Notes under the pieces: model-generated
What the model was told of the DNA's origin: nothing
The model's input: only the letters and a program-made list of their open reading frames with translations
Database searches by the model: none
IMG/VR virus record: IMGVR_UViG_3300021093_003813
Coordinates: 1-64,000 of that record
Strand: one strand, 5' to 3'
DNA from: a virus
Length of the DNA: 64,000 nt
In this document: positions 1 to 64,000 of the stretch, in pieces
How the letters are laid out: the number at the start of each line of letters is the position of its first letter
Position numbering within the stretch: the first letter of the stretch is position 1
Made by a program: the position numbers and the translations under genes

Positions 1-1467
1 GGTGTGCTTGAAGCAATATGCCAATATCAACACATTCTGAATGGCTTTCATGAACTCCTGGGTCTTCATGCTGCTGTGAAACAACTGCTTCAAACGGAAG
101 TAATAACCGTTAATCTGTATAGCCCCCATGGTTTCATCATTTCTATTTACCTCGAAATTCACATCTTCCCGAGCACCAGAACCTGTGTCATAGAAACCAT
201 ACACATCAAAGGGAATGTTCACCTTGCGGCAGAACATCACCAGACTCACCAGCTGCTCAATGGTGTCACCAATGTTTTCCTGCATGCTGCTGGACATATC
301 AATCAACATCAGCATGCCATGATTCTTGCCATCAGGCACCGTGGTGGTCTGAAGGAACAGATCCTCAGACAACTTGTGGCTCCAGATGCGATTCATGTCC
401 AGCTCACCCGTCTTGCTCACCTTGGCGCGGGCAAACTGCTTGGCATTGCGACGAAGCTCAAACTCACGAACCATGTGTGAGATGTACTTGCGATTGGCCT
501 GCATGAACTTGTTGTACAGCTCCAAACGCTCGGACTCCATGACCGGATTGAACTTCAATTGTTCATGAGTCTTTTTCCAATCCACCACAAACTTCCTCAC
601 ATCCAATTTCGGAAAATGTACATACGTGGCAGGATAAGCAGATTCATCAATCAGCTTTTCCTGATTCTGTTCCAACGCGTCGGCAGTGATGGAAGAGGTC
701 TCATCCTTGCTCATCCAATCCTGAATCTTCTGCTTGGCCTTGTCAGACGCCTTCTCCAAAGCATCTGCCATATGGTTCTTACCTGCCTTACGGAGACGGT
801 CAATGGTGTCCTGGACACTGATGGTCTCACCATTACCCGACTCACCTGGTTCAACATTGTCCAGCGCCTCCATCAGGTTCTCAAACAAATCATCCAGTTC
901 GGACTTTTCATCCTTGGCCACATCCATGAACTCCTTGGCCAACAACATCACGTCCTCGAACGTCTCCACCGCCTCGATGCGATCCACCAGGTCCTGTTCT
1001 GACGGAGTGAATGTGATGTCAGTACGAGCACCCAACTTGAAATACACATTGACACGGTCGGCAAAAGGAAGATGCTTCATGTCCTCCATAGTGACACCAA
1101 AGAAGCCACGGTCCACCAGCTGAGTGTAGCCATTGTACATAGGGCGCTTCAACCCAGGATACTTGCGCTTCATCTTCTTTTCAATACGCGCATCTTCCAC
1201 AAGATTCAGAAATGTCTTATACTCCTTGCCATACTCCTGAACCTTGCTCACCCAACCCTCAACCGGCGTGTACAGGGCATGACCCACCTCATGACCAATC
1301 ATCAGGTCATACAAGTCGGCATCCATGTCCTTCCAGATGGGGAGAACAAGCACGCGGTTCTTCACATCAAATGAAGGACCGCGAACCTTTTGGTGTTCAA
1401 TACGAATGTCCTCGGCGGCCAGAAGCCGACCCAGAGTACTCTTGGTGGAGTCCAAAACGTTCGCCAT
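1..1467 (-). CDS. HExxH metallopeptidase-like + vWA (CobT-like) protein, 3'-truncated by window edge
   Basis: Not in ORF track; read manually from ATG at 1467, open to base 1: MANVLDSTKSTLGRLLAAEDIRIEHQK...IGHEVGHALYTP...NLVEDARIEKKMKRKYPGL...GKNHGMLMLIDMSSSM (MIDAS DxSxS)...FCRKVNIPFDVYGF. Family is common in T4-like phages next to a CobS/MoxR AAA+ gene. Confidence 0.88.
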   Translation of the reverse strand, partial: MANVLDSTKSTLGRLLAAEDIRIEHQKVRGPSFDVKNRVLVLPIWKDMDADLYDLMIGHEVGHALYTPVEGWVSKVQEYGKEYKTFLNLVEDARIEKKMKRKYPGLKRPMYNGYTQLVDRGFFGVTMEDMKHLPFADRVNVYFKLGARTDITFTPSEQDLVDRIEAVETFEDVMLLAKEFMDVAKDEKSELDDLFENLMEALDNVEPGESGNGETISVQDTIDRLRKAGKNHMADALEKASDKAKQKIQDWMSKDETSSITADALEQNQEKLIDESAYPATYVHFPKLDVRKFVVDWKKTHEQLKFNPVMESERLELYNKFMQANRKYISHMVREFELRRNAKQFARAKVSKTGELDMNRIWSHKLSEDLFLQTTTVPDGKNHGMLMLIDMSSSMQENIGDTIEQLVSLVMFCRKVNIPFDVYGFYDTGSGAREDVNFEVNRNDETMGAIQINGYYFRLKQLFHSSMKTQEFMKAIQNVLILAYCFKHT

Positions 1468-1509
1468 ACAACCCCCGTGTCAGAAGAAAACCCTAGCAGC
1501 TATACATTA

Positions 1510-1538
1510 AGTATAATTGCTAGGGCATTCTTTGTCAA
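1510..1538 (-). promoter_or_regulatory. sigma70-type early promoter
   Basis: Minus strand TTGACA-17 nt-TATACT, about 40 nt upstream of the ATG at 1467. Confidence 0.85.
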
Positions 1539-1561
1539 GTCCCGGCGTAAGTTGTTGAAAA

Positions 1562-2158
1562 TCAACGACTTACAGGCTTCTTCTTTCTCGGAGTTTTGGG
1601 CTTTTGGGACTTGGGTTTAAATTTGGTTTCCAATCGTCTGCTAACTTCTTCACCTGACATCCAGATGTCTTTGTTCTGTAAGATAGAATTGATTTCTGTT
1701 TCTGTTAAAAATCCTGTGTACACATCCTTCCACAACTTTCTACTCCATTCACGTTCATGCACAATGTTGTCGTACATCTCGCCGCCCTTACCGAAACTAC
1801 CTGAGCTGTAGTTATGGAACATGAACATGGAATGTTTGCTGATTTCAAAATGCTTGGCTGACAAGAATATCACTGTGGCTGCACTCATGCAAGCACCTTC
1901 CACAGATGCCACCACATTGGCCTTGGTCTCAGCTATGGCTCTCATGAACTGAATGGCTGTGAACAAATCACCGCCGTAACTGTTGATGTGTAACACCACC
2001 ACATCAGCTTCACTTGAATTTCTTATGGTTTCAAACCAATGCACATATTCAGAAGGTGACTTTATCTCACCTGAAAGATAGAACTTATGAACTTTAGAAA
2101 TGGGCCGGTCAATGAATGCTGCCGAGCCCCCAGGAATTTCATTTGTTGCTTTCTCCAT
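1562..2158 (-). CDS. clpP: ClpP-like serine protease subunit
   Basis: LHINSYGGD, GACMSAA (catalytic Ser), FMFHN (His), DIWMSGEE; basic C-terminal tail. Confidence 0.8.
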   Translation of the reverse strand: MEKATNEIPGGSAAFIDRPISKVHKFYLSGEIKSPSEYVHWFETIRNSSEADVVVLHINSYGGDLFTAIQFMRAIAETKANVVASVEGACMSAATVIFLSAKHFEISKHSMFMFHNYSSGSFGKGGEMYDNIVHEREWSRKLWKDVYTGFLTETEINSILQNKDIWMSGEEVSRRLETKFKPKSQKPKTPRKKKPVSR

Positions 2159-2519
2159 AATATCTCGTCACCTTTAGAATTTTATCAATTTGTTTCTGAA
2201 TGATGTCTTTACGATTCGGCCAATGAATGTATTCCTTGTCAGGATTCTTTTGGAGATTGTAAAGAAGAGGAAGGATCATCTGTTCTACTTGTTGCAACTT
2301 TCCACGAACTTCTGAGGTCACCAGTTGTTTGTGCTGTTCAATCAAACTGGTTGTATCACCTGTCGTGAGTTCTTCCAACTTATTTTCTAATGCTGAAATC
2401 TTGTCCAACAATTCACTTTTAAATTCTGCATCTTCTGGTGTTGCTGTGGGAACAACTTGCTGTGGTACACCTAAATCATCATCAGCAAATGTGAACCCGA
2501 AATCGAAATCATTTTCCAT
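2139..2519 (-). CDS. hypothetical phage protein
   Basis: 126 aa ORF overlapping both neighbours in the operon; DFDFGFTF N-terminus, YIHWPNR C-terminal motif. Confidence 0.75.
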   Translation of the reverse strand: MENDFDFGFTFADDDLGVPQQVVPTATPEDAEFKSELLDKISALENKLEELTTGDTTSLIEQHKQLVTSEVRGKLQQVEQMILPLLYNLQKNPDKEYIHWPNRKDIIQKQIDKILKVTRYYGESNK

Positions 2520-3045
2520 GTCTTAACCGTTTTTGGTGTTTGAGCTGACGCTTCTTCCATTTATCTAGTTCCCACTTCAACTTGAAATGAGAAGCGTGAA
2601 ATGTGAAATTGATACCTTCCATATGGTCATACTCATGTAGTAGCACTCTGGCGCCAATCCCTTGAAACTTGCCAGACTTCATTTCTCCCTTCTCATTCTG
2701 CCACTCCATCACAACTTCTGCAGGACGCCTCAGTGTCAAATAGAATCCTGGAAATGATAAACACCCTTCTTCAATGGCCACTTCTTTCTTACTTACTCCC
2801 ACCACATTGGGATTGAAGAAGGCAATCTTTTCTTCTTTGGTGCCAATCACGAACACACGATACGGAAGTCCCACTTGATTGGCAGACAATCCTGCGCCAT
2901 CCCACTCCACCATCTTCTGATGTAGCACATCTGCCAGTTCTGCTGCTTTGTCTGCATCTTTCTCAAAGTCAAACGCAGGAGGCTTGGTGGTCATGCGTTC
3001 ATCAGTGAAATGAATCAGGTGTAAATCATCAATATTGAAATGCAT
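2509..3045 (-). CDS. def: peptide deformylase
   Basis: All three PDF motifs: GAGLSANQVG, EGCLS, HEYDHMEG. Confidence 0.95.
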   Translation of the reverse strand: MHFNIDDLHLIHFTDERMTTKPPAFDFEKDADKAAELADVLHQKMVEWDGAGLSANQVGLPYRVFVIGTKEEKIAFFNPNVVGVSKKEVAIEEGCLSFPGFYLTLRRPAEVVMEWQNEKGEMKSGKFQGIGARVLLHEYDHMEGINFTFHASHFKLKWELDKWKKRQLKHQKRLRHGK

Positions 3046-3063
3046 ATCATCCTCTAGTATTTA

Positions 3064-4776
3064 TTATACCATCACAGAGAAATTCTGTCGTTTGGTAAAC
3101 TTCACGATGTGTGCAAACTTATCAAACAATTGGTCACCCTTATGTGAAATCACAAACACATTGGTGCTATCACCTAAAGTATTCAACAACGTCATCACAT
3201 AGTCTGTGGCACTGGTGTCTAAGCTACTATCAAACACCTCATCAAGAATAAGCAGATTAGTGCTAGCAGAATTTTTGAGCTTGGCGATTGTACGCCACGT
3301 AAACAGAAGCGCCAAATCAATTCTTTGTTTCTCGCCTTCACTAAAGCTTTCGTAACTAAAATCATCCCGATAACGTGATTTAATAACCTCATCAAATTTC
3401 TCATCAAGTGTGAATTGGACAAAGAAGTCCATGGATGTCAAAAACTTGTTGACGAGTTTATTTATCGCCGGGAGATACTGTCGGATAATCTTGGTCTTGA
3501 TGCCGGAGTCCTTCAATAGAATGCCAGCGATATCATAGTAATCACTGAGTTCATTCAATTCACTGCGTTCCTTCACCACACCCAATGTTTCTTTAGCCAA
3601 GTCCTTCAACTTGGTTTTCTCTACATCTATGTTACCCACCTTCTGACTGACATCTGCCTTCTCCAGTTCCAACCGTTGAATGAATCGTTCTGTGGAGGCT
3701 AGTTCAGATTTCACTGAGGCAATTTCCTCATTCAATGTGCCAATTTCTTTATTGATACTGGCAATTTCAGCCAAACGTTCCTGGAGAGATACCTTCTGGT
3801 CTTCAATCTGTTCAATGTTGCCATGCACCTTCTTCAAATCCTCAGACCGTTCATCAATAATATCCTTCTTGAAATCATGTTCAATGCCTTGTTTACACTT
3901 GGGACAAGTATCATTGTTATGATAGAAAGAAATTTCTTTTTCTATGGACGCTGCTGTGGATTCGAACTCTCGGACTTGCCGTAGAATTTCGGAAACAGCT
4001 TCGTTAACAACAGATGCATCCCCAATACTGTTAAAATGACCAGTTCTTCTATCATCAAGATGAAGTAGTATATTGCGTTTATTATGGACCTCATTGTCCG
4101 CCTCCTGAATTTTCACCTCAATGTCAGCAATTCTAGCATCACGATCCTCTTCCAAGGTCTTGATGTAATCTTGCTGAATCTCAGCTTTGTTTTTTGCCAG
4201 TGTGATTTTGTTGTCCACATCTTGCATCTTGTTCTTCAATTCTGTAATTTTTTCCTTCAACACCAGATTCATGGATGTGAAAATCTTGATATCCAAGATG
4301 TCCTCAATCACTTCTCGACGAGCAGCAGCTGGCAGTTGCATGAAAGGTGTGAAAGATGCTGACCCAAGAATCACAATCTGTGTGAAGGACTTGTAATTCA
4401 ATTTCAAAATGTTTTCTTCCAGATACTTCTGATAATCTCTGCTGGCAGCATCTTGATTGATGAGATTGCCATCCACCCAGATTTCAAAAATGGCAGGCTT
4501 GATGCCACGAATGATTTTATATGTTTTGTTGCCAATGTAAAATTCAATTTCCACCACACAATTCTTGCCATTGATGGTGTTCACCAACTGAGGCTTGTTG
4601 ATGTTTCTATACGGCTTACCAAACAAAGCAAAACAGATGGCATCTAAAAGTGTACTCTTGCCACTTCCATTCTCTCCCACAATCAATGTAGTGGGACGTT
4701 CATCCAACTGTAATTGTGTGTAGGCATTTCCTGTGGACAGGAAATTACGCCATCTTACTTTTTGAAAAAAAATCAT
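3064..4776 (-). CDS. gp46: recombination endonuclease subunit gp46 (SbcC/Rad50-like)
   Basis: Walker A GENGSGKST, zinc-hook CPKC, signature FSEGEK, Walker B LILDEVFD. Confidence 0.97.
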   Translation of the reverse strand: MIFFQKVRWRNFLSTGNAYTQLQLDERPTTLIVGENGSGKSTLLDAICFALFGKPYRNINKPQLVNTINGKNCVVEIEFYIGNKTYKIIRGIKPAIFEIWVDGNLINQDAASRDYQKYLEENILKLNYKSFTQIVILGSASFTPFMQLPAAARREVIEDILDIKIFTSMNLVLKEKITELKNKMQDVDNKITLAKNKAEIQQDYIKTLEEDRDARIADIEVKIQEADNEVHNKRNILLHLDDRRTGHFNSIGDASVVNEAVSEILRQVREFESTAASIEKEISFYHNNDTCPKCKQGIEHDFKKDIIDERSEDLKKVHGNIEQIEDQKVSLQERLAEIASINKEIGTLNEEIASVKSELASTERFIQRLELEKADVSQKVGNIDVEKTKLKDLAKETLGVVKERSELNELSDYYDIAGILLKDSGIKTKIIRQYLPAINKLVNKFLTSMDFFVQFTLDEKFDEVIKSRYRDDFSYESFSEGEKQRIDLALLFTWRTIAKLKNSASTNLLILDEVFDSSLDTSATDYVMTLLNTLGDSTNVFVISHKGDQLFDKFAHIVKFTKRQNFSVMV

Positions 4777-5816
4777 ATCTCTAGATTTTGTGCCTCAACA
4801 TACAATGTTTTCAGCAACGTTTTCAATCGTTCTTTGTCCTTTTCTGATTCCACCGAGTCCACATATTCAGATAACAATGTCATAGTATCTTCAATATTCA
4901 CTGATTCACTTTCCAGTGCTTCAGATTCAAACTCAGAAAAATCTTCATGGATGGTCAATTCAATCACTTCATTAATATACAACGCATCCAGCAGTTTGTC
5001 AAATTTTTGATAGTCATTTTTGTGAACGACAATCACCTTTACGCAACATTTCTTGTATGTGGAAGCATCCACAGTGGGCTTTCTATCATCATAGTAAATC
5101 TTATGAAAGATGCGATTGGGATTTTGTATGAAGGTCAGTTCCAAAGTTTCTGTGTCCAGAATATGAAATCCTCGCACATCTTCAAAATCACTCCAAATCA
5201 TTTCATAGGGACTGCCTAGATAGTACACGTTGTCATCAGTGCTTCTGTGATGAAAGTGTCCGGTCAGTACCATGTCATAATGTGACACCAGCTGTCTGTC
5301 CATGCCGGCTTCATTGGTGGCGCCACGAAACATATCAAACCCAGAAATTTCAAAATGACCCAGGCATATTCCCTTGTGCCGCTTCAAAAAATTCATGGTG
5401 TCAGCTTGATTCTCTGGACAAATCCAAGGAACAAAACTGAAATCTTTTCCTCCGAACTGTAGTTCTTTACAGTGCTCAATGATTTGAACATTGGAATATT
5501 CACGAAGGAGCAAATCTGGACTGTTCACTTCACTGGTGTTCTTGTAGTAGGTGTCGTGATTGCCTGGAATCACGAACAGGTCTGCACCATGTTGTTCTAG
5601 AGGACCAAAGAAATAATTTTTGCAAGAACGAAGTGTGGCAAAATTAATATACTTGCGCCTATCAAAAACATCACCCAAGTGAAAAACTGTTTTGATATTG
5701 TGCTCAGTAATGTATGGAAAGAATACTTCATCATAGAATTTCCTGAAATAAGAGTCAAAATGTTGAGAATCATTTCTGGCACCGAAATGGGTGTCAGTGA
5801 GAATGGCAATTTTCAT
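4773..5816 (-). CDS. gp47: recombination endonuclease subunit gp47 (SbcD/Mre11-like)
   Basis: DTHFG, GDVFD, GNHD and GHFH phosphoesterase motifs; adjacent to gp46. Confidence 0.97.
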   Translation of the reverse strand: MKIAILTDTHFGARNDSQHFDSYFRKFYDEVFFPYITEHNIKTVFHLGDVFDRRKYINFATLRSCKNYFFGPLEQHGADLFVIPGNHDTYYKNTSEVNSPDLLLREYSNVQIIEHCKELQFGGKDFSFVPWICPENQADTMNFLKRHKGICLGHFEISGFDMFRGATNEAGMDRQLVSHYDMVLTGHFHHRSTDDNVYYLGSPYEMIWSDFEDVRGFHILDTETLELTFIQNPNRIFHKIYYDDRKPTVDASTYKKCCVKVIVVHKNDYQKFDKLLDALYINEVIELTIHEDFSEFESEALESESVNIEDTMTLLSEYVDSVESEKDKERLKTLLKTLYVEAQNLEI

Positions 5817-6046
5817 TGTTCATCAAATAGCTTGTGGTAGGCAATCATCATCTTGCACGCCTTGATATGTTCTTCCAGGTCCTTGGCATCTTGTTCCGGG
5901 TCTTGACTAAAGATGCCATCAGTTGTGCCAAAGGACTTGATTTGTTCCAAACTTAGAATGAACCCTTCAAGATTTTCTTCTAGTTCTTGCACCACGATTC
6001 TGTCTACAGTTTCCCAATCCAATTCTATAGTAACTTTTCTTGACAT
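5813..6046 (-). CDS. hypothetical protein
   Basis: 77 aa ORF with ATGA overlap to gp47. Confidence 0.7.
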   Translation of the reverse strand: MSRKVTIELDWETVDRIVVQELEENLEGFILSLEQIKSFGTTDGIFSQDPEQDAKDLEEHIKACKMMIAYHKLFDEQ

Positions 6047-6049
6047 GAT

Positions 6050-6493
6050 TTATCCCTCGTAGATGGCAGAGTTGCTGCCATGTTCAAACACTTCCACGCT
6101 CTTTAATCGAACCCGTTGTTGTGTTTCATCTGATACCTGTGAAGCAATATCCGTGTATACAATTTCAGCAAACTTCTCACATCCTACACCAGTGAAGATG
6201 CGAAGTGTCAGGACACCTGCCTCATCCATTTGTTTGAACAATGCTAGATGTGGGTCATCCGCAGCAACAGCAGTGGTATGGTCAAATGCTTCTTCGAGAT
6301 AGGCCTTGATCCACTTGGTGTTTCCGAAATCATACACCCAATTTCTGTCATCCAATTTATCAGCTTCAAAAATGAAACGAAATCCCAAGCTGTAACCATG
6401 AATCTGATTACAATGTGATGTGGCACGCCACTGACGAAAAGCACAGCTCAATCCACGGTCATTGCCGAAAGTTTTTGTTGAATAATATTTCAC
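6050..6493 (-). CDS. queD: 6-carboxy-5,6,7,8-tetrahydropterin synthase
   Basis: CNQIHGYS, FDHT, GCEKFAE and VFEH T-fold motifs; in folE/queE cluster. Confidence 0.9.
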   Translation of the reverse strand: MKYYSTKTFGNDRGLSCAFRQWRATSHCNQIHGYSLGFRFIFEADKLDDRNWVYDFGNTKWIKAYLEEAFDHTTAVAADDPHLALFKQMDEAGVLTLRIFTGVGCEKFAEIVYTDIASQVSDETQQRVRLKSVEVFEHGSNSAIYEG

Positions 6494-6495
6494 AA

Positions 6496-7515
6496 CTACC
6501 TCGCAAGATAAGAGTACATGATGTCAGCATTCAGATATTTCAAAGACAAGATGCCACGTTGTTGTTCCATGATGCTTTCATACCTATCATAATTGTCTAT
6601 CTTGTCCTGAATAAAATCTTTCATTTTCTGTTTATGAAGTTGAAAGTTGTCCCAACTACTGGTCCACTCAGAAGGATACTTGAAAGGCTTCAAATACATT
6701 TCTGAATAACTGCATCTGTCTGGCACAATGGGAATGGCGCCTGCCAAACATCCTTCCATCATGCTGATGCCTAGATTCTCATGCAAGGCACAACTGAACA
6801 CCGCCTTGCTAGTGCTCAACAGATGATAGTAATCTTCTTTTGACAAGTTCAACTTCTGTGATATCACCACATCCAGTTGTTCAGCAATCTCTGGTTGTTT
6901 GTCTGCATTGTATCTGTGAGGCCAAATCACTTTGTTTTCTTTGGGAAGATTGATGTATTTGGATAATTCCAACCTCATCAGATGATGAGGTTGTCCAGAA
7001 CGAATAGCCTTTTTGTGAGCAGCTGGCGTGATGTTCAGGTTGTTCAGAAACATCTGTAGATGAAACTCTGTGGCGAAATAGTTGTAATCACAGGCATGAT
7101 ACCAACTTCTTTCTGCATGATTGGCTGATTCACCTTTCATCTTCATACCCAGGATGTCTGTGGGATCATAAGCACCAGCATGCCAGATGCCATGAATTTC
7201 CACAGGAATCTCTAGCAAATCACTCATGTATCTGATGGCAGTGATGGCAAAGTTCCAGGCATCTGTGACCAGAAACTTGTCACCAGGCTGCACTTGATTC
7301 ATCAGAAACAAATCAGCAATCTGCTTCACTTGTGATGCCTTGTACTTGTTGGTGAAGGCGAAGTTCAGAAAGGCACCTGAAGTGGTGTCAGAATGCACCG
7401 GGTCACCAATGGTTCTGTTTTTCAATCCACGACGGTCCAGGTCCTTGGGAATGTTGTGATACCATTGCTTAGTGTAACGTTGGTCAATAGGTTCAATTGA
7501 AACAATGAAAATCAT
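6496..7515 (-). CDS. GT-B (GT4-like) glycosyltransferase, GTDC1/QTMAN-like
   Basis: WPHRxxxDKxPE and HENLGISMMEG (E-x7-E GT4 motif); coupled inside the deazaguanine operon. Confidence 0.85.
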   Translation of the reverse strand: MIFIVSIEPIDQRYTKQWYHNIPKDLDRRGLKNRTIGDPVHSDTTSGAFLNFAFTNKYKASQVKQIADLFLMNQVQPGDKFLVTDAWNFAITAIRYMSDLLEIPVEIHGIWHAGAYDPTDILGMKMKGESANHAERSWYHACDYNYFATEFHLQMFLNNLNITPAAHKKAIRSGQPHHLMRLELSKYINLPKENKVIWPHRYNADKQPEIAEQLDVVISQKLNLSKEDYYHLLSTSKAVFSCALHENLGISMMEGCLAGAIPIVPDRCSYSEMYLKPFKYPSEWTSSWDNFQLHKQKMKDFIQDKIDNYDRYESIMEQQRGILSLKYLNADIMYSYLAR

Positions 7516-7910
7516 ACAGCAGGCACCAAAGCAATAGTAGATGTGATGAACGGCTTGTAAATCAAGATGGCTCCATTCTCTCCATCTTCACTGACGCCAA
7601 CTTCCACAACACGACCAGGATAATTCATCTTGATATACTCAATCAATTCTTCTGCCAGCATTTCACAACTCTTGTAATCAATATCATAGATGCCATTGTA
7701 CAAACTTTCCAATTCACGCTTGAACAAAATGAATTCAATGTCTCTGTCATTATGATTCACAGATACACGAACACGAAAATGAAACATATGACGATGAGGA
7801 TATCCAAGAAATTGAACATGCTTCAAGTTCGGATCATCTAATGCAGCTGGATACTTGTGTATTCCTTCCTTTTGAAATGTTACTTCAATGTATCGTTCTA
7901 TAGTTTCCAT
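7512..7910 (-). CDS. dpdL: second T-fold QueD paralogue, DpdL-like (putative CDG decarboxylase)
   Basis: EGIHKYP, LGYPHRHMF (LxxxHRHxF), DIEF, SCEMLAE, VSEDGENG; lacks the QueD CxxxHGH motif. Confidence 0.6.
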   Translation of the reverse strand: METIERYIEVTFQKEGIHKYPAALDDPNLKHVQFLGYPHRHMFHFRVRVSVNHNDRDIEFILFKRELESLYNGIYDIDYKSCEMLAEELIEYIKMNYPGRVVEVGVSEDGENGAILIYKPFITSTIALVPAV

Positions 7911-9214
7911 TAGAACTCCTCCGGAAGACTTTTGGGTTGGCCATCTTTAATAGGTGTGCTATCCAAATTTGAACTTGTGTGTCGCAACCAGTGCTCAAAA
8001 TCTTGTCGAGATTTCACACTTCTCATGTCAGAAGTGGCCTCGAAGGTCAACACATCCACCAATTCACGAGCCTTAGAGAAATCGTTGGATACAGTTTCCA
8101 CGTGACGCATGAAGTTCATGGTGCTTCCCACAAAGTAGGCACTGAATGCCTCTAGTGGTGGGAGAAAGTTTCCATTGTGCAACTTCTGATAGGCACGAAC
8201 TGGAATGTTCATGGCTTCCATGAAGAAATCATCATCTACAATGTAATCTTTCACATACTTTCTGACATCACTATTGATGAACCTGTAATCTTTTGTACCT
8301 TGACCACCATTCTCTGTCTTATAATTGTTTTCATCATCACGAAACAATCTGCCTGGCGTGATCCACTTGAAGTCTGGTCCATAATATCGCCCCATCTGCA
8401 CCCCTGACGTGTGAGTGGTGCTGTCATAACTCACCAAAGTGTTCTGATACATATCATGATGTTGCATGGCAATCACAGGAAGCAATCTAGACACTGACCC
8501 AACACCCAACAAATGAAAATGATGTGTGGTCTTGGACAATGGCAGTTGTGTGTAATAGAAGGCTCTCTTGCAATCTTCCAATGTGCCAGTGCCCAATGCC
8601 ACCGCACCTAAAGCCACGCCACCAATGAATTCATGCAACTCCTTGGGAATCTCCTCCAAGGCCAGTTCTGTCCAGCGAACATAGCTGTCCAAGTCATTGC
8701 CTTGTGCAATAAAGAAAGGACGTGCTTTGGATCCCATCTTGAGGAAGGTTTCAATCTGGTCACGAATGTTCTTGCCAGATTCTCTGGCACACCATTCAAA
8801 CTTGCTTCTGTCAAAATACTTGCTGCTGGTGTCTGACCTGGATGACCGTTCCGACTTCAATGACACCGGAATTTCATCAAAGCTCATGGCACAATCTGAA
8901 TAGTTGCCTTGATTGGTGTACACTTCCTGCTTCAGTTGTGGTGTGATGGTTTTGCCTAGTGTAATCATTTGCAGACCACCTGAGTCAGCATAAATCTGAT
9001 TCACACCTTTGCCACGATACACATCACGAAAGAATTCACCAAACTCCTTTTCAATAAAGGCGTTATACAGAAAAGAAAATTCATGATTGTGTTGACCCCG
9101 AAGCAATGACCACATACCATTCAATCTCTTGGCAGTGTCACCCATCTGTGATTCTTTGAATCGCACCCGTAGAAATGAAAGACCTGACGCCACATATTCA
9201 AATTTCATAATCAA
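7910..9214 (-). CDS. dpdA: TGT-family transglycosylase, DpdA-like (7-deazaguanine insertion into DNA)
   Basis: ADSGGLQ, SFDEIP, IAQG, HLLGVGS and SYDSTT TGT catalytic motifs; context with folE/queD/queE. Confidence 0.8.
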   Translation of the reverse strand: MIMKFEYVASGLSFLRVRFKESQMGDTAKRLNGMWSLLRGQHNHEFSFLYNAFIEKEFGEFFRDVYRGKGVNQIYADSGGLQMITLGKTITPQLKQEVYTNQGNYSDCAMSFDEIPVSLKSERSSRSDTSSKYFDRSKFEWCARESGKNIRDQIETFLKMGSKARPFFIAQGNDLDSYVRWTELALEEIPKELHEFIGGVALGAVALGTGTLEDCKRAFYYTQLPLSKTTHHFHLLGVGSVSRLLPVIAMQHHDMYQNTLVSYDSTTHTSGVQMGRYYGPDFKWITPGRLFRDDENNYKTENGGQGTKDYRFINSDVRKYVKDYIVDDDFFMEAMNIPVRAYQKLHNGNFLPPLEAFSAYFVGSTMNFMRHVETVSNDFSKARELVDVLTFEATSDMRSVKSRQDFEHWLRHTSSNLDSTPIKDGQPKSLPEEF

Positions 9215-9738
9215 CTCTTTAGAATTTTCAAAAGGTGTTTGGTTTGATACACGGCATCATCCAAGGCATTGTGATAGCTTCCTGTACGTTCATCCAATGG
9301 CATCTGAATGATTTCTTTCATGGTTCTGTAACATCTGTCCAACCAGGGAGTCCAAGGACGTTTCATACCACAGGCTTTATAGGCATTTTCTATGATGACA
9401 TTATCAAATCCTGCTCCACAACCCCACGTGGGCATGGGCTTGGCACCATACCAGTGTGAGAATTTCACCAAGGCATCATGTAAAGGAACATTGTCTTTTC
9501 TCAACATTTCCAACACTTCACGTGGTTGTTTGCTCCACCAACGCACCGTGTCGGCTGAAATGTCTAACCCCAGCTTCTTGCAATCAGCCGCATCCACAGT
9601 GCAATAGAATGTATCCAAGATGTCATCTTCCACACTGAATTTCACTGCACCAATGGAACAGATGGCTGCATTGGATTCCACACTCATGGTCTCCAAGTCC
9701 AACATCACCTGAACGTCAAATGACATGAAATCAAGCAC
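9211..9738 (-). CDS. DEDDh 3'-5' exonuclease
   Basis: MLDLETM (ExoI), WGCGAGFD (ExoII), RCYRT, HNALDDA (ExoIII). Confidence 0.9.
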   Translation of the reverse strand: MLDFMSFDVQVMLDLETMSVESNAAICSIGAVKFSVEDDILDTFYCTVDAADCKKLGLDISADTVRWWSKQPREVLEMLRKDNVPLHDALVKFSHWYGAKPMPTWGCGAGFDNVIIENAYKACGMKRPWTPWLDRCYRTMKEIIQMPLDERTGSYHNALDDAVYQTKHLLKILKS

Positions 9739-10453
9739 TCCTACATGAAGGCATTTTGATGAGACTTATGAACTCGGCACGTAGTGCGGGATTTTCTTTG
9801 AAGCCTCCACCCAACTTGGATGTAAGAGTATCACAATGAGGATCTCGAATACCACGGGCCTTCACACAGAAATGTTCAGCATCAATCACCACTGCCACAT
9901 CAGGTGTTTCCAGAATGAATGCCAAGGAGTGATAGATTTGTTCAGCCAACCTTTCTTGAACCTGAGGGCGGCGTGAGAAATATTCCACCACACGATTCAA
10001 TTTGCTTAATCCCAACACTTTGTTCTTGGGAATATACGCCACGTGTGCCACACCTGAAATAGTGATGAAGTGATGTTCACAGCAAGACATGACTGTGATG
10101 TTCTTTTCCAGAACCATTTCATCATAACCCATCTTGTTTTCAATGGCAGTACACTTTGGAAACATGGCAGGATCCAATCCCCAAAACAATTCATTCACAA
10201 ACATCTTGGCCACACGAGCTGGACTATCTTGTAGACTGTCATCAGTCAAATCCATGCCCAATGTTTCCATGATGGCTGTGAAATGTTTTTCAATCTTCTT
10301 CACCTTTCGGTCAGCATACTCACCTGTCTGAATAGTAGGTGTTTCCACGCCAAGAGATTGAAGATGCTTATGGACCCGAAGGCCCAACTCAGGGTCGCAT
10401 TTACCCAAAGCATTGCGAATGGCGTTTGCGTTATATCGCTGCTGTGATTTCAT
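9731..10453 (-). CDS. folE: GTP cyclohydrolase I
   Basis: SPARVAKM, SCCEHH, GLSKLNR, RRPQVQERL, HFCVKARG. Start reassigned to ATG 10453 (GGAGA SD). Confidence 0.97.
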   Translation of the reverse strand: MKSQQRYNANAIRNALGKCDPELGLRVHKHLQSLGVETPTIQTGEYADRKVKKIEKHFTAIMETLGMDLTDDSLQDSPARVAKMFVNELFWGLDPAMFPKCTAIENKMGYDEMVLEKNITVMSCCEHHFITISGVAHVAYIPKNKVLGLSKLNRVVEYFSRRPQVQERLAEQIYHSLAFILETPDVAVVIDAEHFCVKARGIRDPHCDTLTSKLGGGFKENPALRAEFISLIKMPSCRSA

Positions 10454-10454
10454 A

Positions 10455-11354
10455 TTATCTCCCAATCACGTTGCCAAAGACATAACAATGATTTCGTGTG
10501 GCAACGTTATATCCACGATTCATTGCTTCAATACAAAGGTCACCAATATAGGGATCCTCTTGTGCATCTTTGGTGGCACCCACAGGCATCACCCAGATTT
10601 TCGGCATCAAATTCCTACATAGAAACCTAATACGTTCCAACTCAATGTCAAGTTCCGACCAACATTCAGATGTACCATTACACACAAACTTCAGCACGTT
10701 TGTGGATACGGAGAAAATATAATCTCGAATCACTTCTGGTTTAACTGCATGTTTCTCACCTGACACATTGAACAGCTTGGGACTCATGGACCAGTGCCAA
10801 CGCAGACCGCCTAAATTTCTGAAATCCAAAGCAATGAATCTACGAAGTTCCTCACTCAATGGTGTTGTGGCGTTGGTTTCCACAGTGATGATACGCGGCA
10901 TATTACCACGATGTGCCAACTCTGTCAGAATTGCCACCATCGCCTTTTGCTGTAACATGGGCTCGCCACCTGTGAAACACAACATGGTGTCCTGTTCAGT
11001 ATTAGGATGAATAAACAATCCTGAAGGGTTGTGTTCATTCTTGTTGGCCTCAATCAACCTATCGGCAATTTCCGAGGGAGAGGCGTCATGTGCCAGATGT
11101 TTGTATTTCTGTGACCAGGAGTAGGAGCTGTCACAGCCATAGGACCAAACAGGAAGTTGTTCCACAGACTTCACAGAAGCAACATTGAAGTCCTTGTAGG
11201 GAAGAATATAACTGGCGGGGTCTGTGGGATTCTTTTGACCAAATCCTTCACAGTTCAAATTACATCCAAAGAAACGAAGCCAGACGGCGGGAGTACCTGC
11301 CAGTTCTGCTTCACCTTGGAACGAATAGAAAATTTCTGAGTATCTAATTCTCAT
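10455..11354 (-). CDS. queE: 7-carboxy-7-deazaguanine synthase (radical SAM)
   Basis: SEIFYSFQGE, WLRFFGCNLNC...GCD, FTGGEP, VETN, SMSPKL, HCYVFGN. Start ATG 11354 with GAGGTG SD. Confidence 0.93.
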   Translation of the reverse strand: MRIRYSEIFYSFQGEAELAGTPAVWLRFFGCNLNCEGFGQKNPTDPASYILPYKDFNVASVKSVEQLPVWSYGCDSSYSWSQKYKHLAHDASPSEIADRLIEANKNEHNPSGLFIHPNTEQDTMLCFTGGEPMLQQKAMVAILTELAHRGNMPRIITVETNATTPLSEELRRFIALDFRNLGGLRWHWSMSPKLFNVSGEKHAVKPEVIRDYIFSVSTNVLKFVCNGTSECWSELDIELERIRFLCRNLMPKIWVMPVGATKDAQEDPYIGDLCIEAMNRGYNVATRNHCYVFGNVIGR

Positions 11355-11408
11355 AATCACCTCACAGGATACATAACAATCTACAATTATTTAGGAGCGT
11401 GTCAATGG

Positions 11409-12041
11409 TTATTCGTATTCAATTTCACCTGTTTCTATAGTCGCTTCCACACTCAACACATCCAGATGTTGGGATTCATCCATCAGAACATCATCATCCA
11501 GTTTCTGGAGATACTTAGGCTTTCTGGTCATCTTTTTGTCCTTCTTGGTGTCATACAATTCTTTCTGTGCTGTGTCTGCCTGTTGCTTCAGATATCGGAT
11601 GAAACCATTGTCATAGCTTCCTTCATCATGGGCTTGTCGGATGATGCCTTCAATGTCCAAAGACTCAATGTACCGATATTTGGTTTGTAGATGTTTCTTT
11701 TCTTTCTGGATTCTACGCAGAAATGCGTAATAGGTGATTTGCGTGAAATAGGCAAAAGGATTGCTGGATTTCTTGGGATCGAAGTTGTCCATGTAGATGA
11801 GACAATTTTCAATGGCATCCAGAATCATATCTTCACGAAAACTGTAGTTGATGAAATTGCTTTTGTAGGCCAAATGATTGGCAATCTTGATGAAACAATC
11901 ACCGATGTAATCTGGAACTTGAGGCCTTTCTTCTTCATTCCTCTTGGCCCTGTTCACTTCTTTTTTGAATTCAATCAAAGCAGCCAGAAACTGCTTGTTG
12001 TCAATGTAGTGCTTACTGTTCTCGTCCTTCTTCTTCACCAT
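11409..12041 (-). CDS. gp55: late-transcription sigma factor gp55
   Basis: HYIDNKQFL, YIGDCFIKIA, NFINYS, NPFAYFTQI, AFLRRIQKEKK. Start reassigned to ATG 12041 (GGAGAG SD). Confidence 0.96.
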   Translation of the reverse strand: MVKKKDENSKHYIDNKQFLAALIEFKKEVNRAKRNEEERPQVPDYIGDCFIKIANHLAYKSNFINYSFREDMILDAIENCLIYMDNFDPKKSSNPFAYFTQITYYAFLRRIQKEKKHLQTKYRYIESLDIEGIIRQAHDEGSYDNGFIRYLKQQADTAQKELYDTKKDKKMTRKPKYLQKLDDDVLMDESQHLDVLSVEATIETGEIEYE

Positions 12042-12477
12042 AATACTCTCCATGATATTCATCAATATCAATAATGTGGACATCTCCATTGGTCACTTCA
12101 CGCAACAAATCATCTGCTGCGTCTGACCGTTCTTCCTGTTCCAGAAACTTCTGTCGGGTTTCTTTAGCTTGTGTAACATAAACAACATATTGTTTTCTGA
12201 CTTCTCTCTTCATGTCACCTATGGTCAGCACTACATCAGTGCTGATGACGAAATCTTCTCCGTCACTCAACCCCATCCAAGGACGAAGCATAAAACTTTC
12301 TCCAATCACATGATTGCCTCGGCGGGTTTCTTTCATGGGCACCACTTGCACAGGAACATGCATCTGTAGATGTGTTTCTGCTGCTGTGGACTTCACATCT
12401 CGTTCCATGTTACACAGGATGTTTTCTCCTGTTTTCAGCTTTACAATTTTGAAATATCCATCGTCGGTACTAAGCAT
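12013..12477 (-). CDS. conserved hypothetical protein between uvsW and gp55
   Basis: IVKLKTGENI N-terminus and LRPW motif typical of this syntenic T4-like gene. Confidence 0.75.
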   Translation of the reverse strand: MLSTDDGYFKIVKLKTGENILCNMERDVKSTAAETHLQMHVPVQVVPMKETRRGNHVIGESFMLRPWMGLSDGEDFVISTDVVLTIGDMKREVRKQYVVYVTQAKETRQKFLEQEERSDAADDLLREVTNGDVHIIDIDEYHGEYYGEEEGREQ

Positions 12478-13948
12478 GTAATGGTACGGTTAGAAGTTTA
12501 TAATTAAGTTCTTCTTCATTGTATATCTTCACACGCTCAATTAAATGTAGTAATGTGTAATTCTTGTGAGACTTCCATGATAAGTTGTCACCGATATCAT
12601 ACAACTTACATGATGTTTTCTGTTCACCCAATCGAAGTCCTCGACCGATACTTTGTAGGTTTCTGATACGAGATTTCATGGGTGAAGCAAACACAATGTT
12701 ATGGAGGTTTCTAATATTTATTCCTGTTGAGAATGTACCGTAGGATGCCAAGATGATGGCATCTGAAGATTGTTCGGTCAAGGCACGAACTTGTTCACGT
12801 TCCTCAGCTTCCACTCCGCCGTGTACGAAAAACAAATCTCTGCCTTGTTCAATTTTTTCAGAAATCAAATCATACAAAGGCTCACCGTGTTTCTCCACAT
12901 ACTGATACAACACCAAAGTGTTTCCTTTCAGATCCGCCACAAGATTTCTGATGAACTTGTTTCTCTTGGGGTGTGTTATCAACCAGTCCAATTCTTCCTG
13001 ATAGCTGAACTTTTTACATAATTGTTTTTCTTCATCTGTGTAATCTAATGTGATACACCGAATTTTCAATTCAGCTAGTTGATTGGTGTCCATTAATTTT
13101 TTAGTTGTGGTGATTTTATGTACCGCACCAAACAATCCTTCCAACACCAACCGATGTGTCTTGGTGCCATCCAATGTACCTGTGGTGCCAATCTTGAAAG
13201 GTGCCTTGGTACACTTGTGCATGATGGAAGTCAAAGACTTGGCTTTGAACAAATGACATTCATCACCATACACCACATCAAAGTTTTCAAAAAAGCTCTT
13301 GGGCATCTTGTAGATGCTCTGCCAGGTGGAAATCACAACAGGTACATTGGTGATTTTCTCTTTTCCTGAATAGATGCGTGTGCAATTGTCAGACACTTTC
13401 CAATCACTGTCTGTGGCATAATCGGCAAAATCGCCGTACATTTGCTCCACTAGGCTGGTGGTGGGAACAATGATAAGCTGTCTACGATTATGTTGTTGAT
13501 GCCATCGAATCAACGTGTAGATGATGAGGCTTTTACCGCTGGCTGTGGGAGACAATAACAGCGTTCTATTGTTCTGAATGGCTTCTTCTACTGCAATCTT
13601 CTGATAATCCCGAATATCAACAGGCTTACCATTGGAATGATAGTTTAATCCATTAATAAACTCAGTAATATTACGGACATCACGGATATGCTGACAGTTG
13701 TTAACAAATGCATAGCCGTTTCTTTTACAAAATTCCTCAACATAGGAAACAAGACCCACATACAATTCTTTGGTGAACAAACTCAACAAACGAATTTTGC
13801 CATCCCAAAGTTTCGCACGATATTGAGGTGTGAATTGAGCGCCAGGAACTGCGAACGTGAAGAAGTCATTCATCTCCAGTAGAACATCAGGTTCAGCTTC
13901 CACCCGGAGATAGACTTCATCTTTTTTATTTATTGTAACCGTGCTCAC
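12470..13948 (-). CDS. uvsW: UvsW DNA helicase
   Basis: WDGKIRL, SPTASGKS, DECH, GTTGT, QSIGRGLR. GTG start overlaps the uvsY stop. Confidence 0.96.
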   Translation of the reverse strand: MSTVTINKKDEVYLRVEAEPDVLLEMNDFFTFAVPGAQFTPQYRAKLWDGKIRLLSLFTKELYVGLVSYVEEFCKRNGYAFVNNCQHIRDVRNITEFINGLNYHSNGKPVDIRDYQKIAVEEAIQNNRTLLLSPTASGKSLIIYTLIRWHQQHNRRQLIIVPTTSLVEQMYGDFADYATDSDWKVSDNCTRIYSGKEKITNVPVVISTWQSIYKMPKSFFENFDVVYGDECHLFKAKSLTSIMHKCTKAPFKIGTTGTLDGTKTHRLVLEGLFGAVHKITTTKKLMDTNQLAELKIRCITLDYTDEEKQLCKKFSYQEELDWLITHPKRNKFIRNLVADLKGNTLVLYQYVEKHGEPLYDLISEKIEQGRDLFFVHGGVEAEEREQVRALTEQSSDAIILASYGTFSTGINIRNLHNIVFASPMKSRIRNLQSIGRGLRLGEQKTSCKLYDIGDNLSWKSHKNYTLLHLIERVKIYNEEELNYKLLTVPLHA

Positions 13949-14385
13949 ATCCCACCATTGGTGAACTTGTACCATTCAATGGCAGACTTCACATCCCAGG
14001 TTCTGCTATTGATGCTCTTTAGGATTTGTTCCAGTTGAAACAACAAGGTCTTGATGTATTCCAGCTTGTCTGTATGTTGAATGATATCATCATCTGATGC
14101 CATGAATTCATCCATTTCATTCTTCAACGGCTTGTTGTTCAGATACTGGTCCCATCCCAGCTCCGTGAGTTCCTCTTTGGACAACTCACCACGATAGTAG
14201 CGATATTTCAATTTGCGTAAACGAAGATAATCAGCTTCAGCCTTGCGATATTGCAGGCGAACTGAGGTCATCATGTTCAGATATTTGGCGTGTAGCTCTG
14301 GCACACGTGCAGCAGCTCGTCCCAGATTGGTCTGGTCCACTTTGCAATCATCTGCCCACATGGTTTGAATGTCTTGTAGTTTCAT
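13945..14385 (-). CDS. uvsY: UvsY recombination mediator
   Basis: PELHAKYL, YYRG, RTWDVKSAIEW; syntenic position. Confidence 0.93.
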   Translation of the reverse strand: MKLQDIQTMWADDCKVDQTNLGRAAARVPELHAKYLNMMTSVRLQYRKAEADYLRLRKLKYRYYRGELSKEELTELGWDQYLNNKPLKNEMDEFMASDDDIIQHTDKLEYIKTLLFQLEQILKSINSRTWDVKSAIEWYKFTNGGM

Positions 14386-14407
14386 GGCACCTCCTCACAG
14401 TCCTTCA

Positions 14408-14436
14408 ATTATAAACTACCTTACCAGTTTTGTCAA
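14408..14436 (-). promoter_or_regulatory. sigma70 consensus promoter for uvsY-uvsW-gp55 operon
   Basis: Minus strand TTGACA-17 nt-TATAAT, perfect consensus. Confidence 0.9.
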
Positions 14437-14963
14437 GCCAGAGATGTCACAGTGAAGGTGCGATATTTGAATATGGCTTGAGCAGCAAAGTACTGGGTGT
14501 CACCTGTGGACACATCAAACTCAATACCAGTCAATCCCACAGGAAAACAATCCTTGAAAGTGAATTCCACTTTAGGTAAATAATTGGAATCCAATGCCAA
14601 CAATGTGGCATCACTGTATTCACCTGAATCCGTGGCTCTGGCACCAGTACCAAATCGTGCTGAGAATTGTGTTCTGCTTTCTGGGAAGCCCAAAGCCAGA
14701 AGCCAATTGTACAATTCAATGTAATTGGCCATGGTTTCTTGAATCAAAAACTTTATACTTAATTCACCATAATCAATTTTTTCACCTGGCTTTGGAATGT
14801 TGACAAAGGGTGTGGGTTGCACGGCATACCCTAGATTCACACTGGGAATATTAGCTGATTGGCAAAAATAGGTGACTTGAGGAAGATTCTGAATCAGGAA
14901 ATAGAAACCATTTGGACGTAGAAAGTCCAACATATCTGGTTGTCCATATTGTGGAGATGTCAT
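14433..14963 (-). CDS. gp3: tail completion/sheath stabiliser gp3
   Basis: YFCQSANIP, NYIELYNW, YSDATL, FKDCFP; follows gp23 as in cyanophage-type T4-likes. Confidence 0.9.
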   Translation of the reverse strand: MTSPQYGQPDMLDFLRPNGFYFLIQNLPQVTYFCQSANIPSVNLGYAVQPTPFVNIPKPGEKIDYGELSIKFLIQETMANYIELYNWLLALGFPESRTQFSARFGTGARATDSGEYSDATLLALDSNYLPKVEFTFKDCFPVGLTGIEFDVSTGDTQYFAAQAIFKYRTFTVTSLA

Positions 14964-14987
14964 GTATGTGTCCTGTAAAGTTTCTAA

Positions 14988-14995
14988 TATTTATA
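14988..14995 (-). promoter_or_regulatory. T4-type late promoter (gp3)
   Basis: TATAAATA on minus strand upstream of gp3. Confidence 0.8.
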
Positions 14996-15001
14996 TCATA
15001 T

Positions 15002-15034
15002 AAAAGGAAAAAGAGAGACCTTTCGGCCTCTCTT
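15002..15034 (-). terminator. Rho-independent terminator after gp23
   Basis: AAGAGAGGCC-GAAA-GGTCTCTCTT hairpin followed by a T-rich tract. Confidence 0.88.
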
Positions 15035-15056
15035 CCCCAGTTTCCAACTACTACTA

Positions 15057-16340
15057 TTATAGAAGGTTTGTTACTGCGAACAAACGATAGTAGTGGTTAC
15101 GGTCAGCAGTGAATGTATCTGCGTCTGTTGTACCGTCTGCTTGTGTTACGAATGGATTTGCAATCATGCCATAACGTGTCTTGAATCCAATCTTGGGTTG
15201 GAAGGTTGATGGATCAATTGCGCGAACCATTTGGAGAGGAACGTATGGGCAGTAGAACAAACCTGCGTCATATGCTGTTGTACCCTTGTAACCGACCATC
15301 ACGAATTGTGATGCGGCGTTTGTGTTTGCTGAGTATGGGTCAACGAACACCTTGTAACGGCCATTCAATGTACCTGCGAATGTGTTGCCTGTGTCATCTG
15401 ATGAGATGCCATCATTGCCTGAAAGAGCTGGGGTGTAATCCAACTTGCCAGCCATTGCTAGAGCTGCTGCAACGTCTGATGAGCAAATGATGAAGTTACC
15501 GCGACCGCGACGAGTTTCTTGTGCGATGACGTTGGCATCACGTTCGATTTGGAACATCAAGCCCTTGAAACGTTCTACTGACCAACGACCGTTTGAGTCC
15601 ACATCAAGGTCGAATGTACCAGCTGTTGCTGCTGAAGCAGCACCTGGCTTTGCCACCTTGTAGATGGTACGAATCACTTCACGGTTGATTTCAGCAAGAA
15701 TTTCTTGTGAAAGAATGTTGGCCAATTCGCCTTCTGCATCAAGACCGTGAATTGCCTTCAAGTCTTGTGCCAATTCCACAGAGTATTCAGCCTTCAATGC
15801 ACGTGTCTTAGCGGTTACTGTGGTCTTTTCAATTGAGAAAGCCATTTCGCCGAAGCTTGTGCCACTGCCGATATCTTCAGCAGTTGCTGTTGTGATACCT
15901 GTACCTGTGGTGTATGCACCTGATACTGGGTTTGAACCGGCGTGTGAACCAGTGCCTGCGAAATCTGTGTCAGCTTCATTGAATAGAGCTTCTGTACCTG
16001 ATTGTGTTGAATAACGTGACTTCATGGCGAAGATGAGGCCTGTTGGACCAGTCATTGGTTGCACACCGGCCACATCATAAGCCATCAAGTTTGGAAGTGA
16101 ACGACGAACCAATGAGATAAGAATTGGGTCGTAACGGTCAATTTCAGACGCACCTGAACCAGCGATGTTGTTGGCTGGAACTGCTTCGAAAAGAGCTGTT
16201 TTTTCTTCACGAAGAGCGCGTTCTTGGTTTTCAAGAATGACAGCAGTTACTGCACGCTTGTAGGTGTCCTTGATTGCTGGCATTGCGTCGTGGTCCAATA
16301 CTGGAGCCCACTTCTTTTGTAGATTTTCTGAAAGAAACAT
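15057..16340 (-). CDS. gp23: major capsid protein gp23
   Basis: GVQPMTGPTGLIFAM, RALKAEYSVELAQDLKAIHGLDAE, FYCPYVPL, FQPKIGFKTRYG. Confidence 0.99.
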   Translation of the reverse strand: MFLSENLQKKWAPVLDHDAMPAIKDTYKRAVTAVILENQERALREEKTALFEAVPANNIAGSGASEIDRYDPILISLVRRSLPNLMAYDVAGVQPMTGPTGLIFAMKSRYSTQSGTEALFNEADTDFAGTGSHAGSNPVSGAYTTGTGITTATAEDIGSGTSFGEMAFSIEKTTVTAKTRALKAEYSVELAQDLKAIHGLDAEGELANILSQEILAEINREVIRTIYKVAKPGAASAATAGTFDLDVDSNGRWSVERFKGLMFQIERDANVIAQETRRGRGNFIICSSDVAAALAMAGKLDYTPALSGNDGISSDDTGNTFAGTLNGRYKVFVDPYSANTNAASQFVMVGYKGTTAYDAGLFYCPYVPLQMVRAIDPSTFQPKIGFKTRYGMIANPFVTQADGTTDADTFTADRNHYYRLFAVTNLL

Positions 16341-16382
16341 TCTTATTCTCCTGTTACTGTTTGTTTTGTTAAACGTTAATAT

Positions 16383-16390
16383 TATTTATA
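16383..16390 (-). promoter_or_regulatory. late promoter (gp23)
   Basis: TATAAATA on minus strand. Confidence 0.85.
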
Positions 16391-16403
16391 CAAATGGAAA
16401 TTT

Positions 16404-17876
16404 TTAAAACTTGGTGCGACTGATTCTTGCTGCATATTGTGCTACTGTGCCAGAAGTTTCTTCCACAATTGGTTGTTCTTCTGGGAGTGTTACATTTTCA
16501 ACAACAGCCTTTGGGAAGTAGTTGCCCTTGATGACAGTCAACTTTTGTTCAAAAAGTTCTGGAGTATCAAATTCCACTTCTTCCACCAAACCACGGAGTT
16601 TTTCTGATTCAGTTTGTGCCAAATCAGATGTCACTTTCATGAACACAGCATCACGCTTGGATTCAGTCAATGCTTTCTTCAGTTCTACAGCTTCTGCAAA
16701 TGCTTCATTGGCCACTGTGGTCAATTCTTCAATCTTTTTTTGCATTTCGCCGAGAACATCATATTTTTCTTCTGGTACTTCAATGTAGTTCTCTTTGAAC
16801 AACACCTTGAGACCAGCGATGAAATCTTCTGTTACTTCGGTACGAAGACCGTTTTCAATGGCTAGAGCATTTTGTTCCATCCATTGTTCCACCACGTAGT
16901 TGAGGTAGGCATCCACCTTGTCAACTAGCTCTTGATGCATTTCACCCACAACTTCTGCTGCTTGTTCTGCTAGCACATCTTCCATGATTTCTATTTCGTG
17001 TGCCACCCGTGCAGTCACAACAGCTTCAAACAATGAAGTGGCCTTCACCTTGAAATCTTCTGACAATTCAGATTCAGTTGAAAGAAGATTTTCAATGTCC
17101 TTGGACAATTCTTCCTTCATCTTCTTCATCATGGCTTCTTTCTTTGCCATCATCTTGTCCATTTTGGCTTCAGTCACTTCTTCGTCTGATTCTTGTTCCA
17201 CTTCTACAGCTTCCCATTCTGCCTTTTCTTCATCAGAAAGAGCATTGTATTCTTCTTCTGTGATGAACAGTTGTTCTTCTTCCTTGTTTTCTTCCACTTC
17301 TTCCTTCTTCATTGCAGGCTTCATTGCAGGCATTGGTGGTTTCGTTTTGCCATCGTTAACCTTAGCAGCTTCAGCACGCTTCTTCTTGAAGGCATCAATA
17401 GCTGATTGTACAGCAGGTGTTGGCTTGATGACCACAGCTTCTTCCACTTCAGCTTCTTCCTTGTACACGTTGCCAGCACTTGATGCTTGGTTCACAACTG
17501 ATGTTGGATCAGCATGTGTGGTGTAGTTAGGAGCTGCACCGGCACCTTGGTGCTTGGGTTCAGGTTGCTTCTTTGCCTTGCTAGCTTGTGTCTTGCCTTG
17601 GGTTTCTTGGTCATCTTCTGAGTCGATGACAGCATCTTGTGAAGAACCTTGCTTCATAGGCTTGTCTTCCTTCACACCTGCACCAGCAGCAAGTTTGTTG
17701 GTAGAATCAGCTGGTTTGGCAGCGCTGGACACACCCATCATCTGTACTTCTGGTTTTTCAGATGAACCTTGGGACATGGCAGCAGCTTCTTTGTTGTTAC
17801 CCATACCTGGGAAAGATTCTGCCACATCAACTTTGCGATTCATCATATCACGAATCTTGTTTTCTATTGAGGCCAT
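16404..17876 (-). CDS. gp22: prohead core scaffolding protein gp22 (long N-terminal extension)
   Basis: FEAVV, YLNYVVEQWM, LKVLFKENYIEVPEEK; between gp21 and gp23. Confidence 0.93.
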   Translation of the reverse strand: MASIENKIRDMMNRKVDVAESFPGMGNNKEAAAMSQGSSEKPEVQMMGVSSAAKPADSTNKLAAGAGVKEDKPMKQGSSQDAVIDSEDDQETQGKTQASKAKKQPEPKHQGAGAAPNYTTHADPTSVVNQASSAGNVYKEEAEVEEAVVIKPTPAVQSAIDAFKKKRAEAAKVNDGKTKPPMPAMKPAMKKEEVEENKEEEQLFITEEEYNALSDEEKAEWEAVEVEQESDEEVTEAKMDKMMAKKEAMMKKMKEELSKDIENLLSTESELSEDFKVKATSLFEAVVTARVAHEIEIMEDVLAEQAAEVVGEMHQELVDKVDAYLNYVVEQWMEQNALAIENGLRTEVTEDFIAGLKVLFKENYIEVPEEKYDVLGEMQKKIEELTTVANEAFAEAVELKKALTESKRDAVFMKVTSDLAQTESEKLRGLVEEVEFDTPELFEQKLTVIKGNYFPKAVVENVTLPEEQPIVEETSGTVAQYAARISRTKF

Positions 17877-17913
17877 TTAACTATCTCCTAAAGTTAGTTA
17901 CAAACGTTACTAT

Positions 17914-17921
17914 TATTTATA
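17914..17921 (-). promoter_or_regulatory. late promoter (gp22)
   Basis: TATAAATA on minus strand. Confidence 0.85.
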
Positions 17922-17926
17922 CAGGT

Positions 17927-18577
17927 TTACTTCTTGGAAAGACTGTTCATGAAGTTTTCAAACACTCGGAACTTCATTTCTTCCAGTTGTTGTTTTTTGG
18001 TTGCTTCAATCAACTTCTTGGTTTCATCCATGTTCTGGTAGGTCCACGACCCATTCACGAACATCCATTCTTTGTTTTCCATGATGCCTTGCACGAAGGC
18101 ATCCGGGGCTGAAGGGTCTGCCACGATGTCAGCAGCAGTGGCCAAATAGAAGTCATTTTGCACTTCATTGATGCCACCTTCACGTTCCTTCAAGGTGCCC
18201 ATACCACGGGATGACACGCCTAGTTGTGCACCACCTTCAATCAACCCCCGAACAATGTTGCCCATGGGAGTGTTCAAAATCTTGGCACGACCAATGTAGT
18301 TGTTGCCATCTTCCTTTAATGAAGTGATGATGTGTGACACACGATCCAGATTGATGACAGGACCTTCTGGATGTCCCAGTTCACCAAAGGCACGATTGGA
18401 ATCCACATATTCCTTCATGTAACGTGCCACTTCTTTTTCCATCACAGCCTTGGGATAGATTCTGTTGTTTCTGTTGGCTAGTTCACTTTGCAAGAACACA
18501 CCTTCCAGATACAAATCCTTGCTCTTTTCCTCTGTGATGACTTGTACTTGTTCAACTATTTCTGAAATCAGTTTCAT
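17927..18577 (-). CDS. gp21: prohead protease gp21
   Basis: NRNNRIYP, GELGHP, GVSSRGMG, DIVADPSAPDAFV. Confidence 0.97.
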   Translation of the reverse strand: MKLISEIVEQVQVITEEKSKDLYLEGVFLQSELANRNNRIYPKAVMEKEVARYMKEYVDSNRAFGELGHPEGPVINLDRVSHIITSLKEDGNNYIGRAKILNTPMGNIVRGLIEGGAQLGVSSRGMGTLKEREGGINEVQNDFYLATAADIVADPSAPDAFVQGIMENKEWMFVNGSWTYQNMDETKKLIEATKKQQLEEMKFRVFENFMNSLSKK

Positions 18578-18589
18578 GTTCCAATCTCC

Positions 18590-18958
18590 TTAGGTTAATG
18601 GATTCACGTGTTGTGCGTCACCATAACCTGAAATTTTCACCATTTCAATAATCACAGTGCCACCGCCCGCAGGCGTGGTCACTATAATGTTACTAGTATT
18701 TTCTCTGTTATCAGAGTATCCATTGAAGTCAAAATCTTCGGCTCCTGTCAACAACCACAATGACACAGAGTTGCGTGTGATGGTGGCATTGCCTGAAGGC
18801 ACAGACCAATGAATGGCGCTGATGTTCACCACAGGTGATGATGCGGTTTGAGAAGCTGTTGCTAATGTTGAGGACAAATTGATGGTTTCAGATGCGCTTG
18901 TTCCTGAAACAGCGACCACAACATGGATAGGTGTTTTCTTTAATACAGTTATTGCCAT
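18590..18958 (-). CDS. hypothetical head-region protein
   Basis: 122 aa beta-rich ORF, TAATG-coupled to the upstream gene. Confidence 0.75.
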   Translation of the reverse strand: MAITVLKKTPIHVVVAVSGTSASETINLSSTLATASQTASSPVVNISAIHWSVPSGNATITRNSVSLWLLTGAEDFDFNGYSDNRENTSNIIVTTPAGGGTVIIEMVKISGYGDAQHVNPLT

Positions 18959-19809
18959 TATTTGCTCCCTTCTTGTGGTCTTCTTTTGGTGGGTGTCTTA
19001 CCGAGGTTCACCTTGACGCCGCCCATCTTCATGGTGGCACCTACAGGTGCGCTACTCTTGCCCTTGTAATGATACATTATTTTCACACCGCCACCCTTTT
19101 CTATACCCTTCTTGGTGAAGCCTTCAGGGGGACGGAAGAATTGTTTGGAGATGGTGGCTCTTGGTAGGCCGTGCCGCTTGCTGCCACGGACGCCACGTTC
19201 CGTGCTTCTGTAAGGTGTGGGATTGTATTCATCAATTTGTTCCTCTTCTTTAACATAAGGAACCTTTGGTGTTTTTGCAGATGCATAATCAGAAATTTTC
19301 TTATGTTGACGAACTGCTTTTTGAAACATTTTATGTCCAGATTTTCCGCCATAGAGGGAATGATATGCTGCTACTCTGGTTTTTTCCAATGCCTTATGGG
19401 CAGCTTTCCAGGCAAGTTCTTTGGAAATCTCATCCAGTTCCACTTCTTCCGCCATTTCACTTTGCATGTATTGTGCTGCTGACACAATGTAATCTTCTGC
19501 CAAGGTGATTTTGCTTTGCACCCATTCAGGAAGATTGGTGTCTTCCCCAAGCATGTCATGCATCATTTCTGCATTACGAGTAATGGTACGAAGTGAGGAC
19601 TTGGCCATGTCACCTTCATAATCATATTCACCTTTGTCAGCTGCATCTTTCACAGCTTCCTTCATGGACATCTTGGTGGCTGTGGCATACATCACGTTCT
19701 TGGCATCAGCACCATAGCGTTTACGAAAGTCTTTGAAGTTTTTCTTCATGGACTTCACAATAGTTTCTCGCTGCTTCATGTCAGCGTCTGTCATGGTGGC
19801 TTCATTCAT
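18958..19809 (-). CDS. putative internal head polyprotein
   Basis: Likely start ATG 19809; basic modules separated by acidic EEVELDE/EEEQIDE linkers; located in the prohead-core gene slot. Confidence 0.65.
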   Translation of the reverse strand: MNEATMTDADMKQRETIVKSMKKNFKDFRKRYGADAKNVMYATATKMSMKEAVKDAADKGEYDYEGDMAKSSLRTITRNAEMMHDMLGEDTNLPEWVQSKITLAEDYIVSAAQYMQSEMAEEVELDEISKELAWKAAHKALEKTRVAAYHSLYGGKSGHKMFQKAVRQHKKISDYASAKTPKVPYVKEEEQIDEYNPTPYRSTERGVRGSKRHGLPRATISKQFFRPPEGFTKKGIEKGGGVKIMYHYKGKSSAPVGATMKMGGVKVNLGKTPTKRRPQEGSK

Positions 19810-19810
19810 G

Positions 19811-20110
19811 TTACTTGCCTTTCTTTTTACGAAGCAACTTGAAATCATGAGCGTCAATCTTACCATTCTTGTTGGCATCAATCTTGTGTTGACCGCCTTT
19901 CAAGGCTTCATTAGTAATTTCCGTTTCTTCATCACATTCGGCACATTGTTTTGTGTTGAACATGGAGGATGCCACTTCCACTTTCAAGGCATCCAACACT
20001 TCAGCAGTGCGTGATTGCAAAATGTTGTTCAATGTGGCTTCAGCAGCAAGATTGTCACCGCTGTCAATGTGGTCAATGAGATCCAACACAGTTTCGTTCA
20101 TGTTTTTCAT
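19811..20110 (-). CDS. small prohead core protein (gp67-like)
   Basis: Directly after portal; acidic helical N-terminus; DANKNGKIDAHDF EF-hand-like loop. Confidence 0.65.
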   Translation of the reverse strand: MKNMNETVLDLIDHIDSGDNLAAEATLNNILQSRTAEVLDALKVEVASSMFNTKQCAECDEETEITNEALKGGQHKIDANKNGKIDAHDFKLLRKKKGK

Positions 20111-20127
20111 ATCTATCTCCTAAGAAG

Positions 20128-21633
20128 CTATGAATTGTTATCTTGAGGTGTATTCGGTTCAGGTTCAGGAGTCATGACTTCCATTTCTTTTTCCATCTCA
20201 TCAATTTCTTCTTCAGTGAAACGTAAGACGTTCTTTTGAATGTAGCTCTTGGTCATATACTTGTTCATGAAGGGATCCATTTGTGCCAACAACTCGATGC
20301 GTGACCGCATGATTTCCTGGTCTTTGCTTTCTGTGTAATAAGAATCTTGTGCATACACATAATCAATGGATTCCACTATGTCTGTCCAATCCTGCTCTGT
20401 CAATACACCTTTCAAAACCAATTGTGTTTTCAACAAGTCATGGAACATCACAGCAAATTGACGACGAAGTTTGCCAATGAACTTGGTGAACTTCAATTCA
20501 TCCCGTGTGATTTCTGCTGCACGACCAAAGTTCAATCCACTTTGTTGTTGCAACCGAGAAATAGGAACATTCAATGCCTGATACAGCTTGCGTTGAAAAT
20601 ATTCAATGTCAGCAATCTCACCGAGATTTTGCCCACCGGGCAGTGTTGTGATTTCTGTTCCTTTGCCACCTTCACGACGAGGCAACCAGAAATCTTCCAA
20701 CATGCTCATGGCCTTCTTGTCATCTCGCAGTTCACCTGTGTTCACATCGTACACCATCTTGTTGCGATAACGATTCATGATGTCCTTCAGATATTGCTCA
20801 GCCTTCAACTTGGGAAGATTGCCTACATCAATGTAGAAGATTCTTCTTTCAGGAGCACGAGCCAACCGATAGATGACCAAAGCATTTTCCATCATACGCA
20901 ACTGATTGGCAGGCTTGATGGCTTTGTGTAAATAACTCAACACCATTTGTTGATCCACATCAAACAACCCAGATGAGGCGTAGCAGATGGCATCTTTGGT
21001 GATTTTCAATCCCTGCACTTGTGTGGATATAGCCATGTTGGGGGACATATGAATGCCCTTTTCATTGTACATGAAGAACTCTTCCACACTCTGCACAAAT
21101 TCCACACCCGTCTTGGGTTCTCTCTCTTTGATAACATTACGTACTTTCTTGATTTTTCTTGGGTCAATGTACCGAATGTCTGTCAACCCCTGCTTGGGTT
21201 TCGCGGTATCAATCACTTTGTGAAAGTATATTCTGCCATCAATGTACCAACGTCGAAAATAATCCTGACCTTTGTCCTTGAAATGTAACAAGCTCAAGAT
21301 GTTGTCAAATTCTTGTTCAATGCTCTTCTTTACAGAAGCGGACACCTTGACATTTTGTAAATCAATATGTACAATATCTTCATTGTCCAGATTGGCAATG
21401 GCTTCATTCACCACATCATCAATGGCGGCATCCACATCTGCCATCAATGCGATATCACGGTAACGCTTGATTTGTTCTGATTCATTCTTGGCAGCACCTT
21501 CCAGGTCCAAATAGGAACCGTAGTAGCCACCGGCTTTGATGGTGTCTAAGGCACCGTCATCAGAAGGTGGCACAAACGAACGCTCAGTTTGTGCCGGTTC
21601 CTTCCTCTTGATTTGATATCCAAATATATCCAT
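20128..21633 (-). CDS. gp20: portal protein gp20
   Basis: RRWYIDGR, RAPERRIFYIDVGNLPK, EDFWLPRREGGKGTEITTLPGG. Confidence 0.98.
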   Translation of the reverse strand: MDIFGYQIKRKEPAQTERSFVPPSDDGALDTIKAGGYYGSYLDLEGAAKNESEQIKRYRDIALMADVDAAIDDVVNEAIANLDNEDIVHIDLQNVKVSASVKKSIEQEFDNILSLLHFKDKGQDYFRRWYIDGRIYFHKVIDTAKPKQGLTDIRYIDPRKIKKVRNVIKEREPKTGVEFVQSVEEFFMYNEKGIHMSPNMAISTQVQGLKITKDAICYASSGLFDVDQQMVLSYLHKAIKPANQLRMMENALVIYRLARAPERRIFYIDVGNLPKLKAEQYLKDIMNRYRNKMVYDVNTGELRDDKKAMSMLEDFWLPRREGGKGTEITTLPGGQNLGEIADIEYFQRKLYQALNVPISRLQQQSGLNFGRAAEITRDELKFTKFIGKLRRQFAVMFHDLLKTQLVLKGVLTEQDWTDIVESIDYVYAQDSYYTESKDQEIMRSRIELLAQMDPFMNKYMTKSYIQKNVLRFTEEEIDEMEKEMEVMTPEPEPNTPQDNNS

Positions 21634-21661
21634 AATATTTCTACCTATCCTACGTTAAGGA

Positions 21662-22177
21662 TTAAACAGGTGTCACATCAAAATGTGAGTATTGGAACGT
21701 CACATTGAATTCTGAAATCACATCGTTTGCTGAGTAGGCCAATGCCACTTCAGAAACAGTAATTGGGAAAGAGTTGTAGATGTCATAGGTGCGAATGACT
21801 TCATCATTACGATCCAGTTGTTCCACTGCCAAGTCACACATATATGAGGCTGGTGCCAATGCGCCGCCGTTGTTTTCACGGTTGTTCATTAAGTTGGACC
21901 ATGATTCAAACAAACGACGAAGCTTCATGCTGGTGTCGTTCAACACGGTAATGGTCCATGGATCAAATGTCCGTTCACCAGCCATCTTCACTTCACGACC
22001 ACGATACTGCACGATGGTTGGATTGACGTTGGATGCTGGCAAGGCTGCAGATGTTACAAGTAGTGAGTCATCACTAGCACCTGCTCCAACAGCAGCAGGG
22101 AAAGTTAGTGTCACTAGGAATTGGTTTGGACGTGCACCACCTGCGCCTAACTTACTTTTAAATTGTGAAATATCCAT
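21662..22177 (-). CDS. gp19: tail tube protein gp19
   Basis: GGARPNQF, GERTFDPWTITVLND, VEQLDR. Confidence 0.96.
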   Translation of the reverse strand: MDISQFKSKLGAGGARPNQFLVTLTFPAAVGAGASDDSLLVTSAALPASNVNPTIVQYRGREVKMAGERTFDPWTITVLNDTSMKLRRLFESWSNLMNNRENNGGALAPASYMCDLAVEQLDRNDEVIRTYDIYNSFPITVSEVALAYSANDVISEFNVTFQYSHFDVTPV

Positions 22178-22203
22178 TTGTTTCTTCTCCTAGAAGTTAT
22201 TGA

Positions 22204-24084
22204 TTAGGCGCCGACAACTTCTTCAAAGCTCACGCCTGTGCGTGTTGCAATGAAGTTCAGTGATATAAAGTTGATGGAACGAGCTGGCTTGATGAAAATG
22301 TCAGCCACGAATTCGTTACGGTCGATGACTTCACCTGTATTGTTGGTTTCATCACATATCACACGGAAGTCAGTCAAGCCGCGGCGGCCTTGTACATCAC
22401 GCAAGAAAGGTTCCACCAAGTTACGGAATTGTGCACGTGTGAAGGCATCATTGAATTCAAACAATTGAAACTTGGCTGCTGTGGCAATAGCCTTTTCCAA
22501 CACAATGAACAACCGACGAACGTTGATTCTATCAAAAGCTGATGGCTTGGCAAGCAATGTCTTGTCGCCAAACAACACAGTACCTTCACCTGGGAATGAC
22601 ACCACTGGGTTCACACCCTTCTTGTAGAGTGTGTCACGGTCTGTCTTGTCTGGTGAATATGCCAACTTCACGACATTCTTGATTTGACCACGGTTCAATC
22701 CGCCTGGTGAGAACCAAGGTTCAGCAACGGCGTCTGTACGTGCGCAAAGACCTGCCACGTCAGCATTTAATGGTACATAACGATACTTGTCATTGTACTT
22801 GTCGTATTGATACTTCCAACCTGAATCCAACACAGCGTAGGAAGTGGATGTTAGTGTTTCACGGAATTCTACGATGTCATCAGCTTCATCACCGGCGTTG
22901 TTGAACACATCAGCCAAGTCAGGTGAAACGAATGCCATGCAATCCAAACGGTCAGCTGCAATGTCAATCACAGATTGTGCCACTGTGGAATTGTGTGGAC
23001 CACAGATGAGCAAGTTTATATCAATCAATTCTGCGTTTGCAAACTCGTCGTAGGCTGTGATGACTTCTGCAGCTGATGGTGAGGCAGACACACCACCTTC
23101 CAAAGACACACTGACATTTTTTGTCATGGCTTTGAATGTGTTGCCAGCTGCTGATGAACCCCAAGCTGTATCACCGCCTTCCACTGAAGCAGTGTGATCC
23201 ATCCAATAGATGTACCGTGAGCCCTTCAACACTTCTGCGTAGAAGTTGTTGGAACCTTGTGCTGCCTTGGCATCAGCTGCCTTGGACACATTGGCAAACT
23301 TTTCCAGTACGCTGTCTGCGGTACCTGAGATAAGACCATCTTCATCAATCACGATGATGTGAAGTTCATCATCAGCACCACCCAGACTGGATGTGAAGGA
23401 TGAGGTGCCTGGAGCTTCATCAAAGCTGCTGGCGAATTCCCACTTGGCCTTGGCGTTTACACCTGCCAATGCCACTGCTGCTGCTGTGATGGTTAATGAT
23501 GTGGCACCGGGAATAGCTGTCACAGTACCAACGGTAACACCTGCGGTTGTGGTGATGAGGTCACCAATAGCAAGTTCTGTGGTGAAAGATGTGCCAGTAC
23601 CAGTGACTGATGTACCGCCTGCAGATACAGCAAGTGTACCTGTCAATGTTTTGTTGAAAGATGCGCCGTCGCACATGGAAACTTTCAATGAATTTCCTAG
23701 TGCACCTGGGTACTTGGCAGCAAATTCACCTACAGTTGCTTCTCCACCGCCATACTCAGCTTCATATTCATCTTCATTCTCAATGAGAATAGCGGTACCT
23801 GAGGTTACAGCATTGCGAGCTGCTGCACCTACAGCACGAACCACTTTAAGATTGTTGGAATAGCTTAAGAAGTTGGCAGCTGAAAAGAAGCTGGCTGCTG
23901 TGGTGTCATTGGGTTTACCAAATGTTCTTACTAATTCAATTTCTGAACTGATAGTGACAGGCGCGAGAACTGGACCCCATTGAAACTCACCTGCGAAACC
24001 ACCAATTGATGTGGCAACTGCAGGGACTACGTTGGTTAGATCCTTTTCAACGACTAGTACACCTGGTGATAGTTGAAATGCCAT
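22204..24084 (-). CDS. gp18: tail sheath protein gp18
   Basis: SPGVLVVEKDLT, WFSPGGLNRG, AFDRINVRRLF. Confidence 0.98.
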   Translation of the reverse strand: MAFQLSPGVLVVEKDLTNVVPAVATSIGGFAGEFQWGPVLAPVTISSEIELVRTFGKPNDTTAASFFSAANFLSYSNNLKVVRAVGAAARNAVTSGTAILIENEDEYEAEYGGGEATVGEFAAKYPGALGNSLKVSMCDGASFNKTLTGTLAVSAGGTSVTGTGTSFTTELAIGDLITTTAGVTVGTVTAIPGATSLTITAAAVALAGVNAKAKWEFASSFDEAPGTSSFTSSLGGADDELHIIVIDEDGLISGTADSVLEKFANVSKAADAKAAQGSNNFYAEVLKGSRYIYWMDHTASVEGGDTAWGSSAAGNTFKAMTKNVSVSLEGGVSASPSAAEVITAYDEFANAELIDINLLICGPHNSTVAQSVIDIAADRLDCMAFVSPDLADVFNNAGDEADDIVEFRETLTSTSYAVLDSGWKYQYDKYNDKYRYVPLNADVAGLCARTDAVAEPWFSPGGLNRGQIKNVVKLAYSPDKTDRDTLYKKGVNPVVSFPGEGTVLFGDKTLLAKPSAFDRINVRRLFIVLEKAIATAAKFQLFEFNDAFTRAQFRNLVEPFLRDVQGRRGLTDFRVICDETNNTGEVIDRNEFVADIFIKPARSINFISLNFIATRTGVSFEEVVGA

Positions 24085-24152
24085 GTTAATCTCCTATATC
24101 TGTGTAATTTTTCAAAGACCGGATTTCAATTTGTCTTGGAACAAGTTGAAAA

Positions 24153-24160
24153 TATTTATA
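24153..24160 (-). promoter_or_regulatory. late promoter (gp18)
   Basis: TATAAATA on minus strand just after the gp17 stop. Confidence 0.85.
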
Positions 24161-24163
24161 AGT

Positions 24164-25804
24164 TTACGAATCTTTATCTATCTTCCATGGCAAATTTTTG
24201 TCTGTGGACCATACAACATTATCGACCACAAATGTTTCCTCAACATTTCCATCATCTATAAATCCAAAAGGAGTCAATTCATCCTCAATTTGCAACATCT
24301 GTTGCCTGTAAATTCTTTCACGGACATTCACATCCGTGAGTTCCCTGAAATACTGATTGGTGGTCAGCCATCCAAACAGAACCAGAGTCATCACCAAATC
24401 ATCGTGGTAACCTTCATCAGCCACGTAACTGCCACTCTTTTCCACGAATGTAGAGAATTCATGGATGGTGTCGGCATCAAATATATTTAGTTTTTTCTCT
24501 TCTAGTAAACTTTTGATGGCGAAACACCCTTGACGTTTCACTGTCTTGGTGGTTCTGACGCCCAGAGTGGTGGACTTGGAAAACCCAGGACTGATGTAGG
24601 TTTGATTGTTCTCCTTCACTGTGCTCAAGATGTTTTCATACTCCAGTTCTGAATACAAGATGTCAGCAATCTGTCCTCCAATGTCATTGGTTTCCACCAG
24701 CACCATGGCATTGTTGTAATCTTTGGCTGTTTTACGTATCACTTCTGGAAACAACATGGGAGCAATGGTGTTGTTCTTGAATCTCCCCACCAGTTTGTAA
24801 GGTATATCTGTGACATCCACAACAGTGAACGCTGAATAGTCACCTCCAACACCTCGGGACACGTCCACAGTGATGACATAGGTGTGTTCTCGGTTGGGTT
24901 CTTCGTACAACAACAATCCCATCTCATTCTTATACACAGGATCCATGCTACTCATCTGTGACAACGTTCTGCCATTAATCAACGTGTTGCTGGATCCCAG
25001 AAATTCACACAACACTTCCTGATTGAACTTCACTTCACCCAGTGTTCGAAATTGTTCCTCAGCCCAGATATCATCTCTTCCAGGAATCTCCCAGTATGGG
25101 ATGAAGTGTGAAACGAAACCATTCTTACCCTTTTCTGCTTCGTTCCAGAACTTCCAGAAATGATTGTATCCCAGAGGGGTGGATGTCAGCAGAATCTTTG
25201 TGGTGGTACCGGCAGAAATGGTGGGGTACACAGAAGCAAAGAATTCATCTGCCACGTTGTTGGGAATAATGGCAGCTTCATCAATATACAACCAGTTCAC
25301 AGATTTACCACGAATACCTGAAGCTGTTGTGGCGGCGGTGAACACCTTGCTGCCATTCTCCAGTTCCACGTTACCTTTGTTCCAGGTACGAACACCCTGT
25401 TGCATCCAGATGGGTAGATGTTCATACATGATTTGATAACGGTCCAACACTTCACGAGCGGCACTGCCTTTGTTGGCAAGAATGGCTACTGTTTTGCTTT
25501 CCTGAAACAGAGTGTACCAAAGAATACAGGCAGCAGATGTGATGGTTTTGCCTTGCTGACGACCTTCCATCAGCACCACTTTTCTGTTGTTCAGAATGAT
25601 GCTCACTTTGTTTTTCTGACAATCATACAATTTGAATTTCACCAAACCCCTGTCCAGTGATACAATGTGACAATAGTTCTCAATGAAATACACCGGGTCT
25701 TGCTGACACTTCACAATCTCCTGAATTTCTTCTGGTGTGAATTGATGCTGATACCCGATGGATTTTAAATTGGGATTGCCATGATATGAGTTGTTATCCA
25801 GCAT
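24164..25804 (-). CDS. gp17: terminase large subunit gp17
   Basis: YHGNPNLK, RQQGKT, IDEAA, STPLGYNHF, DVSRG, HDDLVM. Start ATG 25804. Confidence 0.98.
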   Translation of the reverse strand: MLDNNSYHGNPNLKSIGYQHQFTPEEIQEIVKCQQDPVYFIENYCHIVSLDRGLVKFKLYDCQKNKVSIILNNRKVVLMEGRQQGKTITSAACILWYTLFQESKTVAILANKGSAAREVLDRYQIMYEHLPIWMQQGVRTWNKGNVELENGSKVFTAATTASGIRGKSVNWLYIDEAAIIPNNVADEFFASVYPTISAGTTTKILLTSTPLGYNHFWKFWNEAEKGKNGFVSHFIPYWEIPGRDDIWAEEQFRTLGEVKFNQEVLCEFLGSSNTLINGRTLSQMSSMDPVYKNEMGLLLYEEPNREHTYVITVDVSRGVGGDYSAFTVVDVTDIPYKLVGRFKNNTIAPMLFPEVIRKTAKDYNNAMVLVETNDIGGQIADILYSELEYENILSTVKENNQTYISPGFSKSTTLGVRTTKTVKRQGCFAIKSLLEEKKLNIFDADTIHEFSTFVEKSGSYVADEGYHDDLVMTLVLFGWLTTNQYFRELTDVNVRERIYRQQMLQIEDELTPFGFIDDGNVEETFVVDNVVWSTDKNLPWKIDKDS

Positions 25805-26195
25805 TCGAATCCTCAATGGTCACAGGCTCTTGTGCCTGTTTCATTGCCTTCAACAATTCATGTGTGGAACCCACAAACAAATTGTTCTGTGTTTGTATTT
25901 TTGGCTTGTCCTCTTTTTCCAAGTCTTTCTTGCGTTTCTGCACTTCCAGTAAATCCTTAGCTGTGTCAGACACGGTTTTGATGAGTTGTCCTGCCACTTC
26001 ATAGGCACGAGGATGGTCACTGTTTTTGGCAATATGAAGAATGCCATCAATGGCTTCATTACCTTTGTCAATCAATGTTCGAAGTGTCTCTCTGGCGTGA
26101 GCTGCATCATCTTCCAATGCCACAGGCACCACAGCGTTCACTTCTTCCTCAGTTTTCATCACATTGAATTTATCATTTAAATTATCAAATGTCAT
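25794..26195 (-). CDS. gp16: terminase small subunit gp16
   Basis: HPRAYEVAGQLIK, NNLFVGST. Confidence 0.95.
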   Translation of the reverse strand: MTFDNLNDKFNVMKTEEEVNAVVPVALEDDAAHARETLRTLIDKGNEAIDGILHIAKNSDHPRAYEVAGQLIKTVSDTAKDLLEVQKRKKDLEKEDKPKIQTQNNLFVGSTHELLKAMKQAQEPVTIEDSNAG

Positions 26196-27001
26196 TATTC
26201 ACCTGTATAGATTTCATCAAAATCTTGAATGTAACCGTAATCGTCTGTGGGAAGAGCTGAGGTGGGATCTGGTTCTGTGGTAATTTTGGTGCCCACCTGA
26301 GTGTTGCCTGGCAAACGTCCTTCCAACAATGTGGGGTCAGCATAGATGTTCTGAATGACCTTCTTGATGAGGCTGGCATCTCGAACATAGCCATACAAAT
26401 TCAACTTCACAGTGAAATTCAAATCCCAGATGACACTCAAGCGTTTGTTAAAGCTACCTTCCCAGTCATCCTGGTATGATACATTATCTAGTACAATTTG
26501 CAAGTCATTTTTCACACCCAGTTCAGGAATGGTGTTGATGGTGACATTGAAATCTGGATTGAAATAGGGAAGAATCTGTTCAATGATTTGTAATCCATCC
26601 TCTTGATTCTTGACAAATGCACTCATGCTGATGCCCATGTTGTAGGGAGTGGACACGAATGAATACCGAACACCTGTGGATGAGTTGCCTGACTCGTCCA
26701 CAGCACGAACATTCTGTCTGACCGCTAGTTTTCTAGATGGGTCATAAGTGAAATTGGTGATTTCAAAACCAATTCTAGGTAAGGTGATGGCAAATGTGGC
26801 ACGACCTGGTTCCAGTATTGGTGCTTCACGAATACGGTCAATGAATTTCTGTTTAGGAGCATAACTCAATGGCACAAATAAACTTTGCACAGTTTCACCT
26901 TCATCATTGTTTCTACGAACTTGTATGTTGTTGAACAATGTTCCAAAGGCAATAATGGCTCTTCGGATGTGTTGATGATAGAAATATTTACCCTTGAACA
27001 T
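26195..27001 (-). CDS. gp15: tail terminator/sheath stabiliser gp15
   Basis: FGTLFNNI, VPLSYAPKQKF, QIIEQILPYFNP. Confidence 0.95.
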   Translation of the reverse strand: MFKGKYFYHQHIRRAIIAFGTLFNNIQVRRNNDEGETVQSLFVPLSYAPKQKFIDRIREAPILEPGRATFAITLPRIGFEITNFTYDPSRKLAVRQNVRAVDESGNSSTGVRYSFVSTPYNMGISMSAFVKNQEDGLQIIEQILPYFNPDFNVTINTIPELGVKNDLQIVLDNVSYQDDWEGSFNKRLSVIWDLNFTVKLNLYGYVRDASLIKKVIQNIYADPTLLEGRLPGNTQVGTKITTEPDPTSALPTDDYGYIQDFDEIYTGE

Positions 27002-27741
27002 TAGTATTCACCAAAGGGATTGATGTCACTGAAATCCAGGATGTCTTGACCTTCAGTTTCTATAGAAGCATTGTCACTGAATGGCACCAAGGCACGTGTA
27101 CCGAACACTTCTTGCACGATGCTGAATCCAGATTGCAACAACAATAAATCTCCTGATTCCATCAAGATGTTGTACTCGAACACATCTTGTGAATTTTTTG
27201 TTTCTGCTTCATCAATCTCAGCCACACCTGTGTCAAACTTCTCTGAACTGTATTGATACAATTCACAACTCATGCTGTAGATGTAGAACTTGTTCAGTTG
27301 ATAGAAAGGATTCAAATGTTCCACAAACTTGATTTCAAATAGGGCCTGGGTGCGAGGAAAATAAATCAAATCTCCTTCAGCAGGACGACTAGGAATTTGC
27401 AACAGTTCATCTGGTGCATTCCCCACAGCATCTTCCCAACGACGCTTGGACACCACGAATGTGGCTTGGTCTGTGACTTGAATACCAAACTTGGTGAATA
27501 TTTCTCTGTCACCATCCCACCCTTGAATGTTGGTGAGATACATTTCAATGGGGTAGGCATTTTCAAAACGGCTCAACACATCTTCACCTAGGATTTCATC
27601 TTGTTTCACTGAGGTGCGTGGCAGGTAGTACACATCATGGCCATATATCTTGATGCTTTCAATGATGAGGTCTTCCAGGAGCCGTTGTTCATTTGTGGTT
27701 CCCTGTGAGCTACCACTTTGAAAATAAAAATTGGTGGCCAT
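27001..27741 (-). CDS. gp14: neck protein gp14
   Basis: YGHDVYYLPR, RPAEGDLIYFP, PFYQL, DFSDINPFGE. Confidence 0.96.
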   Translation of the reverse strand: MATNFYFQSGSSQGTTNEQRLLEDLIIESIKIYGHDVYYLPRTSVKQDEILGEDVLSRFENAYPIEMYLTNIQGWDGDREIFTKFGIQVTDQATFVVSKRRWEDAVGNAPDELLQIPSRPAEGDLIYFPRTQALFEIKFVEHLNPFYQLNKFYIYSMSCELYQYSSEKFDTGVAEIDEAETKNSQDVFEYNILMESGDLLLLQSGFSIVQEVFGTRALVPFSDNASIETEGQDILDFSDINPFGEY

Positions 27742-27742
27742 G

Positions 27743-28711
27743 TTAGCCTACCATTAAGTCAACAGGCAACTCGTATCGGGATTGCATTTCTCTTTCCAGT
27801 TCATTGATTTCAGCAAGTGCTTCATCATAGATGATTTGTCCGTTCAAGATGACACCACCTGGCAGTTGCATGCCACCAAATTTCTTCAAGTTCTCACCCC
27901 ATTGACGCTTGATAAGAGCTGTCACATAGCGGCGAAGAAACATATCATTGTAGATTTCTGTGTAGGTTTCTGGATCCAAGGCACGATACACTTCAAACAC
28001 CACGAAATTTTCCTCGTTAAATGTGGTGTCCATGTCCACATCCAGATGAATCATGTCTTTCTTTCTGTTGAAGGTGAAGGTGCGAGAACCTGCAAATATG
28101 TCATCCAACAGTTGTAGATGTTGTTTCACTTGTTGATAGTAGATGATATCCGAGGACAACAAGTTGTACATATCATTCAACCGAAACTGATACACTACAT
28201 CAAAGATGTTGGTGCTGGCGCGACTGCTACCTGCGTCACCAAAAGGCAACACACGAATCACACCTGTGACAGCTTCTGCGACAGCAAAATCACCTGAAGT
28301 CCAGCTCTTTTCTGTGTAAGCCGCAGTAGCATGTAATGTGGTGGAGAATCCAGATGTGCCGCCAGTGATGGTTTCTCCATTCGCAAAGGTGCCTCGAACT
28401 GTTCGAACCTTTAAGATGCTACTGGTTTTCACCTCATACACCTTGGCAGTGGCGCCTGAGGTGGCACCAGTGATGGTTTCATTAATGGTGAATTGTGAAG
28501 CAAAGATGGTGGACAACTTAACTTCTGAGGCTTCTACTTGTGCCTTCAGATACACACGCTCCACACCATCAAAATGATATTCACTCCAGTAATCAATGGC
28601 ATCTTGCACTCTGTCTTCCACCTGGTCATCATCAACATTGATTTCAATAACAGGAAATCCAAGGCGGCGAAGGCAGTAATCTTTTAATTCTTGGCGAGTT
28701 GTGATTGCCAT
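27743..28711 (-). CDS. gp13: neck protein gp13
   Basis: YCLRRLGFPVIEINV, KRQWGENLKKF, LPGGVILNG. Confidence 0.96.
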   Translation of the reverse strand: MAITTRQELKDYCLRRLGFPVIEINVDDDQVEDRVQDAIDYWSEYHFDGVERVYLKAQVEASEVKLSTIFASQFTINETITGATSGATAKVYEVKTSSILKVRTVRGTFANGETITGGTSGFSTTLHATAAYTEKSWTSGDFAVAEAVTGVIRVLPFGDAGSSRASTNIFDVVYQFRLNDMYNLLSSDIIYYQQVKQHLQLLDDIFAGSRTFTFNRKKDMIHLDVDMDTTFNEENFVVFEVYRALDPETYTEIYNDMFLRRYVTALIKRQWGENLKKFGGMQLPGGVILNGQIIYDEALAEINELEREMQSRYELPVDLMVG

Positions 28712-28722
28712 GATTGGTTACC

Positions 28723-31700
28723 TTATTGCTTGTTGATTTTAGCTTCCAATTCTTCAATCTTCTTTTGTTGTTCCTTGATGGCTTCAATCAAGAGGGGAAC
28801 CAACTTTTCATATTGAACTGTTAAATATTCAGTTGTCACTTCCAAGTCACGAACAAAGGGTGCCACACGAACTGCTTCTGGAAGAACGTTCTGTACTTGT
28901 TGTGCGCTCACACCCACTTGTTGTTGGTCATTATTGAAACCGAAAGATTTAGCAGTTTCATTTTCTGTGTAGTAGTATCCGTTCAGTGCCATCACTTTTT
29001 TCAAAGCGTTATCAATGTTACCAGAAAAATTCTTTAAACGTTCATCTGAATAGAACGCTGTGATTTCACCTGTTGCACGGAATGCACCCACGTTATCAGT
29101 ACCACCAGTGGCATCTAACTTGATGGTATCATCAGCATCATTATCTACTTGAATATGAAGAACTGTGGCTTCACCTGAGGATGCGTAATAATTGATTCGT
29201 GCCAAGTCACCGCTACCACCACCTGGATCTGCACCGAATTTGATACCATTGGATGTGGTGGAACCATTGGATACAGTTAATGCCCCAGAAATTGTTAATC
29301 CAGTCAAAGTACCTACAGATGTCAAACTGGAGGCCGTCACACCTGATGCCAAAGTGCTACCTGACAAGGTGCCAGCTGCTGCAGTCACTGTGATGTCACC
29401 AGAACCGTTGAATGATACACCGTTGATGTTTCGTGCTGTTGCCAATGTGGTGGCAGTTGTGGCATTGCCTGACAATGCTGCTGTGATGGTGCCTGCGCTG
29501 AAGTTGCCAGATGCGTCACGTGCCACAATAGTGCTGCCTGTGTTGGCGTTGGTGGCATTGCTGGTGACTGTGAATGTTGCAGCACTAGAGCCATTGTAAG
29601 TAGTAGAACCAGAAAGACCAGTACCTGATACGTTAGTAGTAAATGTTGCCAAGTTACTGCCTAGTGACACACCTGAGATAGTACTGTTGGTCAATGAAGC
29701 ATTGGCAATGTTACTTAAAGTATTACTGCTACCACTGATGGTCTTGTTAGTCAAAGTCAAGCTGTTGCTGGCTGTAGCCACAGTAACACCTTCAATGGTC
29801 ACTGTGCCTGCGGCACTTCTGGCAATTGTGGTATCAGTGGCATGACCCAATTCAATACTACCCACACCTAGAGCTGCTGATGTTGAGGCAGTAATACCTG
29901 ACACAGGAAGACCTGTGCAATTGGTCAATGTACCGCTGGTAGGTGTACCAAGAACAGGTGTGACCAATGTGGGTGTGTTGGCAAACACCAAGGCACCTGA
30001 ACCTGTTTCATCTGTGACAGCAGCTATCAAGTTGGCTGATGAGGGAGTGGCCAAGAAGGTGGCAACACCTGTGCCTAGACCACTGATACCAGTGGATACT
30101 GGAAGACCTGTACAACTGGTCAATGTACCTGAACTTGGAGTACCTAATACAGGTGTGGTTAATGTAGGTGATGTTAAGGTTTTGTTGGTAAGTGTTTGTG
30201 CCCCTGTTAATGTTGCCACTGTGCTGTCAATGGCTATTGTAACGGCACTAGAACCATTATAACTGGTACCAGACAACCCTGTGCTGATGGTTAATGCACT
30301 TAAATTGCTTCCCAGTGATATACCTGAGATGGTGCTGTTGGTTAGTGAGGCATTGGCAATGTTGCTTAGAGTGTTGCTGCCACCACTGATGGTCTTGTTG
30401 GTAAGTGTTTGAGTACCAGTAGTGGTTACCAATGGAATTTCAGAGCCAGTTAGACCTGCCATCCAATTGTCATTGGTTTCATCCCAAGTCACACTAGCAT
30501 TGGTTGATGTACCACGTTCCACTTCAATACCTGCGTTCTGTGATGGTGAACCTGTTTCATCACTGTTCAACACAAGAATGTTGTCACCAATGGTTACTGT
30601 GTTGCTATTCACTGTGGTGGTGGTACCGCTTACAGTCAAGTCACCACTCAATGTCAAGTTGGCAGCATTTATAGTGCCAGTGAATGTAGGTGACGCACTG
30701 AACACCAAAGTTGAAGAACCTGTTTCATCTGTGACAGCCGAAGCCAAGTTAGCAGAACTTGGTGTGGCCAAGAAGGTGGCAACACCTGTACCTAGACCTG
30801 ACACACCTGAGGAGATGGGAAGACCTGTGCAATTGGTCAATGTGCCTGAACTTGGAGTTCCCAGCACAGGCGTTGTTAATGTGGGTGATGTTAAGGTCTT
30901 GTTGGTGAGTGTGTCAGTTGATGAAGTGGTGACAATGTTCACTCCTTCAATTGCCACCACACCTGCTGATACACGGCTGATGGTGGTGTCTGTGGCATGA
31001 CCCAATTCAACACTACCCACACCTAGAGCTGTTGAAGTGGAAGCTGTGATGCCAGATACCGGCAATTCAGTACAGTTGGTCAATGTACCGCTGGTGGGTG
31101 TACCAAGAACAGGTGTGACCAATGTAGGTGTGTTGGCAAACACCAGAGCGCCAGTGCCTGTTTCATCAGTCAAAGCAGATGCAAGATTGGCTGAACTTGG
31201 TGTGGCCAAGAAGGTGGCAACACCTGTGCCTAGACCACTGATACCTGTGGATACTGGAAGTCCTGTGGCATTGGTCAATGTCACACTTGAAGGTGTTCCC
31301 AGCACAGGTGTGACCAATGTGGGGCTGCTGGCAAACACCAGAGCGCCAGTACCTGTTTCATCTGTGACAGCCGAGGCCAAGTTGGCTGAACTTGGTGTAG
31401 CTAGGAACGTGGCAACACCAGTACCCAAGCCACTGATACCTGTGGACACAGGCAATCCAGTACAACTGGTCAATGTACCTGAACTTGGAGTACCCAGCAC
31501 AGGTGTGGTCAAGGTGGGTGATGTTAATGTCTTATTGGTCAGCGTCTGTGTAGTGTCAGTACCCACCATTGTGGTGGTGGCATCTGGCAACGTGATGGTT
31601 CTGTCTGCTGTTGGGTCTGCGACAGTCAGTGTAGTTTCAAACGCATCAGCAGTGGCACCTTCAAACACGATGCTGGCATCATTCAAGGTCAATCCAGTTA

Positions 31701-33168
31701 CAACTGGACTTGTTATTGTTTTGTTGGTTAACGTGTCTGTAGAAGAAGTTGTTACTACATTGACACCTTCAATTGCAACAACACCAGCAGAAACCCTAGA
31801 AAGTGTAGTGTCGGTTGCATGTCCAAGTTCAACTGAACCAACACCTAAAGCTGTTGAAGTAGATGCTGTCAATCCACTGATAGGCAAGTCAGTACAATTG
31901 GTAAGTGTGCCTGAACTTGGAGTACCTAATACAGGTGTTGTTAATGTGGGGCTGGTAAGTGTCTTGTTGGTTAATGTGTCAGTTGTAGCCCGGCCTACCA
32001 AAGTATCAGATGATGTTGGTAATGTCAATGTACCTGTGTTGCTGATACTGCTGATGACAGGTAATGTTAGTGTCTTGTTGGTCAATGTGTCAGTTGTAGC
32101 CCGACCCACCAACGTGTCAGATGATGTTGGTAATGTTAATACACCTGTGTTGCTGATGCTTGAAATGACAGGTAATGTTAGTGTCTTGTTGGTTAATGTG
32201 TCAGTTGTGGCACGACCCACTAATGTGTCAGTTGATGTAGGTAAGGTCAATGTACCTGTATTAGTAATGCTGCTGATGACAGGTGTGGTTAGTGTTTTGT
32301 TGGTGAGTGTTTCTGCACCTGTGAGTGTTGCAAAATTATCATCAGTTAAAGCAGAGTTGAACTCAGCCACCGTGCCAGACACGGTGTTGCTACCAAGAGC
32401 AATAGTTTTGTTGGATAGTGTTTGTGTACCGGAAGTTGTAACCAAAGGCACTTCAGCACCTGTCAACCCTGCTTGCCAGTTGTCAGCAGTTTCATTCCAA
32501 ATCAAAGAGGCGTTGGTGGAAGTACCACGTTCCACTTCAATGCCTGCATTTTGTGATGGAGTACCTGCTTCATCAGCATTCAACAGAATGGTGTTGTCAC
32601 CCAAAGTCACGGTGTTGGATGTGACTGAGGTGGTGGCGCCATTCACCGTCAAGTTGCCTGAGATGGTGACATCAGCACCTGACATGGTGATGGCAGTGGT
32701 GGGTGTGGCACCAGATTTGATGACCAGTTCACCGCCTGACTGTGACAAACTGCCGAATGTAGTTCCGCCATCTTTCAACAACACATCAGCACCATCAGCG
32801 TCCAGAACAATGTCACCGGCAGCATCCACAGTGAAGTCTGCTGAAGCGTTCACTTGTGCGATGGTAGGTGTGGTTAATGTCTTGTTGGTGAGTGTTTCTG
32901 AACCTGCCAAGGTAGCGAAATCTCCATCACTCAAGGCGGTATTGAATTGAGCAATAGTACCAGACAATGTGTTGCTGGTTAAATTGATGGTCTTGTTGGT
33001 CAACGTAACAGTGCTGGAACCAGTTATCAAGGCGTGACCACCTGCTGTAGAGCCATCATGCACTCGAATAACATTCAATTGTGTATCAACACTCAATTCA
33101 CCAGCAGCACCTGTAAAGCTGTTGTTTTGTGATGTTGTACCTCTTCTAAATTGCACCTGTGTTGGCAT
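28723..33168 (-). CDS. long repetitive tail fibre with C-terminal intramolecular chaperone (peptidase S74)
   Basis: QFRRGT...GEL N-terminal fibre motif; many TLTNKT repeats; YSDERLK...YEKLVPLLIEAIKEQ chaperone domain. Confidence 0.88.
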   Translation of the reverse strand: MPTQVQFRRGTTSQNNSFTGAAGELSVDTQLNVIRVHDGSTAGGHALITGSSTVTLTNKTINLTSNTLSGTIAQFNTALSDGDFATLAGSETLTNKTLTTPTIAQVNASADFTVDAAGDIVLDADGADVLLKDGGTTFGSLSQSGGELVIKSGATPTTAITMSGADVTISGNLTVNGATTSVTSNTVTLGDNTILLNADEAGTPSQNAGIEVERGTSTNASLIWNETADNWQAGLTGAEVPLVTTSGTQTLSNKTIALGSNTVSGTVAEFNSALTDDNFATLTGAETLTNKTLTTPVISSITNTGTLTLPTSTDTLVGRATTDTLTNKTLTLPVISSISNTGVLTLPTSSDTLVGRATTDTLTNKTLTLPVISSISNTGTLTLPTSSDTLVGRATTDTLTNKTLTSPTLTTPVLGTPSSGTLTNCTDLPISGLTASTSTALGVGSVELGHATDTTLSRVSAGVVAIEGVNVVTTSSTDTLTNKTITSPVVTGLTLNDASIVFEGATADAFETTLTVADPTADRTITLPDATTTMVGTDTTQTLTNKTLTSPTLTTPVLGTPSSGTLTSCTGLPVSTGISGLGTGVATFLATPSSANLASAVTDETGTGALVFASSPTLVTPVLGTPSSVTLTNATGLPVSTGISGLGTGVATFLATPSSANLASALTDETGTGALVFANTPTLVTPVLGTPTSGTLTNCTELPVSGITASTSTALGVGSVELGHATDTTISRVSAGVVAIEGVNIVTTSSTDTLTNKTLTSPTLTTPVLGTPSSGTLTNCTGLPISSGVSGLGTGVATFLATPSSANLASAVTDETGSSTLVFSASPTFTGTINAANLTLSGDLTVSGTTTTVNSNTVTIGDNILVLNSDETGSPSQNAGIEVERGTSTNASVTWDETNDNWMAGLTGSEIPLVTTTGTQTLTNKTISGGSNTLSNIANASLTNSTISGISLGSNLSALTISTGLSGTSYNGSSAVTIAIDSTVATLTGAQTLTNKTLTSPTLTTPVLGTPSSGTLTSCTGLPVSTGISGLGTGVATFLATPSSANLIAAVTDETGSGALVFANTPTLVTPVLGTPTSGTLTNCTGLPVSGITASTSAALGVGSIELGHATDTTIARSAAGTVTIEGVTVATASNSLTLTNKTISGSSNTLSNIANASLTNSTISGVSLGSNLATFTTNVSGTGLSGSTTYNGSSAATFTVTSNATNANTGSTIVARDASGNFSAGTITAALSGNATTATTLATARNINGVSFNGSGDITVTAAAGTLSGSTLASGVTASSLTSVGTLTGLTISGALTVSNGSTTSNGIKFGADPGGGSGDLARINYYASSGEATVLHIQVDNDADDTIKLDATGGTDNVGAFRATGEITAFYSDERLKNFSGNIDNALKKVMALNGYYYTENETAKSFGFNNDQQQVGVSAQQVQNVLPEAVRVAPFVRDLEVTTEYLTVQYEKLVPLLIEAIKEQQKKIEELEAKINKQ
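31960..32310. repeat. 111-bp (37 aa) tandem repeat, about 3 copies, inside fibre
   Basis: agttgt(a/g)gc anchors at 31981, 32092 and 32203; unit GTLTLPTSSDTLVGRATTDTLTNKTLTLPVISSISNT. Confidence 0.85.
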
Positions 33169-33188
33169 CTATATTCTCCTAAACGTTT

Positions 33189-33515
33189 TTACAACGCACC
33201 TAAATCTTTCACGGCAAGCCCGCCTGTAGGTGATGTTAAACAGTCAAATTGTCTGTCGATAGTTTGTCCAAATGGATCCACTTCTAGAGCGGAAAAGTCT
33301 TCATAGTCCCCTGTAGGAAACGTGATGGCAGCAATGGAAGCTTCCACAGTGCTAACATCAGCATAATTGGCAACAGTTATAACTGAACCACTACCATTAC
33401 GAACGTAGATGAGTTGGTCGGCAGTGTTGATTGCCAACTCACCAATAGCTATGTCACTGGTAGTAGGTACAGTATCGGCAACATCACTTCTTTTTGGTTT
33501 GATTATTGTTGCCAT
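33189..33515 (-). CDS. small fibre-associated protein
   Basis: IKPKRS...GELAINTAD fibre N-terminal motif with essentially no shaft. Confidence 0.7.
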   Translation of the reverse strand: MATIIKPKRSDVADTVPTTSDIAIGELAINTADQLIYVRNGSGSVITVANYADVSTVEASIAAITFPTGDYEDFSALEVDPFGQTIDRQFDCLTSPTGGLAVKDLGAL

Positions 33516-33688
33516 GTGCTATTATTTGGTTCAGAGGGTTCAGTTTGTGGGACCTTGGTTTTCAATTCTTCAATCTCTTCCTGAGCCAGAGCAAGTTGTG
33601 TAGTCAACATGGTTTTATCCATGGTTAATGCTTTCACTTGCTCGGCTAAAGAAGAAATGTATTTGTTCAGAAATTTCTGTGTGTCCAT
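33503..33688 (-). CDS. small coiled-coil protein
   Basis: 61 aa heptad-like ORF between fibre genes. Confidence 0.65.
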   Translation of the reverse strand: MDTQKFLNKYISSLAEQVKALTMDKTMLTTQLALAQEEIEELKTKVPQTEPSEPNNSTWQQ

Positions 33689-33708
33689 AATGTAATCTCA
33701 ATTATTTA

Positions 33709-35418
33709 TTAGAATGTGCCACCATCAATTGTATTTGTGTAAACTGGAACACCCCCACCAGTAACACTTAAAAATTGTCCTGATGTTCCTGCTGCTGTGA
33801 CTTGGATGGCACTTGCTCCGTTACCATACAACACACCATTTGATGTAAATGTTGTGGCGCCGGTACCACCGTTAGCTACGGTGATGGCTGAGGCAAGATT
33901 TGAAACTGTGCCTCCTTCAAGATTTGCCACCAAGGTACCAACGGTGAAACCTGTACCTGATGTGTTCACAGTTGATGTGGGTTCTGCTTGCAAATCTTTA
34001 AACAATTTGAATTTATCACTATCTGAAGCATCCTTGAACAAACCAGCATACTTTGTTGTTGCTGATACAATGTATTCAGCATAGAAACCAAGGTCTACTG
34101 AGTTGGCTGAGTTGTCAGTTCCCAACTTCAACAACACATCATCCACAGACAATGTGGTGCTGTTGATGATGGTGGTAGCACCATTCACAGTCAAGTTACC
34201 TGCCACAGTGACATCAGCACCTGAAAGTGTCAAGGCAGTTGTACCGCCTGATGACTTGATGTCGTTACCTGTCACCGTTAAATCACCTACAACAGTGACA
34301 TCAGCACCTGATAGTGTCAAGGCAGTTGTACCGCCTGATGCCTTGATGTCATTACCTGTCACCGTTAAATCACCTGCAACAGCAACATCGCCTGATCCTG
34401 AGAATGTCAATGCTGTGGTTCCGCCTGACATCTTGATATCATTACCGCCAACGGTCAAGTCACCTACTAATGCCACGTCTGTGGTCAAGGCAACTGTTAC
34501 ACCAGCAGTTTCTGAACCAGAACCTGATACTGAGATTTGATTGGCTGTGCCTGTCACAGTGGCAACATAGTTGCCGGTGGTGTCTGTGCCTAGTGCCACT
34601 GAATCAGCAGCAATTGCCACCACACCTGCTTCTGTTACAGTGATGTCACCTGAGAAACCAGCATACACATAATCAGCTACATTTTCTGCTGTGATTTTGC
34701 GATTGGCAGTAGCTGAATCATCATACACAAAGAAGGCATCATCATCAGCCAATGTGGCTAATGCTGTGGTGCCTGTGACATCCACCTTGCTACCTTGCAC
34801 AGAGTTGATGGTAACTGCACCTGATGTTACCGTAAAGTTGGTGCTATTGAAAGATGCCACACCCTTGTTGCTGTCAGTGGCTTCTTCTGCTGCAATTGTT
34901 ACAACATTGTCTGTGATGGCAGTATCAATACCTTCACCGCCAGTGAATGTCAATGTTTGACCTGTGCTAAAGGTGTCAGATCCTGTATCACCAGCTATTG
35001 TGAACGAGGATGAGGCAGGTGCTGAAAATGACAATACACCTGAACCGTTAGTGACCAAAACATTGCCGTTGCTACCATCAGCAGCAGGTAGTGTAAATGT
35101 CAAGTCGGCAGCTAATGTATTGGCTGCCTTCAATTGTACAAAGTTTACACCGTTGTTGGTGCCTTCAAACAAGGTGACTTTGCCACCCACAGTGGAAGTT
35201 TCAGGTGTCAAGAAGTCATCAACAGTGTTGGTGTAGTACTTACCACCTATTTTGTCAATGACTGCTGTGGTACCGTCTGATGCTCTAGATTCAATGTACA
35301 AAATACCGTTGGCACCATTGCCAGCACGGTCTTCAGCATATGCCAATTCACCTTCTGCTAGGTCACCTGTGGTGGGAGCTGTTGCTCCAGTGGATCTTTT
35401 GATTTGAATTACTGTCAT
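33709..35418 (-). CDS. tail fibre-like protein
   Basis: IQIKRS...GELAY N-terminus; GDLTVxGNDIK repeats x3; ends IDGGTF. Confidence 0.8.
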   Translation of the reverse strand: MTVIQIKRSTGATAPTTGDLAEGELAYAEDRAGNGANGILYIESRASDGTTAVIDKIGGKYYTNTVDDFLTPETSTVGGKVTLFEGTNNGVNFVQLKAANTLAADLTFTLPAADGSNGNVLVTNGSGVLSFSAPASSSFTIAGDTGSDTFSTGQTLTFTGGEGIDTAITDNVVTIAAEEATDSNKGVASFNSTNFTVTSGAVTINSVQGSKVDVTGTTALATLADDDAFFVYDDSATANRKITAENVADYVYAGFSGDITVTEAGVVAIAADSVALGTDTTGNYVATVTGTANQISVSGSGSETAGVTVALTTDVALVGDLTVGGNDIKMSGGTTALTFSGSGDVAVAGDLTVTGNDIKASGGTTALTLSGADVTVVGDLTVTGNDIKSSGGTTALTLSGADVTVAGNLTVNGATTIINSTTLSVDDVLLKLGTDNSANSVDLGFYAEYIVSATTKYAGLFKDASDSDKFKLFKDLQAEPTSTVNTSGTGFTVGTLVANLEGGTVSNLASAITVANGGTGATTFTSNGVLYGNGASAIQVTAAGTSGQFLSVTGGGVPVYTNTIDGGTF

Positions 35419-35448
35419 GAATACTTCTCCGGATTTAGATTACTTAGG

Positions 35449-35661
35449 TTAGAATGTTCCGCCGTCTATGTTACCAACGTTTGTGGTTGCTGCTTGTGCC
35501 ACCCATTCTTCATTATCAGCGTCATAGACCAATGTGTAACCATCTTCCAAATCAGTAGAATTCACGTTTTTCAATTGTTCCAAATTCACAGAAGGGATGC
35601 TGATTTTTCGTACTGTGGTGTTGATGCTTGGTTGTGTAGAGGTTGTTACTTTCAATGGCAT
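35449..35661 (-). CDS. small virion protein
   Basis: L..LKNV...DGYTLVYD...WV short fibre repeat; ends IDGGTF. Confidence 0.7.
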   Translation of the reverse strand: MPLKVTTSTQPSINTTVRKISIPSVNLEQLKNVNSTDLEDGYTLVYDADNEEWVAQAATTNVGNIDGGTF

Positions 35662-36008
35662 TATCGTGTCACCTCAGGTGTTACTGTGACAATGCCTTCC
35701 AGTACCCGGGTGACAGTACCACCGTCACCTTCAGGTGCCTCAATTTCCACATCATACACATATCTGCCAGCTTTCAAAGCTGATGTTTGTGCGTCTGTCA
35801 ACTCCATCACCAACTCACCTGTTTCAGGTGTCTCAGAAGTCACGGTGAATGATGTGGAACTGTTGGCTCCATAACTTTTCCGCATTTGCGCTCTGAGGGT
35901 GTAACCAGTTAAATCAATCTCGTTGCCGTTAACATCAGCCACGGTGATTGTCAAAGAAAATGTTGTTCCTTGGTCAATCACCAAGTTATTAACTGTAGCC
36001 ATGGACAT
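35661..36008 (-). CDS. Ig-like virion/fibre adaptor protein
   Basis: NLVIDQGTTF, AQMRKSY, GRYVYDVEI, RVLEGIVTVTPEVTR: family common in T4-like fibre regions. Confidence 0.75.
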   Translation of the reverse strand: MSMATVNNLVIDQGTTFSLTITVADVNGNEIDLTGYTLRAQMRKSYGANSSTSFTVTSETPETGELVMELTDAQTSALKAGRYVYDVEIEAPEGDGGTVTRVLEGIVTVTPEVTR

Positions 36009-36034
36009 TCTCGGTCATAGGTGATTACTACAGT

Positions 36035-36042
36035 TATTTATA
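36035..36042 (-). promoter_or_regulatory. late promoter (fibre/neck operon)
   Basis: TATAAATA on minus strand. Confidence 0.8.
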
Positions 36043-36054
36043 ATTGTTCTGTGG

Positions 36055-37164
36055 TTAACCGTGATTTTCTTCGAAATAATTTTTCAACCAATTCCAATCC
36101 ACAGTGTTTTTCAAGGCTTCCTTGTTGTCTCGGTGCTGTTCTGCGTATGCGTTTCCTTCTTTGGCACCCTTCAGAACCCAGTCTGCGTTGGCTCCTTCAG
36201 CAAAAGCTAACCAACGGTCCAACCAAAGATGTGAATCTTCACCATAGCTCACAGTCAGTTTCACAACTTCACGAAATGCTGTTCTCCAGGCTTCGTAAGG
36301 AGTTGTAGCAAACATGGCTTCACTAACAGTTCTGGGAACTGTGATGGTCTTGCTGTATTGTGTGAAATCTAAGCCGAAGCTGGCAGGAGTGTTCAACACC
36401 AGATTGCTATTGTAACACACCACGCCCATATGACCATATTCCAAACGATTGCTCATGTTCTTGGCATGAAAGATGATGTGTGCGTTAGTAATAGTTTCCA
36501 CAGGATAATCAAACACTGTGAGGTCGGTGATGAAGTTTTTTCCTGTCACCACAAAGAATTGTGTGGTGTCACCTGCTAAATCTACACAACGATGAAACAT
36601 TTTTCTGCGTCCATTTATACCATCAATTCTGACAGCTCTGGGACAAATCTTCACCAGATGATTCCAGTTTTCCTCGGCATTGGTCTCACCGTTACTGGCA
36701 AAGAACACAGGCACAGCATCCTTCTTGGCAGTTCTACGAACCTTCAAAGTGTGTAATGCCACCACGGGATCCACTTCAATAATCATCTTGTCTGGCCATT
36801 CCCAGGGATCATCGCTGGTTTTTTTGGCCTTTTCAATCACCTTGCGTTCTCCAGCCCAACCCGCAATGAACACCTGTTCTTCATCTTTTCGAACCACAAA
36901 AATAACCGGTCCTGAAATGTGTTCCCAGGTGGTGCCATTGTTGCACCGATACAACTTTCTTTCAGAACCTTTGGCATCAATGATTTCCACGTAATCAAAC
37001 GCAGTCAGTTCTTTGTCACCTGCTTGAGCCCAGCCTTTGGCATCTTTCACTGTGTCAATGAAGTCTGTGAACCATCCTAGACTGCGAACCCAGTGTTTAG
37101 TTTCCAGAACCCAATGCTGTGTGAACAACTCGCTATGTGCCAACCATGTTTCATTATTCAGCAT
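36055..37164 (-). CDS. glycosyltransferase-like protein (GT-A-like C-terminal domain, DxD degenerate)
   Basis: FFASNGETNAEENW, RIDGING, FFVVTGKN, LEYGHMGV, TPYEAWRTAFRE motifs of a phage GT-A-like family. Confidence 0.55.
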   Translation of the reverse strand: MLNNETWLAHSELFTQHWVLETKHWVRSLGWFTDFIDTVKDAKGWAQAGDKELTAFDYVEIIDAKGSERKLYRCNNGTTWEHISGPVIFVVRKDEEQVFIAGWAGERKVIEKAKKTSDDPWEWPDKMIIEVDPVVALHTLKVRRTAKKDAVPVFFASNGETNAEENWNHLVKICPRAVRIDGINGRRKMFHRCVDLAGDTTQFFVVTGKNFITDLTVFDYPVETITNAHIIFHAKNMSNRLEYGHMGVVCYNSNLVLNTPASFGLDFTQYSKTITVPRTVSEAMFATTPYEAWRTAFREVVKLTVSYGEDSHLWLDRWLAFAEGANADWVLKGAKEGNAYAEQHRDNKEALKNTVDWNWLKNYFEENHG

Positions 37165-37870
37165 TCTTCCTCACTTTTTTCATTTTGGTGATTTTCTTCA
37201 CTTCATTATCAATACGTTTTTCTTCATTCACACCCAAGTTGGCACCAAAGGCCCATTGACCTACGTGCTTCACTTGGAAACTTAAATTCATGTCAATCCA
37301 AATTTTGTATCCGGCTTTTCGGAGTTTTTCTTGAAAATAGAAATCTTCTCCATGCCAGTTTCCATCATAGTACTCAAAGTTGAAGAAAGGGGGTTCGATG
37401 TTCTTCAAGATTTCTGTTTTCATCATCATACATCCCATACCTACACCTTCCACTTCCTGAAGTTCCTGGTCACCTTCCAATGGCAACCAGTTGTTCCAAT
37501 CGCCTCGTTCAGGATATGCCACTGTTTGTAAAGGCACTGAACGTTTCATATAGTTGGAACACACCACATCAACATTATGACCCATCAATCTCATGGCGGT
37601 GGTGCTGGGAAACAGCATGTCAGAATCCAACCACAAGGAATAATCTGCGTTTATTTGCAGAGCCTGGTTTGCCAAACGTTCACGTTGAGCCAACAAGATG
37701 GTGCTTTGGTCATACAAAACATGAACATCAATACCAGCCATGGTAGTGGTCTTCACCAACTCTACAAGAGCTGAAGTAAACAAACTATACATGGATTCTT
37801 TGCATGGAATCAGAATAGCAAGTTTTGTGGGACGCGTTTTCCAGATGCTTAAATCATAGATGTTCTTCAT
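37154..37870 (-). CDS. GT-A (GT2-like) glycosyltransferase
   Basis: LWLDSDMLFP (DxD), GVGMGCMM, GEDFYF, VKHVG. Confidence 0.85.
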   Translation of the reverse strand: MKNIYDLSIWKTRPTKLAILIPCKESMYSLFTSALVELVKTTTMAGIDVHVLYDQSTILLAQRERLANQALQINADYSLWLDSDMLFPSTTAMRLMGHNVDVVCSNYMKRSVPLQTVAYPERGDWNNWLPLEGDQELQEVEGVGMGCMMMKTEILKNIEPPFFNFEYYDGNWHGEDFYFQEKLRKAGYKIWIDMNLSFQVKHVGQWAFGANLGVNEEKRIDNEVKKITKMKKVRKNAE

Positions 37871-38325
37871 AGACCTGCCACTCCAGACGCCAATGTTGAC
37901 GCTTGGTTGGTGATTTCACGAATCATCGTAGTAATTTCTTGAACTCGTTTGACAAAAAGTTGATAATCGGCTAACGGAAATTGCGTGACTGTATTTAATG
38001 TTTCAATACTATACTTGTCAAAGATAAGAATTTCCATGGAAGCTTGGCGGGCCCATTTCTCAATCATGGCAAATCTAGTGGTCTGCGGGTCATTGTTCAA
38101 CAGATTCAACAGATGTTCTGAATCATGTTGTGCCAACACATCTTCCAAGAAAGCAATTCTTTCTGGCCACTGACCTTCTTCCTTCAGATACTTCAATTCA
38201 TACAGAAGTTCTGCCAGTTTCTTTTTGTCATACCCAATGGAAACCCATCGGACATAACGTTCTTCGTATTCCGATGGGTGGTCATTGATGGCGTTAATCA
38301 ATATGTCCAATGTAATGTCTGTCAT
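37867..38325 (-). CDS. hypothetical protein
   Basis: Helical ORF ATGA-coupled to the GT gene; GGAG SD before ATG 38325. Confidence 0.7.
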   Translation of the reverse strand: MTDITLDILINAINDHPSEYEERYVRWVSIGYDKKKLAELLYELKYLKEEGQWPERIAFLEDVLAQHDSEHLLNLLNNDPQTTRFAMIEKWARQASMEILIFDKYSIETLNTVTQFPLADYQLFVKRVQEITTMIREITNQASTLASGVAGL

Positions 38326-38357
38326 GATGCTCACTCCACATAAAAATAGTATAAAGA

Positions 38358-38386
38358 AATTTATATATGTGCTACAATTTTGTCAA
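38358..38386 (-). promoter_or_regulatory. sigma70-like promoter overlapping a late-like box, heading the GT cassette
   Basis: TTGACA-17 nt-TAAATT; the same bases form TATAAATT (one mismatch to the late consensus). Confidence 0.6.
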
Positions 38387-38389
38387 GTC

Positions 38390-38566
38390 TCAGTATGTGA
38401 ATGGTGTTGTTCGGCCGCCAAAGTCAGTTGACAAACGAATCTGACCAGCAGTAATACCAATTTGTGCGCCTAAATTGCCACGTAATGTAACTTGACCAGA
38501 CAGGCCGTATGCATTACGCACACGCCCCATCAATATCTCTGAACCTGTATTTGGAATTATTCCCAT
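38390..38566 (-). CDS. 58 aa fibre-tip/adhesin-like small protein (missed by ORF track)
   Basis: AGGGAG SD; MGIIPNTGSEILMGRVRNAYGLSGQVTLRGNLGAQIGITAGQIRLSTDFGGRTTPFTY*; directly downstream of an S74 fibre. Confidence 0.75.
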   Translation of the reverse strand: MGIIPNTGSEILMGRVRNAYGLSGQVTLRGNLGAQIGITAGQIRLSTDFGGRTTPFTY

Positions 38567-38589
38567 CGTATACTCCCTGAAGGCCTAAA

Positions 38590-40545
38590 TTATTTATTGC
38601 AGTTGCAAATCTTCTTTACTTCATCAAGTTCCAACTTTAAGGCCTTGATGGCTTCCACTAATAATGGAACCATTTTCTCGTACTTCACTGTAAGATATTG
38701 TTCATCAATGGGTGCTGGTGCCACCACTTCTGGTAGAACTGCTTGTACTTCTTGTGCGCTTAAACCAACTTGCATTGCATCATTGTTGTAACCTAGTGAC
38801 TTGGCTACTTCATTTTCTGTGAAGTAGTAACCATTCAATGATGCCACCTTGTCCAAGGCATTGTCAATAGTGCCTTGGAAGTTCTTCAAACGAGCATCTG
38901 AATAGAAAGCGGTGATTTCATTGGTGGCTCTGATTTCACCTGCTGTTCCTGAGCCTGCTGTACCCACACCCAAAGAGTTGAATTGTACATTGGAGCCTGT
39001 ACCTACTGCTTGCCCAATGCTGATGGTGACGGCGCCTGTGGCACCGGACACTGAAACACCTGTGCCTGCCACATTGCTAGTGACACCCGCGTTGGTCAAT
39101 GTCACAGAACCACCAAGTGACACTGAACCGCCACCTGACATACCAGTACCTGCTGTGACTGTTACTGCACTGTTCACCAAGCCACCGTTTGGAAGACCTG
39201 TGCAATTGGTCAATGTGCCTGAGCTAGGTGTGCCTAGAGCAGGTGTCACAAGGGTTGGGCTGGTTGCCAACACCACAGAACCTGAACCAGTGGTGCCATT
39301 GCTCAAGTTGGAAGCAGCAATTTGTGAACCGTTGATGAGATAGTTCTTACCGGTTGGGATGTTGATGTGTTCTGAACTGCTCCAAGAGTTAGTGCCGTTG
39401 CTGTAGGTCCAAGTTTTGTTACCTGCAGTTGTGGCTTCCACAGTTAGACCTGCGCCATCTGCACCTGCGTTTGTGGCGTTGCCCTTGGCAACAGTCAAGT
39501 TCAAATCATCAATATCAACTGTGGTGCTGTTCACTGTGGTGGTGGTACCGTTCACAGTCAAGTCACCTGATATAGTAACAGCATTACCACTCAATGAAAT
39601 GGCAACTGCGCCTGTTGAGGACTTGATGTCATTACCTGTCACAGTTAAATCACCCTTCACTTCCACATCAGCGGCATTCAATGTGATGGCAGTGGCACCT
39701 GTTGAGGACTTGATGTCATTACCTGTGACTGTTAAATCACCTGTGATAGCAACATCTGCTCCTGCCATGGTGATGGCGGTGGTGGCGCTGGAGCTGGAGG
39801 CAACAACTAATTGACCGCCAGATTGTGTGAAGCGACCGAATTCTGTGCCACCGTCTCGCAAAATGATGTCACCGCCATCAGCATCCAGAACAATGTCAGC
39901 AGCAGCATCCAGAGTGAAATCTGCTGATGCATTCACTTGTGCAATGGTGGGTGTGGTGATGGTTGGGCTACTGTTGAACACCAACAAACCTGTACCAGTT
40001 TCATCAGACACAGCAGCAAGCATTTGTGCTGATGTGGCAGTCAATGTGTTGCTGGCAAGGCTGATGGTTTTATTGGTCAATGTTTGTGTAGTGTCAGTGC
40101 CCACCATGGTTGTGGTAGCATCAGGTATGGTGACCACTCTATCTGCTGTAGGATCCACCACAGTCAATGTGGTTTCAAATGCATCCGCAGTGGCACCTTC
40201 AAAGAACAAACCGTTGGTGACAATAGCAGCATCCAAAGTCTTGTTGGTGAGTGTTTGTGCACCATCCAGTGTGGTTAAAACACGTGTGGCAGCTCCTGTG
40301 TAGAACTTGAAATCACCGGCATTGTTCCAGAAGTCACCTGAAACAGGTGATGTTGGGTCGGCACTACCAGCTACAACACGGACGCTAGCTGTGGAAGCAC
40401 TGCTGGTGACTGTTGTCAGTTTACCAGTCATGGAGTTACTGCCATCTTTCTCCAGTTTATCAGAGTTCAAATTACTGAAGTTGGTGTCTACTTCAGTATT
40501 TGTAAGTGGTGTACCTTTGACGTTTCTTAAGGTTAATGTGGACAT
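38590..40545 (-). CDS. tail fibre with C-terminal S74 chaperone
   Basis: LRNVKGTPLTNTEVDTNF N-terminus; YSDARLK...YEKMVPLLVEAIK. Confidence 0.88.
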   Translation of the reverse strand: MSTLTLRNVKGTPLTNTEVDTNFSNLNSDKLEKDGSNSMTGKLTTVTSSASTASVRVVAGSADPTSPVSGDFWNNAGDFKFYTGAATRVLTTLDGAQTLTNKTLDAAIVTNGLFFEGATADAFETTLTVVDPTADRVVTIPDATTTMVGTDTTQTLTNKTISLASNTLTATSAQMLAAVSDETGTGLLVFNSSPTITTPTIAQVNASADFTLDAAADIVLDADGGDIILRDGGTEFGRFTQSGGQLVVASSSSATTAITMAGADVAITGDLTVTGNDIKSSTGATAITLNAADVEVKGDLTVTGNDIKSSTGAVAISLSGNAVTISGDLTVNGTTTTVNSTTVDIDDLNLTVAKGNATNAGADGAGLTVEATTAGNKTWTYSNGTNSWSSSEHINIPTGKNYLINGSQIAASNLSNGTTGSGSVVLATSPTLVTPALGTPSSGTLTNCTGLPNGGLVNSAVTVTAGTGMSGGGSVSLGGSVTLTNAGVTSNVAGTGVSVSGATGAVTISIGQAVGTGSNVQFNSLGVGTAGSGTAGEIRATNEITAFYSDARLKNFQGTIDNALDKVASLNGYYFTENEVAKSLGYNNDAMQVGLSAQEVQAVLPEVVAPAPIDEQYLTVKYEKMVPLLVEAIKALKLELDEVKKICNCNK

Positions 40546-40547
40546 CG

Positions 40548-40745
40548 TTATCCTCTATTGGCAATTAATAGTTGTAGCATTTTTTTAATATCTGTTAATT
40601 CTTGTTTTACACTATTTATATCAGTTTCAAGTTCTTTCATTTTGTCTTTACTGAAACGTCTGGCTTTATATGCTGCCAACCCCTCTAAATCAGTGTTTAC
40701 AACCGCAGAACTGTGACTGTCTCGTCGAATTTTAATTTCATCCAT
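40548..40745 (-). CDS. small conserved baseplate-region protein
   Basis: RDSHSSAVVNTD plus coiled coil; typical after the DUF4815-type gene. Confidence 0.75.
   Translation of the reverse strand: MDEIKIRRDSHSSAVVNTDLEGLAAYKARRFSKDKMKELETDINSVKQELTDIKKMLQLLIANRG
40613..40620 (-). promoter_or_regulatory. probable late promoter for the 651 aa fibre
   Basis: TATAAATA about 70 nt upstream of ATG 40545. Confidence 0.55.
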
Positions 40746-40749
40746 GGTA

Positions 40750-42981
40750 TTATGCCATTATAGCCAGAGCACGCATGCTGTTCACCGCAGGAATGTAGTA
40801 GGAATCCACACTAAGCATCACGATTTTCACAGCAAATGCAGTGAATTGACTGAATGTGGAACCACTGGATGTGTAGGTAAACACACCAGAGCTGTTCAAT
40901 CCTCCTACCACCGTGTCCTCATCATGACCATTTTTGTTGAACTTGTACACCAGCTCTCCAGCACCTAGACTGTTGCTGTTGGCACTTACAATCATCTGTG
41001 TCCAAGGACGGTTCTTGGGGTCTGTGGTATCACCTGGTGCTATTAGTTTTGCATACACTTTGATATCAGCTCCTGATGGAATTTCAGCATCCAAGAACAC
41101 CAACAAATCATCAGCATCAGATCCAGTGGGCAATGAAACCAGTCTGGTGTGATACTTGGAATTGCCTTGCACGTCTGTGGCTTCGTAATCCACAGTGATG
41201 ATGTCATCTGTGCCATCAATTGCTGCGTTAGATTCCAATGTGATGCCGTCTCTGGCTGTGACCGCACGAACCACGCCAATCACCTTGCCTGCAGAATTAC
41301 GAAGTACTGAACCATTGATAACTTGGTCAATGAAAGCAGTTTCATCACCTGAAGTTTTACCTGTCACGGTGGTGCTGCCAGTGTTGAAGGTGGATGTGCC
41401 TGACAATGTTCTACGTACACTACGAATCACATGCTCATATCCAATCACCTGTGACTTGGTGATGTCCACGATGGGTGAGATGTTGGAATTGTTGGTGGCA
41501 AAGTTCACTTTCACCAACACAGACCCCAAAGTGTCGTCTGAGATGTTCAACCCACCTGCCAGTGTTTCATAACTGTGTGAATACACCGTCTTTTCTTCGC
41601 TCAATGTGAAAATACCTTCTTTTTTCATCGGTGTGAAATCGGCAGGTTGCACTTCAGAAGAATTGTAGATTTTATGTTCAAATGAAAGAGAAGAATCATT
41701 GTATTCCACATAGGAAATGCCAGGTGACATTTGATGAATCAATTTACCTTCAACGTCATCTTCATATGGTTCTAAAGTTATCACAGCAGTTCCTGAGCTA
41801 GAAGCTGTAGATGTTCTCTTGATAGTTACAGTTTCACCTTCAGAGAATGTACCAGATGTGATTTCTGTATGTGCCACTTTGTTGTATCGGTCAAAATACA
41901 ACACAGAACCAATGGCACCACTGGTGCCACCTGTCAAGGTGTCACCCGCCAGAATTTCAACAGAATTGCTACTGATGCCAAGATAATCAATCTTTTTGTT
42001 CTTCAAAATCAAACTACCGCTGGACACAGTGAAGTTGGCTCGATATATAGTGAATTTCATGTCACTGGTTTCTGACACGGTCCAATTTACGCTGTTGCTG
42101 GACACATAGAAACGACCCGCAGCTGGTTGTTTGTCAATTTTTTCTTCTGTACCAATTTTGTTTTGACCCAACACAGCAGTCCATACTTCATATCCTTCTC
42201 TACCACCTGCTGGCAACAACACCATGGCATATTCTTCATTGTTCTTCAAGTACACAGGTGATGAAAATGTGAACTGTGTAGGTGCAGTAGCATCAGTTGA
42301 TGCATTCACATCTTTAGGATTCAATGTCACAGTGCTGAAAGGAATAATTTCTGTACCTGGATTTCCATTTGTAGTGGTACGAATTTGCAATGTGATGGGC
42401 ACTGTGGCAGAAGTTGGCCTGGTCTTGAAGTATATATCCACCTTTGTGATGAAAATACCATTGTCCAAACCAGACACAAAGAAGGTTTGAGCTATTGGAT
42501 CCTTGAAGGTGGTTGTGGATGGATTCACTGTAACAGTGCGTTCCACTGACAACTCTCTGGGAGAAGTGGAACGAGCGAATGTGATGTTGGGTGCTCTGGT
42601 GGATGCAATCTTACCTGTATCGTAGGTGATGGCACCGTATGAATTATATGTTGTGATGGCTACACAATCTGTCTGAGCATTTGGATCAGTGGGATGATTG
42701 ATAAGTGTAAACAATCTGGTGCCAGTTTTGAATGTTTCAGCAGGAATACGAAACACACCATCAAGTTCACCGCTATTATTTGTGACAAGATTTCCACCAA
42801 ACGCAGTTGCAACAATAGGACGGCAATGGTCTGTGACTGACTGTCCATCAAAGAAAGGAAACACCTGAGTGTTGGGTTTCAATCCCTTGGCAGTGAAGTT
42901 GATGGTGGCACTGCGCATATAGGATAGTGGTACATCTGTTGGCAGTTGTAGAGTTGGGAGTCCGGCGCCGAGTTCGGTCAT
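40750..42981 (-). CDS. large virion structural protein, C-terminal half (DUF4815/VrlC-like)
   Basis: YMRS...GLKPNT..PFFDG, DPIAQTF, SPVYL, SDMKF, ISPIVD, FAVKIVM...MRALA. Confidence 0.8.
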   Translation of the reverse strand: MTELGAGLPTLQLPTDVPLSYMRSATINFTAKGLKPNTQVFPFFDGQSVTDHCRPIVATAFGGNLVTNNSGELDGVFRIPAETFKTGTRLFTLINHPTDPNAQTDCVAITTYNSYGAITYDTGKIASTRAPNITFARSTSPRELSVERTVTVNPSTTTFKDPIAQTFFVSGLDNGIFITKVDIYFKTRPTSATVPITLQIRTTTNGNPGTEIIPFSTVTLNPKDVNASTDATAPTQFTFSSPVYLKNNEEYAMVLLPAGGREGYEVWTAVLGQNKIGTEEKIDKQPAAGRFYVSSNSVNWTVSETSDMKFTIYRANFTVSSGSLILKNKKIDYLGISSNSVEILAGDTLTGGTSGAIGSVLYFDRYNKVAHTEITSGTFSEGETVTIKRTSTASSSGTAVITLEPYEDDVEGKLIHQMSPGISYVEYNDSSLSFEHKIYNSSEVQPADFTPMKKEGIFTLSEEKTVYSHSYETLAGGLNISDDTLGSVLVKVNFATNNSNISPIVDITKSQVIGYEHVIRSVRRTLSGTSTFNTGSTTVTGKTSGDETAFIDQVINGSVLRNSAGKVIGVVRAVTARDGITLESNAAIDGTDDIITVDYEATDVQGNSKYHTRLVSLPTGSDADDLLVFLDAEIPSGADIKVYAKLIAPGDTTDPKNRPWTQMIVSANSNSLGAGELVYKFNKNGHDEDTVVGGLNSSGVFTYTSSGSTFSQFTAFAVKIVMLSVDSYYIPAVNSMRALAIMA

Positions 42982-42993
42982 GATTTATCTTTG

Positions 42994-45900
42994 TTAAATT
43001 TGGTTAACATCTTGGAAAGCAAAAGAAGATATTTGATCGAATTCTCCACTGAGCGAGGGCACCCCGCCGCCACCGTATGATACGGGTTCACGACCACCGC
43101 TGCCTCCGCCGCCAAGGTCTGCGGGGATGTAGGTTGATGGTGTTTCTTCTACAGGAGCAGGTGAATCTATTGGCAAGGAGATAGGGAATCCTTCTTCTAA
43201 AATTATTGGTGTGACTTCAATGATGGCTGGAGGTCCTAAAACACCACCCACAGCGTTAATCTTGATGGGCTTCAAATTCCAATCCTGTTCAATGAATACA
43301 GGAGGTCTTTCCTTTTTGACAGGGGGAGGAGGGGGCTCGATAAGGATGATTGGCTCGGTGACACCTACACAAGTAGGAACAAAAGTTTCTACAATTTTTT
43401 CCAAGTGACGAACCACTTCCACTTGTTTCTCCACTTCCTTGATGATGACTTCTGTGTTGTAATTATTAATGATTTGTGGTTGTGTTCTGTGTTCAAACCA
43501 AACATCTTCTGCTGGAATCAATCCGATGCTACCTTCATAACCGTAAACCACATTGTTGGTCACAGACACAGATTCAGAGGCATAGGGATTTTCAGAGAAC
43601 ACTTCATGTTCATATGGCAGCGTAGCAATTTCACCATCAGATGGATAACTCACCAGGTCTGGACGGAAATCTTCTGCCAAAATGGCTGCTGTGATGTTGG
43701 TGTAGGTGATGAGACCTGTGGTGCTGGTGGTGGTGCCTGTGACGGTGAATGCCGTGTTGGCCACAAAAGTTCCTGTGCAATTCACCAAGTACAATCTTGA
43801 CCACTTGAAGTTTCCACCACGTGCAATTTCCACAATATGTTCTATTTCACCCGTGGCACTTGATGTGGCTTGTGACACTGTTTCACCCACAGCAAATTTG
43901 GTGGCACCTACTGTTTGACGAACCACAATTTTAGCATCTTTAGGAGCCAACACCACACTGCTGGTGCTAGACACTTCAAGGTCAATTGGGTCAGAGTCCA
44001 ATCTAGGTGACAAAACTCCTCGGAAAATCAAACAGTTATTGGTTTCATTATTGATATTGACTTTGTCCGCTCTGTCAAATGAATCCACCAACACACCATT
44101 CTTGAATCGTTCTTCACCTGAATCATTGTAAATCAGAGTGTTGATGGTCTTTTGTTCCAAGAAGGACAACTTGGTGAATTCTTCCAAATTACCCAAACGC
44201 TTGTCAATCACACCAATGTCCGCCATGGTGTACCGACGTTGTAAAGCTGCCTTGCTGAAACTGGAAGCGTTGGCGGGACGACCTGCCAACTTGGCAGCTT
44301 TAGGTGACAATGCCGGGAAGGGAGGTAGTTGCAACACACCTAGATCCATACAATTGGATGGCAATCTTGGCGTCAAGGGATTTTCAGATGCCTGTCCTTC
44401 AATCACTGTGAAGTTGCCATCAGCATCCAGAATCACTCTGTCCACACGCGGCAGATTCCATTCAACATCTGTGATGAATTCTTCTTGTGGATGAGGAAGA
44501 AAATGTGGTGTGAATCCTGTGAAGGATTTTGTGGATGCGGTGTAACCAATAGGATTGATGTTGGATGAAGTCAGTGTGGTGGTGGAAGTTGCCACGTTGG
44601 CCACAGTGACACGGAAATCCAAAACATCTCTCATTTCATATTTCTTACCATTACTACCTACGTACAATGGCATCTTGTGCCAATCAATTTCTGAGGCGGT
44701 AGGGCTATCACCTTGTGTAGGCAAAGGATAGCTGTCCACATTGAAGAAGGCACCTGCATTGTGTACAAAGTGATCCACACGAATCACATAGCGACGTTCT
44801 TCCAGGAAGCTTCCACTCACAGTTCCTAAATTGTAATGACTGTCTGTTTGTCCGTTTTTGATTTTGAATTGACCTGTAAAGTCATCACCTGAAGCATCAA
44901 TGGTGGCCCAGGCGGTTTCCACGTCACCTGCCTTGATGTAATCCAACGCATAAATGTCACACAGACCCAATGAAGGTGAGGTGGTGAACTTCTTGGCCAC
45001 CACATCCCAGTTTGGATGCACCACACGAAGAGGTGTGCTACTTGTAGTGGTGATGTTAGCGGCGGAATTGGCTGTCAACACTACAATTGGACCAGTTGAA
45101 GTTCCATCATTTCTTGCTGTCACAGATGACACAGTGCCCAACAAAGCATTGGCGGAGGTGTAGATGTTACTGCCTGCTGGACAATCTTCTGAAGTGATGT
45201 TCACAGCAGCGTTATATGCAAATGTGATGTTGGCAGAACCAGTGCTTGCTGTTGCCACTAGGTAGGTGCTACCACTGACAAAACCTAGTTTCTTGGTGGC
45301 TTGAATTCTGATGTATCGGTCTTTGTTCAAAGTTTTGGTTCTGGGAGTGACATCAGAACGTGACACTGAAGCCAACACAGACACCGTGGGTGAACCAGTC
45401 AAACCACCAGGTGTATGAATATTGAAATTGATGGTGTTGGTGCCAGGTGTCACAGTCATGTTGCCACCAGTCATGTTGATGACTTGACCGGCTGTGTAAA
45501 CAGCACTACCTGTGCTTACCGCAGTTTCTGCTACCACAATGAATTCAGCTAGAATAGTGGCGTTGGTGGCAGAAGTGAAAGCGAATGTTTCATCACCTGA
45601 CACACTGATGGAAGCTGAACCGTTAGCAGCTACAGCCACAGATGTGAAATGTTTTCTGTATGTGAATGAATTGTCAAGTGTGTTGGGTTGCAACGTCTTG
45701 ACATAATTGTATGTGGTGGGAAAGATGTAAGGTGAGTATGTAGATTCTTTCAACACAGCAGGAGTAGTTACCACGTCAGCATGAAAGTCTTTGGCTGCAT
45801 TATCACGATACAATCCACGAATGTCTGCCACACTACCGCCAGTCATTTCAATATCATACAAGTACACACGATATTGTGCGGCTGCGGCACCAGGTGTGCC

Positions 45901-47202
45901 TGTGATGTATTCCACAGTGGCAACACGTGCTGTACCAATTTCTGAACCTGGAGCTGATGTTGCTGAATATGTTGTGGCTGTGACAGCACCTGCAGCTGTT
46001 CCTCGTAGTGAAATCAAGGCACCATTGGAAGGAAAACTACCACACAATTCATCCACAATCAAATAGTTGCCGTAGGCTGTGGACAATCTGACGGCTGTTC
46101 TTTCAAGGGTGTTTGTGGGCTTCTCAACATCCAAATATTTGGTGGCAAACAGCTCATATTCAAAGCCTCGTACATAGGCTTTGCCAGGTTCCACTCCTAG
46201 GGCCAGTTTGCCATTGTCACCACCTTGTCCTGATGTGTACACACCATCAGTGTCATCATCCACAAGATGTTCACGAATATGATAGTTGAAAGGACGTACC
46301 ACGTAGTCACCTGATTCATCATAGGTTCTACGTGCCAATGTGTTGTTTAATTCTGCAAATTGTGTTCTGTCATACCGACGGCTGATGGCACCAGCATTCA
46401 CTTCATACAGAATGAAGAATCCTTCCACTGTTTCATTGATAGGGAAAGCCACCAATTCAGTAGACAGTTTGAATCTATCAGCACCTGGAGCAGTGTAATT
46501 GAATGCACCTTGTGCTGGATCCAACAATGTTTCATCATCATCAGAGGTGATGATTTCTTCATTTACTGAGAAACCTACTTTTTTGCTAGGTGTCTCACTG
46601 TACTTTTCCAACACGATGGTTTGTGCGTAATGACGAATGAAGAAGCCGTTGGCATACACCACACCATCACCCACAGAGAACAATGAACCCTTGGTGATAG
46701 GTGTTTCTGAAACGTCAGCAATGATTACTGTGATGTTTTCATCATCATCTTGGGTGAGCACTTCATCAGCAGCAAATGTTTCTGTGGTACCACTATCACC
46801 TTGTGAGATGTACTGGAGGAACAATGCCTTGTATGTGGTGGTTTCACTACCAGTAGCCACCTTCTTCACAACAGCTTTTACATTATCATCAGCACCTACC
46901 AATGTTTTTCCTTCCAATGCCAACAAATTTTCGTCTGTGATTTCTTGACCGGAAGTATCAGTATCAAGAATTTTCACAACATCCACACTAAAGTTTGTGG
47001 ATTCTGGACATCCAGAAATCACACTACCTTCCTTGAAGATGTTGTCACCAAATCTCTTGACTTGATCCTGTAGGATGGTTTGAAGTTGTGTTAGCTCACG
47101 AGCTTGAACTGAAAACCCTGGTTTGAACAGAACCTTGTGAAAGTTCTTGTTCAAATCAAAGTCATCATAGTATGGATAGGTGTTGAGATTAAGCTTGGCC
47201 AT
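42994..47202 (-). CDS. large virion structural protein, N-terminal half (DUF4815/VrlC-like)
   Basis: PYYDDF, LFKPGFSVQARELTQLQ, APGADR, LARRTYDESGDY, GKAYVRG, RRYTMADIG, FKNGVLVDSF. Confidence 0.85.
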   Translation of the reverse strand: MAKLNLNTYPYYDDFDLNKNFHKVLFKPGFSVQARELTQLQTILQDQVKRFGDNIFKEGSVISGCPESTNFSVDVVKILDTDTSGQEITDENLLALEGKTLVGADDNVKAVVKKVATGSETTTYKALFLQYISQGDSGTTETFAADEVLTQDDDENITVIIADVSETPITKGSLFSVGDGVVYANGFFIRHYAQTIVLEKYSETPSKKVGFSVNEEIITSDDDETLLDPAQGAFNYTAPGADRFKLSTELVAFPINETVEGFFILYEVNAGAISRRYDRTQFAELNNTLARRTYDESGDYVVRPFNYHIREHLVDDDTDGVYTSGQGGDNGKLALGVEPGKAYVRGFEYELFATKYLDVEKPTNTLERTAVRLSTAYGNYLIVDELCGSFPSNGALISLRGTAAGAVTATTYSATSAPGSEIGTARVATVEYITGTPGAAAAQYRVYLYDIEMTGGSVADIRGLYRDNAAKDFHADVVTTPAVLKESTYSPYIFPTTYNYVKTLQPNTLDNSFTYRKHFTSVAVAANGSASISVSGDETFAFTSATNATILAEFIVVAETAVSTGSAVYTAGQVINMTGGNMTVTPGTNTINFNIHTPGGLTGSPTVSVLASVSRSDVTPRTKTLNKDRYIRIQATKKLGFVSGSTYLVATASTGSANITFAYNAAVNITSEDCPAGSNIYTSANALLGTVSSVTARNDGTSTGPIVVLTANSAANITTTSSTPLRVVHPNWDVVAKKFTTSPSLGLCDIYALDYIKAGDVETAWATIDASGDDFTGQFKIKNGQTDSHYNLGTVSGSFLEERRYVIRVDHFVHNAGAFFNVDSYPLPTQGDSPTASEIDWHKMPLYVGSNGKKYEMRDVLDFRVTVANVATSTTTLTSSNINPIGYTASTKSFTGFTPHFLPHPQEEFITDVEWNLPRVDRVILDADGNFTVIEGQASENPLTPRLPSNCMDLGVLQLPPFPALSPKAAKLAGRPANASSFSKAALQRRYTMADIGVIDKRLGNLEEFTKLSFLEQKTINTLIYNDSGEERFKNGVLVDSFDRADKVNINNETNNCLIFRGVLSPRLDSDPIDLEVSSTSSVVLAPKDAKIVVRQTVGATKFAVGETVSQATSSATGEIEHIVEIARGGNFKWSRLYLVNCTGTFVANTAFTVTGTTTSTTGLITYTNITAAILAEDFRPDLVSYPSDGEIATLPYEHEVFSENPYASESVSVTNNVVYGYEGSIGLIPAEDVWFEHRTQPQIINNYNTEVIIKEVEKQVEVVRHLEKIVETFVPTCVGVTEPIILIEPPPPPVKKERPPVFIEQDWNLKPIKINAVGGVLGPPAIIEVTPIILEEGFPISLPIDSPAPVEETPSTYIPADLGGGGSGGREPVSYGGGGVPSLSGEFDQISSFAFQDVNQI

Positions 47203-47208
47203 GTGTTA

Positions 47209-49866
47209 TTAGAAGTTGATAAACAATTTGAATGTTTCTGTTTGTTCAGACTGACGCACCAATGGTGCGATATTACTCAGATAGATAACTTCACCTGCAC
47301 GTTGAGAAATTTCAGGCTCAACCAATGAGGTGATGGTCAACCCAGATTCACCTGTTGTGACATTTTCCAATATGGATTCATCACTGATATTATTTATCAC
47401 TGGTAGCAGATAAACAGTTGTGTTGTCCACATATGCCACGATGTACTCTCCATTACTATCTGTAGTCACAACATCATCAAGATTGTATTTGGTTCCATCA
47501 GGCACTGTTATCACGAAACATGCGTTACCTGTGTTGGCAGAGAACAAAGTTTCATTGTCAAATGTCTTAATGTTTTTGATGACGCCATATTGACGAAAAT
47601 CATTTTCTAGGAAAAAATCTTCTTGAAAATCTTCAATGGCTACTGCGATGCCTATTGTTGTGGCAAACAATTCTTGTGGAATATTGGAACCATGACCGCC
47701 TTGAGGTGAAATCACGGCACGAAGTTCACCCTCTGTGCCATCACCACTGATGTTCAATTCAGCAAATGAGTATCCTGTGCCACGGTCTGTGATGGTGACG
47801 GCAGTGATTTCACCATCCACCACTGTCAACTCAGCTGCAGCTCCAGTGCCATCACCGTTGATGGACACACTAGTGGTGGCTTGAACATATCCGGAACCAC
47901 CATCAACAATTTCTATGAAATCAATTTGTCCGTTGGTGGCAACAGCATATCCAGCAACATTTTGATTCACAATGTTGGGCAAGTCTGTGGTTTCAATAAC
48001 CACAGAACCTGAAGCACCTGTACCACCACCACCAAGAATCAACACAAATGCAAAGCTGTATCCAGAACCGCCATCAGTGAGATTCAATTCTGTAACCAGA
48101 CCTGCGGATATCTCAGCTGTGGCTTCAGCACCAACACCATCACCTACAATGATGACTGTTGGTGTTGTGGTGTAGCTGGATCCTTGGGAATCTAGAATTA
48201 TTTCACTGATGGTGCCGTTATGGTCAAATCGTGTGGATGTACCATAGAATTTCACTGGGATGTAATCATCATTCAGAAATTTCACACGGTCTGCAGCAGG
48301 AACTTCATACATCAACTGCCAGGTGTATCCATCAGACAATGTTTTAGGACCCACTTCTGAGAAGGCAGGTAGCACTGTGGATGGATTGCCATTGTTGTTG
48401 TCCAAACACTTGTAGATTCTGAAATTGTTACTGTTGAACGCATAGAAATCTTCATCTGATATATCCACAGTGTCATCATATTGCACATAGATGGTGTCAG
48501 CTTCCCAATCAATTCTTCTTGCCATCAATGTAATATCACTAGGATTCACCTTCTTCACACCTAAAATGTTTCTCTTTACAGAACTGTCCTCAGAACGTGT
48601 GTCCACAGGAGTAGGTGCTGTAGGTTCTGTTGCCCATTCCAAAGGACGAGACAAGAACACGTAGAAGAAATCATGTGGGTTGGGAAAATTGGTTATGGTG
48701 AAGGTGTTGATGGTCACAGTTTGATCCAAGGGACCTGTCAACGTGGTGTCACCCAGTCCGAATAGAGGAGTGATGTTGATGGCAGTACCAGCATCAGCAT
48801 TGGCAAATGTAGTGGCCAACTTGATGGTATCGGCTGTCACTTTGATGATGAAATAATTAGTGCTATCTGTCAATGTTGCAATTGAGCCAGAATCTTCCGT
48901 GTATGTGACTTCTTGTCCAGTCACAAAACCATGGTCAGGTAGATAGAATGTGTTGTCAATTTTCAGAAATGCTTGTGCACTGTTTCCTGTGCCTGTGAGA
49001 TTGATGGCTGATCCTCCAGATGTCGAGGACACTTGGAAGGTGTTTGCGGTGGCTCCCACCACAAAGTATTCAGTCTCATTTACCAATCCTCCGATGGCAG
49101 TGCCACCATTGGAAAAGTAACTAACTATATCACCGTTAGAAAATCCATGGGAGGAACTGGTGATGGTTTCTGTGGCTGTGTTCACACCTGAGGTTAACAC
49201 ATTCACACCATGTAAATTCAACAGTTGTTCATCCACTGCAGCACCTTCAATGTATTCTTCCACAAGAATCAGTTGAAAGGCAGAACCTGATGCAGCGGAT
49301 GCATTTATATTGATGGCAGTAGGTGAGGATGCAATGGCAAATGCCCGACTTGTTGCCAGTTTGATGGTGTCATCATCTATCACAATAATGAAATAGGACA
49401 CAGCGTTCACCAGATTGGTGATGCCAGCTGCGGCGCCATTTTCGAAATAAATCACCTTGTCACCTTCATTGAATCCATGATCCACGTAGGTGATGGTGTC
49501 TGCACCGTCATCCACATCAGCGGCCGCGAATTCTATTCCATTGATGGTGAGTGTGGTGACTTCTTCACCTATGGGTGTCAGAAGTTCCACACTGGTACCA
49601 TCTGTGGCAATGTAGTCCTCAGTTAACACTTTGTCACCATCTACAAAGACTTCAATTCTTCCAGGTGTGTATGTCAAAGTTTTACCTTTGATGTCCTCAC
49701 CTGTGAATGTAGTGTCTCCAGCAGTTGCCGAATAGGTGTACATTGTGGTGTCCAAAGTGTTCAGAGTGTTCAACTCTCCACTAGGGACATTCAATGTGTT
49801 TACAATATCTCGGTGAAAACTGCGTGCAAGTTCCGTCCGGAACCTAATCGGCAATAATGCTGGCAT
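47209..49866 (-). CDS. gp8: baseplate wedge gp8-like with inserted repeat domains
   Basis: RRIDW, IYKCLDNN, DGYTWQLMY, ISPQGGHG, DFRQYGVIKN; three HGFxxGxxVxY repeats. Confidence 0.8.
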   Translation of the reverse strand: MPALLPIRFRTELARSFHRDIVNTLNVPSGELNTLNTLDTTMYTYSATAGDTTFTGEDIKGKTLTYTPGRIEVFVDGDKVLTEDYIATDGTSVELLTPIGEEVTTLTINGIEFAAADVDDGADTITYVDHGFNEGDKVIYFENGAAAGITNLVNAVSYFIIVIDDDTIKLATSRAFAIASSPTAININASAASGSAFQLILVEEYIEGAAVDEQLLNLHGVNVLTSGVNTATETITSSSHGFSNGDIVSYFSNGGTAIGGLVNETEYFVVGATANTFQVSSTSGGSAINLTGTGNSAQAFLKIDNTFYLPDHGFVTGQEVTYTEDSGSIATLTDSTNYFIIKVTADTIKLATTFANADAGTAINITPLFGLGDTTLTGPLDQTVTINTFTITNFPNPHDFFYVFLSRPLEWATEPTAPTPVDTRSEDSSVKRNILGVKKVNPSDITLMARRIDWEADTIYVQYDDTVDISDEDFYAFNSNNFRIYKCLDNNNGNPSTVLPAFSEVGPKTLSDGYTWQLMYEVPAADRVKFLNDDYIPVKFYGTSTRFDHNGTISEIILDSQGSSYTTTPTVIIVGDGVGAEATAEISAGLVTELNLTDGGSGYSFAFVLILGGGGTGASGSVVIETTDLPNIVNQNVAGYAVATNGQIDFIEIVDGGSGYVQATTSVSINGDGTGAAAELTVVDGEITAVTITDRGTGYSFAELNISGDGTEGELRAVISPQGGHGSNIPQELFATTIGIAVAIEDFQEDFFLENDFRQYGVIKNIKTFDNETLFSANTGNACFVITVPDGTKYNLDDVVTTDSNGEYIVAYVDNTTVYLLPVINNISDESILENVTTGESGLTITSLVEPEISQRAGEVIYLSNIAPLVRQSEQTETFKLFINF

Positions 49867-49876
49867 TAGTTTTTAA

Positions 49877-50335
49877 TTATGAAAGTGTGACAGTCCAAGT
49901 GATGGTCATAGCGTCTGATGCACCTTTGTTCACTACTGAGAACACAGTGCGGCACAACATGGTACCTGCTGATGAAGCATTGAAGATACCTGCTTCCACT
50001 AGAGCACCTGTACCTGTACCAGCTGCGAATGTACAAACATATTGCACAGAGTCGTTGGCGGTTGATGAGGTGGTTTGTGTTGATGATGTCAAAGAAGTAC
50101 GTGAGCCTGCCACAGCTGCACCTAGAGTGGTGTTGCCAGCTGCTGCTGCTGTGTTGTCTGTACCCACTTCCATGTGTGACATCACACCTGAAGATGTGCC
50201 AATCATACGTGAAGAGATGTATGCTTTACCTACAGTCACCACTAGATTGTCAATGTTCCGTTCTTCTTTTACTACACCATTTTCATCATGTACTACAATC
50301 TTCACCTTACCGGTTGCTTTGATTAGTTCTTCCAT
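49877..50335 (-). CDS. small beta-rich virion protein
   Basis: NLVVTVGK, EAGIFNA, NKGASDAMTITWTV; AGAGGA SD and its own late promoter. Confidence 0.8.
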   Translation of the reverse strand: MEELIKATGKVKIVVHDENGVVKEERNIDNLVVTVGKAYISSRMIGTSSGVMSHMEVGTDNTAAAAGNTTLGAAVAGSRTSLTSSTQTTSSTANDSVQYVCTFAAGTGTGALVEAGIFNASSAGTMLCRTVFSVVNKGASDAMTITWTVTLS

Positions 50336-50381
50336 TGTTTTCCTCTGGTTTTAAGTTGATGAAACTACGAATCAATACTAG

Positions 50382-50389
50382 TATTTATA
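50382..50389 (-). promoter_or_regulatory. late promoter
   Basis: TATAAATA on minus strand. Confidence 0.8.
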
Positions 50390-50395
50390 CAAAAT

Positions 50396-53287
50396 TTAGA
50401 AACTGCTAGTGGTTCCCACGTAAGTGGATGTAGTGGTTTGTGTGGTTGTGTAATTTGCCTCAAAATAACTTTCTAGAACTATATCTCCCCCAACATCTGT
50501 CGGGGTGATGCTGTCTGTGACATCCTTTTCTACATCTTTGTCGTCTGCGTCACTGATTGTGATGGTGTCTGTGGGAATCACATAATCCAGATTCAATTCT
50601 ACATCATCTCCCACTGTTACATCTTCTTGCAGGTCACTGGATGCATCATTCTGTTGGTTGAAGTTTCTGACCATGGTGTCAGACAATGTAACAGTATCCG
50701 ACAAGGTGAATTCCAATTCCTTCACAACCACGTCAGACATGGAGGCGTTATCTGCCAGAGTTAGTGGAATCACAATCAACAAGTTCACATTGTCTGATGT
50801 TGAAACAGAATCAGTCAATGGAGTGCTGACATCCAAAGACAAATTATCCGTGTTGTTTTGTGTATCAACTAACGTGTAATCAACATTCTTGGTCAATACA
50901 TCTGAGGTGCTGATGGTGTCTGTCTTGTTTAAATTCACATTCACAACACTGGCATCAGTCTGGTTGAAACTGTCTGTGAACACATAATTGGTGTTCAATG
51001 TCAACTCATCAGAGAAGGACACATCTTCTTGTAAATCAGATGTGGCGTCATTCTGTTGGTTGAAGTTTCTGACCATGATGTCAGACACATTAAGGGTGTC
51101 TGTGAATGCCATTTCTGTATTCAAGGTGACAATTTCTGTCGTGCCTATAGCATCAGTCTTGAATGGTTCCACAGAATTCACAGACACGTCTGAGGTTACC
51201 ACATCATCAGAGAATGGCTTGGTCACTGTGAATGCTGTTGCATCATTCATGGACACATCATCTTGCAAATCAGATGTGGCGTCATTCTGTTGATTGAAAT
51301 TGTAATTCAATGTGTCTGTGACACCCACGGAATCTGCCAACACAATGGCACTGCTGAGTATCACATTTTCAGACACAGTGACACCATCTGTGGCTATAGG
51401 CTCTAATGAAATGGTCAACACATCAGCACTGTTAACAGTATCAGTCTTACTGATGCTGTTGTTGAATGTCATCAAGTCTGAACTGTTGAAGGTGTCTGTT
51501 AAGGTTTCTAGAATTACGAGCGAAGCATTGAATGTTTCACTCAAGGTTACTGATTCAGTGAATGGCTTGCTGATGGTCTTGAGCACCAGTTCTGACGCTG
51601 TGACCGTGTCTTCCAGTTCACGGTATGGGAGGTCTTCAATATCCACCTGGTCAAATTCATCTTCTATTGTGACGGTGGGAGGTATGATGTCACCTGTGAG
51701 CAACAGATTGGCAAACATCTTGAACCCTGCAGGGTGTGTGCTCTTTAAGTAGATGTTTTTCCAGTTGGACAACTGTTCTGTGGTTTCAATGACATAGGAA
51801 TAAGGCTGGTAGTAGTCATTGTCTTGCAGTTTAATGATGTCAGACAAGAAGCCTGCATTATCCACATACTCACCTGGTGCATGATAGATGTGACCTGTGC
51901 TGAAGGTGATGGTGGCGGTAGAGGAACCAGAACGACCATTGTTGACATCCACGGTGAATGTTTCCACCGGTGTGAAGTCTGTGGAGATGTTCAGTTCCAA
52001 CACAGCACCTGTTCCAGAACCAGATGCTGTCAATGTGGTCAATGGAAGTCCTGTGATGAGATCCAATTCACTGCTATAGTTGGCACCACCATTCACCACA
52101 GTGACCTGTGTGATTTCTCCATCAGCCACCAACACACGGAACTCAGCACCTGTACCGTCGCCCACCAGATTTACTGCTGTGGCACCCACAGCATATCCAG
52201 AACCACCATCCAGAATGGTGACAGATTCAATCACACCTGTCTTGCGAACCAGGAACTTTTCACCACTATCCACAATGGACAACAACTTGATTTTACCACG
52301 TGTGGGAGCTGAAGCATAATCACCAAACAAAGTGTAATCTTCCAGGAAGTATTGTTCAGCAAAGGTGTTTTCAGTTTTCACCACACGAACAATGGCGTTG
52401 TTCTGTAAAGATTCAAAGGCGTAGGCAGCAGAACCTGTGGTGACTTCTGTGTAGTCGCCTGCAAAGTACAACCCTTCAATACCTGTTTCTGAGATGAAAA
52501 AGGTGTCATCTCGACGGAACCTGCTACCTGCTTCATCAACACTTACTACACGGGTCAACTGTTTGGAAATGGTGCCATAGGTGGTGGTGGTGTCACCAAC
52601 AAATTGCACGTACACGTGTGTATCATAGTTACCCAGACTGACAGCCAAATCAGTGTCAGCAGAAATATCATCCGGAAACACAAAATCAGGATTGATGTCC
52701 ACTTCCAACTGATAGATGTTGGGACGAGAGGTTTCATACACATCCAAACATCGTGTTGTAGTGGTTCTGGAGAAATTACCTGCACCTGAAATGAATTCCA
52801 GATAGGACAAGGTGATGATTTTTTCCTTCAACTCAAAGATGTTTTCATCAGGGAATCTGGTGGTTTCCACTTTGATGAAACGTTTTCTGCTCCATCGACC
52901 GTCTGAGGCGCGAAGGATAAAATCACCTGGATATTTTACTTCAGCTGTGTCATTGAACATGAAACGGAAAAACATTTCCGTGGCTGTTTCTGATCCCTTG
53001 GCTTCATAGTACTGATTGATGTACTTGATTAATTTTCTGTTGGCAAGGACGGTGTCACTGGGAAAATCATGAGTGAATTGAGCTCTGAAATATGGAATGA
53101 AGGCATCTAGTGTGATGTCAATATCTGTCCAATCAGAATTACTTAACAGAACATCATGAGCTTCACCCTCTTGTTCCAGAAATTTATAATAATATTCCAG
53201 AAATGTTACAAACTGCGGGTGTTCCACCCGCACAAATTCCGGGATTTGCCCGGAAATCAGATGATGTAACTTTCTCTTGATAGACAT
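50396..53287 (-). CDS. gp7: baseplate wedge initiator gp7-like with C-terminal 18-aa repeat tail
   Basis: QIPEFV, FLEYYY, YEAKGS, ASDGRW, LQDNDYYQPYSY, HPAGFKMF; follows gp6. Confidence 0.8.
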   Translation of the reverse strand: MSIKRKLHHLISGQIPEFVRVEHPQFVTFLEYYYKFLEQEGEAHDVLLSNSDWTDIDITLDAFIPYFRAQFTHDFPSDTVLANRKLIKYINQYYEAKGSETATEMFFRFMFNDTAEVKYPGDFILRASDGRWSRKRFIKVETTRFPDENIFELKEKIITLSYLEFISGAGNFSRTTTTRCLDVYETSRPNIYQLEVDINPDFVFPDDISADTDLAVSLGNYDTHVYVQFVGDTTTTYGTISKQLTRVVSVDEAGSRFRRDDTFFISETGIEGLYFAGDYTEVTTGSAAYAFESLQNNAIVRVVKTENTFAEQYFLEDYTLFGDYASAPTRGKIKLLSIVDSGEKFLVRKTGVIESVTILDGGSGYAVGATAVNLVGDGTGAEFRVLVADGEITQVTVVNGGANYSSELDLITGLPLTTLTASGSGTGAVLELNISTDFTPVETFTVDVNNGRSGSSTATITFSTGHIYHAPGEYVDNAGFLSDIIKLQDNDYYQPYSYVIETTEQLSNWKNIYLKSTHPAGFKMFANLLLTGDIIPPTVTIEDEFDQVDIEDLPYRELEDTVTASELVLKTISKPFTESVTLSETFNASLVILETLTDTFNSSDLMTFNNSISKTDTVNSADVLTISLEPIATDGVTVSENVILSSAIVLADSVGVTDTLNYNFNQQNDATSDLQDDVSMNDATAFTVTKPFSDDVVTSDVSVNSVEPFKTDAIGTTEIVTLNTEMAFTDTLNVSDIMVRNFNQQNDATSDLQEDVSFSDELTLNTNYVFTDSFNQTDASVVNVNLNKTDTISTSDVLTKNVDYTLVDTQNNTDNLSLDVSTPLTDSVSTSDNVNLLIVIPLTLADNASMSDVVVKELEFTLSDTVTLSDTMVRNFNQQNDASSDLQEDVTVGDDVELNLDYVIPTDTITISDADDKDVEKDVTDSITPTDVGGDIVLESYFEANYTTTQTTTSTYVGTTSSF

Positions 53288-53289
53288 TG

Positions 53290-55173
53290 TTATTGTGTGA
53301 ATGGACGACAGCTAATAATCAAACCTGCTGAAATATTAGCTTCTGAATTGCTTTCACTATCATCTAGTGTTAGAATGTTATTTCTGGAAGGAGTTGCTTC
53401 TATAGAACTTGTAGCTGTCTCAGCTGTACGAACAATACTACTGGAAATGTTTTGATATAGTGGTTGAGGTTGTACATTTACATACACTTCATTTACATTA
53501 CCCACATATTCTGTGACAATAACATTTCGCAGTGTTACAATTCCTTGATTGTAATTAATGGTGCCTACATTTGCAATAGGTAAACGTGTATCTTGGTCCA
53601 CAAATTTTATAGTTCCTTCTCCATCCCTATTTGCAATAACATCATTGGCAAAATCTTGTAGATGTCCAAAATATGATAGGTTATTTACTGTAGTGATGAA
53701 GTTACTGCTTCTGAAGGTCTCTGGCTCAATAGCAGTTAAAAAATTCAATGTTTCAGAATATCCAGATGTATCACTAGTTCCAATAACAACACGTTTTTGT
53801 AGTCGAATTTGAAACACAGAACCTACAATGGAAGTGTTCAATTGTTTCACGGTTTCTGAAATTTTAGACAAAAAGAACGTTCTGTCCAAAGTACCCAATT
53901 CATTGTCAAAATAATCTTGAATACCTGCAATCACCAATGAACTCAATTCTGAAGCTTTCAATGAGGTCAATTTAGGATTGTAATTCACAATACCTTGCAA
54001 ACCAAGATAAACATATTCTGGATCCACAAACTCATGTTTGATGCTCATCACACTTCGTGGACGAAGAATGGTTTCTTTGATGAAGTCTTTATCAGCATTA
54101 GTTATGACTGCGTTCGTGATGGGATCAACAGAAATGAACACGGTACCGTAAACTGGAGGATCATTTTCTTCTCCTCCCCAAACAGTGACTTCTCTGGCTT
54201 TAGAAAAATTTTGTTTGATTAATGTTCGATAATCTGCTGCTGTAACAGCTCTGTTTCTGTTGGCATTGAACTTGGGTGCATTGAAACGAATACTATCAAC
54301 TGATTCTCTGAAAGAACCACCTGTTGCGGGTGAAACCAAAGTTATGGTAACCTCAGTTTCTCCATCAATATCACCAATAAGAGAAAAATCTCTGGCGCCA
54401 TTTGGTGCAGAACCTTCAGACACAAGGTAGGTCACAGTCACAATGTTTCCAGGTATAAGTGTAGCACCAACATTGCCATCACCAAACACAATGTGATATT
54501 GACCTGAATTGTTTTCTTCCACGAAGAACACTTTGCTGGTGTCAGTTATATTTACTATAGATGATGTTTTGGACCAATCTGTTGATGACAGGTCGGCTGA
54601 GGAAGTTTGAACAGCAACTTGTATTGTCGTGGTGTCTACGTTTCCATTAGGAATAATCAAAGGTCCAGATGTGTTGTCTGAACCAATCAAAAATGTGTTG
54701 GAAAGATAGATTCCTTCAATCAGTTCCACATCTTCAAACACAAACACCTCACCTTCACTTACTGTGGCTGTTTGATTTTCATTCACATTAAAGGTGTAGG
54801 TTTCTCCATTTATAGCTGCATTAAATTTAGTGCTATTAGTAATGCTTAATGTGTTACCTGCTGTGACATCCTTTGTTACTATCAGATCCACGGTGGCTTT
54901 TGCTGAAGTTGTGGACCTTGGACTGTATCCCAACATCTTAGCCAATGACACCACAGATGTTCTTTTGATGGCTGTATCAATGAACATCTCATTGGCTTGA
55001 AGATTTGCCAACACAGCATTGTAATGTGTGTTGTATGCCAACACATCCAACAACAAACTCAAAGCAGAACCACTGAAGTCATAATCTGTGAATTCAGTTT
55101 GTGCTGCCAGATAGGTTCGTAGATTGTTTTTAATAGTGTCAAAATCTAGCTCTGTGACATTTAGTTCAGCCAT
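53290..55173 (-). CDS. gp6: baseplate wedge gp6
   Basis: LDFDTIK, LAYNTHYN, FGDG, RAVTAADY, WGGEENDPP. Confidence 0.96.
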   Translation of the reverse strand: MAELNVTELDFDTIKNNLRTYLAAQTEFTDYDFSGSALSLLLDVLAYNTHYNAVLANLQANEMFIDTAIKRTSVVSLAKMLGYSPRSTTSAKATVDLIVTKDVTAGNTLSITNSTKFNAAINGETYTFNVNENQTATVSEGEVFVFEDVELIEGIYLSNTFLIGSDNTSGPLIIPNGNVDTTTIQVAVQTSSADLSSTDWSKTSSIVNITDTSKVFFVEENNSGQYHIVFGDGNVGATLIPGNIVTVTYLVSEGSAPNGARDFSLIGDIDGETEVTITLVSPATGGSFRESVDSIRFNAPKFNANRNRAVTAADYRTLIKQNFSKAREVTVWGGEENDPPVYGTVFISVDPITNAVITNADKDFIKETILRPRSVMSIKHEFVDPEYVYLGLQGIVNYNPKLTSLKASELSSLVIAGIQDYFDNELGTLDRTFFLSKISETVKQLNTSIVGSVFQIRLQKRVVIGTSDTSGYSETLNFLTAIEPETFRSSNFITTVNNLSYFGHLQDFANDVIANRDGEGTIKFVDQDTRLPIANVGTINYNQGIVTLRNVIVTEYVGNVNEVYVNVQPQPLYQNISSSIVRTAETATSSIEATPSRNNILTLDDSESNSEANISAGLIISCRPFTQ

Positions 55174-55571
55174 TATCGTAATCTCTCTAAAGTAACCGTA
55201 AGGGAAGTTGGTTGATTGATACCTATGACAGTGAAATACAGAGAAATCTCATAGGCATTGTCATCTTCAAAAGGAAACACCACCACTTGTTCCAAAGCAA
55301 TGCGAGGCTCATACAAACTGATGGTGTTTTCAATACTACGTTTTATAGCCATGGTTGTGATAGCATCCACAGGCTCAAACAACAAATTACGTAAAGGTGA
55401 CCCAATGTTAGGTTGAAACAATCTTTCTCCCAAGTTGGTGTTCAACAATAATTTCAAAGATTGTTTTATAGAATTGGCATCTATTTTTTTCAACACATCC
55501 TGAGTTTGTGGATGTGCTGCAAAAGACAAGTCCAAATCTTTGTACAGTTTGTTGGGAGAAAGAATAGGCAT
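55173..55571 (-). CDS. gp25: baseplate wedge gp25
   Basis: YKDLDLSF, GERLFQP, YEPR, LERLR. Confidence 0.95.
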   Translation of the reverse strand: MPILSPNKLYKDLDLSFAAHPQTQDVLKKIDANSIKQSLKLLLNTNLGERLFQPNIGSPLRNLLFEPVDAITTMAIKRSIENTISLYEPRIALEQVVVFPFEDDNAYEISLYFTVIGINQPTSLTVTLERLR

Positions 55572-55580
55572 TTTATTGAA

Positions 55581-55588
55581 TATTTATA
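55581..55588 (-). promoter_or_regulatory. late promoter (gp25)
   Basis: TATAAATA on minus strand. Confidence 0.8.
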
Positions 55589-55591
55589 TGG

Positions 55592-58120
55592 TTATGCGAG
55601 GGCTATAAACTTGTTGAATTCCTTCTGACGGTCTGCCAATCCATTGTACCCACCGTTCACAACTTTAGTTACAGGAGAGACAGCTTCCAGACCTCCGTCT
55701 GCCTTGGAGTTAAGATTTCTGGTGCTCCAGAACCAGGCAGCTGACAACAAAGGATATTTGGTGGCTACCAGGTCAGGGTTGGCCACCACATCGTCAGGAA
55801 CAAACTTCCTGAATGCTATATAGTTGGATTTACCCGTCAATTGAATGTAACCACGACCACGATACTTGAATCCTTCACCTGAGGCTTCTGGGCCATTACC
55901 TATTCTATTAGCATAGGCGCGACTAGCAATTCTTTCAGGCTGTCTTTCATATTGTTTGGCTATCTCATCAGTAGGGAAATATTTGCCAAAAACAGCTCTT
56001 AAACTTTTCCAGCTGTAGTTTAGATTTTCTTGCACCGCTTTGAAATGACCGGACTCATGTGAACATTGTGCCAGGAAGTGAGACAGACGTTGTGGTGTGT
56101 TGATTTTGAATTTACACACCACTTCAGGAATCTGTAGCCGCACTGTTTCTGGGATTTTGTTCTTCAATTTTTCTATGTAAGTAGCCATTGCTGGTGATAG
56201 ACAATCATCCGTAACTGTTGCAGCGGGGGCGGGTTCCTGACAGCTATCTGGAAGATGAACAAATTTCATCTTTCTGCCGGGATTAGGATACTTCACAAAA
56301 CATCCACATCCTGAGCGATCGAATCCAGCTCCCCCAGTGGTGTTTCCTTCAATAGTTTTTAATCGTTTGTCAGGAGCTGCATCTGGATAGATGCCAGCCA
56401 CGATACCTATGTGATTGGCATGGTTGGGTCTGGCTGGATCACCATAATATAAAATAGCAGCTCCCAACTTGGGTGTATTAGACAATAGACCTTTAGCCTC
56501 TCCCCATTCATGCCAACCACGGCAGGCAGCTGGATCTTTGGGAGGTGTTGGAGCACCTGCAGCTTTCCACCAATAGGTCACAGCTGAAGCACACCACTCA
56601 ACACCTTTACCTGTGTTTTTCAATTGTTGTTGATGGAATGCATAAGATGTGGTGCTCTTCACCATTTCATCTATGATGCCTAACTGCCCGGCGGGTAGTT
56701 CACCGCCACCTACCTTACCACCTGTGTTTTTTGCTGCTCCTGCACCAGTACCTGTTTCCAACATACCAACGTGTTTCATGGCTTCTTCAATAACTTGCTT
56801 GGCAAGCTCACATGTGGCTTGTTGTGGTTCAGGATTGGATGCAGGGGCAGAAATGACTTCTGCCACATCTCCTTCAGATTGTTTCAATGATGCATATTCT
56901 TGGGACATTGGGTCATCTAAAGCTCTGGCTTCCAATGCTTCAGCAAAATAAGCAGCACGTTGTTCAGGTGTCAGTGTGAATCCAGGAGGTGTGATTTCTG
57001 GTTCTTCCGGTGTTTTTTCCTCAACTGCGTCAGCAGGTGTGGCTGCGGTGTAAGGAACAGGTGTTGGAGGAGAAACTGACAAGGCTCCTTTGAATGTACC
57101 TTGAATGATGTTTCCTGATGTGATGGGACTGGTGAGAGAAGTTTTTGTGGCAGCTTCCAATTTCAAATTGGATCCTGAATTTATGCTAATGTCAGAAGAA
57201 GAAACCACATCAATAGATCCCTTGGTATCAACATTGACATCTTTGCCTGCAATCATATCAATTTTTCCTGCCACATTCAATTCATAATCACCGTGTACTT
57301 GTGTTTTTAGGTTTCCATCCACCTGCAAATTGCAATTGTTTTTCACATAAATGTTGCAACTACCTTCCACAGTGATATTGGCTTTACCTTTGATATTAAC
57401 AAAACCATTACAATCAATGATGTGATAATCATCACCGACAATATGACGAATCATAGTACCGGCTCCATCCACTTCTACATAAGTTCCTTTGGTGTGATAG
57501 ATGTGTAATCTTTCAGCACCAGGACTATCATCCAGTTCAATAACATGACCGCTTTCTGTTTGTGTTACATGATTGTAAGGATATTTCGGGCCGTAAGGAA
57601 TTTCTGGTTGTTCCCAGGTACCACCGTTATTGGCAACATCCACTAAAGTGACACGTGCCTCCTTCTTTTTTTCAACAATGGTTTCTTGTACTTTTTGATT
57701 TCTGGCTAAACGATTGGTGTCAGGTTCATTGATGTATTCAGGGAGTGGATATTTGTTGGTGGGATCTTGGAATCCATAATTACTGGTGTTTTTCAACTTG
57801 TCATAGTAGGAACGAGCCATGACACCACCAATGGTTCCCATTATCAAAGGTTCTTGACAATCTTCACCATCTCGGAAGAATCCCACAACCCAAGTGCCTT
57901 CCACTGGACCTATAGGTGTGGTTCCAATACCTGACATGGCAGCAGAGGTGATGGGTTGCATGGGATATGCCCATGGCAAACTATAAGTGGGTAGTTCTAC
58001 TTTGTCTGCGGTGTGATAACCAACACAGCGAACTTTACATCTACCTAAAAAAAGTGGGTCATTTCTATCTTCAACAACACCCACCCACCAGAAAAATCCA
58101 TTGCCGTAAATGTTTTCCAT
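55592..58120 (-). CDS. gp5: baseplate hub/spike gp5 with CHAP and GH19 domains
   Basis: OB-fold (WWVGVVEDRNDP, LPWA, GFFRDG), YPYNHV..TESGH, beta-helix, then WCAS..HIGIV..IEGNT (CHAP) and HESG..YRGRGYIQLTG..NGG (GH19). Confidence 0.92.
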   Translation of the reverse strand: MENIYGNGFFWWVGVVEDRNDPLFLGRCKVRCVGYHTADKVELPTYSLPWAYPMQPITSAAMSGIGTTPIGPVEGTWVVGFFRDGEDCQEPLIMGTIGGVMARSYYDKLKNTSNYGFQDPTNKYPLPEYINEPDTNRLARNQKVQETIVEKKKEARVTLVDVANNGGTWEQPEIPYGPKYPYNHVTQTESGHVIELDDSPGAERLHIYHTKGTYVEVDGAGTMIRHIVGDDYHIIDCNGFVNIKGKANITVEGSCNIYVKNNCNLQVDGNLKTQVHGDYELNVAGKIDMIAGKDVNVDTKGSIDVVSSSDISINSGSNLKLEAATKTSLTSPITSGNIIQGTFKGALSVSPPTPVPYTAATPADAVEEKTPEEPEITPPGFTLTPEQRAAYFAEALEARALDDPMSQEYASLKQSEGDVAEVISAPASNPEPQQATCELAKQVIEEAMKHVGMLETGTGAGAAKNTGGKVGGGELPAGQLGIIDEMVKSTTSYAFHQQQLKNTGKGVEWCASAVTYWWKAAGAPTPPKDPAACRGWHEWGEAKGLLSNTPKLGAAILYYGDPARPNHANHIGIVAGIYPDAAPDKRLKTIEGNTTGGAGFDRSGCGCFVKYPNPGRKMKFVHLPDSCQEPAPAATVTDDCLSPAMATYIEKLKNKIPETVRLQIPEVVCKFKINTPQRLSHFLAQCSHESGHFKAVQENLNYSWKSLRAVFGKYFPTDEIAKQYERQPERIASRAYANRIGNGPEASGEGFKYRGRGYIQLTGKSNYIAFRKFVPDDVVANPDLVATKYPLLSAAWFWSTRNLNSKADGGLEAVSPVTKVVNGGYNGLADRQKEFNKFIALA

Positions 58121-58121
58121 A

Positions 58122-59378
58122 TTATGGTAGTTCCTTTTGATATGAATCTTTCATGACTTCCATGTACATTGTATGCTTTTTAGCCACAATGCTATGCCGA
58201 ATAGCTGTCACCAGATAGTTTCCTGAAAGATATTGGTCTATTAAATCTCTACCAGTTGCTTGATTTAAATCACGTTCTGTTGATTTCGGAATGTTCAGAA
58301 CAACTACTTTTCCCACTTCCATGTCTGTTCTTCCTAGGACTTCAACCATCAAATGAAAGTTACTGGCTTCATACATCAAACTGTTTCTTTGTGCTGCCCA
58401 TTTTTCAAACAATGGATCCTTGGTTTCTTCAAACATGCTGTATTGTTTGGTTCTTACACGACGAAACATATCTGGTTTTCTTGGTATTGTTTGAGGAAAT
58501 GTTTGAGATTTTCCTGTATCATGCAAATTCAACACTTTGTTATGATATTCAAACTGATTATGAAAATTTTCATAATATTGTTTCAACGTGATGTCATGAG
58601 TTATCAAATTGCTAGCATAGTATCCAAAATCTTGAGCTTGAAACACGTCAAAAAATGTGGAAGGACTGATGTTCAAAATTCTTCTGAATTGAACACTAAC
58701 ATTCAATGCTTCTTCTGTGGCCGCAGTGGCACTGTATTGAAATGTGTCATATGGATTGCTTACACCCTGGCGAATCAAGTGTTCAATGCTAGTCAAATAG
58801 AAATTTTTGTTGCCTTCAAAGAACACCACATTAGGAGCATTTTTGTAACTTCTGGTGACTATCCAGTTGATTAATTTCAATGGTGACCAGTAAGGTGACA
58901 CCACAGTAGTGCTGGACAGATGTTCCTCTAGAATTTTTAATTCTTTTTTATCTTTCAGGTATTTGTTAAACACAGCCTGAATGATTTCATGAGTTTTTCC
59001 AGAAAACTGTTTACTGATACGTGTGATGTTGTCTGTTAATGCTTCCAATGAAATCAAACTGATGCTGTATATTTGTTGTGTGTTGTCTATAATACGTTCT
59101 TCCACACCATTCACATAGAACTGCTTTTTAAACACACTTTCTCGAAATTGCGGTGTTCGAAATTGTATTGTGACTTGTTCAATACCTGCCAAGGGCAATT
59201 GTGTGATGAAGCTGGCAGAGTCTTTAACCACGATGTATCCAGTCATCACACTGGAAAAAATGTCCTCGTAGATGGATGTTTCCAACACCAGGTTACGAAT
59301 GTCAAATTTTTTACCGCCCGCAGTTACAGATATTTCTTCAATTTTGATATCACCTGCTTCTAGAATTGCATCCGGCAT
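58122..59378 (-). CDS. baseplate hub protein (gp27-like)
   Basis: IYEDIFS, LSGNYLVTAIRH, KDSY; position between gp53 and gp5. Confidence 0.7.
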   Translation of the reverse strand: MPDAILEAGDIKIEEISVTAGGKKFDIRNLVLETSIYEDIFSSVMTGYIVVKDSASFITQLPLAGIEQVTIQFRTPQFRESVFKKQFYVNGVEERIIDNTQQIYSISLISLEALTDNITRISKQFSGKTHEIIQAVFNKYLKDKKELKILEEHLSSTTVVSPYWSPLKLINWIVTRSYKNAPNVVFFEGNKNFYLTSIEHLIRQGVSNPYDTFQYSATAATEEALNVSVQFRRILNISPSTFFDVFQAQDFGYYASNLITHDITLKQYYENFHNQFEYHNKVLNLHDTGKSQTFPQTIPRKPDMFRRVRTKQYSMFEETKDPLFEKWAAQRNSLMYEASNFHLMVEVLGRTDMEVGKVVVLNIPKSTERDLNQATGRDLIDQYLSGNYLVTAIRHSIVAKKHTMYMEVMKDSYQKELP

Positions 59379-60082
59379 TATCCATCACCATTAATTAAAT
59401 CAGTGAATTGTTGTACCACAGCTTCTACATACAGGCTGCTCAACACTTTGATGGGTCTTTTGGCATCATTCACATCCACTTCATGTTGATAGTTTGTGAC
59501 AGGATTGGTGGAGGCAGAATATCCTTCATCCACAATGTATCCTATTTCTGTATCATAATAATGATGCACATCTTCTTCTGGATCCGTTACAGAACTGATA
59601 GGCAAATCTTCTGTTTCTTGCGTGATGTTGTTCAACACATTGTCTGTTGTTAGAATAATTTTTCCCACCTGAGAACGCATGTGTACAACATCATCTACAA
59701 TTTTAGTTACCAGAAACTTTCCATCATTGTCTGAGGTGATGACATCATCAGCAGCATATTCTGATGAATCCGGCACTTCAATTTTGAAATCATACTTCAG
59801 ATACACCAAGTCTGTAACTTGTGCATCTGGGATAGGCCATTCTTCTCTGGGATTGGTGATGTCATTCACCAGCAACACCAACCAGTGATACATTGGTTTT
59901 CCGTAGAACAAATTGCTCACCATTTCAGGTGTTTCACCATCTTTCACTAGATGTTGATCCATGAACACTGTGTTTTCACGAAATTTTTCTGACAAGGAAA
60001 CTCGACGAAGAAAATCCGTGATGATGATGGGTTTGTTGTTGCTTTGAACCAGTACTGCAGGAAATCGTGAAAAGTAGTCCAT
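59378..60082 (-). CDS. gp53: baseplate wedge gp53
   Basis: YFSRFP, DGETPE..S..FYG..HWLVLLVN, HHYY, NDAKRPIK. Confidence 0.92.
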   Translation of the reverse strand: MDYFSRFPAVLVQSNNKPIIITDFLRRVSLSEKFRENTVFMDQHLVKDGETPEMVSNLFYGKPMYHWLVLLVNDITNPREEWPIPDAQVTDLVYLKYDFKIEVPDSSEYAADDVITSDNDGKFLVTKIVDDVVHMRSQVGKIILTTDNVLNNITQETEDLPISSVTDPEEDVHHYYDTEIGYIVDEGYSASTNPVTNYQHEVDVNDAKRPIKVLSSLYVEAVVQQFTDLINGDG

Positions 60083-60084
60083 GA

Positions 60085-61296
60085 TTAGAACCCAGCAGTA
60101 GCAATGCGGTCGCGAAACAACAATTCCAATTCCAAAAAAGTCAATGATAGAGAAATTTCTGAAGGAGCACCACCAGTACCACGTACAGATATGAAATCAC
60201 TGCCACCATATTCCACTTTCATGTTGGTGAGTGCACAGCTACTGGTTCTAAACAAATTGGTGTTTCTTCCTTCATCTTTGAAGTGATATTCAATCTGAAA
60301 TTCAGCAGGATAGGACACGAAAAATTTTTCGTCACCTAGTGTAGGATGCATATAGTATTTGAATAAATCAATGATATCCAACACTTGATTCATTTCATAA
60401 TCATTTTTTGGAATGAATGTGTAATCAAAATTGAAGGTACGAAAATTCATGGTCTTGAACAACTGTGATTTGAAAGGATTTACAGCAGTTCCAGAAAATG
60501 CACTGGCTGCAGAAGCAATACTACCCATGCCACCCAATCCCATTTCATTCATGGCACTGTCAGCATTTTGCAATGCAATAGCTGCACCTGCGCCACCTGC
60601 GGTTTTGATAGCGTCCAAAGCAGCTGAGGCACGGCCGGCCATACCGTCACCGTTACCAGTCATTATACCTCTTATTGCACCAGCAGCTTCACTTGCCATG
60701 CCTCCTAAAGCTCCTAAATCTTCATCTGCCCACGTGGCATTGTATTCAGTTCTGGGTTTGTTGTTCATGTACAATGCCACAACGTATTTCAAAAATTTTG
60801 CATCTCTGGCAGAACCACCTTCAGCTGTGGCTACTGTGGCGGCGAGGGTACCACCGGCTACACCACCTGCTACAGTAGCTCCAGTTGTGGCAACGTTGGC
60901 TAAATTTTGTTTCGTGGTGTCAATAACCCTAACACCTGTTTTTTGATTCAACCCAAAGAAACTAGTAGTTCTTCTGGCAACTCCTCTAGCCACACTGGCA
61001 CCACCTACAGCACCTGCAGCTCCTGACACAGCTGCGGCCGCAACTGGACCCACTTGTGTTTCTGGACGAAATTGTGAGCTGGGTTCCACAAGATTTAATG
61101 CTTTCACAGCCTTGTCACTTGCCAATTGTTCCTTGGGAGTGACACCAGAACGTTCTGAGATGTAGAACATCATGTAATGCGGCGTGGTTTCACTGCCCAC
61201 ATCCTGAGGATATCTGTACACTGTCAGTTCATTGGCTTCTAAACCTGTAATGGCATTGCCAGGTGTCAGGGTGTTTGCACTTCGATATTTGGCCAT
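60085..61296 (-). CDS. gp48: baseplate tail-tube cap gp48
   Basis: YRYP, NPF..LF....RTFNF, YPAEFQIEY, LTFLELE. Confidence 0.88.
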   Translation of the reverse strand: MAKYRSANTLTPGNAITGLEANELTVYRYPQDVGSETTPHYMMFYISERSGVTPKEQLASDKAVKALNLVEPSSQFRPETQVGPVAAAAVSGAAGAVGGASVARGVARRTTSFFGLNQKTGVRVIDTTKQNLANVATTGATVAGGVAGGTLAATVATAEGGSARDAKFLKYVVALYMNNKPRTEYNATWADEDLGALGGMASEAAGAIRGIMTGNGDGMAGRASAALDAIKTAGGAGAAIALQNADSAMNEMGLGGMGSIASAASAFSGTAVNPFKSQLFKTMNFRTFNFDYTFIPKNDYEMNQVLDIIDLFKYYMHPTLGDEKFFVSYPAEFQIEYHFKDEGRNTNLFRTSSCALTNMKVEYGGSDFISVRGTGGAPSEISLSLTFLELELLFRDRIATAGF

Positions 61297-61301
61297 AAAT
61301 A
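61294..61301 (+). promoter_or_regulatory. late-like promoter for gp4
   Basis: CATAAATA overlapping the gp48 start codon. Confidence 0.55.
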
Positions 61302-61325
61302 GTTTCCTTGGGAATACTTTACAGA

Positions 61326-61333
61326 TATTTATA
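61326..61333 (-). promoter_or_regulatory. late promoter for gp48 operon
   Basis: TATAAATA on minus strand overlapping the first base of the gp4 ATG. Confidence 0.75.
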
Positions 61334-61791
61334 TGGCTTATACCAAAGACACATACAAAGGAAGATTCATCCCGAACAACCCCAAGAAATATGTCGGGGA
61401 TGTCATGGAAATCATCTATCGCAGCAGTTATGAATTGAAATTCATGAAATGGTGTGACAACAATGATGCTGTGTTACGATGGGCCAGTGAAGAAATTGTC
61501 ATTCCCTATGTCAGTCCAGCAGATGGATTGGTTCACAGATACTATGTGGACTTTTACATAGAAGTTCAGGACAAAACTGGCAAACGAAAAAAATATCTGG
61601 TGGAAGTGAAGCCCTACCGTTTCACTGTACCACCCAACATTCCACAAAGAAAAACCCAACGCTTCATCTCGGAAGTGAAGCAGTGGGGAGTGAATAATGC
61701 CAAATGGACAGCAGCACGGCGTTTTGCTTCTCAGAACGGATGGGAGTTTATGCTGATTACAGAGAAGGATTTAGGGACTACTTATAAATAG
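61333..61791 (+). CDS. gp4: head completion nuclease gp4
   Basis: YKGRFIPNNPKKY, YRSSYE, RYYVDF, EVKP, NNAKW. Confidence 0.95.
   Translation: MAYTKDTYKGRFIPNNPKKYVGDVMEIIYRSSYELKFMKWCDNNDAVLRWASEEIVIPYVSPADGLVHRYYVDFYIEVQDKTGKRKKYLVEVKPYRFTVPPNIPQRKTQRFISEVKQWGVNNAKWTAARRFASQNGWEFMLITEKDLGTTYK
61783..61790 (+). promoter_or_regulatory. late promoter (gp2)
   Basis: TATAAATA on plus strand at the end of gp4. Confidence 0.75.
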
Positions 61792-61871
61792 TAAGTAGTT
61801 TTTAACTTCATACCGGACATAGTGAATTTATCACCTTGTCAAGTAGTAGTCAAGCCCTGAATTTCACCATA

Positions 61872-62444
61872 ATGCTAAACAAATCCATTCAACAACTGCG
61901 AGACCGAGAAACACCCACTAGCACGTTCCGGTGGTACCAGGACATGATTCGAAAGTTGGGTATGACCAATATCCAACCACAAAAAGTATTGAAAAGTGAC
62001 ATCGGTGAATTTGTCAACACCATCATCACTGGTCAAATGTATTTGTTCATGTACGATCCCAAGATGTCTGCCAAACTACCATACTATGACACACTACCTG
62101 TAGTCGTGGTGTTCAGAAAAGTACCTGAAGGATTTTTTGGATTGAACATGCATTATCTTCCACCATTGTTTCGAATGAAGTTGTTGGACAGAATGTTGGA
62201 ACTGGTAAATGATGAAACCATGGGTGAAGATACCAGAATGATGGTGACTTGGAAGTTGTTGAGTAATTTCACACGATATCCAGGTGCCAATGTGGCAGTG
62301 AAACGGTACTTGTATGAACAACTGGGTTCCAGATTTATGAAAATCTATCCTAAAGATTGGAGAAAAACCATCATGTTACCCATTGACAATTTCGAAAAAG
62401 CCTCACGTAATCAAGTGTTCAACGACGCACGGAGCAAAATTTAA
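61872..62444 (+). CDS. gp2: DNA end protector gp2
   Basis: GQMYLFMYDPK, LPYYD, GLNMHYLP, KRYL. Start reassigned to ATG 61872. Confidence 0.92.
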   Translation: MLNKSIQQLRDRETPTSTFRWYQDMIRKLGMTNIQPQKVLKSDIGEFVNTIITGQMYLFMYDPKMSAKLPYYDTLPVVVVFRKVPEGFFGLNMHYLPPLFRMKLLDRMLELVNDETMGEDTRMMVTWKLLSNFTRYPGANVAVKRYLYEQLGSRFMKIYPKDWRKTIMLPIDNFEKASRNQVFNDARSKI

Positions 62445-63481
62445 TGAGTCTTAACGCGATAGGAAATGTTATCAAGAATACAGCTAAAGGTTTAGTAAAT
62501 CTTACCAAACCTGTGAAACCAGAAGGAGATACAGGAACGGCTGCCCCTCAGGTGAAACAAATTGAAAGTGTGAAGATTCCTTCACTTCTACAATTCATCG
62601 CATTCATCAAACAAAACAATTTGGCTCGTTCTGAAAGATTTTTCGTGGATTTTCCAGGTGTGAGCCAAGGTGAAACACTCACATTGTTGTGTCATCAAGC
62701 TTCTTTGCCTGGTAGAAACATCGCTACTAGAGCACTCAGAATCAATGGATTGGACAGACAATTTGCGCACACAGCAGATTATGGTCAAGAAATGACATTG
62801 GAATTTCTCATGGACACAGACTACACACCGCGAGCTGTGATGGAAAACTGGATGAATGACTGTGTGTCAGCTTTTGAAAAGGATACTAGCAATGAAGTGG
62901 GATTCTACAACGATTACGTCAAAAACATAACTTTGAATGTGTTGATACCTGCAGGTATTCCAGGAGAAGCATTATTCAACTGGAGTCCAACACAAATGGA
63001 TTTGGGGTTGCGTGATAAAGTCACCACCAGCAACAAAGGAACTAGTCTTGCGGTGGACAAATTGTTCATGCGTGGTAAAAGAACTCTAGACAATAAATTC
63101 ACTAAATTGAAGTCTCAGGCATTTGGTGCTGTTCGTAGTATAGCAGCTCCTATATTGGAACTGTTGACAGATGCTGACCAGATTGTTTGTCAAGTCACAT
63201 TGGTGGATGCCTGGCCCAAGAGTGTGGTCACGATGCCACTAGGATGGGATAATGTAGGTGTGCAACGGTTGAGCGTCACTTTCACATATCATCATTATGA
63301 ATACGCCATTGCCAAGGTGGCATTGTCAGGTGAGGACACAGCAAACAACATTTCAAAGAACATGGCCAAGGGATTGCAGAAGTACACAGACAAAATACCC
63401 AAGACTGATTTGAGTAAGTTGGGTGTAGATTTGAAGGCAGGAGTAAAAAATAGTGCAACTAGATTATTTGGACGTGGTTAA
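62444..63481 (+). CDS. baseplate tail-tube initiator (gp54/gp19-like)
   Basis: LAR..RF, ASLPGR, DAWPKSV, LSVTFTY tube fold; between gp2 and gp26. Confidence 0.7.
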   Translation: MSLNAIGNVIKNTAKGLVNLTKPVKPEGDTGTAAPQVKQIESVKIPSLLQFIAFIKQNNLARSERFFVDFPGVSQGETLTLLCHQASLPGRNIATRALRINGLDRQFAHTADYGQEMTLEFLMDTDYTPRAVMENWMNDCVSAFEKDTSNEVGFYNDYVKNITLNVLIPAGIPGEALFNWSPTQMDLGLRDKVTTSNKGTSLAVDKLFMRGKRTLDNKFTKLKSQAFGAVRSIAAPILELLTDADQIVCQVTLVDAWPKSVVTMPLGWDNVGVQRLSVTFTYHHYEYAIAKVALSGEDTANNISKNMAKGLQKYTDKIPKTDLSKLGVDLKAGVKNSATRLFGRG

Positions 63482-63495
63482 CACAAGGAGATGAT

Positions 63496-64000
63496 ATGAG
63501 TATACCTAAGGTAAAAGTTCCGACATTCACAACCACTCTGCCAGTCACAGGAGAGAAAGTGAACTTCAGACCTTTTCTAGTGAAGGAAGAAAAAATATTA
63601 TTGTTGGCAAGTGAAAGTGAAAACACCGAGGACGTGATACATGCACTGAAAGATGTGGTGTTGTCTTGTACCTATGATAAGGTGAATATACATGAATATT
63701 GTTTGGCAGACATGCAATGGTTGTTTTTACAAATTCGTGGTAAGTCTGTAGGTGAAGAAATAGATTTATATTTGGTATGTGGAGAATGCCAAGCCAAACA
63801 ACCCTACACATTGAATGTAGCAGATTTTGAGGTGGTGAATCCTGGATTGAGCAAAACTATAGCATTGGATGCGTCCACTAAAGTGGAGATGAGATATCCA
63901 ACATTGGAACATTATGCTGCCTTGTTTGAGACAGATGCAGAAGAAACGTTGTATGCTGTGGTGGCAGATTGCATCACCAAGGTGTACAATGAAGATGAAA
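63496..64000 (+). CDS. gp26: baseplate hub assembly protein gp26 (3'-truncated; missed by ORF track)
   Basis: MSIPKVKVPTF...FRPFLVKEEKILLLA...FLQIRGKSVGE...CGEC...MRYP; AAGGAG SD. Confidence 0.92.
   Translation, partial: MSIPKVKVPTFTTTLPVTGEKVNFRPFLVKEEKILLLASESENTEDVIHALKDVVLSCTYDKVNIHEYCLADMQWLFLQIRGKSVGEEIDLYLVCGECQAKQPYTLNVADFEVVNPGLSKTIALDASTKVEMRYPTLEHYAALFETDAEETLYAVVADCITKVYNEDE

Follow-up and report, generated by a model that had tools for sequence, protein, structure and literature searches.

A glycosyltransferase (GT) of a T4-like phage, encoded within an operon for 7-deazaguanine synthesis, is, in the reading that we favour on balance, an active retaining GT-B enzyme dedicated to the DpdL-type module, which would transfer a sugar onto a 7-deazaguanine base, most likely after that base has been inserted. 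The outcome may be the first glycosylated purine-type DNA base, a 7-deazaguanine whose ring bears a sugar as an N2-glycoside or as a C7/C8 C-glycoside, formed by an enzyme akin to the animal queuosine mannosyltransferase QTMAN, a more far-reaching proposal whose chances we put slightly below even.

The operon and its genes

The window, that is, the whole stretch of 64,000 nucleotides that was analysed, carries the genes of interest on the minus strand as follows:

5813..6046, minus: 77-aa ORF at the downstream end of the operon, membership in the system uncertain
6050..6493, minus: QueD, 6-carboxytetrahydropterin synthase (PF01242, E 1e-17; phrog_2389, E 2.8e-37)
6496..7515, minus: glycosyltransferase of predicted GT-B/GT4 type, 339 aa (translation, motifs, AF2 model, hhalign)
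7512..7910, minus: DpdL-type T-fold protein, 132 aa, proposed 7-carboxy-7-deazaguanine decarboxylase (phrog_17812, E 1.2e-35)
7910..9214, minus: putative DpdA-like DNA-guanine transglycosylase, TGT fold, 434 aa (AF2 pLDDT 87.8; Foldseek)
9211..9738, minus: 3'-5' exonuclease, Rv2179c-like, between dpdA and folE (PF16473, E 7.8e-42; phrog_255)
9731..10465, minus: FolE, GTP cyclohydrolase I (PF01227, E 4.6e-60)
10455..11360, minus: QueE-like radical SAM enzyme, CDG synthase (phrog_2076, E 1.4e-44; weak Fer4_12 match)

The first-pass annotation, made from the sequence alone, had described an ORF at 6496-7515 lying coupled between a dpdL-like gene and queD, and this description was borne out. The ORF of 339 aa starts with ATG on the minus strand, and its translation contains all the quoted motifs in the stated order, namely IWPHRYNADKQPE, LSKEDYYHLL, VFSCALHENLGISMMEG, PIVPDRCSYSE and ACDYNYFATEFHLQMFL. 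Its start codon is shared with the stop of the upstream 132-aa dpdL-like gene in an ATGA overlap, and its own stop, TAG, is followed by a 2-nt gap and the GTG start of queD; GT is translationally coupled to dpdL.

Of the parts of a DpdL-type module, FolE, QueD, QueE, the DpdL T-fold protein and the TGT-fold transglycosylase (DpdA) are present. The DpdL signature is LxxxHRHxF (PMC10516641), and the protein encoded here reads FLGYPHRHMF at this place, instead of the CxxxHGH of QueD, and is 37% identical to the phiST DpdL region (E 2e-13). PDB sequences contained no significant match to either the DpdA-like or the DpdL-like protein, so the identity of the DpdA-like protein was settled from its fold: all 50 listed Foldseek PDB matches are TGT enzymes or the DNA preQ0 insertase DpdA (7ui4), with E values from 3e-9 to 9e-8 among the matches listed. 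This protein also matches TIGR00449 at 0.0011 and, by tblastn, the TGT-like genes of KVP40-type, Stenotrophomonas and Xanthomonas phages at 5e-29 to 1e-79, and its substrate is presumably DNA, not RNA.

The exonuclease gene is kept in the same place in 21 related loci. The 77-aa ORF is present in the closest relatives only and had no match in Pfam, PHROG or NCBIfam, and a megablast search of the phage collection with the operon gave no match. QueC was found neither in the operon or the 64-kb window nor in the 99%-complete relative (G006), ACP17, PA5oct and Phosso; two QueC-like PP-loop ORFs occur elsewhere in the genome, at ~71.5 kb and 97.3 kb, as partial matches of 27 and 35 bits, and the end-point of the pathway (CDG/DG) in a phage with two such ORFs is not certain.

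Fold, catalytic motif and family of the glycosyltransferase

The AF2 model of GT (pLDDT 87.9, pTM 0.86) consists of two Rossmann-like domains separated by a cleft, and its structural neighbours by Foldseek and VIA include SPS, BshA, MshA, PglA and PimA, with Z of 24.2-20.3 in VIA-align over 274-313 aligned residues (rmsd 2.8-4.2). The tetrahydrobiopterin glucosyltransferases 5zes and 9v0l are also among them (Z 20.6-20.8), and the Z-score list as a whole is flat and generic. An E-x7-E motif, HE246NLGISMME254, is located in the C-terminal domain, and among 62 family representatives, 26-56% identical to the query, Q62, G114, E135, E254, P265 and E272 are invariant and E246 nearly so. The assignment to GT-B proteins made in the first-pass annotation is supported by the fold, the GT4 neighbours and this motif, and by its model and sequence GT is predicted to be a GT-B/GT4 glycosyltransferase whose E-x7-E motif is intact. 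The first-pass annotation had also named best structural matches among generic LPS/GT4 enzymes as contrary to its reading; the best solved matches are indeed generic GT4 enzymes (BshA, MshA), but they are no argument against kinship to QTMAN, because there is no QTMAN structure among the matches.

Named families capture GT poorly. Pfam Glycos_transf_1 gives 17 bits against a gathering cut-off of 26.4, and of the 62 family members, 51 reach E<=1 with it (best 4.5e-9); PHROGs and NCBIfam gave no match, and neither did a search of PDB chain sequences with the single protein. With the family profile, the sole PDB match was AmGGT (8xsg), a generic GT4 enzyme, at 5e-5, and ESM Atlas returned clusters that are either viral and unnamed or generic Glycos_transf_1, none of them QTMAN. 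The family, with 752 clusters at 90% identity and 2418 representatives at 50% identity, is very large, almost purely viral and without a Pfam or PHROG name. Neither fusions nor longer versions of GT turned up, though this is weak evidence. Cultured phages that bear GT include PA5oct, Phosso, Xanthomonas phages X1 and BUDD, Burkholderia phage BCSR5 and ACP17, whose GT is ASD50404.1.

Kinship to the queuosine mannosyltransferase

The resemblance claimed for GT was to QTMAN/GTDC1, an alpha-mannosyltransferase with GDP-mannose as its donor. QTMAN glycosylates Q34 in tRNA-Asp (PMC11755703). The motif WPHRWEHDK, which the first-pass annotation had ascribed to GTDC1, proved to be real: it was found in more than 120 bacterial genomes, and all eight of the WPHRWEHDK proteins scanned against Pfam carry QTMAN_N together with Glycos_transf_1, the QTMAN_N scores of bona fide bacterial members being 1e-34 to 1e-59. 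In hhalign, the GT family and the bacterial QTMAN family align with an E of 8e-26, far above chance. When 30 bacterial QTMAN proteins were used for alignment half by half, the C-terminal halves gave 99.8% and E 6.2e-30, and the N-terminal halves a probability of 2.5% and P 0.019. QTMAN_N (PF12038) had no match in GT at E<=10, nor in its genome, and was matched by none of the 62 family representatives at E<=1. Comparison with the C-terminal blocks of the QTMAN family (WPHRWEHDK.PE; STA.HEFFG..EA; VP.RL.YPE) gave three common blocks: (V/I)(W/F)PHR..(D/E)K.PE; SK..Y..LL...(V/I).S.A..E..G(I/V)...EA; and P.VP.R(L/C).Y.E.

In five bacterial genomes, the GT profile matches the QTMAN gene at 1e-14 to 1e-18, and no other gene does better than 0.019. 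Of 167 Bacteroidota genomes, 80 have a match, nearly always one each, and the genes singled out are essentially QTMAN-family genes alone. All 29 Bacteroidota matches examined fit the QTMAN C-half model, and 26 fit the N-half model at 1e-52 or better, the other three being short or cut ORFs; the genome behind one of these matches, L244, is unpublished (G164), and leaving this match out does not alter the result.

The claimed resemblance is specific in the donor-binding C-terminal half, whereas the acceptor-side QTMAN_N domain is not detectable. We regard the kinship as genuine in that half only, where GT, judged from sequence profiles, is specifically akin to QTMAN/GTDC1 and not to GT4 enzymes in general. 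Because QTMAN_N is not detectable in GT, homology does not show recognition of 7-deazaguanine, and it is from gene linkage, not from homology, that a 7-deazaguanine acceptor is deduced. The cellular relatives provide no clue from context, since no FolE, QueD, QueE, DpdL or TGT-like neighbours were found in the fetched flanks of 120 bacterial QTMAN-family loci. QTMAN and the phage GT share the GT-B/GT4 architecture, a similar length and a tie to 7-deazaguanine placed in nucleic acid by a TGT-fold enzyme. However, the context of the phage enzyme is DNA modification and that of QTMAN is tRNA, and the cyclopentenediol hydroxyl that serves QTMAN as acceptor is not available in the phage system.

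Linkage to deazaguanine genes

Close linkage of GT to dpdA, dpdL, folE, queD and queE is widespread, and the evidence for it is very strong. Among 84 viral GT loci, FolE is encoded within 8 kb in 79, DpdL in 74 and a TGT-like protein (TGT-fold DpdA) in 76, loci without linked genes being mostly cut contigs. Co-occurrence with dpdA and dpdL across phages, which the first-pass annotation had proposed as a check, was thus found, and homologues unlinked to dpdA, which it had named as contrary evidence, are not the pattern. The linkage extends to distant GTs, 26-37% identical to the family and found by two single-protein scans, where 8 of 9 loci have DpdL nearby, and the TGT-like partners of GT belong to at least two unrelated families. 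In cultured phages, GT occurs in 17 records belonging to five separate lineages, and all 17 are among the 28 DpdL-positive records of 50,697. The contexts comprise T4-like phages, the jumbo phages PA5oct and Phosso, and Xanthomonas and Burkholderia phages; GT lies directly beside the deazaguanine genes in Phosso, ACP17 and PA5oct.

Proposed function

The likeliest role of GT is glycosylation of the deazaguanine base following its insertion into DNA. In the proposed pathway, FolE, QueD and QueE would produce 7-carboxy-7-deazaguanine, which the DpdL-type protein would decarboxylate to 7-deazaguanine, and the TGT-fold DpdA-like enzyme would exchange guanine in phage DNA for this base. GT would then move a sugar from a nucleotide sugar to the 7-deazaguanine base, which is presumably glycosylated in DNA. 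The sugar would come from the host here, and may be phage-made in relatives with a cytidylyltransferase gene beside GT; such a gene is near GT in 40 of the 84 loci, at a distance of <=3 bp in 26, and in locus L023, the sole one scanned with Pfam, it is fused to a mannose-6-phosphate-isomerase-type cupin.

A comparable system is the DpdL/DpdA 7-deazaguanine (dDG) system of Cellulophaga phage phiST (Cui, Hutinet et al., NAR 2023, PMC10516641). Like this operon, it combines FolE, QueD, QueE, a DpdL with LxxxHRHxF and a TGT-fold transglycosylase in an operon without QueC, but phiST has no homologue of GT, and the transglycosylase here is nearer to the KVP40/nt-1 and Xanthomonas phage type than to phiST DpdA3. 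As phiST makes dDG without GT, GT is dispensable for deazaguanine insertion, and its presence here, unlike in phiST, predicts a step beyond dDG.

Sugar transfer would most likely follow insertion, as precedents suggest: QTMAN acts on queuosine already in tRNA, and the T4 alpha- and beta-glucosyltransferases, which are, like the predicted GT, phage GT-B enzymes decorating an already modified DNA base, act on hmC already in DNA. T4 alpha-gt is located in the gene 55-gene 47 interval, and the phage GT gene also sits between gene 55 and gene 47. Sequence kinship between the T4 enzymes and GT is not detectable, however, and the presumed acceptor of GT is a purine analogue, unlike hmC. The T4 acceptor is made by hydroxymethyl-pyrimidine synthesis, which is encoded neither in this genome nor in its near-complete relative; the ThyA/dCMP-hydroxymethylase family (PF00303) was not found in this genome, the 99%-complete relative or ACP17, and Phosso and PA5oct have one ThyA-family gene each.

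Against the proposed transfer, CDG/DG, the presumed product of the operon, has no hydroxyl such as QTMAN glycosylates on queuosine, and the minimal operon (here and in ACP17) contains no enzyme that would make one. The sugar might be carried by the exocyclic N2, the position used in huimycin, or by one of the pyrrole-ring carbons C7 and C8. In huimycin synthesis, N2-glycosylation of the 7-deazaguanine base has been assigned to the GT4-type enzyme HuiG (PMC7439116; 10.64898/2026.04.15.718813), which by description is similar to the phage GT in having a family-4 N-domain and in being encoded beside FolE, QueD and QueE genes. As its sugar is attached directly to the exocyclic 2-amino group of the 7-deazaguanine ring, a side-chain hydroxyl is not needed. 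HuiG differs in acting on a free O6-methylated preQ0 base and in belonging to a secondary-metabolite cluster without a transglycosylase.

The biological role would be to shield DNA from host nucleases. DNA of PA5oct is resistant to enzymes that have G in GA or GG sites, and nucleases sensing hypermodified DNA attack it (PMC12191111).

Alternative explanations

Glycosylation of a free deazapurine or pterin intermediate (CDG, DG or a FolE/QueD product), before or apart from DpdA, would yield either a glycosylated base for insertion by DpdA or a soluble glycoside, like those of HuiG (huimycin) and BGluT (pteridine glucoside). We consider this rather unlikely, and yet to be taken seriously: the acceptors of the top structural neighbours, BshA, MshA and tetrahydrobiopterin glucosyltransferase, are small molecules, and, going by the model, these neighbours would be just as compatible with a free base or precursor as substrate; HuiG, a Glyco_transf_4-domain GT, works on a free 7-deazaguanine derivative; and the FolE and PTPS-type chemistry with which the operon begins is also that of pteridine glycosides. 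However, the Z-score list, being flat and generic, gives small-molecule enzymes no special place; GT goes along with DpdL and the TGT-fold DNA insertase, not with FolE/QueD alone; and no genes for export or regulation, as in a metabolite cluster, are present. Moreover, an N2-glycosylated base is unlikely to be inserted, because the TGT-type pocket, as established TGT structures have revealed, recognises the base through its N2/O6 face.

It is improbable that GT serves outside nucleic acids, on host envelope glycans or a phage protein, and owes its place to chance in a hyperplastic T4-like slot. The gp55-gp47 interval is a variable region of T4-like phages, GT4 enzymes mostly make cell-envelope glycans, and the sole Pfam match of GT is the generic Glycos_transf_1, below cut-off; but chance does not accord with the translational coupling to dpdL, nor with a DpdL/FolE/TGT-like linkage kept across genome contexts and down to 26% identity. 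Action on RNA as by QTMAN, on queuosine or another deazaguanine in tRNA of the host or the phage, with the TGT-like neighbour as a tRNA enzyme, appears very improbable, despite the nearest cellular relatives of GT being QTMAN-family proteins and QTMAN glycosylating tRNA-Asp Q34 (PMC11755703). No tRNA genes were found in the 64-kb window, QTMAN_N was not detected in GT, and the operon cannot make queuosine, since QueC, queF and queA were not seen among its genes. In addition, insertion of preQ0 into DNA has been demonstrated experimentally for the nt-1 relative of the TGT-like protein family (PMC10516641), and the G modification of PA5oct is at the DNA level.

Novelty and implications

The statement of the first-pass annotation that no glycosylated deazaguanine DNA base has been characterised agrees with the literature searched, in which neither such a base in DNA nor a measurement of the nucleoside was described. 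To our knowledge, the sugar-bearing DNA bases are all pyrimidines, namely glucosyl- and arabinosyl-hmC, base J and glycosylated 5-hydroxycytosine, and the 7-deazaguanines of DNA carry small groups only; a glycosylated deazaguanine would thus constitute a new class of hypermodification. If deazaguanine in phage DNA is glycosylated by GT, anti-restriction chemistry of DNA would be linked with glyco-queuosine of tRNA through shared ancestry with the animal queuosine mannosyltransferase. This would help to explain the G modification of the therapeutic-candidate jumbo phage PA5oct, the failed reconstitution of dDG from ACP17 dpdL and dpdA, and what modification-sensing nucleases (END family) meet in nature, and would provide an enzyme for tagging 7-deaza-dG, a base easily introduced by PCR, in DNA. 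The GT family is very common in environmental phages, and the phages that bear it form a very large, mostly uncultured group.

Operon and genome setting

The first-pass annotation had placed a GT-B glycosyltransferase, resembling the tRNA-queuosine mannosyltransferase family (QTMAN/GTDC1), between a dpdL-like gene and queD. The open reading frame (GT; product P0001) is present at 6496-7515 on the minus strand with 339 residues, and each of the quoted peptide motifs occurs in its translation in the order given. The proposed translational coupling is likewise borne out, as the GT ATG overlaps the end of the preceding 132-aa gene in an ATGA, and queD starts with GTG 2 nt beyond the GT stop codon TAG.

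Genes of the operon and its borders in the window
11409-12089, late sigma factor gp55, border
10455-11360, minus, QueE
9731-10465, minus, FolE
9211-9738, minus, exonuclease, Rv2179c-type
7910-9214, minus, tRNA-guanine transglycosylase (TGT)-like protein, 434 aa
7512-7910, minus, DpdL-type protein, 132 aa
6496-7515, minus, GT (P0001)
6050-6493, minus, QueD
5813-6046, minus, 77-aa ORF ending the run between gp47 and queD; no family match, kept in the closest relatives only
3064-5816, gp47 and gp46 (SbcD/SbcC), border

The window is part of a 101-kb fragment, estimated to be 56% complete, of an uncultured T4-like phage. The interval from gp46/gp47 to gp55 is where T4 carries its alpha-glucosyltransferase gene, and a DNA-modification slot seems to have been reused. 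Two auxiliary genes of the sort typically found in marine T4-like phages lie just past gp46, at 1562-3045; they encode a ClpP-like ATP-dependent protease (phrog_1827) and a peptide deformylase (phrog_2890).

The 132-aa neighbour shows homology to the DpdL locus of phiST, and the published signature of DpdL proteins, LxxxHRHxF, appears in it as FLGYPHRHMF. The 434-aa neighbour has the tRNA-guanine transglycosylase fold, all 50 of the listed Foldseek matches being TGT or the DNA preQ0 insertase DpdA. Its phage relatives are TGT-like genes of KVP40-type vibriophages, of which the nt-1 member inserts preQ0 into DNA (PMC10516641), and of Stenotrophomonas and Xanthomonas phages; the KVP40-type matches span residues 1-278 only, and the window enzyme has about 150 extra C-terminal residues, mostly helical.

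Linkage to deazaguanine genes

Neighbours lying up to 8 kb from GT were counted with iterated profile searches in 84 loci, of which 80 came from IMG/VR, three from cultured phages and one from the window. The linkage to dpd genes, the co-occurrence that the first-pass annotation had put forward for checking, is very strong: a TGT-like gene is near GT in 76 loci and DpdL in 74, along with FolE (79), QueE (54) and QueD (42). In seven of the eight loci lacking a TGT-like gene, the contig breaks off shortly upstream of GT, and the eighth is Phosso. Even distant GTs, with 26-37% identity to the family profile, stand beside DpdL in 8/9 loci, with FolE, QueD and QueE as well.

The TGT-like genes come from two mutually unrelated families, as a comparison of window 7910-9214 to L023:5700-7208 and L003 (PA5oct QCG76197.1) shows. 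The GT-DpdL pair thus occurs with at least two families that do not recognise each other in iterated profile searches, which suggests that the module can move from one type of transglycosylase to another. Among 50,697 phage records, GT was found in 17 and DpdL in 28, and all 17 GT records carry DpdL. GT occurs in five cultured lineages (Phosso, ACP17, the PA5oct group, Xanthomonas X1/BUDD and Burkholderia BCSR5), and it is adjacent to the deazaguanine genes in every one inspected. The DpdL-type module carries GT as an optional extra, because the DpdL phages without it include phiST, in which the 7-deazaguanine nucleoside (dDG) has been measured in DNA (PMC10516641).

Fold of GT and kinship to QTMAN

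The AlphaFold2 model (pLDDT 87.9, pTM 0.86) contains two Rossmann-like domains, and its whole-length structural matches are retaining GT-B enzymes, in agreement with the original GT-B call. These matches (Foldseek, VIA-align), including sucrose-phosphate synthase, BshA, MshA, PglA, PimA, trehalose-6-phosphate synthases and tetrahydrobiopterin glucosyltransferase, form a flat ranking with Z from 24 to 20. GT has an intact E-x7-E motif (E246 to E254), and Q62, G114, E135, E254, P265 and E272 are invariant across 62 family representatives with 26-56% identity to the query; from such conservation GT is presumably an active enzyme. The query had no match in PHROGs, NCBIfam or PDB sequences, and its sole Pfam match, Glycos_transf_1, scored 17 bits against a cut-off of 26.4, while this model matches 51/62 family members. 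With 752 clusters at 90% identity, and with 2418 (E<=1e-3) or 426 (E<=1e-30) matching representatives at 50% identity, the family is very large; its members are nearly all of viral or metagenomic origin, and its ESM Atlas neighbours are 94-100% viral.

The GTDC1 motif given in the first-pass annotation proved correct, as back-translated WPHRWEHDK was found in more than 120 bacterial genomes, and all eight such proteins scanned against Pfam contain QTMAN_N (1e-34 to 1e-59) and Glycos_transf_1. When the profile of 62 phage GTs was compared with that of 30 bacterial WPHRWEHDK proteins, they matched over 286 columns with 99.7% probability (E 8e-26). The suggested resemblance is real and specific in the C-terminal donor-binding half (99.8%, E 6e-30), but it does not extend to the N-terminal acceptor side (2.5%, P 0.019). 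QTMAN_N, the defining domain of the family, matched 0/62 phage GTs at E<=1, and the generic Glyco_transf_4 N-domain gave weak matches in 8/62. GT is therefore not classed as QTMAN and is a QTMAN-family relative in its donor half.

Searched against five bacterial genomes (2.5-8.6 Mb), the phage profile matched the QTMAN-family gene at 1e-14 to 1e-18 and the next-best non-QTMAN gene at 0.019 or worse. It found a match in 80/167 Bacteroidota genomes, nearly always one per genome. All 29 Bacteroidota proteins examined match the QTMAN C-half model, and 26 match the N-half model at 1e-52 or better, the other three being short or cut ORFs; one of the 29 is from an unpublished genome (G164, L244), and the result holds without it. 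These comparisons indicate that the C-terminal kinship is specific, beyond general GT4 similarity.

Proposed pathway and acceptor

7-Carboxy-7-deazaguanine (CDG) would be made by FolE, QueD and QueE and converted by DpdL, through its proposed decarboxylase activity, to 7-deazaguanine (DG), which the DpdA-like enzyme would swap into DNA, and GT would then add a sugar to the inserted base. The first three steps follow published work, in which the role of DpdL is a proposal (PMC10516641), and the addition of sugar to the base we infer from gene linkage and operon coupling. The weak point of the mechanism is its chemistry, as DG has no hydroxyl. Direct ring glycosylation has a precedent in HuiG, an enzyme with a GT family-4 N-domain that links GlcNAc to a 7-deazaguanine derivative through its 2-amino group. 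More speculatively, the sugar could be C-linked to the pyrrole ring at the electron-rich carbon. Action on the base in DNA is favoured, because both QTMAN and the T4 glucosyltransferases work on polymer and the TGT pocket reads the base at its N2 and O6 face.

The window's genome, its 99%-complete relative (whose GT is 91% identical) and ACP17 all lack a ThyA/dCMP-hydroxymethylase family gene, so that a hydroxymethyl-pyrimidine acceptor of the T-even type is unavailable. The window contains no tRNA genes. QueC is absent from the operon, the near-complete relative, ACP17, PA5oct and Phosso. Outside the window and far from the operon, the same genome (G000) has two small QueC-like PP-loop ATPase ORFs, whose matches to the QueC model score slightly above cut-off and cover just its C-terminal 50 positions.

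QueC-like PP-loop ORFs
G000:C1 about 71509-72147 (L251:710-1348), minus, 212 aa, QueC model 27 bits
G000:C1 about 97314-97871 (L252:615-1172), minus, 185 aa, QueC model 35 bits

The 99%-complete relative has no match of this kind. As these ORFs could be divergent QueC-like amide-forming enzymes, CDG or DG is the likely, though not the certain, end of the pathway.

The literature searched contained no description of a glycosylated deazaguanine in DNA and none of a link between QTMAN and phages, and the sugar-bearing product of the first-pass annotation stands as a prediction. PA5oct DNA is resistant to enzymes that cut at G in a GA or GG context, and nucleases sensing hypermodified G attack it (PMC12191111); in E. 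coli, no dDG was obtained with dpdL plus dpdA of ACP17 (PMC10516641). Both observations fit this prediction. If confirmed, it would be the first sugar-bearing purine-type base in DNA, and it is easy to check in cultured phages.

Possible sugar supply and tailoring

Some loci give hints of an attached sugar pathway. In locus L023, the copy scanned against Pfam, the start of GT is overlapped by a gene that joins a cytidylyltransferase-like nucleotidyltransferase to a cupin of the mannose-6-phosphate-isomerase type; relatives of the nucleotidyltransferase occur in 40/84 loci, within 3 bp of GT in 26. The sugar donor might be made by this protein. Five loci of a distant GT clade have a radical SAM/SPASM enzyme distinct from QueE directly next to GT, and the window's genome encodes three homologues at a great distance from the operon; such enzymes might tailor the base or the sugar.

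Candidate sugar-pathway and tailoring genes
L023:7211-7996, plus, nucleotidyltransferase-cupin fusion
L216:6899-7978, L212:673-1557, L217:6278-7303, L215:51-1049 and L219:6176-6895, radical SAM/SPASM genes abutting GT
G000:C1 75727-76974, 89819-91261 and 91265-92764, radical SAM/SPASM homologues

The L023-type nucleotidyltransferase-cupin is absent from the 101 kb of the window's genome, as are the second cytidylyltransferase and the YhhQ-type transporter of that locus, and because of this the donor in the window's phage would be a host nucleotide sugar. QTMAN reportedly uses GDP-mannose, and from the QTMAN-like donor half and the isomerase-type cupin nearby we infer a hint of a manno-configured donor. 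L023 also has a second cytidylyltransferase near GT, and inside its deazaguanine cluster, at L023:10028-10636, is a YhhQ-type (Vut_1) queuosine-precursor transporter, a gene seen in 15/84 loci.
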